Below are positions 1-37,577 of a DNA stretch of 37,577 nt, piece after piece; position 1 is the stretch's first letter, and every line of letters begins with the position of its first letter. A program made the position numbers and the translations under genes. Below the pieces are notes generated by a model. It made no database searches. It saw only the letters and a list, made by a program, of their open reading frames with translations, and had not been told where the DNA came from. Source of the DNA: Porpidia crustulata. Taxonomy: Eukaryota. The stretch is from assembly GCA_964255105.1 (NCBI GenBank), contig CAXUWE010000006.1, forward strand, positions 1 through 37,577, read 5' to 3'.

Positions 1-315
1 GGGTAGGGCGCTGGCCAACTAGAGGGTTTGGCTAAGTAGGGGGTAGATTACGTTAATGTTGTGAGCTATGTAGTATGTAAGCAGTGTAGGGCTGCTTTGG
101 ATTGACATCGTGTAAGCGTTGTGGTCTAAAGATTAGTCTTCACGATAGACCGAGAATTCATCGAGGTGGATTACATAGGTCATCATGGGGTCCCTTACTT
201 CAGACAGAAACCATCAAATATAGCCAAGGAGGTACGTTGGTGGCAATTGTTCATTGGTTTGAGCATGACGAAACTCGGTGGATTGATTTAGAATCTCATC
301 CATATTTTAAACCCG

Positions 316-1254
316 ATGCCGCCTGTCACCATGTCGGCGATTGTATCGCCAACGCTCCTTTCCTCGATCCGCTCGTGTCCACATCTTCCACACCACTCGT
401 GGTACTTTATAGCCGGGGTCACGTTGTCAGTACTCAATCGCCCGGATGAAATCCGAACTGTATTCAAACACGCTATCGAGAGAGGGGGCGGCAGTTCGGA
501 CACCGAACCAGAACACAATGAAAGATTGGAGATTGCGCGGAAAATGAGGGAGGCTTTGGTGAAATCAGCGCCCATTGGAGGATTACCTAAGGTATCTACG
601 ATGATGCGGAGATCGAAAGCGGCACGACGACAAGATCGAGGGTGAGAATCTGTTCGAACCGCAAAGACTGACGGGCCTACCCTTGCACTTAGGCCATCAA
701 TGCCCTGTTGGCGCTCAAAGGCGTGACGCCGCCGACACTTCTCGATGAGCCGCTCGCCTATTCTCCTACCGCCAGGCCAGTGGAGGTCTACGATATTCCG
801 TCCTCGACAATCCTGCACCGGGGTCAAACGTTTTTCGACAGGATCTATGGTAAAGTATCCAAGCGGGTCATGGGGCAGATGGATCGATCCGGCACTGAAG
901 ATTTGGGCATTACGGCTCGTTTGATGTACGGCTATATTCTCTCGAATACGAGTGTCCTGAGCGCTGCCGAGAGCAGCTACGTTCTACTGGCGGGACTCAT
1001 CCCACAAGATGTACGTGATGGCTTGCGCATGCATGTGCTGGATCTAGATTGTTATCTGAGCTGAAAGGTCACTGCAGGTTAACTTGCAATTGAAGGGTCA
1101 TCTCAAGGGTGCTCTCAATAATGGTGCCACGGTCGACGAGGTCAAGGCAGTGCGAGAGGTCGTTATACAGATATGCCAGGCTTCGGGGATGACAAGATTG
1201 GGCGAGAGCATCCCAGGCGGATGGGGTTGGCGAGGTGACGTTGCTCATTTATGA
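316..1254 (+). CDS. AhpD/carboxymuconolactone decarboxylase-like protein (Pxp2-like), probably peroxisomal; exons 316-591, 693-1010, 1078-1254
   Basis: Introns 592-692 (GTATCT..TAG) and 1011-1077 (GTACGT..CAG) join three ORFs in frame: REALVKSAPIGGLPK|AINAL..., HRGQTFFDRIYGK, GLIPQD|VNLQLKGHLKGALNNGATVDEV (CMD-like motif). The C-terminus is -AHL*. The start could also be the ATG at 331. Confidence 0.8.
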
Positions 1255-4200
1255 ACCGCCTCCACGAATTAGACTGCACCTTTGACGATCAACGGAACAA
1301 CTTCCATCAAGGACGGTGCAGTCGTGATATTGCGTGATTACTGGCAATGGACTGCAAGAACCCTAGTAAGTCTAAGGCAGGCGAGGCGAGTGATGATACA
1401 TTTGCGTTGGGGTCGATGTAAAGTTTCGATGCTCTGTCATCGGTTCAACCCATGTGTATACTATCCAAAAAGGGACCCCAATTCCAACTTGATAGGGAAT
1501 GTCCCAGATGACAGCAGTCATTGGACTTTGATGTTCTAGGACCAGCTAGTATCAATGCAGGGGGGGTGGATGGCCTGAGATCTTCTCCAGACTCAAAGCT
1601 CAGGGAAGACGGGCTTGAAGCTGTCAAAGCATATCGCAAATTGCCAGGAAGCGGTAGTGTGGCAGTAAAGCCCTGTGCCTGCAGGTCATTCGTAAGATGC
1701 ATAATCTTGGATCAGCTCGTGCTTCAAAACCCACAGCACGGGGGAAAGTTGCCGCAACGGTCGAGACGGATGCAAGATTACACATTGCTTCGACAGTCCT
1801 TTCGAGGCCTTGACGTTGGTGGGATAGGATGAACAGGACATTGCTGCCAAGATGGATGATTGGCTTCTCATGGCCAACTGCGGATACGAGGTGCAGCCCG
1901 TCCACACTGATGGCAGACCGGTAACTCCCAGCCCAGCCACAGGGCTCGACCATGTTTGTGTGAAGCTTGAACGTGGGTCAAACATGGCGTTCAAAGCGAT
2001 TACGTTAAGTTGCCCTTGACGTGATCCTCGACATGGTAGCATCTCCAAGGAATGCCATGATCTGAGTTTTTGATCTTCAATTCAGAACGCATCGTGATAG
2101 ATTGATAAGTATATGCTACCGATGATCCATTCACGTTCAATGATATATTTTGACAATGAAGTTGGATGTGCGGAGAAAAATTAGCCACGTTTTTGAGGGG
2201 ATATGTGCACTCTCCCTATGATAAGGCTGCGATTAGCCTATACCCGGGCCGGGACAAGCTCTCGCGTGTTGTAATTCCAAGGAAATGAGTCGGTTCGGCA
2301 CGCTGATATGGCGTCCAATCGAGTGGGTAGGGTAACGGCAATCTCCGAGGCGCTGATCTAGGGCAGGAGTGTCGAGGTATATTTGCGTACTCCCATATTT
2401 TCGTACGACTGCTACCACTCCTGGTGAAGCTGACGCTACAGTGACCAAATTCGGGCTATTCTCGCTCTTGTTGTTGCGTCGGCTGCTATGGCGAGGTTAC
2501 ATCGTGTTGTTTGGGACTTGGACAAGACTACCTTACAAGTTTTTATCGTAGGTAGGTGGAACCAGGATTAGTAATATTATAACCCACCTCACCACCTTAG
2601 TACACTATGGTAGGTATCACACGAGGCTGCGCATTGCAATATTGCATTATTGCTGTTGGCGCGTCCGCGAGACCAATATACAGGACACCTACTTGGTATC
2701 ACTCTTCAACTAATCACCAGCGAGAAGGGCAGTCCACCGTCGAAAGGTTGAAACGCATTATGTAGATACGTGCCACTTCCTGACAGCCCTACGTGTCAAG
2801 TCAACGGGTGCGGAGACACTTTGGACCCAGTAGAGGGGTCGAGGGTTCACTCGGTTGGAGCGATCGACACGGGAACAGGAGCGCCGAACACGTGGATCTA
2901 CCGTAAGGGTACGCTTTGGAGTATGTCAGGCAAATGATTGGGCACAGCGTCCTGCCAGCCAGCACATCATCATTTCCCACGCGAGTAGTATCAATCTGGA
3001 GATCCGAATGTGGGAAGTCAAGTCCGATAGGAAGATGTACCCTGTTGACTGTGGTCCACAAGGCGTGGGCGAGAAGTGTGCAACACTAGTCGGAACCCAG
3101 TACCGCGAAATGGCTGGTGGCCTGATCGATCAACGAGCGATCATTTCGAATTTCGATAAGCCAGGGAATGAACAACTTCAAATTTAATGATCCGGAATAT
3201 CGCGACTTTGCGATCATCTCAACAGGCTCAGCAGGCTCAACAGGATGAAATAAGGTGGCGGTAGACTTTAATGATATTCTTAATCGGGAGTAGTTATAGA
3301 TTTTGATCAAATCCTCTGTAGGAAATCCTAAACTTCTAGATGCTCATCTTACCGCGTGACTAGCGCTGCAGAGCGAGGATGTTTCAACTTTCGATCATGG
3401 ATCATCTGGACTGAAGTGCTGACTGCAATTGCGCATTGCGTTGACATATGAAATCAGCATGCAGTAGCGAATAGCTATCGCATTCCACCAGCAGTGCCGA
3501 TAGAGAAAGTCTCTACGATTCTCTTAACTTCCTTCCTGGTTCCTAATCGGTAATTTCGCACGCTTTTAAAAAGTCTACATGGGGCTGGGAAGTGTATGAG
3601 TCTACGTGAACGTAGATATGCAACACCTTACTGCCAAAGATGAGACGCCTGTCCAGCGGTGATCCATTTGTTCAGAAAGAGATATCGCTATTGCCAGGTG
3701 ACACCGCCCCCAAATATTTGGTTCCTGGGGTTGGGAAGAATCCGAGAGCATGGTTCGATCCGGATTGAGTCAGGGGATCCTTGTGCAGGAACACGTGGAA
3801 GAGTGCATGGATTAATCTATCCCTCCCTCTAGATAGGTACCAGGTACTTGGATACTAACTGGTCGGCGCTTCCATAATCCATTACGATCGGCATAATTGT
3901 TCATCGTAAATCGTTGCCATGTTCGCTCCCTTCCAGTGTTTCGACTTCCCAGTGGGCAGGTGGTACCAGGTGCAGGGTATTTTGTATAGTTCAAGGACGA
4001 CTGCTGGACTGCTGCCACCAGAGTCAATGAACCACCCCATTTTCGCAACAAGGCTCTCTTGCAAGACCGGTCTCTCTGTGGACTTGGAGAGATCTCGGCG
4101 GTGGTGGGGAAGGCTTAGACAGAGAAACTGGCGTTGCGCTTTTTCTCGTGTTAGAATGCAACTTTTGACGGTGGACATGGCAACTTGACCAAGCTGCGTG

Positions 4201-5046
4201 ATGGCGCTAGTGGTGAGGATTCCCGAAATAGTGGCATCTTTGCAGATTTCCCCTGTTCATGCAGTGTGAGTAACTCAGCCTTGCATGCCCATGTCACGAT
4301 ATCTTGGCGCTCGCGCACTGATTCGATTGCCTAAGAAAGACCATCTAACCGGAACCGGACCCAAGAAGCGGATTTCGGCTCGAAGAGGAAAGGCCTTGAT
4401 CAAGGCTGCCTCACGCAAGGCTTACTGGGCTCTCACTGCTTCACTGCTTCACCGCTTCAAACTATTATCGTCATTACTTCACCGAGACCCTTGACTTCTT
4501 CGTGCCTTGGGACATAGCCAACGACTAAGTTACTGCAGCAGACACGCCAACTGCCACCAATCAACGCCGAAGCAAGTCATTGACAGTCAACGATGCGATC
4601 CATCGTCGATGATGGATAGCATCGTTGACCATGGCATGACTCAAAGGGGGATTCAAATAGCCTTTCCCTCTTGCTCGTCCGGTTACTGCTCTGCGACTCT
4701 AGACAGGGCAATTTAGCTGCACACTACGATAGGGCCAACCGAGAACGTGCAGGGATGTATCGATGAGTCCCTGGCGCGTCGGCATATCCTCCTTGTCCTT
4801 CGCTACTTAGTAGTAGGATCATTAGTACTAAATATGAGGATTATTACGCTCACTGCATATCAGCTTGGGCGGTCACTGGACGGAAATGCTTCCATTTCCG
4901 GGAACCTGACTCCCTGTCAATGCATAGGGCCGAGCTTGTATGCACGTCCCCACTCCTTAAGCGAAAAAGTCAACCTAACCGCATTATTACCACTATGCTG
5001 GCTTCCCGATGAGAGAGGTGGGCTGCGCAAAATCTAAGCACAAGGA

Positions 5047-5087
5047 ATAATGCGGATAATAATAATAGTAAATAATAAGGATAATAA
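5047..5087 (+). repeat. Imperfect (AAT)n microsatellite upstream of the C2H2 factor
   Basis: aataatgcggataataataatagtaaataataaggataataa. Confidence 0.5.
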
Positions 5088-5500
5088 CGCAAAATGCTCT
5101 TCAATCAAGGCCCTATATCTCCCCCTCGAGGACAAGACATGCTGGATGGCCTGTTTTCACGGAGCTAATCATCACTTAATCTTCTGCTACAACTACAACT
5201 ACTGCTTCGACTACTAATTCCCCTTCCCCATCCCACTTTTCGCACCTCACATATACCCGAATGCTGCCCTCCTCTACTTTACAACTTCCTCAAACATTCT
5301 TCCAACGTTAATACCCGTCTACCAGCCAACCTTAATCGTCCTTCCTCTCTTGCCTTGGAAAGCTGATGATCTGATTGCCTCGATTTACTATCAACACTTC
5401 TGTCCCTTCTTGACGGTTCAGCGACCCGGCCACACTATTTGCTCCATTGCAGGCAGAGAAAGATCGCTGGCCCTTCTACGGAGATCTTCTCATACCTGAG

Positions 5501-5559
5501 GTACCCAAATTGCTGGATCAATAGTCTTACTGTCTAGACACTGACTCGTCCATAAGCAG
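5501..5559 (+). other. Probable 5'-UTR intron of the C2H2 transcription factor gene
   Basis: GAG|GTACCC donor at 5501, CTGAC branch near 5541 and AAGCAG acceptor ending 5559, about 60 nt before the ATG at 5621. Confidence 0.5.
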
Positions 5560-5620
5560 AACGAGATATAACGCTGAAGCCCAACCATTGCCCCAAGCCC
5601 CCGTACCACGGCCCACGGGC

Positions 5621-8354
5621 ATGGCCTTAGTCCACGACAGCTTCAGTGACTTTGTACTATTTCCACGAAACCCATCCTCCTACCTGGATATGCTGGATGG
5701 GAGAGGTGAGAGCGGTTACGACGGGCTACACTCCAACGGCCCAACAACCTCCAATATGCATCAACATTTTTCAGATCTGGCAGCCACTACCTATGATCCT
5801 TACCCACCCGGCTTGGCTTACTCGTCCGAATCTCCGCCCTATTACAGTGCCCCTCAATTTGCTCTCGACGCACCTAAAGTAGACGCGAAGCAGCCAGCAA
5901 GGCGTTGGACTCCATCAGGATCGCCCTCGCCATCTGTATCCCAGTCGTACGATCACCCACCTTCAGCAGTATCATCGGTCTCAGGGGCATCTGGACACAG
6001 CACGGCATCTTCTGTCGTAGGGTCGCCTTATTCTCATCCCACCCAAAGTCTACCAGGCCTGGAACCTTGGGCCGACTCTCACCTAGGTTTGGGCATCGCA
6101 GCAGGAGCATTTCATGGTGATCGCTTTGGGCATGACATCTTCCCAAGCACGAACATTGACAATGATCTCATATTCGAAGACGGCAAATACCCCAGCAGCT
6201 TTGTTGGTAAGTCCGGGAACATTTCTCCATCATCAATTTCCACTAGTCACGTCAAATTTTCTGCAATTTCTTCGCCAAAATTTGTCTTTGCTTTCCGCGC
6301 TCCGCAATTAGCTCTCGACACTTCCATCGCCGCTCGTGAAGATACCATAGACACCATATTGGAACAAGTCAACAGCAGCCTCGATGCCACTTCCCAGCAG
6401 GCCTCTCCAGCTTCAGCAATATCGAAGGCCTCTCCTATCGCTTTTCGAACGACGTATCCAACCGATTCTACTCAACATGCAGCAGGCTCGTTCAAGCCAC
6501 CCACCACACCAGCTTCAGCCATGTCTTCCTTTGCTCCGAGTGGTTTTTCTCCTCCAGCTTCCCGTCAGCCTAATACTCGTAGATACTCAACGACTACCTA
6601 TAGTGAAATGAATGTGCCGAGAAGCCCACCAGCGTTCTCGAATCGATTTCACCCGTACGGCCGGTCGACGCCGCCTCTCCTTTCTCAGAATCAATTTCAT
6701 AATAGTCCTTCACAGCCTCCCTTCTTTAGTCAAAGCAGTGGCAGATATATTGCTCCACTCGAGTCATCTTGTCGGTTTTCCTGGAATCATCTCCTTTCCA
6801 TTTCATTTCTCAACACTCATACTTTCCTTCCTCCGATTATTGTTATTAGGAATTTAGCACAACCGAAACTAATGTGTTGGTGCCACAGATCCGTCCCTCA
6901 TTCAGCCCTTTGACGTACCTCTAGCGCACAATGGCTCTGCGGCACCCTACGTGGGGCCAATCCATGCCTTCCAACTCCCTTCGCAGACCTTCCAACCTCC
7001 TTCACCAGCGTCATCAGATGCGTCGAGTCAAGACTCGCACCGACCGGTGACTACCCGAATCAGGCATGGCACAACGTCTCCTTATCTACGGACAACATCC
7101 TACCAACCATACCCACAGGGATCGGAAGCCCGCAGACTCTCCATCGCTTCGAGTTTCTCACGTACTTCGCAGGACAGCCCACGATCGACTAGTATTGGAT
7201 TTGACGAAGACGGAAGGGAACGGGGTCGATGTCCAAATATCGACTGCGGCCGACTTTTCAAGGACCTCAAGGCTCATATGCTTACACATCAATCGGAACG
7301 GCCCGAGAAATGTCCGATTGTGACCTGTGAGTATCACCATAAAGGATTTGCTCGCAAGTACGACAAGAACCGACACACCCTAACCCACTACAAAGGTACT
7401 ATGGTGTGCGGCTTTTGCCCTGGGTCAGGCTCGGCTGCCGAAAAGAGTTTCAATCGTGCAGACGTCTTCAAGCGTCATCTAACATCGGTGCACGGGGTAG
7501 AGCAAACCCCCCCTAACGCCCGCAAGAAGAGTCCAACTGCCGCCTCTGCGAAACAGGTCTTAAACAGCTCTGCCGACGTCGCCGGCAGATGCTCGACTTG
7601 CTCGGCTATGTTCAACAATGCGCAAGAATTCTACGAGCACTTGGACGACTGTGTCCTCCGTGTCGTCCAGCAAGAAGAGCCTAGCGAAGCTATCAATGAG
7701 CAACATTTAGCTGGCGTAGCCAACGACCTAGCAGTTCGGCAGACCTTGGAGCGTCACATGCTTCCCGTAGACCCCGACTACGCTTCTCAAGACGTCCTAA
7801 CTTTTGGTGAGGATGAAGTTGTCTGCGAAGTCAATGATGAAGGCTCCGGAGCGTTGGCTTCCTCCAAGGCCAGCACACGTTCTGGTAAAGGCTCTGCGAA
7901 GACCTCAATACGCAATGGATGTTGACAATCAGTACATCCCCGAGGTGTCGCTTCGCACATTGGGGGTGGCGCTTCCATCACAAAACTCAACCGCACGGCA
8001 GTGGCTTCCAAAGGTCGTGGTATGACTCTCTCTAAAGGAGGCGTACCTCTACTTGGTAAGGGCCGGAAGAAGAGAAAGCATTACCCGACAGCATGGGGAT
8101 GCTCCACAGAAAAGATGAAGATGAAGAAACGAGTCTTGTGTGTCTATGACGGGTCACGCCGTCTTCTGAAGGATGACATGATGCTTAACAGCGAGTTTGA
8201 AGTCCGATTGCGCCTTGGAAATGGTACGTCCTACGTCACAGATTTGGACGTCGAGACTGTCAAGCGAGCGGAAGCCTTTCACGACGCGACTGAGGAAGAG
8301 AAAGGCCCTTGGATTCAAGGAGATGATGTGGACATCGGGGAATTGATGTCATAA
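5621..8354 (+). CDS. C2H2 zinc-finger transcription factor; exon 1 5621-6770 (or 5621-6206), exon 2 from 6889; in-frame TGA at 7923-7925 followed by open frame to TAA at 8354
   Basis: N-terminal SDFVLFP and an S/P-rich region; zinc fingers CPNIDC..HMLTH, CPIVTC..HTLTH, CGFC..HLTSVH and CSTC..HLDDC. Acceptor CTAAT..CACAG at 6888 joins in phase 1. The C-terminal block KGRKKRKHYP...KKRVLCVYDGSRRLLKDDMML...YVTDLDVETVKRAE is in the same frame as the fingers. Confidence 0.85.
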
Positions 8355-8738
8355 AGGCCTAACAATGATGTGCTTGTACTTATATTAATACTGTATCTCG
8401 CTTAGCATGGGCGGAGCTTTGACTTCTTTGAGCGCATCGTTCTGGACTTGGATTGGATCTTGATGACCTCATGGCCGTCACGAAGGATACGGGATTTGAA
8501 TCCTGAATGCAGGTATCGAAATGCCTTTGGTGTGATCACAGGGTTGGCTGTGTTGCAGCTCACGGTTCACTTTATTGAAATCGGGGATAATTCCTGGTAG
8601 AGGTGCTGGTCACTAGCCAGCGGTCATTCTTCTAGATAGTCGAACAAAGAACACCCAAAGTAGTGGACATTGGCCGTCTGCCTCTTAGTGATTTAACACA
8701 TTGACACTTCCAAGCATCCGCGCATCGAGCCTTCAATA

Positions 8739-8790
8739 TTCGCGTCAAGCTCGCGTCAAATTCGTGTCAAGCGTACGCGGAGAGTCGCGT
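8739..8790 (+). promoter_or_regulatory. Cluster of CGCG-core (MCB/SCB-like) elements in the PRI2 promoter
   Basis: TTCGCGTCAAG, CTCGCGTCAAA and TTCGTGTCAAG in tandem, then ACGCGG and TCGCGT, 65-115 nt upstream of a replication gene. Confidence 0.6.
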
Positions 8791-8853
8791 TAGCAATGCC
8801 TCAACAGCTCACTGTTTGGACGTCTCATATGACAACTGCCAGAGTGGTGTAAA

Positions 8854-10477
8854 ATGATCCGGCAAGGACGCAACCGTATTGATCCCAAGCGGAGAAGTAC
8901 TGTCGACTACAAGAAGAAGCAATTCGCGGCACCACTATATAAGCAGCAAGAGTATCCTCATCGCTTGAATTCCTACGAAACTCCACCAACCGCGGAGATT
9001 ACGTTGGAGCAATTCGAAGGATGGGCGATCGATCGACTGAGAAGTACTGCTCAATATATAATAGACCTTTGTGCTCCTGTATTGATGCTCGATAGTTCTC
9101 GCCGAGATCGAAGCATGCTCCTTTCGAAACAAGTCACCAGCCGAGACCACGGCGCACATGCTACCTCTTCTGCAGAAATGGCTTCCTCTCTCCTCGAATA
9201 CCTCGTCCACTGCTGGTTATAGTGAAGAGAGGCTCAAATTAGAGCGACAGAAAGACCACTATTCGCATTTCATACTTCGCCTTGCTTTCTCCTCGACTGA
9301 AGATTTACGACGACGCTTTGCGCGCATCGAAGCTACTCTATTCAAGCTTCGCTTCCAAAATGACGATGCTCGAGAACGGCAAGCCTTCGTGGAGTCTTTG
9401 CATCTGGACTGGGAGGTTGCGTCCGACGAGGAAAAGCAGAGGCTGGCGGTGGGCCTTCTCAACGCAACACCCGGATTGAAGCGGCACGAGGTGGACGAAG
9501 GCGGTTGGTTTAAAGTGAACTTCGAGACTGTCCCCGAGCTCGTCGAAAGTCGCAGGGTATTCCTGAAAGCTGGCATGGCCTATGTGCCAGCAAAAGAGCA
9601 GATGAGTATGGTACTTGCTGGCTTCAGCGCAAAACTCGACCAAGGTTTAGAGGTACGTAAACGCACTAACATGATCGAAGTTGAAAGGAGTGCGCTAAGC
9701 TCGACCTTGATACAGCTTACCGCTCGGGCCCTACCTCGTCTTGACGAAGACGATCGCCTCACCCCTATTCTTAACCACCTCTCGAAAAACTTTTCGACTC
9801 CCGATTCCACGATCTCAGATTCAGACACTGCACTGCCTGGCGCGCCCATAAATGCCACTTCCATCGATCCTTTATCACAACACTTTCCACTCTGCATGCG
9901 GAATCTACACCTAACGCTGCGGAAAAATAGCCATCTCAAGCATTTCGGTCGGCTCCAGTACACTCTCTTCCTCAAAGGAATTGGCCTGTCCATGGAGGAC
10001 TGTTTAATATTTTGGCGCCAGTCTCTCAAATTCAAGACCGATGACGAGTTCAACAAAGACTACAGATATAATATTCGCCATAATTATGGCGACGTTGGTG
10101 GCGATGCTACTAGACGGGGCCGAGGCTATTCCCCATTCTCGTGCCAGAAGATCTTGACCGAACATCCCCCAGGGAACGGAGAGAGTCACGGCTGCCCATA
10201 CCGCCATTTCAGCGTCGATAATCTCACATCGATATTGCAACAGACAGGTGTCAATGATCGAGACGTATTGCGAGGTATTAAGGAAGATGTAGAGAAAAAG
10301 AGATACCATATCGCGTGCAACCGAGTCTTCGAGTGGGCGCACAAGGGTGTTATTCGCAGGGTGAAGGAAGATGGGTCATGGGGAGTTGCCGACCTGGATA
10401 CTATCGTTCACCCGAACACGTACTTCAGAAGGAGCTATCTCTTGACACAGAAGTCGAGGGACGGGCAGTCACAATGA
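8854..10477 (+). CDS. PRI2: DNA primase large subunit; exons 8854-9043, 9096-9652, 9716-10477
   Basis: YETPPTAEITLEQFEGWAIDRLR|ILAEIE, KDHYSHFILRLAF, HLKHFGRLQYTLFLKGIGL, and the Fe-S cluster cysteines in PLCM, SCQKI, HGCPY and IACNR. Introns 9044-9095 and 9653-9715. Confidence 0.96.
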
Positions 10478-10926
10478 CGAGATGGAATTGTAGCGATAAT
10501 GATCACCGTAGGCTTGAGGTCTAGTTCAAGTGGGTTATGCGACAGGCGTCAAGGAGAAGTCAGTCTTGGAGATGCTATTGTAGGCAGCGCAGTGGATATG
10601 CAAAATGTCGCAGGTCCACAGATGTAATATATTAATTGCTGAATATCGATGAATGCCATATACTCCACCAAAGTTCCAGATCAATGTGTGAATCTACGGC
10701 GCCACAGCAACAATCCCGAATGCTTCCCAAATCTGGGGCTCATCAACTCCCAAGGATTTACAGTCTTTCTTTGATAGCTTATGATACCGGGTGGCAGGAT
10801 CTTGCCATCTAAAATACAGTCTTCATGATATCAAGGGGGTTGTAGGTATCACCGAACATGAGAAAATGCAGATAATTGCACGGGTCCTACACGGTGATTG
10901 GTTGGTTTCTTGATCTTGGGAGCAAA

Positions 10927-13150
10927 ATGCCGCCGCCGGCTCCAACGACAGACAGTTTTCCGAGCTCTGCTTTCAATCCGTCAAACCTCCCCGACTTCAA
11001 TACTCAATTCATCGACGACGCTGATGTCGATGCATTTGCAAAAGCCTTGAACGCGCCGAAAAGCTCTCCGGTGACCGCTCTCAATGATTGGCGCCCGATT
11101 CACCAACGTGTACGGCGGCGAGGTGCCCGATCACGCAGGAAAAGGCCTAAGAGGAGCAAGGATGAGACGAGAGAAGGCTTTGTGTACAACATCCTCAAGT
11201 GGCCACTGCTATTGTTGGTCTCGGGGTGGATCGTCGTCCTTGCATTGTCCTACTTAGGCACTAGACTATATGTTTACAGCTACGAACATGTCTTTACGTG
11301 GAGAGGGTGGAGACAAGAATTGCGGCGGAATCTGCGACGGAAAACCAACTTTGAGGAGTGGAAGCGTGCGGCCGAAGAATTTGACCAGTATCTTGGCAAC
11401 GAGCGATGGAAAGAGTCCGACGATTACGCATTCTATGACTACGCAACTGTGAGGAAGGTTAAGGACCAGCTAGAGGCGAGTAGAGCCCAGGCCAGCTTGG
11501 AAGAGAAAGCATACGGCTGTCCAAGCAGAGAAACGGTCAACCAATTGCAAAGTCTTGTCAAAGACTGCGTCAAGAACAATTTTGTCGGCGTGGAGAACCC
11601 GAGGCTCTACAGCGAGACGTATTATGGGACCAAGCATCTTGCTCAAGATTTTGTCGACGAGCTTCAAGCCTCCCTGGCTTTCATCCTCCATTCCTCCCAC
11701 CTCAGCCAAGCCGACAAAGCCGCCTTCACCACGCATCTTCACGCCAACTTCGGGCGCACCGCCTTATGTCTGTCCGGCGGTGCCAGCTTCGCGTGGTATC
11801 ATTTCGGCGTGGTGAAGGCGCTTCTCGATGCTTCTCTACTCCCAGACGTCATCACTGGCACCTCAGGCGGAGCCCTGGTAGCGGCTTTGATCAGCACGCG
11901 AACGAACGAAGAGCTCCACGCCCTATTGGTACCAGCCCTAGCACACCACATGCGTGCGTGTGATGAACCTTTCCGCGTTTGGGTATCGCGCTGGTGGCGA
12001 ACAGGGGCGCGCTTTGATTCCTTGAAATGGGCCAGACACGCAGCTTGGTTCTGTCGAGGAAGCATGACCTTCCGAGAAGCGTACGAGCGGACAGGTCGGA
12101 TCCTTAATGTTTCGTGTGTTCCTTCGGACCCACACTCCCCCACAATACTAGCCAATTATCTCACAGCCCCAGACTGCGTGATATGGAGCGCCGTCCTGGC
12201 TTCCGCCGCTGTACCTGGAATATTAGCTCCTGTAGTGCTGATGATTAAGACTCGCGGCGGCGGTCTAGCCCCCTGGTCGTTCGGGAACAAGTGGAAGGAT
12301 GGCAGCTTACGAACAGATATCCCCCTAAAAGCATTGAATCTCCATTTCAATGTGAATTTCAGCCTTGTCAGTCAGGTCAATCCACACATTAACTTGTTTT
12401 TCTTCTCTTCCCGTGGCAGTGTTGGTCGTAAGTAATCTTACAGTATTAGTTCTCGCTATTTCAAGCGTCAGAGCTCTAGACTGAGAGCATCGATTGATAA
12501 GTCTTGACTGACTGACTGATTTAGGTCCTGTGCGACACCGCGATGGAAGAGGCTGGCGGGGTGGCTACATTGGTAGTGCACTAGAGACGTATCTCAAGCT
12601 GGACCTACAGAAATTCATTAAGGTCCTCCGGCACCTGGAGCTACTGCCACGTCCATTGGGCCAGGATTGGTCGGTGATATGGCTTCAGCAATTTAGCGGA
12701 ACGATCACGGTATGGCCAAAGAGCCGCATCAGCGATTTCTATCACATTCTTTCAGATCCCACACCCGAGAGACTGGCCAGGATGATCAAAGCAGGCCAGC
12801 AGTCCACTTTCCCGAAATTGCTCTTCCTGGCAAACCGAATGAAGATCGAACATCTTATCGAAGAAGGACTGAGGCTGGGGCGCAAACATGAGGCTGATTC
12901 TGACCATCTCATCCGCAGGGACGATGTAAGCTTCCATTTACATGCTCAGGAAATCGGGATCGGCGCAGACGGCTCTTCGGCGGACGAGCGGCCTCGATTG
13001 AACCATGAAAACCGCCGGTTAAGCATGATGCAGGAGATAAAACGACAAAGTGGCGTGTTTTTTGATGACTATGATGAGGGTGAGGGGGACCTGACCGACA
13101 CGAGTGCCATAGAAGATGAGTCACTCGTGGTAGCGGCAAAGACGGGTTGA
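10927..13150 (+). CDS. Patatin-like phospholipase/triacylglycerol lipase (TGL3/4/5-like, DUF3336 plus patatin); exons 10927-12427, 12525-13150
   Basis: FGRTALCLSGGASFAWYHFGV oxyanion motif, GTSGG nucleophile elbow, KWKDGS catalytic Asp motif and an N-terminal TM segment (WPLLLLVSGWIVVLALSYL). Intron GTAAGT 12428 to TAG 12524. Confidence 0.92.
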
Positions 13151-16100
13151 ATCGTCCGCATTAATAGTAGACAATGAATTCATGGACCATGAATGAAGAA
13201 TTCGAATTTAAGGAGCCAAGCTGCAAGCTGAAATGGAAAGGCAATTGAGAGAAAAGCTGGACGAATAGCAAAATCTTTCGCGAAAGTTCGTAATCTATCA
13301 GCAGAAGGGAATACTGAAATGCTCGGAGAGAGCTTAATTTTCGTAGCCAGTGCGCCGTTTCATCTATTTCTAGTAGCTCGATTCGGCTTGCAACCTTATA
13401 TCAGTATCCTTGCTTCGAAATCTTGCTGTTGTGGATCAAGATATGCTTGGCCTAAGGAGGCAAGCTGTATTCTCTCGGCCTCTTTCTGGCAATAGGAGTC
13501 GCTTCCATACGTCAACGCATAAAAACTTTACAAACTTGCATGGCCTCTTGTGGCTGACCAGTCTAATTTCAAGGTTTCCCAGGCCTAGAGTCAAGAAAAT
13601 AATCGGGAAGATAGAACGGTGAGGGTTCTGTGCTGACCTTGTTCATATAACGCGGAACGATTTTCGGATTCTTTGCGAGGTCTTACTCTCAAGAATACTG
13701 AGATGGCACGAGTGGAAGGTGTCTTCTCGATGAGCGCAATCAAATGCATCGTGCACACAGGGTGTATACGTGAAATTTATGTGTTTCAAGGTCCTACGAA
13801 GGGTTTCAGCTCCGAGTGTATAAATCTACATTGGCCGATACATGGTATCCGAAGTAGAGTAACAAAACCCCATGGCAGATGTATCTTGGGAATAATATAG
13901 TTTAGTTATGATGAAAGTGCTCGACTTACTTTGAATGAGACATGAAAGTAGCAAGATAGAATTAGGTCAATCAAAATAGCTGCCAAGAAAAACTCAGGTC
14001 AGCACGTCAATCTGTTCTCCTCTTAATCCTAACTATACGTATACCTAGAATCATGACGGTTGAAATTCTTACGGAGGATTTCTTAGGCTGGATTATGTAG
14101 ATCCACCAATTCAATGCAAAAGAAAGGAACCTGTCTTGGATACAAATTTGTGTTATTGTGGAGTCTCTTTAGAATAAGAAAGTGGTAGGTAGCCTTAATC
14201 CAACACGGTCACTTTCTTGCTGAGCGTTTTCTTCGCATCTGGGACCGGGTGTCTGTAATTCTTATCAAAGGCATCCTCCCCCCAGCACGATTCGAATTCC
14301 AAAACTTTGAGTATGTGACAAGCTACATCCAGGGCCGAATGATAGTAAGGTATGAGACACTCATATTTATGGATAGCTCCTGGCATCGAGAAACGGTCCT
14401 AAGAAGTTGAGACATCGAGGTGAGCATTTAGTCATCAAGAGCGAGAATACACTACCAATGCGTCCTCACACAGTGACATGTCACTCTCTCATGATATTCA
14501 AGCGGCCATTTGAGGTTCGAACCAAGACGTGCAAAGATGGGTATTCCAACCAGGAGGAAACCAAATCAATGAGAACATCCAAAACCTGGTTATTAGTACA
14601 CGAGAAAAGAGCAACTAGGAGAGCTGATACTCGTGAGAAAGGAAGCTTGGTTTGCAAGACCTGATAAGAGGCAGAACAGCCGGTGAAGTAGAACCTAATT
14701 CAAGTGCAAATAAAACACATAAGGGAAGATGCACATTCCTGGTGCTGTGCACACATTTGGGCATTCTGTTAGACTACCAGACCTCCGAGCGGCTGGACCC
14801 TTGCCTGCTAGCATGGTCATTGTCGAAGAGACTTAAACAAGAGAGTTATGACTGACGTAGGAGCGTCGACATCAAAGTGCTAGCTTTCCATCAAAAGTCT
14901 ACGGATGCGGAGCAACCCTTCAGCAGTCCCGAACATGAAATATCTGAACAAAAGGAAGTATTGATCATGATCAATGCTTTACACGCTGTCACATGGAATT
15001 TGATGCAGCTATCGCTTGATTGGATACAATGTTCACGTTATTCGTCTCCAGCACACGAATTCCGATAGAAATAAGTTAAGCCTGAATAGCGAAGAAAACC
15101 CGTCGGCTTTACCCTGTTCAAGCTGCCATCATATTGAGATTGTGTATTAGTAGTGAGTGAAACATGATGAGTTGAGGGTACGTTGATAGAGGGGTATCAG
15201 CAGATGCAAGTCCAATGCATACCTCTTTGCTAACAATGTATCGATAGCGAACGAACTCGTGACTGCTTTGATGATCTTGTGAGCGTACTAGCGGTGAAAG
15301 TATGTGTAATCGTTGACGGCCGCAGATTGATATAATGTCTCTGCTTCTGACCATTTTGAGTTCTTTTGGTCTCCCCAAGTTGATATTCTTGTTGTTATTC
15401 TTATCATCGTATGCTATAGAAGTCGGTAACGTAAAACATCCACACGTAGTGCTTGTTGGCGCGCATCTTGGAGCGAAGAGTATTTAACCTGAAACGACTA
15501 GGCTTATCAAACCTCGACTAACACCCACGGGTATGGTGGGGGTCTTGTAAGATAATGTTCGTTCTAAGTACTTGTATTATAACCACCGTAAGTTCTAAAC
15601 GTCCCCTCAAGAAATGTTCCTACACAGCATGCGGCCACCAGCCCACTTGACTTACCGTCTGAAGGGTACCGTTTAAGATAAGCTATCATAGCACAATAGC
15701 AGCAGCATCAGCCAAGAATAATGACTGCTTGCCCTACCTGATTCTCTGACGGGTTTTTTAGAGCCCCCACTACGTCGTCCTCGTCAAGGCGCTAGCTTCG
15801 TGGTGCGAGCACGGTCTTCTATACTAGCGGCAACAGTAGGCTGGGACTTGAACTGTCCTGCTGCTGTCCTGCAGCACTGCTTATCTTCGAAATTGCAAAG
15901 CCTGTCGATCTGGCGCCCAGTCAAATCTCGACCTTTCCTTTACGCTGCATCTTCTCCGCATAACTTAATCCTCACTTAGGTGCCCCCGCGCCTTCTAACG
16001 CCGTCGCTATTGGTCGCGCGCTGTCATTCCGATACTTTCCCATCGCTCGTTACTCGTCATTTAATGTGCGACCGAGGGCGGGAACTTCTCGAATTTGGTC

Positions 16101-16411
16101 AGGAACCAATCGACCCCACCATCCTCGAGACATTTATCGTAGAAACACCCTCGAGTCGCCCCTCCAGTCTGTTGGGCCTCGAAATTCTTCGCAACAGGAG
16201 CTAATATCATACTGTTCTTTACACATCTGAGAAAGATAGAAGCCATAGACCTTGTCGAGCTGCAAGACATCGATACCAAGATTGATTGCAGCATTGTCTC
16301 AGCAACACTGACTTCGTGTTTGCGTCCGATATAGCCCAAACTGGGTTGCAGTCCTTTGTGTGTTATATTTATCGTCTTTACACGCGTAGGAAACCCCATG
16401 CATCGCTCAAT

Positions 16412-18970
16412 ATGGATTCGGAGGATGGACAAGCATTCATCAAAGTGAGGAGCCTGGGCTAACCTAGAAGCTCCGAGAACGTTGTTGTCTAAGTTATGAA
16501 GTATGCTAATCTTTCACAGAATCTAGCACATTTTGTCCGAACCCACGAGAAAGCCCTCGCAAACGCTTTGCAGCTACGTAGGCAGGGTCCTAAGAATGGG
16601 CAAACTATGGCCCAAACCGCGCAGAGTGGAACAGCTCATGCCACCCTTTACCAAAGTTCTGCCCTCCCGTCATCAACTTCAAGTGCTTTTGCAGCTGCGC
16701 TCTCCCTGGGAAGTCTTAATTTTGCTTCGCAGACTGTCAAACCAGCGAAGCTCACTCTGACCCCACACCATCTTTTCTTCCTCCTATCTCGCTTCGAAGA
16801 AGTAAGCATATCAATTGGTCCAATGAATGTACGATTAGAAAATATCCATGCAGAGCAATCGCCAGCAAATTATGTCTCCTTCCTCAGTCAATCGCAAAGA
16901 TCGGAGGCTAGGAGTGACCGAGACTCGATACGTTCTGTCTCCAGTGTTCGAAGCGTGATGTCAGGTATGTCGGCTTTATGGTCCAATCTTGGAATTGGAC
17001 CATCCAATAGTGCCATGAAAACCGAGAAGGCCAAGGCCCAAACGGTAGTAGACCTCAAATATCTGTATTCTGCATTTACCAAGATACCTTGTTTACGACT
17101 CTCACCTGACTGCAAAGCTCGTCTGATCCAGGGTTATGAGGAATTTCCTTTCGATACCGCAGTCCCATTACTTGCATTCAAGAACCTCAGTGCTCTTGAG
17201 GTTTGTGATGTAGATTTCAGGCAGTTCTTTGGCTGGGATAGGCTCGCGGACCAACTGCGCTCACTCGTCCTGAAGCGCGCACATTTGGAAGACCCGAATG
17301 ATTTGCTTATCGGAATTGTTTTGGATGATATGGACAAGCGGCGTAGACGCTCTTCGAAAAGCCAGAGTTCACCAGTAGTTGCATTCCCGACAAGCCCATC
17401 GTTGCGATATAGCGACTTGACAGGAACGCATTCAGCCCCCGGTTCGCCGCTCGCAGATGATAGACTCGCCCGTAGCGCTGGTTCTCACAACAGTCTTTCA
17501 CTTCAAAATGAACAAGATGGTTCAGGATCGCGTCCTCGGACACGGCCTAAAAGCACGTCTCCAAGTCGACCCACAAGTTCACGACAAGAGTCCTCTTACA
17601 AGCACATCAAAGGTAGTGCAAACAAGATGAAACGCTCTGGATCCGGAAGCTCAAATTCAAGCGATAATTCGAGCGGGCAGTATCGAGCTAGAAGTTCGTC
17701 TAATTTCCTGAATATAGGAATTCTACCAGCATCAAAATGGAGATTCTTGAGGCACCTTAGCCTGGCCGACAACTCCCTCACGTCCATGACCGCGGGAAGC
17801 CTTTCACCCCTTGCGAATACCCTACATTCATTAGACCTTTCTTCGAATTTGTTCACAGAGATACCAGACTCTTTGTCAATGTTGACTGCACTTCGTGCTC
17901 TTAATCTCTCGAATTGCATGATCGAATCCCTACACTCACTAACGCGATATCCTCTCCCTGCGATCACCGCGCTAAATCTCCGTGCAAATCGTCTAGCGTC
18001 TATCGCTGGCATGGAACGATTGTTGTCCTTAGAGCGATTGGACCTGCGGGATAACAGACTACAGGACCCCATTGAGGTAGCACGACTGACAGGGACACCA
18101 AATATTCGTGAGACCTGGGTTTTAAATAATCCTTTTGTGAAAACCCACAGCAATTACCGGATTACAATTTTCAACCTCTTTCGCACCACTCCGGGCTTCC
18201 TTGAGGATATGATAATCGACGGGACCGGCCCTGGGTACAGCGAACGAAGGCAGATCCAGGACCGCATTGCAGAGGTGGAAAGTGTTCCAGTGGTCAAGCC
18301 AGAACATGTAAATGATGGGACAGTTGTTCCGCCCTCGAGAGATATGTTACTTACAACCCCTGCCGGGGACAACGAAGGTCAGGCCGAGGAGAAGTTAGAG
18401 CGACCGACACCTCGAACGCTAAAGAGCGAAAACCTTGTGAGCTCAAATCGCCGGAGAAAGGGCGCAAGACGAAGGATCGTGGACTTAGCCAGTGCTGAGC
18501 GTGTTTATCATCAGGTCTCGAGTGAGGTACCGCCCTGCGTGCAAGCTTCAGGTCTTGGTAATCCAGTAGATTCTAGAGCGAAGCATGAGCTACCCAGACT
18601 TAACGTAGAGGATGTTCAGCTACGTCGAGATTCAGCGAAATCGATGTCTGTGAGCGCTTCTGGCGGAGCATCTACCATGCATTTGACGTCCCAGCCAAGG
18701 TTTACGGACAAGGGTCGCTCTGTTGCACATGAGATTCAGAATCTAAAGTTGAGTGGAGAGGCCTATCGTCAGAAAGTAGAGTCTCTGAAGCGTGAAGTCG
18801 GTAGTAATTGGCTAAGCGTCCTCGGTGAAGAAGGCAGGAACTCCCACGGTGGACCTGAGTTTGACCCCTCGAATCCTGGATTCAAAAACATTGGTGCTAC
18901 CAGGCCAGAGCTATCTGAGCTCCGTGCAACAAGCCAGGGAATCACCAGCGGTGGCCGGATGCTGGGCTGA
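16412..18970 (+). CDS. Leucine-rich repeat protein (fungal nischarin/STK11IP-like); exons 16412-16444, 16520-18970
   Basis: MDSEDGQAFIK|NLAHFVRTHEKALANAL after intron 16445-16519 (GTGAGG..GCTAAT..CAG). LRRs LRHLSLADNSL, LHSLDLSSNLF, LRALNLSNCMI, ITALNLRANRL and LERLDLRDNRL, plus an LRR cap NNPF...YRITIF. Confidence 0.88.
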
Positions 18971-19713
18971 ACAAACAGCCCGCGTGGTCACTGCAGAATG
19001 ACAATCTGTATCTCAACTTTTTGGTATTATTGCACTATGTTCCACTTCAGTTCTTGAACGTTTTCTCCAGGTCAGGCATGGAGGTCTATGGTTTTTCCGG
19101 TAATGACCATTTGATTTCTTACTCGATACTCGCGCACCTGTCTCAAACTTGTTCCGCATTGAGTGCTTTGCTTCAAATCTTCTCCTCTGTTTCTAGAAGT
19201 TTTGTAAGGTGGCTTGCTGTTCGTGCAACTCTGCATTTCAAGCGGGTATTTGATTTAAAGGCGTTGGCATTACACGGCGCTCTTCGAGACTGCGACATAT
19301 TTTGGCAGCGTTCGGATAGCCGGATTCCCATGATTATTCATATGCATTCAGATAAATCTAAAATTGAGATTTATCTGGCCACTCCATTGGACCCTGTATA
19401 CTATTCGTTGATGTATTCAAGGAGTAAACACCTCGCCAATGTAATACGAGGGGAATCCTACTCCCCAAAATCCCTGTCATTCATGAGAAGAGAGCATTTG
19501 GTATGCAAACAAGTGAGTCCGTATGTAAGAGGAGTAGGCAGAGATCATCTTGGGATACACCAAGCAACGTGTGGAGTTGTACGGTCTGATATCTGCGTAA
19601 AGTTATGATGTAGGGGAGAGAATTCACAGGGCGAGGCGTCATGGTCTCCCGTAGTGATTCTTAACCTTAGCGCGCTTCAGGCTTGCATTCCTCTCGCTCT
19701 CCTGAGACCTTAG

Positions 19714-20254
19714 GTAAGAAGGCATAACCTTCGCAACGTCACATCATATCACGAAATAGATTTGACATTCTGTCAATACATTACCGCGCCATATTCCCCC
19801 CAGCCTTCATACTGAGTCTGTGAGCTGCATTTGAAAGCAGACTTCGCTGCTTCAACGTCAACAAAAGGACTTTGACGACAATCCGTTTTGAGGTGCTACA
19901 AGAATTTTCTCCAACAGAGCCCATACGACCTGGAAGTGCCCCGCGTCACAGATGTACACTCAACTCATGTGCTATTTCATAACCACGCCTCTGACTAAAT
20001 ACTAGAAGCACACTGATATTTAGACACCCGGCCACCCCGCTGTGAGCACACGGACTGTTCCCTTGTTCTCTTGCGCAGCTGTAAAGCATAGTAGCGGAAG
20101 CCTTCTTGCTGGCTCTGGTAAAGTCAGTTCTCCTAAATTTTCAATGTGGAAGGACGCTACCGTCGGTGCTGGGTCCTCACGAGTCTGCCCTATTGGCAGG
20201 CGCGTGTTGCTATTTATCATTGGGAGATTCGGCTAACATCCCATACATTAGCAG
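19714..20254 (+). other. Putative 5'-UTR introns of the PP1 gene (19714-20023 and 20042-20251/20254) flanking an 18-nt non-coding micro-exon
   Basis: GTAAGA donor at 19714; CTGAT..TTTAG acceptor at 20023; GTGAGC donor at 20042; GCTAAC..TAGCAG acceptor at 20251 or 20254. Confidence 0.45.
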
Positions 20255-20367
20255 TAATAGATCTTTTAAGCCGTGAAACTTAGATCAGGAGCATTGATCA
20301 ATTTATCTCCGAGTCCTGCCCTGCGCGCTTTCTAGCAGACACCGAATCTTATCAGCAGGGAACAATT

Positions 20368-21634
<1,267 letters not shown>

Positions 21635-22529
21635 ATTTTACGTACCAACACGAACTTCCCGTGTGCAGCAGGTTCGGACGGAAATAAATCTTCACCAACC
21701 CCACGATATCACGCCAGTCGAAGTCACGAAACGCTAGCTATCACTCGACGAGCCCTCCCTCCATTCCCTTTACGTTCTCCGAACACCTTTGGCTTCCGTT
21801 GGCACACCTCCCTCTTACTACGCTTACGATGCCGACGATGCAGACGGTGGAATGTTGATAGATGGCGGGAAAGGAGGGGGTGAGCTTGTTCTCTATATTC
21901 GGTTTGCTTCGCTGATGTGGACTGGGCTGGAATCTTGTCAGCGGTCTGTTTTCGATACGTAGTGTTTGCCTAGTACTTAGGGGTAAAAAGGAGCCGATCA
22001 AAGGGGAATTTTCACGCGCAGTCGCTGCTTCTCATGTCTGTGAACCTGCCAACCTGATATGTCATGTGACTGGTAATATAAGCAATGCACCAAAGCAGCA
22101 TTCTGGACCCTACCAGGGGCGTCTACTTTTGCTCACGGCTTCCCGTCCAATCACCGCATCGGCCGAGTCGACCGGGTCCAGAGGCCGAGGACGCGCATGG
22201 CCATCATGGCTGCGTAGAACCAAAGCCGCCACGACAGTCGGTCACAGAAACAGAGCGGGCATATCAGGCTACCAAGGTAGCGAAAACGGTCGAGAGGGTG
22301 CACCCCGCGCCGGCCCCGGACCAGGCTGCCAGGGTCGCATACCATGCATCGGCACGTAGCATGCACGCAACCGATCGCACCCAATACAATGGTATTGATA
22401 TCTTGTGTTATGCTATAGTGAATTTGCTCTTTGCTCTATTCAAGCCGTCCACCCCTTCAAGAGTTTCCACGGCCGGATCCCTCCCTCTCAACTTTCGCAT
22501 GGAAATTTGATCGCGACCGCCCTGACCGT

Positions 22530-23533
22530 CTAGACGTATTGCGATAGCCACCTGATACCTTCACCGTATCCTGCGCATCGGAAGAGTAGGTCAGTCGGCG
22601 GCTGCCTTCAAGATCCCTCGCTCCCGTATCTTTGCTCCAGGGGCAACGAAAGACTCACCTTGCCTCATGACAACGCTGCACATGAACACCTCGATCGGCC
22701 GGATCCCGTCCAGCTGCACCTTGCCCTTGCCCGTCGTCTGCCACAATCCCAATTGGTGCCGCAGTTCCTCCTCGCTGACCGCGTCCGGGTGGTCAATCTT
22801 GTTCCCCAAGATCAGGAAGGGGACTTTGGAGAGGTCTTCCATGGAGAGCAGGGCGTCGAGCTCGGCTTTGGCTTCAGGGAGGCGCTCGAGGTCTTTGGCG
22901 TCGACGAGGAAGACGATGCCGGAGACTTCGGGGAAGTAGTCGCGCCAAAGGCGGCGGGCTGATCGATTCAGTTGGCGGGGTTTCACGTGAAAATGGTGGC
23001 GGGTGGATGACGGAGAAAATGACAAAAGGGGGCATACCTTGTTGATGGCCACCAAGGTCGAAGGTAGTGAATCTGTTGTTGCCTATGGCAAGTTCTTCAG
23101 AGGCTGTTTCCTTTATCTTAGTAATTGTTCTGGACGTTGCGGCGCCCTGCCTCGGGATCCTTGGGAGAGGAAACAAGACATACTAGGATGGAGGGTAGGT
23201 TGTAGGATAGCAACTCGGTCATTCTGTAATCCGGGAATGAGCCAGCGCTGTCTTATATTGAAGCAACATGAAATGTGGCCCGGAAGTTGGGTATATCCAC
23301 TTTGACCGTGGCGGGAACGAAAGACACTACCCACCTTCAGCATGTGTAGTAACGTTGTCTTCCCGGCATTGTCAAGCCCCAAGAACAGGAGCTTCGCATG
23401 CTTATTTAGGAGCCCCAAGGAAGCGAGGATATCCCAAACTATGCAGGGCAACCAGAACAGTCAGTGGATGGGTATATGGAGATTGTGAACGGAAGGTCTT
23501 CGTGACCAGCCTACACCAGTTGATCATCCACAT
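22530..23533 (-). CDS. SAR1: COPII small GTPase Sar1; exons 23533-23515, 23438-23335, 23223-23184, 23103-23038, 22958-22659, 22570-22530
   Basis: [25 protein letters not shown] (P-loop), [50 protein letters not shown]. Five GT-AG introns. Confidence 0.98.
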
Positions 23534-23999
23534 GTTTGTACTTTCCTGGTCTCCAGCGCTGGGCCTTGATAAAGGTGCAGGAGTGGTGAGGTGGATGTAG
23601 AGAGTTGTCCGAAGGCGCTTCGAAATCTATTGGGTAGTGCAGCGTTGAAGATCACTTTGTTGAAGTTCGGCCTGCTAGCTTGTATATTTTCTAAATATGC
23701 TGCCTGTGCCAAGCTACTCTACAGTAGGCCTAGGGTTAGGGTCGTTCCACTAGTTTGGGCCTAGTTGGTCTGTTGAGGAGTGTGTTCAGCCCATCTATAT
23801 AATTAATTAAATTATCACAGAGAACAGTGCTAATGTGACCTCTACGCTCACTCTACAACATCAACAATTATCACTCAAATATCTGTCTTTAAAGATGTGG
23901 TTGAATGCATCATTATGGAATTGTAAGATGTCTACCAACCAGGCTCGTGTGGATCATGGTCGAACACAGGCTATGATATGCTACCAATACTATCGGAAT

Positions 24000-24588
24000 T
24001 TACCACCACTTACAAGGCAGCCACCCAGCGTTCCCCCCGGGTGTTTCTGTTGCAATCATACAGAAGTTGCCTTGAGCGTCCATGAACACAAAGTCTGATT
24101 GGATCTGCTCTCCCACAACGCTGCTCCGCGTCGTAGATCCGTCCCAAGGTTTTGCGGTTCCATTGGGGAAGGTCCCCGTGATTGACTTCGGGACCAGCGG
24201 ATACTTCTGAAGAGTGCTGGTGTCCCTGCACCCACTCGCCCATGGGCTTCCCTTGTTGGGGAACGGTCTCCCATCAACGAATTTGAGATTGGCGAGCGGA
24301 TATTTCATAGGAAACCCTTGGGTGGTTCCAACATCCTGAAAAATGTCTTGATCCCCAGCGGCTTGGATCTCGCAGGGAAAGTAGGCTATGTTGAAGCATT
24401 TGGCGTGGACTGGAAGACTCCCAGTAACGGGTAAGTGACGCTTTCCATGAGGCAATTAGGCACAAATTCGAGGGAATATGTCAGCAAGACAAAAACACAC
24501 CTCCTCAACCGGCACAACTAGGCCCCAAGCTAGAGGCGACAGAACAGCGCTGAGCAGGAGAATCGACTGTTGCCGATGTAAGCATCAT
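24000..24588 (-). pseudogene. Small secreted RNase T1/N1-fold-like protein lacking catalytic residues; start frameshifted (pseudogene or sequence error); exons about 24585-24501 and 24440-24000
   Basis: Signal-peptide-like SILLLSAVLSPLAWGLVVPVEE, then a 60-nt intron 24500-24441 (GTGTGT..CCTAAT..AAG), then ..KCFNIAY..EIQAA..FPMKY..C..QKYPL..PWDG..SDFVFMDAQGNFCMIATETPGGNAGWLPC. The ATGs at 24588 and 24585 are one base out of frame with the signal peptide. Confidence 0.6.
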
Positions 24589-26354
24589 TCCACTAAGAGC
24601 ATGTGTGGATTGTCCTCGTACCTCTGGGAAGTGCATTGTGGACTGATAAGATTTGCCGTTGCTTTGAATTGCGTACACCTTGACTTACGTGGATTACAGC
24701 ATTGCAAGGGAGACAGCTCTTATAGGCGAACAGGAGGTGATTTCGGATATTGTTGAGCCGCAGATCGAATCAGTTCTCTGAAACAACCTTCACTATTACC
24801 TTCAGCTTTCCCACGTCACTGCAACATAATTGATGATTTTGCGAGATGAAATCTCGGGAGAGACAACCTGTCTCAGGACATTTAGGACCAAACCTAGTAG
24901 TGTCCCTATAGAATGAAGATCATTAAGACATATGGAAACACGATGGACAAGCGCCAAAGGATAGGTGATTGGATAAAGCCATATAGATAATTATTCAGAG
25001 AAGTTGAAGTGTAGTCTAACAGAGCTGAAATCTGAAATCTAGTATAACTTCCCTGAGGCATGATGCATTTCCGAGATGCTCAGAACACGATGTGTGCTTA
25101 TCAATTACGTGTTGGGCCTGACTCGACCACAAGAAATGTGATTTCTTCTGGCGCTGGCGAGTGGCTAGCTTCTTCTGACTGTATATAAGTCGCTTCAAGC
25201 GCGCTTGTGACAATTCGACGTTTAGGACGAAGCGGCAACGAATCGTGGATAAGAAGAGGGGTTGAAAGATCTTCAGGAGGAAGACTAGAAGGTGCATAAG
25301 GTCGAGACTGACAAACGTGAAACAATCCATACACAAGTAAGGATTCAATCTCGGAGAAACAATAAGTGGAAGGCAATTTGATTCTCGAAGAAGTCTAATG
25401 AGCATCGGTACGGTTCTGGGAAATGGTCAAGGTGTTGCTTGACTAGCGCATAACAGAGGAGACGTTACCGACGTGAGTCTCTTATTCAATATGACATCCC
25501 ATTACTTTCTATGGAGCGTCTAGTCTTAAGCGTCGAATAAGTAATTGCTGTTCGATCCTCGCCTAGTTGTTCGAGCGCATCCTTAGTTCGCATTCGAGGT
25601 TCCTGTGATGTTGAATTCCACTAGGGAGAGTAGCAGCTGCTCGAACGTTGATTGAAGCCGAAGGGTCTTTGTATTCTGCCGTCATGGCGGCGCGCTCATC
25701 GCTACTTTGCGCTCTAACTGCTCCCTCACCTTCGCGAAGCTTGACCAGACTCACGCCGAAGAGCTCTAGGTTGGGAATGCTCATTCAAGTAAGGACTACT
25801 GAAGTCATCGTCTCCTCCGTCCTGAGTAACGCAGCCATGTTGTGCCGACTCAGATCTCCCTCAGCGCGGTCGTCTTGACCAAGCCCTAAAGGCGCTGCTA
25901 GCAAGGTGTCATCCTGGGCGCACCGTCGCCGAGGTATCGGTCGTCGGGAACATAATCAAATGCCTTTTCCTCACATATAGCTCTTGAATTGTCGATCGTA
26001 CCTAGGATACTTAGTGTTATTTTAGATAGTGTCTCCATAGAAATGTTTTTGGGCCTCTGCAGTAGGATATCATCCTCTAGAAACATGGAGGAATAATGTT
26101 GATCACTGTGAACATGGACTGAATGTCGAGTACGTCGTCGTGTTGGACAATTGGCGTAACATTGCTTTTTGGTGCAAGCGCCCTAGTATCTAAGTTTGTT
26201 TGGAAATATATTCAGATCACCGGAAATATATACAAATCGAAGCCAGCGCAGATACATCAGAGGCTGCTCTGATATCCTCGTCTTCCAACCAAGATCCAAT
26301 CCGCTATGCTATGAAGTGACTGCTATGATTAATTTGCAAAGAGAGAATCCTGCT

Positions 26355-28658
26355 TCATGCGGAAAGTATAAGCTCTGACTTGAGACCATACCCTTTACAT
26401 CTCACCGCCATTTCTAGTCCAAGCTCTCTCATCCTTTCAGCACCTTTTCCGGGTTGACATCTACGCTCCCGCTCTTTACCATTGGTACGGCAATGTTGGC
26501 GCCAGATTTTTTCTCGTCTTCTTTGTCTCCTATGCTCAATGCCCTTGACAATGTCAATCGGCCCGCGACTGTGTGAATCCCGGCCGCCACGTTTCGATGG
26601 ATAACGAGCCGAGTGCTCGTTGAGCTCAGTCGTTCGGGCCTCGAGATGTCGACCCCAGAAGGGGTTAGGTGTCCTTGGTAGTGAAGTCGTATGTGTGAGA
26701 TGAGGGCGTTGAGCAAGATGAGGCAAGTTAAAAGCTTTGGCTCCTTGTCTTGGTGATGTGCATAAGGATGTCCTTCGTGTTGAAGGTGGCGATTTCGTTC
26801 TCCCTTGCAGTAGGACTGGGGCCCACGTACGCTGGGGCGATTGGCCAAAGAGACGGCGTGGCGGTGGAGACCGATGGACCACAGGATGCCGAACTGGCGC
26901 TGGTGAGCGAAGACGTTTTGGGGATGGCATCGGAGATTTGGTTGATCTTCGTGGCAGTCTCTTTCTTTGGCCAGGCGAATGTTCCTCGTCGGACTTATCG
27001 GGTCGTCCCATAATCCACGTTAGCTCGTCACTTCCTGACATGACTACATCATTATCGTCATCGTCCTCTTCCTCAAGATCTGATGTGGGAAAGCTAGGAT
27101 CAATATCCTGCGGGATGACTCTGCGCCTCGAACGTTTGCGCTCTTCCAAGCACGACATATACGCAGCTTCCAGTGGGCGGTCCTCATCAAGGGTTCCACA
27201 GACAAAATCCGTGCTGTCGGGCAGATCCGGAGTACCAGGTCTCATTCTGGAACCCTTTTTTGGTCGAATGGCTGTAGTAGCTCGCCTAGTCAGATCTCCC
27301 GTGACGTGCGCCTTATTTTCCTTAGTGCCCATGGAGTCTATGGAAGAATCCGATTGGAACCTGTGTGTCATTGGACGGATGCGTTCGACGTGGTCCGTAG
27401 ACGTAGCAGCTGTTGTGGGACCAGAAGTTGTCCAGAACTGGTATTGTGAATCCGTATCGCTCTCGTCTTCAGAATCAGCGAAACCCTCCTCATCGTCTGA
27501 CTCATTGCCCCCGTCCGAGGCTTCATCGCTATCGGGATCTTCTTCGTCGTCTAGCTCGTCTAAATTTTCGTCTGACAGGGCTTCTCCGCCAACATCTTCC
27601 TCTAGGGCTTCGTCTTCAGCTTCTTGGCCTAACTTTCGGATAGCGTTTTCTTTTCTTAGAGTATCGTTGACGGTGATTTTCTGCCGGTATGCCGTTTGGT
27701 CCTTTGTCCATTCGTCCTCCGCAATGAAGGATCCTGCAAATTCATGGAATCTGGTCGCCTCAGACCCATCCAGTTTTTTGTTCTTGGGCGTTGATTTCCG
27801 AGACCGAGGAATCCTTGGGCTTCTGGAGACACTATTCATCGAGCTGTTCCTGACAGTTGACTCTGAATCTCGATGTGTTCGGCGACTAGATCCAGGTATT
27901 GAGACATTTTCCGTTGGCTGAGACGACGGATAGCTGTCTACAACAGAGTCGGGCATAGTCTCGACTTTTTCTATGATGCGCACTGCTTCCGAAGTGGGCT
28001 TCGTTGGACATGCGAATCTTAGCATGCAGGGACGTTTCGGCGGATCAGCAACTTTGATGGTTGAAATACTGGCGCGATCTTCAATCTTTGAGACCTGATC
28101 GAACTTGTTTTGTGGGCCTGCTTGACGACCACAAGCAAAGGTGATGCTCCTTTTGCGCCCAGACGGGGCGTCAGTCGTTCGGCCCGGTGGCTTAAAGGGT
28201 GATCCATCTTGTTCAGAGATACTAGGTGCAACAGGGGCACGTATGCGATATTTGGTCACATCGTCTTTCATAGAGACAATTCCGAAATCCGTGTGAGTAG
28301 GAGCCAGAGGTGGACTTGGGGTATTTGTGCGCGCAGGACTTGTCATTCCTTCGTCGCTGGTGAGCACAGGAGCTTCGGAGTCCGAAGGTCCTGTTGGACT
28401 TGGACTCCTGAGAAGTCCTTTGGTAAGAAGCGAAGCTCTTCTATCACCGAGGACTGGTATTTGGGTTGTTGATCTTTGGTTCTGCGACGTGTTTCGCCGC
28501 TCGAAACTAATATGGTTGTCTGGAGGCTCATCCACGTCCGACGAAACCTCTTCCTCCGAGGTGTTGAGTTTGTCGTGAGAAATCCCAGCCCCACCTGATA
28601 TAGACATACTGTGTGCGGATCGAACAAATTCAATTCCCATCTGCTGATGGTGAGCCAT
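26355..28658 (-). CDS. Conserved fungal intrinsically disordered acidic/Pro-rich protein (DUF2457-like)
   Basis: Long single ORF; first ATG at 28658. Motifs RFHEFA, KITVNDTLRKENAIRKLGQEAEDEA, RPGTPDLPDSTDFVCGTLDEDRPLE, PQDIDPSFPTSD, RGPIDIVKG and PGKGAERMRELGLE. The family name is from recall, and the start is uncertain. Confidence 0.82.
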   Translation of the reverse strand: MAHHQQMGIEFVRSAHSMSISGGAGISHDKLNTSEEEVSSDVDEPPDNHISFERRNTSQNQRSTTQIPVLGDRRASLLTKGLLRSPSPTGPSDSEAPVLTSDEGMTSPARTNTPSPPLAPTHTDFGIVSMKDDVTKYRIRAPVAPSISEQDGSPFKPPGRTTDAPSGRKRSITFACGRQAGPQNKFDQVSKIEDRASISTIKVADPPKRPCMLRFACPTKPTSEAVRIIEKVETMPDSVVDSYPSSQPTENVSIPGSSRRTHRDSESTVRNSSMNSVSRSPRIPRSRKSTPKNKKLDGSEATRFHEFAGSFIAEDEWTKDQTAYRQKITVNDTLRKENAIRKLGQEAEDEALEEDVGGEALSDENLDELDDEEDPDSDEASDGGNESDDEEGFADSEDESDTDSQYQFWTTSGPTTAATSTDHVERIRPMTHRFQSDSSIDSMGTKENKAHVTGDLTRRATTAIRPKKGSRMRPGTPDLPDSTDFVCGTLDEDRPLEAAYMSCLEERKRSRRRVIPQDIDPSFPTSDLEEEDDDDNDVVMSGSDELTWIMGRPDKSDEEHSPGQRKRLPRRSTKSPMPSPKRLRSPAPVRHPVVHRSPPPRRLFGQSPQRTWAPVLLQGRTKSPPSTRRTSLCTSPRQGAKAFNLPHLAQRPHLTHTTSLPRTPNPFWGRHLEARTTELNEHSARYPSKRGGRDSHSRGPIDIVKGIEHRRQRRREKIWRQHCRTNGKERERRCQPGKGAERMRELGLEMAVRCKGYGLKSELILSA

Positions 28659-31204
28659 GAAGTCCAATGCGTTAGGCGGCAATTTATCCTCGATGCCGGA
28701 TCGAGAAGTCAAGTGCTGCCCTCGATCAAATGGATATGTTTGAGGACCCCCAATACGTAAGTTTATTCCCCGGTGGATGTTGGTGAGGAGTTCAAGGTAG
28801 TGATCGACTTGCTTGGGTGATTTGCAGTGGTGAGTAGTGTCGAAAGGCCGTGTACAGTTGACGTGCAGATGACAATATCAATGGTGTCCCTGAGGACCGT
28901 GTTGCTATAATAAATCGACCATGATGACGGTATCGATTCACTACTCGCGAGGAGGGCGACCTCCAGGCGTTGGAGCTTCTACACCAGACCCGAAAAGAGG
29001 GTTTGCGACAAGAGCGAACTTCGCCCTGCGCAGTTGAGACGCAGCGATCAGACCTTGGGATTGGAAAGGATCAGGTGTTGGAGAATCGTAGGTGCGGCAG
29101 ATGATGGCAGTGGCTATGTAGGATGGAACGGAACGCGGATTGGTGGCGAGCGAGGTGTGCGACAAATCGACGTTTCTAACAAAGAAACAATGAAACAGCG
29201 AGTCTCACGACGACTTGCGTACGTCGAGGGAGGGAGTATTTGAGATTTGTGAATAAATGACGAGCGCCGCAGGAAAACGGTGAAGAAGAGGTAAACAAGT
29301 AGGGTATTGTAGTAGTGTAGGGGAAGACGGAGGGAGGAGGATGAAGAGAGAGGATTAAGAAGAGGGCGATGATGATAATAATAATACCTGGTAATAGTAA
29401 TAGCAGGTAGTAATTAATATTTTTGCAGTGTCTGGAATGTGTGTGCTGGTAATAGCTAGAGGCCTTTATTACGAGCACGATTCTCGGGCGCCACGGAAAT
29501 AATAATATTAATTAATGTAACTTTTGGTCGGATGACTGAATTGGTTACCAAATATACCCAGATCGGTAGTTAGTTTACGGGACAAACAATTCATGTTCAA
29601 TCAGTCTTCATCTCAACGAATGACTTTCAAAGAGACATCGTTCGGGGCTCTTTGTGCGAGACAGTTCAAGTAATCGGCACATGCAATGAACAAAGGAAAG
29701 GCATGCTTTCACGACTATTTCACTTGTTGAGGTACCGTAATTCGCCGGACTGTTGCTACTGGCCCTCCGGTCATGCATCGACGGCGTTGTATTTGTGGTT
29801 CTCTTCTTTGTAGCGGCGCATAAGATATCTTGGTTTGCGTGGGATGATCCCCATCCATGGAAATAATGCCACCAACCGCACTTTGTATGCAAGCAATGAG
29901 TGCATGGGCAGACCCCTCATTTTCCCGTTTGCCCATATGCCCATTCTCTCATTCCCTCATAGTCTTCGTTCGTCGGCAGAATGGAGGATACGTGGGTAGT
30001 ATCAGAAAAAGAACCACCGGCTTTGCCCAACGTTTATGCGGCTTGCTCAGAAAGGCAGTACAAATCAACAACGTCCTGGTTGCCCAGATTGTTCGACGTA
30101 AGCTCGTAGCAAATACACCACTTGCCCTGCATCAATAGCTCGAACAACCCTCCGATAACGGGTATTGAAAACAACAGTAGGTATGTTTGACGGGTGAACG
30201 GCGACTGACCTTTTCCAAGCTATCTGGAAATCTCAGATTGGAGGAAGTGCTTGTGAAGAGTAGATGGTCCACGCACTCATTCTTGATGTCAAGTAGATCT
30301 ACACTCTACAGAGCCTCTCCAAACTGCGGTGAGCGGGAGGAGTGAACAGGCTGTTGGCCGAATCAAATGGTGTGTGGAAGGGCTTAAGAGCTGCAAACGC
30401 GGTAAATATGGTGCAACGTCGGCCTGGTCACTCCACATTCTCGAATCTCGAAGAACAAATGAACAATGCTGTGGAGTCGAGCAAATTGAACCCAATCGTG
30501 TGCATCGAATCGCTCACCTCATGCATGGCGTCAGTAGTTGTTGCGGGACTCGGCCATCAACTTCACCACTCACCACACACCGCATTCATAGATCCATACT
30601 TACCTGTGCGTTTTGTGTATTATTCAGATATCATACATACAAACAATACGATCTACTTGAACGGTTGCAGTCAGCTTACCACCTCGTATTGACCTTGAAA
30701 GATGCCCATATCGCTCAGCGTTTGGGTACAAGGGTCTGCGATTAGCTATCATAGACGAACAGACCAGACAGCCGTGAGGGCGAGGCAAATGAAGTGTCTA
30801 GAGTACCCCCACTCGCAAATGATTCAAGTTCGTGCACAATCCATTTGTACTGCTTCATTTTAATATTGATGAATTACCGGAGAGTTCTTTTGGACTGAAC
30901 GGCAACACTTTGACTTCTAATTGATGAGTATCTATCTACGAGTCAGCATCTCACTACTCACTTTGGCCCTTCTTTGTGTCAGCTGCCTTCCCTATGCCCG
31001 ATGGTGACATCCCATCCTTTTCAATATCCCATCAGAAGGCATAAACGATTGGTTGCCAGAAATCCCTCAATACCTCAGGCTCGAATTTTATCTACTAGCT
31101 GTTTCGGGTTGTGGCAGTAGTCGTAGAGGTATTATTGAGCATCAAACGACCCCGCTGCCCAATTCCAACAATGGTCTGTTCTCTACCTGGCGCTAGTGAT
31201 ACAT

Positions 31205-31214
31205 GTCACGTGAC
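31205..31214. promoter_or_regulatory. Palindromic E-box GTCACGTGAC (Cbf1/bHLH-type site) in the ATP16 promoter
   Basis: Perfect 10-bp palindrome 80 nt upstream of the ATG; CCAAT-like boxes near 31047 (ATTGG) and 31159. Confidence 0.45.
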
Positions 31215-31294
31215 TTTCATTGCCAGGTAAAGGCACTGGATATTCAAAATTGACATCGATTCTTTCATTGTACAAGCCACATACCACCGCTCAC

Positions 31295-32212
31295 ATGAAT
31301 GCCACTCGTATAGCCCGGGCTACCGCTCGTGTCCGGCCTATCCCGATCCGCCTGCCATTGCAGCGGCGAAACTACGCAGATGCGGTGTCAGACAAGATCA
31401 AGTTGACACTGGCACTCCCCCATCAGGTACGGGACGTTTCTAATTGGGCTCTACATTCTCAAACACATCGGAATTGGTCAAGACTAACTCTGGTGGTCAC
31501 TTTAGTCAATTTACAAATCGACAGACGTGTATGTTCATCAATACCGCCGAGCCCTGCAAATCTGTTACTGTACGACGAGGAGTTTCAGCGCTGACTTTCC
31601 GGGCTGATACAGAGTCCAAGTCAACATACCCGCTGAGTCTGGAGAGATGGGTGTGCTCGCCAACCATGTCCCCTCAATAGAACAATTGAAGCCGGGTCTT
31701 GTGGAAATCATCGAGGAGAGCGGTGGTAGCAAACAATTCTTCCGTATGTGTATATATTAACATGAGAAGTCCATCTTTGGAATACCTTGGTAGCCGCGAG
31801 ATGGCCATGCTGGATTTCTACAAGGCGTACTTGCCTTGGGGCTCATAAGAGCAATGCTGACTCAGGATTCTGTCGTTTAGTATCTGGAGGGTTCGCTATC
31901 GTTCAGCCTGGCTCTCAGCTTAGCATCAATGCCGTTGAGGGCTTCCCGCTTGAAGATTTCAGCGCAGATGTCAGTCCGATTCTCAATCCTTTTGGTGTCA
32001 ATCAACTAAGACATACAATACTCTAGGCCGTCCGATCCCAGATCACCGAAGCACAAAAGATTTCCGGAGGAAGTGGAAGTGAGCAGGATATCGCCGAGGC
32101 GAAAATTGAACTCGAGGTAAGCTCCCTTACAGTTATTCTGCTTTCAGAGCAAAGTTTTAATGACTATCAAATTCCGTAGGTTTTAGAGAGCTTGCAAGCG
32201 TCATTAAAGTAA
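31295..32212 (+). CDS. ATP16: Mitochondrial F1 ATP synthase delta subunit; exons 31295-31426, 31506-31528, 31613-31743, 31881-31969, 32027-32116, 32180-32212
   Basis: Arg-rich presequence ending RRNYADAVSDKIKLTLALPHQ, then SIYKSTDVVQVNIPAESGEMGVLANHVPSIEQLKPG, FFLSGGFAIV, LSINAVEGFPLEDFS and AEAKIELEVLESLQASLK*. Confidence 0.96.
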
Positions 32213-32636
32213 TCACCTCTTCATGTATACTTTGCCCCTGTATTCGTATGAAGATTATAGATACTGGACAAAACTACTTGTGCACACCTTCCGTGCTGTA
32301 CTGTTCCATCGCCCCTGCCAGACTTGTTTGTTCAATTCAATCCAAGTGCAGCTGCAACACGAGATCTCCTGATTCAGATTCATTATCTTCTTTGCCATAA
32401 CATCTTTCTTTCCTCGTCATCTGCATCTCTACCACAGACAGCGAGATCTCATCTTTACTTATCGTTCATGGATTAAACACGCTGAATGGTGCTACTTGAC
32501 TTACCCCGATACTTGCTACAAGCCCACGAAATGCTACTCAGTAATGCAAGTGCAAAGCCGCAGCAGAATTGACAACATTGAAGTTTCTAGACAGCATTCA
32601 GGAAATAGGTATCATTTCAATCCATGTTCCGAGGCC

Positions 32637-34547
32637 ATGGGACCAGTCGTAAAACAAGGGTTTGTGGCAGATCGTGTGCAGAATTTACAAAGGGTAGCAA
32701 GCAAGCTCGAGCAGACTCCTCCGTCTCGAACCCCTTCGACTCCTCGTTCGGTACCCGAAACGGTTCAGACAAACGAATGTGGCCCTTTGCCTGACTCATA
32801 CCCGGTACGTGTGGATGGCAGTTGGTCGTATGGTCCAGAAACTCCTAGGACTCATACCAAGCAGCTTCTCAGTCAAAGCTGTAATGAGAAGCGGTGGATT
32901 AAGTCCAGCCCGTCGACTCCCGTATTACGAACTCCAACCGGCGCAGCACTCTACTGGGATCGGAAGATTCAGAGCTTGCGGCACCCGCCTACGCCAGAGG
33001 CACTAGAGATTCGAAGGCTCAGGAGAGAACAGAGGAGCTACGAGAATGTGAAAGAAAGAACAAGCTCGGTAGTGGAAACTTCCTCCAGGCATCAAAAACA
33101 TCCGCCGCGTCCAACAGATCGTTATGCTCATAACGAACAGCGTGAGCAACAGGAAGCAAGCCCTTCGCAGAACTTCGAAACAATGCAAGAGAGCGGAGAT
33201 GGTAAGCCGCAAAGCCAGTTCCATAAAGCAAATATTGGAGATCAAATGGGTGATATGATCCATCATATTGATCAGGCATTGAGGGAACGGTATGGCTCAA
33301 GCGCCGATCTGGGCAGTGAGGCCCAGGATCCGGACGCTGGTCGTGCTACAGAGGTCATTCATGGGGAGAGAAATGCCTCGCCGCGACGACGACTATTCAG
33401 AGAGTCTCAAGTCCTGCAGACACCAAGCTTATCGGGCGTTACCGGTGCAAGCCAAGTAGAGGCCAGTCGCTCAAACACTGCTCTCACAGATAGCCACTCA
33501 AAATCATCCGAGGATGAGCCGAGACTGAATATGCTTCTTGGTAGTCGAGATGCTCAATCGCTGGTCGGCAAGAAAATCGCTGTTGAGACATCGCTTCCAA
33601 GGAGTCGCTCCGGTGTTGGGTGGGATCCTACTGACCCATTCTCGCCACCTCACGGTGGATCTCGAGCGTTGTCTTCGCGCCATGCTGATGTCCTCGACGA
33701 TGTCCACCAATCTCTGGTGAAAGTCCAGCCCCAATTGACAAATCATACACCTGCTCAGGCCGCGCCTGCAGACATTCTAACCTCTGCCGAAGAGCTGGAA
33801 TCCGTTGATCGACAAATCAATGAATGCCAACGGCCAATCCCCCCAAAGCCGGAATTCGTCGATCGCGACCTCAAATTGCATCGCCGAGCGATCCATGGAG
33901 AGCCGGTACCTGCTTGGCCCGATGGGGTCAACCATCGGCATCAACCCATCCTCAATGTCGGGGATTCCTCAAGTCGACGTCCATCCGACGCCAATCGAAA
34001 GGCCTCTATGTCCTCAATAAGGTCCTCCTCCAGCCAAGGCTCGAAGAAATGGCGCTGGTGGAAGTTGGCCCTCGTCGACAAACAACTTAAGGACCCGGAG
34101 CCTCGCGAACGTCAGTCCACCCCAGATCTGATTGGTCTCGATATACGGGCAAGCAACCAAGGCGAGAAGGTGAAGGACAAAACTACCCCTCATCCGCCGG
34201 TCGAAACGATTCTCGAGGCCGAAGCCGAAAGAGAGCATGCCTCGATCAACGAGGTCCTCGATGCGTCTCCGGAGCGCGGCCTACCGGCCAGGCGTTCCCC
34301 GTCCCTGGCGGAGACCCGAACGCGGAGGTCTACTCAGTGGGTTGCAGCTCTGCCGAGCCCCGGCTCCGTTGACTCAGGCGCGCAGACCCCAGCCCGTCCA
34401 GACGGGTTGCGAGCTTCCGTAGGCCCGGAGGCCAAGAAGAAGGATCAGAGGATCAGGAAAGTGCAGGTCATTGTAAGCTTGGATGGTGCATCAGATTTGG
34501 TGGTCGAGGCAAGCTTGGAGAGGAAGAGGAGGAAGAGCTTCAGCTAG
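32637..34547 (+). CDS. Hypothetical disordered S/P/R-rich protein
   Basis: Long ORF (683 codons from TTG 32496; ATGs at 32544 and 32637). Short ordered-looking blocks GFVADRVQNLQ, KKWRWWKLALVDK and RIRKVQVIVSLDGASDLVVEASL, with a basic C-terminal ERKRRKS. The start is uncertain. Confidence 0.72.
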   Translation: MGPVVKQGFVADRVQNLQRVASKLEQTPPSRTPSTPRSVPETVQTNECGPLPDSYPVRVDGSWSYGPETPRTHTKQLLSQSCNEKRWIKSSPSTPVLRTPTGAALYWDRKIQSLRHPPTPEALEIRRLRREQRSYENVKERTSSVVETSSRHQKHPPRPTDRYAHNEQREQQEASPSQNFETMQESGDGKPQSQFHKANIGDQMGDMIHHIDQALRERYGSSADLGSEAQDPDAGRATEVIHGERNASPRRRLFRESQVLQTPSLSGVTGASQVEASRSNTALTDSHSKSSEDEPRLNMLLGSRDAQSLVGKKIAVETSLPRSRSGVGWDPTDPFSPPHGGSRALSSRHADVLDDVHQSLVKVQPQLTNHTPAQAAPADILTSAEELESVDRQINECQRPIPPKPEFVDRDLKLHRRAIHGEPVPAWPDGVNHRHQPILNVGDSSSRRPSDANRKASMSSIRSSSSQGSKKWRWWKLALVDKQLKDPEPRERQSTPDLIGLDIRASNQGEKVKDKTTPHPPVETILEAEAEREHASINEVLDASPERGLPARRSPSLAETRTRRSTQWVAALPSPGSVDSGAQTPARPDGLRASVGPEAKKKDQRIRKVQVIVSLDGASDLVVEASLERKRRKSFS

Positions 34548-35127
34548 ACGAGCGTGCACGGGCTGGCGACGGAGTGTTGTTGAGACGATGTTTGGGTCTA
34601 GCGTCACTGTTCAGGAAATGGAGTGGTGACAACGGAGCTGTACTCCAGGTACGCCAAGAACTACAACATCACATTTCCCGGGGTTTTGACGAGCAATTCT
34701 TTGTACTGGGTAGTATAGCACGTCAGGATGCATTCGTAATTATGTTTCTGGGGCATAGCGAAATCATCCATCCCCGTTATCAGGTTTACCTATTTGATCT
34801 ACCCCCTATTGAGATGTTGATTATTGGTGAACTTTCTTACGTGAGGACAAATCTCTTTTGTATGTGAGGTAGTTCCTCAGTCGAACTAAGTATGCTTTAG
34901 CGAACAGCATAGAAAGTATCTGATCGACCGTAGAGTATTGGGGTCGAGAGCGACGTGACGTAACTCTTTGGCCAAACGCCGTCCCTTGGTCTCATCCGCA
35001 TTACCCATTCGTCAATTGGTGTCACCAGCCCAAGACTGGGCCTAAGCAATCTCAGGGGTAGTCGCCTCAATGATCTACAAAAGACGACCCATACCACGCA
35101 ACGATACCATAAGACCTGCTTCGATTC

Positions 35128-35821
35128 TCATCCATGGTATATGTCGTCTGGACTAATCCTGAAATTCTCGCCATTTTTTCTAACATGCTGCAGATTCTTG
35201 TCCCGGCACAAAGGCTTTCGCATATCGAAAGCGTCTTCCCCGGCTTTCCTTCCTGTCGGGTCGTCGCTGTAGTATTCGACCACTCGTCGGAAAACGCTGT
35301 ATCTGCTTGCTTGTGAGCGACTTGCTCTGGAAGCTCGGGGGAGCCGTTCAACATACCCCATGCCTTTATACAGGCCCGTAGCGGTGTCGTTGCCTTCTCT
35401 GACGAACAGGTCCACGAACCACGCATTCTGATCCTCGCACCCGCGCTCCAGAGCTTGCGTCAAATCTTTGGCGAGTCCGAGTCGTCTATACTGCGGGGCA
35501 ACGCTTAGAGCGGTGACATGGCCGTGCCATGGGAGGTAATGCTCCATGAATTGTAGGAGTGAAGGGTCTTCTTCGACTTTGCCCATCACTAGTAGGACCT
35601 CTAAATAAGCTATGTACTTTTACGTTCCTTGAAGCCTCTCGGGAGCACCAACTATAGCCAATTACATTTCCATCCTGATCTTCTGCGACAGTGAAGAGAG
35701 ATGGCCATGTCATGAGGTAGTGGAGATAGAAATCGAGACTATAATTTTCCGTAAGGGGATCGAGGTTGGTGAGGTTCATGCGAAGGAGGTCTTGAGGACG
35801 AAAAGCGCGGAGAGAAGTCAT
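35128..35821 (-). CDS. NAT3: N-terminal acetyltransferase B catalytic subunit (Nat3/NAA20); exons 35821-35653, 35588-35357, 35302-35128
   Basis: MTSLRAF..NLTNLDPLTENY, WPSLF, WHGHVTALSVAPQYRRLGLA, FVDLFVREGN, GYSVFRRVVEYY and EDAFDMRKPL. Introns 35652-35589 and 35356-35303. Confidence 0.95.
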
Positions 35822-36375
35822 TGTAAGGGGTATAGGCCGGGAGGTCTGATGGTATGTGCAAACAGTGTTGTGCGGCCTATTGTACAAGCACGTAGAGGCC
35901 GTCGATGAAATCCACGCATACCTTGAGAACTTGAGTGTCGAAATGACACCAGAGTAGATAGGGCAAGCCCTGGGTCCATGCATGGGGAGCGGGAATAACC
36001 GGAGAGCCGCCAAGAGCTGCAAGCTACCCGACGCGCTTTACCAGATTGGATCAGCAGGCTCAAAAGTGCAAGTATTGCCAACTCTCTACTAGTTGCAGCA
36101 TCCTGCTACTAGGATTTTAAATTGACTGTGCTCAGTATCGTGGTTCCTTCCTATACAACCCCAATTGTATTTAGCTTTTTATCCATCCCTGGGTCCATGT
36201 TCTCACTCCGGCACGCCTTCACATACTAGAACCCTTTCTTCTGCTGAGAGAATCTGCGAATAAAGAAGAACAAAGCTCGGCTGGACGCAATGTTCAGCAA
36301 TTAGGTTCCGCGACTACAAACTGCCATCAGTATCACGTCCCAAGCTCTGATCGGTAAAGCTCTGGCGCATTTAAA

Positions 36376-37577
36376 ATGCCTTCTTCACCACGCACACCAA
36401 CACGACGGCGCAAATCCTCGACTCGGTCATCTCAGGGCATCGATCCAGCATTGACAGCTCAAAGCTCTCAGGTAAATCAACACATCCCGGACCATCAATC
36501 TCACAGCCGGAAGTCCTCCCTCTACTCGGTACCTTCTCCTTCGACGCCTCGACCGGGAACATCACACTCTCGCAATGGCGATTTTGGATTTTCTAGCGGC
36601 TTTGATAACGGGCTTGGGAGTCTAGCAGACGAATTAGCAGAGGTCTACAGCGATGAAGAGGATGGCGAGCATGAAGGCAGGCTGCTAGTAGATCCGTTCA
36701 TTGGGCAGGCAATTGCTGCCAACGGACACCAAGAAGTGGAAAAATCCCGCCTGGGCGATGGCAAAGCATTGCAGGTTGGGATATCATTCTCGCCAATGGC
36801 CAGCGACGCTAGTATGTTACAACAGTCTACGGGCTCGAAGCACCGTCAAAAACGTTCGCGGCATCATCGCTCTATCGATGGCGACAGTTCCGATCAAGAA
36901 GAAGCAGATGGCCTTCCATCTTTACTTGAAGCGCGGCTAGCTACTATCGAGGCCCTTGCGAAAGAAGGTACCGCAACCAGTGACAACGAAGCCGGCGCCG
37001 TGATCAAGCGAGTCGCCGAATCCCTCAAAGACCTAGGTTCTCAATCTGGTGTCGAAAGCGGGACAACACGGTCGGTCTACTTCGACCAAATCTTCTATAT
37101 CCAAACCATAGTAATGCTAAAACTCTTTTCTCTAGCCTCATAACCACCCATAACGCCCTATCGACTCACTTAACCTCCCAGACCCGCCTCCTTCAAATTC
37201 TTTCCCAATCCCTTTTCTCCCCCCTTTCCCTCCCTCCAGATGTCTCTCTCACTGAGCCCCTCCTTCCTGACATTGCGACCCTCCTACTGCACCTCCCAGC
37301 CCCAGACCCGCAGCCTCTCACAGTCCTCCACGCCCTCCAATTCAGCACAACCGACCTTATAACCACGTTCTCCCTTCTCTCCGACACATTACACATGACG
37401 CGCCAGACCATGTCGCTCGCCTCCAGACGGCTACGCGCAAGTAAGGATATGGTGGAAGACCTGAGGAGAGAGGGGGAGTTGAAGGACGAAGGAGTGAGGT
37501 GGGTAGAGAAGGGCGGTTGGGAAGAACGACTGCGTGGAAGGGAGTGCGCGAGGGTGTGCGGTGACATGGTAGGGGGT
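36376..37577 (+). CDS. Conserved fungal hypothetical protein, 3' end outside the window; exons 36376-37070, 37136->37577
   Basis: GLGSLADELA and LKDLGSQSGVESGTTR|LITTHNAL across intron 37071-37135 (GTCGGT..GCTAA..TAG). The frame stays open through LSDTLHMTRQT..ASRRLR..GWEERLRGRECARVCGDMVG to the window end. Confidence 0.8.

Follow-up and report, generated by a model that had tools for sequence, protein, structure and literature searches.

An in-frame UGA at positions 7923-7925 separates the zinc fingers of a C2H2 transcription factor gene of Porpidia crustulata from a 142-codon extension of the same reading frame, and this stop is followed directly by a viral-type leaky hexanucleotide and, 9 nt past the stop, by a conserved RNA stem-loop. 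The gene was analysed within positions 5621-8354 of the + strand of a 37,577-nt stretch of DNA, referred to here as the window. Since a stop with a leaky signal and a hairpin has been kept in dozens of distant fungi, readthrough is the most likely explanation, and we consider it very probable that programmed stop-codon readthrough of the TMV type, with a 3′ hairpin, yields both a finger-only and a full-length isoform. This agrees with the first-pass annotation of the window, which proposed that a UGA in a leaky context parts the fingers from a genuine C-terminal domain and named programmed readthrough among the possible causes; that proposal is supported, as relatives keep TGA-CAA-YYA.

The predicted start codon, ATG 5621, was placed via the N-termini of homologues (MA..SDFVLFPR), and exon 1 (5621..6770, + strand) is an open reading frame for a low-complexity, Ser/Pro-rich N-terminal region in which no Pfam family was found. 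The end of this exon was set by homology to a GT..AG intron confirmed by comparing the relatives' contigs L020 and L019: the 118-nt intron at 6771..6888 (+ strand; GTCGGT ... ACTAAT ... CACAG) is homologous to positions 2889-2998 of L020 (GTCGGT..TGTAG, 110 nt), which are exactly missing from L019, and joining across it produces ...LESS-Y-PSLIQ, matching the homologues. An alternative 5′ splice site, GTAAGT, lies at 6207..6212 (+ strand), and, of the relatives' mRNA-like contigs, L022 and L023 splice from the homologous donor whereas L019 and L024 splice from the downstream one. Joining donor 6207 to acceptor 6888 gives ...SFVD/PSLIQ..., an in-frame isoform 188 residues shorter, and the FVD-PSLIQ junction is found in many annotated homologues. 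The zinc-finger open reading frame extends from stop to stop over 6873-7925, and the part of exon 2 that precedes the internal stop (6889..7922, + strand) carries the finger region (~7230-7652), composed of three C2H2-like fingers and one C2HC-like finger, and then an acidic linker. The Cys/His columns of these four finger-like units are invariant across 28 aligned sequences, while the Pfam matches of the window protein to zf-C2H2 (E = 0.029) and Rua1_C are both weak and below cut-offs.

Past the TGA, the zinc-finger frame stays open for 142 further codons (7926..8351, + strand) to a TAA at 8352..8354 (+ strand), which would be the terminal stop of the long isoform. The six bases directly after the internal stop, CAA TCA (7926..7931, + strand), fit the CAR-YYA pattern of the type I readthrough signal, as the first-pass annotation had noted. 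Stop-CARYYA is described as a consensus readthrough signal that is active on UGA too, and 3′ structures starting ~8 nt past the stop are described as common stimulators (PMC5397192, PMC3542737). Contigs of four sequencing runs were compared with the window, and a separately assembled contig of run X1 (14,945 nt, depth 10.8), which may come from the window's own source sample, matched 5200-8800 with 0 differences, indicating that the TGA is not peculiar to the window's assembly.

Conservation of the stop was followed in a metagenome scan, from which the best 80 of 332 matches were taken; 78 of these 80 loci contained both flanking anchors, and all counts of loci and contexts given in this text refer to these best 80 of 332 matches. 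Both anchors shared one frame (frame 0) in 78 of 78 loci, with exactly one in-frame stop, at the same place, in 65 of them and none in the remaining 13. The stop-bearing loci fell into 32 clusters when grouped at 85% nucleotide identity and into 21 when grouped at 80%, and together with the window they made 66 loci that collapsed into 49 distinct 93-nt contexts. The comparison with orthologues had been set beforehand as a test of the readthrough proposal, and it found no sense codon at the site in any of these 49 distinct stop-bearing contexts: the codon is TGA and the next is CAA in all 49. The site itself is homologous throughout, reading RSGKGxIKSxKxx, then the stop, then Q[S/L]xHPRGV, and on either side the protein sequence is conserved as far as the stop. 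On these alignments the pattern is far beyond chance, as homologues with up to 70% identity span both sides of the stop and 30 columns of the extension are invariant in 28 aligned sequences.

The nine nucleotides T-G-A-C-A-A-Y-Y-A were invariant in 49 of 49 contexts from the best 80 of 332 matches, while the codons upstream varied freely. The codon after CAA was TCA in 24 contexts, TTA in 16 and CTA in 9. In the same genes, only 44.6% of Gln codons are CAA; TTA plus CTA reach 10.2% among Leu codons, TCA reaches 15.6% among Ser codons, and A occupies 15.6% of third positions overall. Against this background use, the invariance of TGA-CAA-YYA indicates that conservation acts on the nucleotides. 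The context of the internal stop also differs from that of the terminal stop, with C following the internal stop in 49 of 49 contexts and the terminal stop in only 7 of 47; the internal stop is never TAG among the 49 contexts. Comparison with a second organism, from the same study as X1, gave a single island of nucleotide likeness within 7506-8053, and this island, 7921-7969, corresponds to the stop and the hairpin.

The conserved stem-loop, CAUCCCCGA.GGUG / CAC.A.UUGGGGGUG, occupies 7935..7968 (+ strand) and begins 9 nt past the stop in the window and 6-9 nt past it across lineages. RNAalifold on 36 sequences returned a stem-loop of 13 pairs in which 97% of stem cells were paired, compared to 42-59% when the partners were slid. 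Compensatory changes occurred at three stem pairs (one pair, for example, is GC in 15 sequences, AU in 11 and GU in 7), double changes were present in 19 cells, and none of 500 shuffles attained the covariation score seen here, a statistic that overstates independence because the loci are related to one another. A hairpin was present in 36 of 45 stop windows and in 651 of 6134 control windows, and the mean MFE at the stop windows was -24.2 kcal/mol versus -14.5 (sd 5.2) for the 6134 controls. In nine contexts without this sequence block, a hairpin that differs in sequence occupies the same offset. Taken alone, the window's hairpin folds no better than shuffled versions of it (z = -0.6), so the argument for the hairpin comes from the comparison of lineages. 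GGG, the least used Gly codon (9.1%), is fixed in the 3′ arm, and the conserved peptide HPRGV..HVGGG could explain part of the hairpin conservation. A search of Rfam gave no match at E <= 1 within 7800-8100.

Judged by its homologues, the extension corresponds to ZfpA_C (Pfam), the conserved domain that ends the proteins of a C2H2 family present across Pezizomycotina. It consists of a basic disordered linker with the KGRKKRK patch (8058-8078), followed by the ZfpA_C core at ~8061-8315, and both this patch and the block KKRVLCVYDGSRRLLKDDMML...YVTDLDVETVKRAE are present, as first described from the window. PF28332 (ZfpA_C) is precomputed on all 120 homologues listed, which are 59-74% identical; the assignment is taken from the annotation of these homologues, and a Pfam search of the extension reported no family. 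Purifying selection acts on the extension: dN/dS was 0.07-0.14 at dS 0.75-2.0 (six of nine pairs with estimable dS), similar to the 0.05-0.10 of the upstream exon, and a dN/dS of ~0.1 at dS ~1 indicates that the extension is translated. In an AlphaFold2 model of the extension (30 sequences; mean pLDDT 60.3), residues 1-60 were disordered and residues 65-125 formed an ordered, small beta-plus-helix unit with pLDDT ~75. When this model was compared with the structures of 48,161 chains, the top Z was 3.2, and on that value no fold was assigned. C2-like clusters proposed for the extension by a protein atlas scored 0.83-0.86, under the 0.9 line, and were set aside, and an NsdC-like identity, considered at first, was dropped once the family name ZfpA_C emerged.

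We also considered whether the stop is removed from the mRNA within a short in-frame intron, either 7885-7932 or another GT..AG pair, spliced always or in a regulated manner, such that retention would give the short protein and splicing the long one. The letters of the 48-nt intron offered by the first-pass annotation do exist and are all in frame, with GTAAAG at 7885-7890, a branch-like TTGAC at 7922-7926 and CAG at 7930-7932, and public gene models of several homologues are gapped here, as if a small intron had been predicted. However, GTAAAG does not fit the GTRNGY donor pattern, the window contains no in-frame GTRNGY candidate at all, and the branch-like A is only 7 nt from the AG. The GT of this candidate (7885..7932, + strand) falls within the Gly-Lys-Gly codons GGT AAA GGC, and the closest relatives among the matches listed, L001 and L002, have GGC AAG GGC in their place, so that even the weak donor is missing. 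Among the 49 contexts from the best 80 of 332 matches, in-frame GTRNGY candidates occur in only 8, at non-homologous places, and an AG directly after the YYA codon is present in 14 and missing in 35. We therefore judge this candidate to be no intron.

Spliced transcripts of relatives bear on the same question, as the UGA is present in mature, spliced, mRNA-like contigs. L019 lacks the exact 110-nt GT..AG intron of the genomic contig L020, to which it is 94% identical, yet keeps the TGA; it shows a second gap of ~105 nt relative to L020, with approximate ends, and L024 has the same gaps as L019. L022 and L023, also compared with L020, use the alternative donor and keep the TGA. L054, compared with L053 and with the genomic L056 (100% identical), lacks two exact GT..AG introns of L056 (111 and 295 nt) and keeps the TGA. 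The region of the candidate intron is thus retained in five spliced contigs. They represent two Dothideomycete-like lineages, and their proteins share ~57-59% identity with that of the window. Nor would an intron predict that TGA-CAA-YYA is invariant or that a hairpin keeps its distance from the stop. The window has both AG 7931-7932, which 35 of the 49 contexts (best 80 of 332 matches) lack, and GT 7885, so minor splicing may occur in this species; as the general explanation of the stop, an intron appears very unlikely.

A-to-I editing of UGA to UGG, as at CHE1 and PUK1 in Fusarium, would restrict the long protein to conditions in which editing is active. Fungal A-to-I editing is reported to correct conserved premature stops in transcription-factor genes, with the same annotation problems (PMC11169179, PMC13123824), and a conserved stop with a conserved open reading frame downstream resembles such editing sites. 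Editing sites known from fungi show a strong preference for U at -1 and for a position in a hairpin loop (PMC11169179). In the present gene, G precedes the A in 49 of 49 contexts (best 80 of 332 matches), just 2 of 48 local folds place the A in a hairpin loop, and no context has TAG as its stop. At this position the mRNA-like contigs carry a consensus A, not G, although such contigs are blind to low-level editing. Editing also leaves the invariant CAA-YYA and the hairpin 9 nt downstream unexplained. Editing, which the first-pass annotation had also put forward, is on this evidence still less probable than an intron.

It is highly improbable that the stop simply terminates translation and only the short protein is made, with the downstream frame being a relic or separately translated, or with the TGA being a private nonsense allele or a sequencing error. 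The window alone shows merely a stop-interrupted open reading frame, but the stop is common to 65 of 78 loci (best 80 of 332 matches) and the X1 assembly agrees on the TGA. The dN/dS of the extension argues against a relic, and the first Met of the extension (GMT) is Leu (GLT) in many loci, indicating that there is no conserved start for its separate translation. A conserved in-frame UGA, UGA being the selenocysteine codon, does have the look of a selenoprotein, but a dedicated decoding route through selenocysteine or a reassigned code has close to no probability, as UGA terminates the same open reading frames in 35 of 47 contexts (best 80 of 332 matches), making it an ordinary terminator in these fungi, no Cys is aligned with the stop in the stop-less lineages, and Ascomycota are not known to have the selenocysteine trait. 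This trait is described as missing in most fungi (PMC10778597).

Under programmed readthrough, the gene product would be a ZfpA-type C2H2 transcription factor whose mRNA carries a cassette of UGA, CAA-YYA and a hairpin starting 6-9 nt past the stop. The majority of ribosomes would probably end at UGA 7923-7925 (+ strand), the proposed readthrough codon, and release a 728-residue protein (540 residues with the alternative splice) that has the zinc fingers and is without the KGRKKRK patch and the ZfpA_C domain. Some ribosomes would decode the UGA by a near-cognate tRNA and continue through 142 more codons, producing an 871-residue (or 683-residue) factor. Direct observation covers the cassette, how deeply it is conserved, the purifying selection on the extension and a UGA kept in spliced transcripts of relatives, whereas the readthrough event, how efficient it is, which residue is inserted and any functional difference between the isoforms are inferred.

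The known examples of conserved programmed readthrough in fungal cellular genes are mainly short peroxisomal-targeting extensions. No description of the present case was found in the full-text literature searched, which lay mostly outside subscription journals. The fungal PTS1 cases (UGA-CUA; glycolytic enzymes of Ustilago and Aspergillus; Stiebler et al. 2014 cited in 10.1101/2022.12.06.519325) resemble the proposed one in concerning cellular fungal genes, in having C after the UGA, and in yielding two isoforms by readthrough that is conserved. They differ in that, as described there, the extension is a few residues carrying PTS1 after UGA-CUA, whereas here it is 142 residues on a transcription factor, with CAA-YYA and a hairpin.

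The nearest viral case is the coat-protein extension of benyviruses, a type I (TMV-type) signal of UAG-CAA-UUA with a compact stem-loop (PMC3542737). The gene studied here shares with the type I viral signals the hexanucleotide (CAA UUA, CAA UCA or CAA CUA), a compact hairpin ~8-9 nt downstream and a C-terminally extended product in the same frame, which is predicted here and described for the viruses in the same source. It differs from them in being a cellular fungal gene and in always using UGA, compared to the mostly UAG of natural type I cases. Among animals, transcription factors with an extension gained by readthrough of a conserved stop include Drosophila Drifter/Vvl (PMC8417969) and human VDR (PMC5868278), and in the accounts given there the extension alters the activity of the factor. 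Kingdom, motifs and domains are different, and in those animal genes the annotated stop marks the normal end of the protein. In contrast, the extension studied here is the ancestral C-terminal domain, which stop-less lineages would make constitutively.

In Fusarium CHE1 (PMC11169179), too, a conserved in-frame stop divides the gene of a C2H2 factor, and annotation pipelines are described as truncating it or inventing a small intron. It is a different gene, encoding 310 aa with the fingers downstream of the stop, and its stop, a TAG preceded by U at -1, lies in a hairpin loop; conservation of this stop is described as limited to closely related Fusarium species, and it is corrected by editing (PMC11169179). 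The present gene resembles Aspergillus fumigatus ZfpA (AFUB_082490) at the family level, judged by the Pfam ZfpA_C domain family and the C2H2 fingers. That factor is reported to regulate hyphal branching, septation, chitin and antifungal susceptibility (PMC10174577, PMC10434176), and the available text of these two papers makes no mention of a stop codon, intron, isoform or readthrough.

These results place a textbook viral-type signal and a hairpin between the DNA-binding region and a 142-residue C-terminal domain of a widely conserved transcription factor, in a cassette kept across very divergent filamentous ascomycetes. They indicate a systematic annotation error, in which gene models end too early or contain an invented small intron, and they suggest that translation termination may be a point of control for the family named after ZfpA, the Aspergillus regulator of hyphal form and antifungal response. 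The gene also provides a natural system in which readthrough driven by CARYYA plus structure could easily be tested in fungi.

We tentatively suggest that the UGA-CAA-YYA and hairpin (+9) cassette is an ancient switch, tunable rather than a constant leak, for a regulator of hyphal development, responsive to stress or growth state, in which the efficiency of termination would set the isoform ratio and the finger-only form may compete with the long one or stay cytoplasmic. By the nearest named homologues, this switch would be older than the split between Dothideomycete-like and Lecanoromycete-like fungi, and several lineages would have lost it by deletion of the cassette. The first-pass annotation stated that related fungal proteins read through this region continuously, and this is partly right, as it holds for the 13 of 78 loci (best 80 of 332 matches) that are truly stop-less, indicating that the short isoform is dispensable in some lineages; several annotated proteins of stop-bearing groups simply have a gap there. 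Loci without the stop are also without the rest of the cassette, and in L010 and L015 a stretch shorter by 24 nt removes the stop, CAA-YYA and the 5′ arm of the hairpin together. When the finger region is used to build a tree, stop-bearing loci fall on either side of the deepest starred split (100/98), and the stop's presence and absence require 5 changes, of which the starred branches force at least 3, a distribution that fits one old origin followed by later losses.

The gene was modelled by homology as two exons on the forward strand (5621-6770 and from 6889) flanking an intron at 6771-6888, reading from an inferred ATG at 5621 to a TAA at 8352-8354. As the first-pass annotation had described, the zinc-finger frame (stop-to-stop ORF 6873-7925) closes at a TGA at 7923-7925 and stays open for 142 codons more to the TAA, CAA TCA lies directly 3′ of the TGA, and the extension contains both a KGRKKRK basic patch (8058-8078) and the ordered block quoted there. 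The predicted short and long products are 728 and 871 amino acids. A separately assembled contig from sequencing run X1, possibly the window's own source sample (14,945 nt, depth 10.8), showed 0 differences from the window over 5200-8800, indicating that the TGA is no artefact of the window's assembly.

The window's protein, with X at the stop, matched 1922 proteins at E <= 0.001 (6427 candidates). The 120 homologues listed share 59-74% identity with it, most of them covering query sequence both before and after the stop, and each of these 120 listed matches has the precomputed family PF28332 (ZfpA_C). The closest named proteins belong to lichen-forming Teloschistales (~70% identity), which makes a lecanoromycete the probable source of the window. 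When the window's protein was aligned with 27 of the 120 (A1), no variation was seen at the Cys and His positions of four finger-like units or at 30 columns of the extension; together with PF28332 on the listed homologues, this indicates that the extension is a real C-terminal domain of the family. By sequence, the TGA separates the zinc fingers from a predicted ZfpA_C-type C-terminal domain. Against local Pfam, the finger and Rua1_C matches of the window's protein were weak and under the cut-offs, and the extension matched no family. In an AF2 model of the extension, residues 1-60 are disordered and residues 65-125 form a small beta-plus-helix unit (pLDDT ~75), for which comparison with solved folds gave no match (best Z 3.2).

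A scan of metagenome contigs yielded 332 stretches encoding relatives, the best 80 of which were analysed by anchoring each locus on two conserved peptides, QEFYEHLDD... upstream of the stop and KGRKKRK... downstream. Both anchors were present in 78 loci (L074 and L076 end too early) and lay in one common frame in all 78, with exactly one in-frame stop between them in 65 and none in 13. The stop position is homologous in every stop-bearing locus (...RSGKGxIKSxKxx*Q[S/L]xHPRGV). With the window included, the 66 stop-bearing loci, which cluster into 32 groups when 85% nucleotide identity is required and into 21 when 80% is, gave 49 distinct 93-nt contexts, and T-G-A-C-A-A-[T/C]-[C/T]-A was found in 49/49, the codons directly upstream varying freely. 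The TGA-CARYYA context pointed out earlier is thus kept in relatives, with no sense codon replacing the TGA where the motif occurs. In the same genes, Gln is encoded by CAA in only 44.6% of cases, Leu by TTA or CTA in 10.2% and Ser by TCA in 15.6%; the constraint on CAA-YYA acts at the nucleotide level, not the amino-acid level. TGA serves as the terminal stop of these ORFs in 35/47 contexts, and the base after the terminal stop is C in just 7/47, indicating that UGA is a normal terminator here and that the C-A-A following the internal stop is special. Decoding of the UGA as selenocysteine or in a reassigned code is therefore unlikely, because UGA terminates the same ORFs. dN/dS was 0.07-0.14 in the extension (six of nine pairs with estimable dS, 0.75-2.0) and 0.05-0.10 in the upstream exon; judged from substitution patterns, the extension is translated in lineages that have long carried the stop. 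Its translation by separate initiation is unlikely, since its first Met is Leu in many loci.

RNAalifold predicted a 13-pair stem-loop starting 9 nt after the stop (7935-7968, forward strand) from 36 of 46 distinct 90-nt segments, leaving out L009, a near-duplicate of L007 and L008, and nine segments lacking a CAUCCCC block. In this alignment 97% of cells pair, versus 42-59% with slid partners, and compensatory changes occur at three pairs, one pair being GC 15, AU 11 and GU 7. The observed covariation score and the 19 double-change cells were reached by 0/500 shuffles, a figure that is no probability because the sequences are related. The 3′ arm is fixed for GGG, which these genes use less often than any other Gly codon (9.1%). 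When singly folded, the nine segments without the block also formed hairpins at the usual offset with quite different sequences, GGUGGUGC/GCACCACC in five and AACUCCCG/CGGGAGUU in three, and the ninth, L067, had another hairpin sequence at that offset. Of 45 distinct 66-nt segments at the stop, 36 contain a single hairpin that has 6 or more pairs and starts within positions 8-13, compared with 651/6134 (10.6%) control segments from the same genes, and in eight of the nine exceptions the printed fold was the same stem plus extra outer pairs. Mean MFE was -24.2 kcal/mol at the stop versus -14.5 (sd 5.2) in the 6134 controls. The window's hairpin alone was no more stable than shuffles (z = -0.6), so the case for it rests on comparison between loci. 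In another organism, sampled in the study that includes X1, one contig (run X3, 37,771 nt) aligned over a single island, 7921-7969, with 5 differences in 49 bases; this island is the stop plus hairpin, and its flanks are too diverged to align.

Passages of PMC5397192 and PMC3542737 describe stop-CARYYA as a consensus readthrough signal, UGA included, structures starting ~8 nt after the stop as frequent stimulators, and UAG-CAA-UUA plus a compact stem-loop in benyviruses. As in benyviruses, stop, CAA-YYA and downstream hairpin are all present here, and with all three parts the cassette is read as programmed readthrough. The UGA at 7923-7925 is quite probably such a site giving two isoforms, as the first-pass annotation had suggested, a proposal backed by the conserved cassette, the low dN/dS and the TGA in relatives' transcripts. 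Termination would yield a finger-only isoform and readthrough a full-length isoform with the basic patch and ZfpA_C. In yeast, Trp, Cys or Arg is inserted at a read-through UGA. We can only infer readthrough efficiency, the inserted residue, any regulation and the short form's role, and the long 3′ region after termination may provide a link to mRNA decay. The site would be a cellular, deeply conserved, viral-type readthrough signal in a fungal transcription factor. The case was not found in literature on fungal readthrough, CARYYA or in-frame stops in C2H2 genes, nor was any paper joining ZfpA with readthrough, in searches covering subscription journals thinly; term searches of two ZfpA papers (PMC10174577, PMC10434176) turned up no mention of a stop codon, intron, isoform or readthrough.

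Removal of the TGA within a 48-nt in-frame intron (7885-7932), also raised at first pass, is very unlikely. Its GT at 7885 lies inside the Gly-Lys-Gly codons GGT AAA GGC, where the closest relatives read GGC AAG GGC, the donor does not fit the pattern usual for such sites, and the window offers no better in-frame candidate; in-frame candidates occur in only 8/49 contexts, at non-homologous positions, and the acceptor AG is absent in 35/49. Spliced transcripts of relatives, moreover, retain the stop region. Aligned in three blocks with genomic L020 (94% identity), L019 (3,093 nt) lacks an exact 110-nt GT..AG intron (L020 2889-2998) and keeps the TGA; also missing is a stretch of ~105 nt (L020 about 1814-1916, ends approximate, starting GTAAGC) upstream of the coding region, probably a 5′-UTR intron. 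L024 has the same gaps. In L022 and L023, which also keep the TGA, the acceptor of the 110-nt intron is instead joined to an alternative donor (L020 2457, GTGAGT). L054 matches genomic L056 at 100% identity apart from the loss of two GT..AG introns, both exact (111 and 295 nt), and it retains the TGA as well. The missing exact introns identify these five as spliced transcripts from two lineages, and no form with the stop region removed was found among the best 80 of 332 loci. In the window's own species, minor splicing out of the stop could still occur. Six public models from stop-bearing groups in A1 (P0003, P0005, P0012, P0014, P0029, P0105) have gaps exactly over the stop region, and several public proteins of the family skip the stop, as in ...RSGK|GVH... 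and ...WPA|HPQGV...; the pattern resembles a systematic error of annotation, as if small introns had been predicted to avoid the stop. Annotation errors described in PMC11169179 for Fusarium CHE1, a different gene, match those in this family.

A-to-I editing of UGA to UGG, another first-pass option, is less likely again. Known fungal sites favour a U at -1 together with a hairpin-loop setting (PMC11169179), whereas here the base at -1 of the stop's A is G in every context, this A lies in a loop in just 2/48 local folds, the stop is never TAG and relatives' transcripts show A. A relic, private mutation or sequencing error is excluded by the conservation of the stop and the low dN/dS.

The 13 stop-less loci lack the entire cassette. 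In L010 and L015, which are similar to stop-bearing L011 and L016, the stretch is 24 nt shorter and without stop, CAA-YYA and hairpin 5′ arm; this form, in a close relative of stop-bearing lichen-fungus loci, is a natural allele predicted to make the long form only. By nearest named homologues, stop-bearing loci resemble Lecanoromycetes and Dothideomycetes, and most stop-less ones Chaetothyriales and Verrucariales. A midpoint-rooted tree of the finger region was built from 42 rows, with each 85% cluster represented once and ten stop-less loci added. Stop-bearing rows fall on either side of its deepest well-supported split (100/98), and the stop label needs 5 changes, of which starred branches force at least 3. 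One old origin with several losses would be the economical reading, not proven because the root is only midpoint.

A conserved alternative 5′ splice site was also observed at 6207-6212, joining the acceptor of the 6771-6888 intron in frame. Depending on the donor, the N-terminal half, which is of low complexity, gains or loses ~180-190 residues (...SFVD|PSLIQ vs ...S-Y-PSLIQ). Public protein models include both forms, as do the mRNA-like contigs from a single relative lineage. L008 and L021 differ from L007 and L009 by 62 nt in length, being otherwise 95-97% identical. The neighbouring forward-strand ORF at 9086-10474 encodes a eukaryotic DNA primase large subunit (Pfam DNA_primase_lrg, E = 2e-80), with upstream exons seemingly around 8833-9222.
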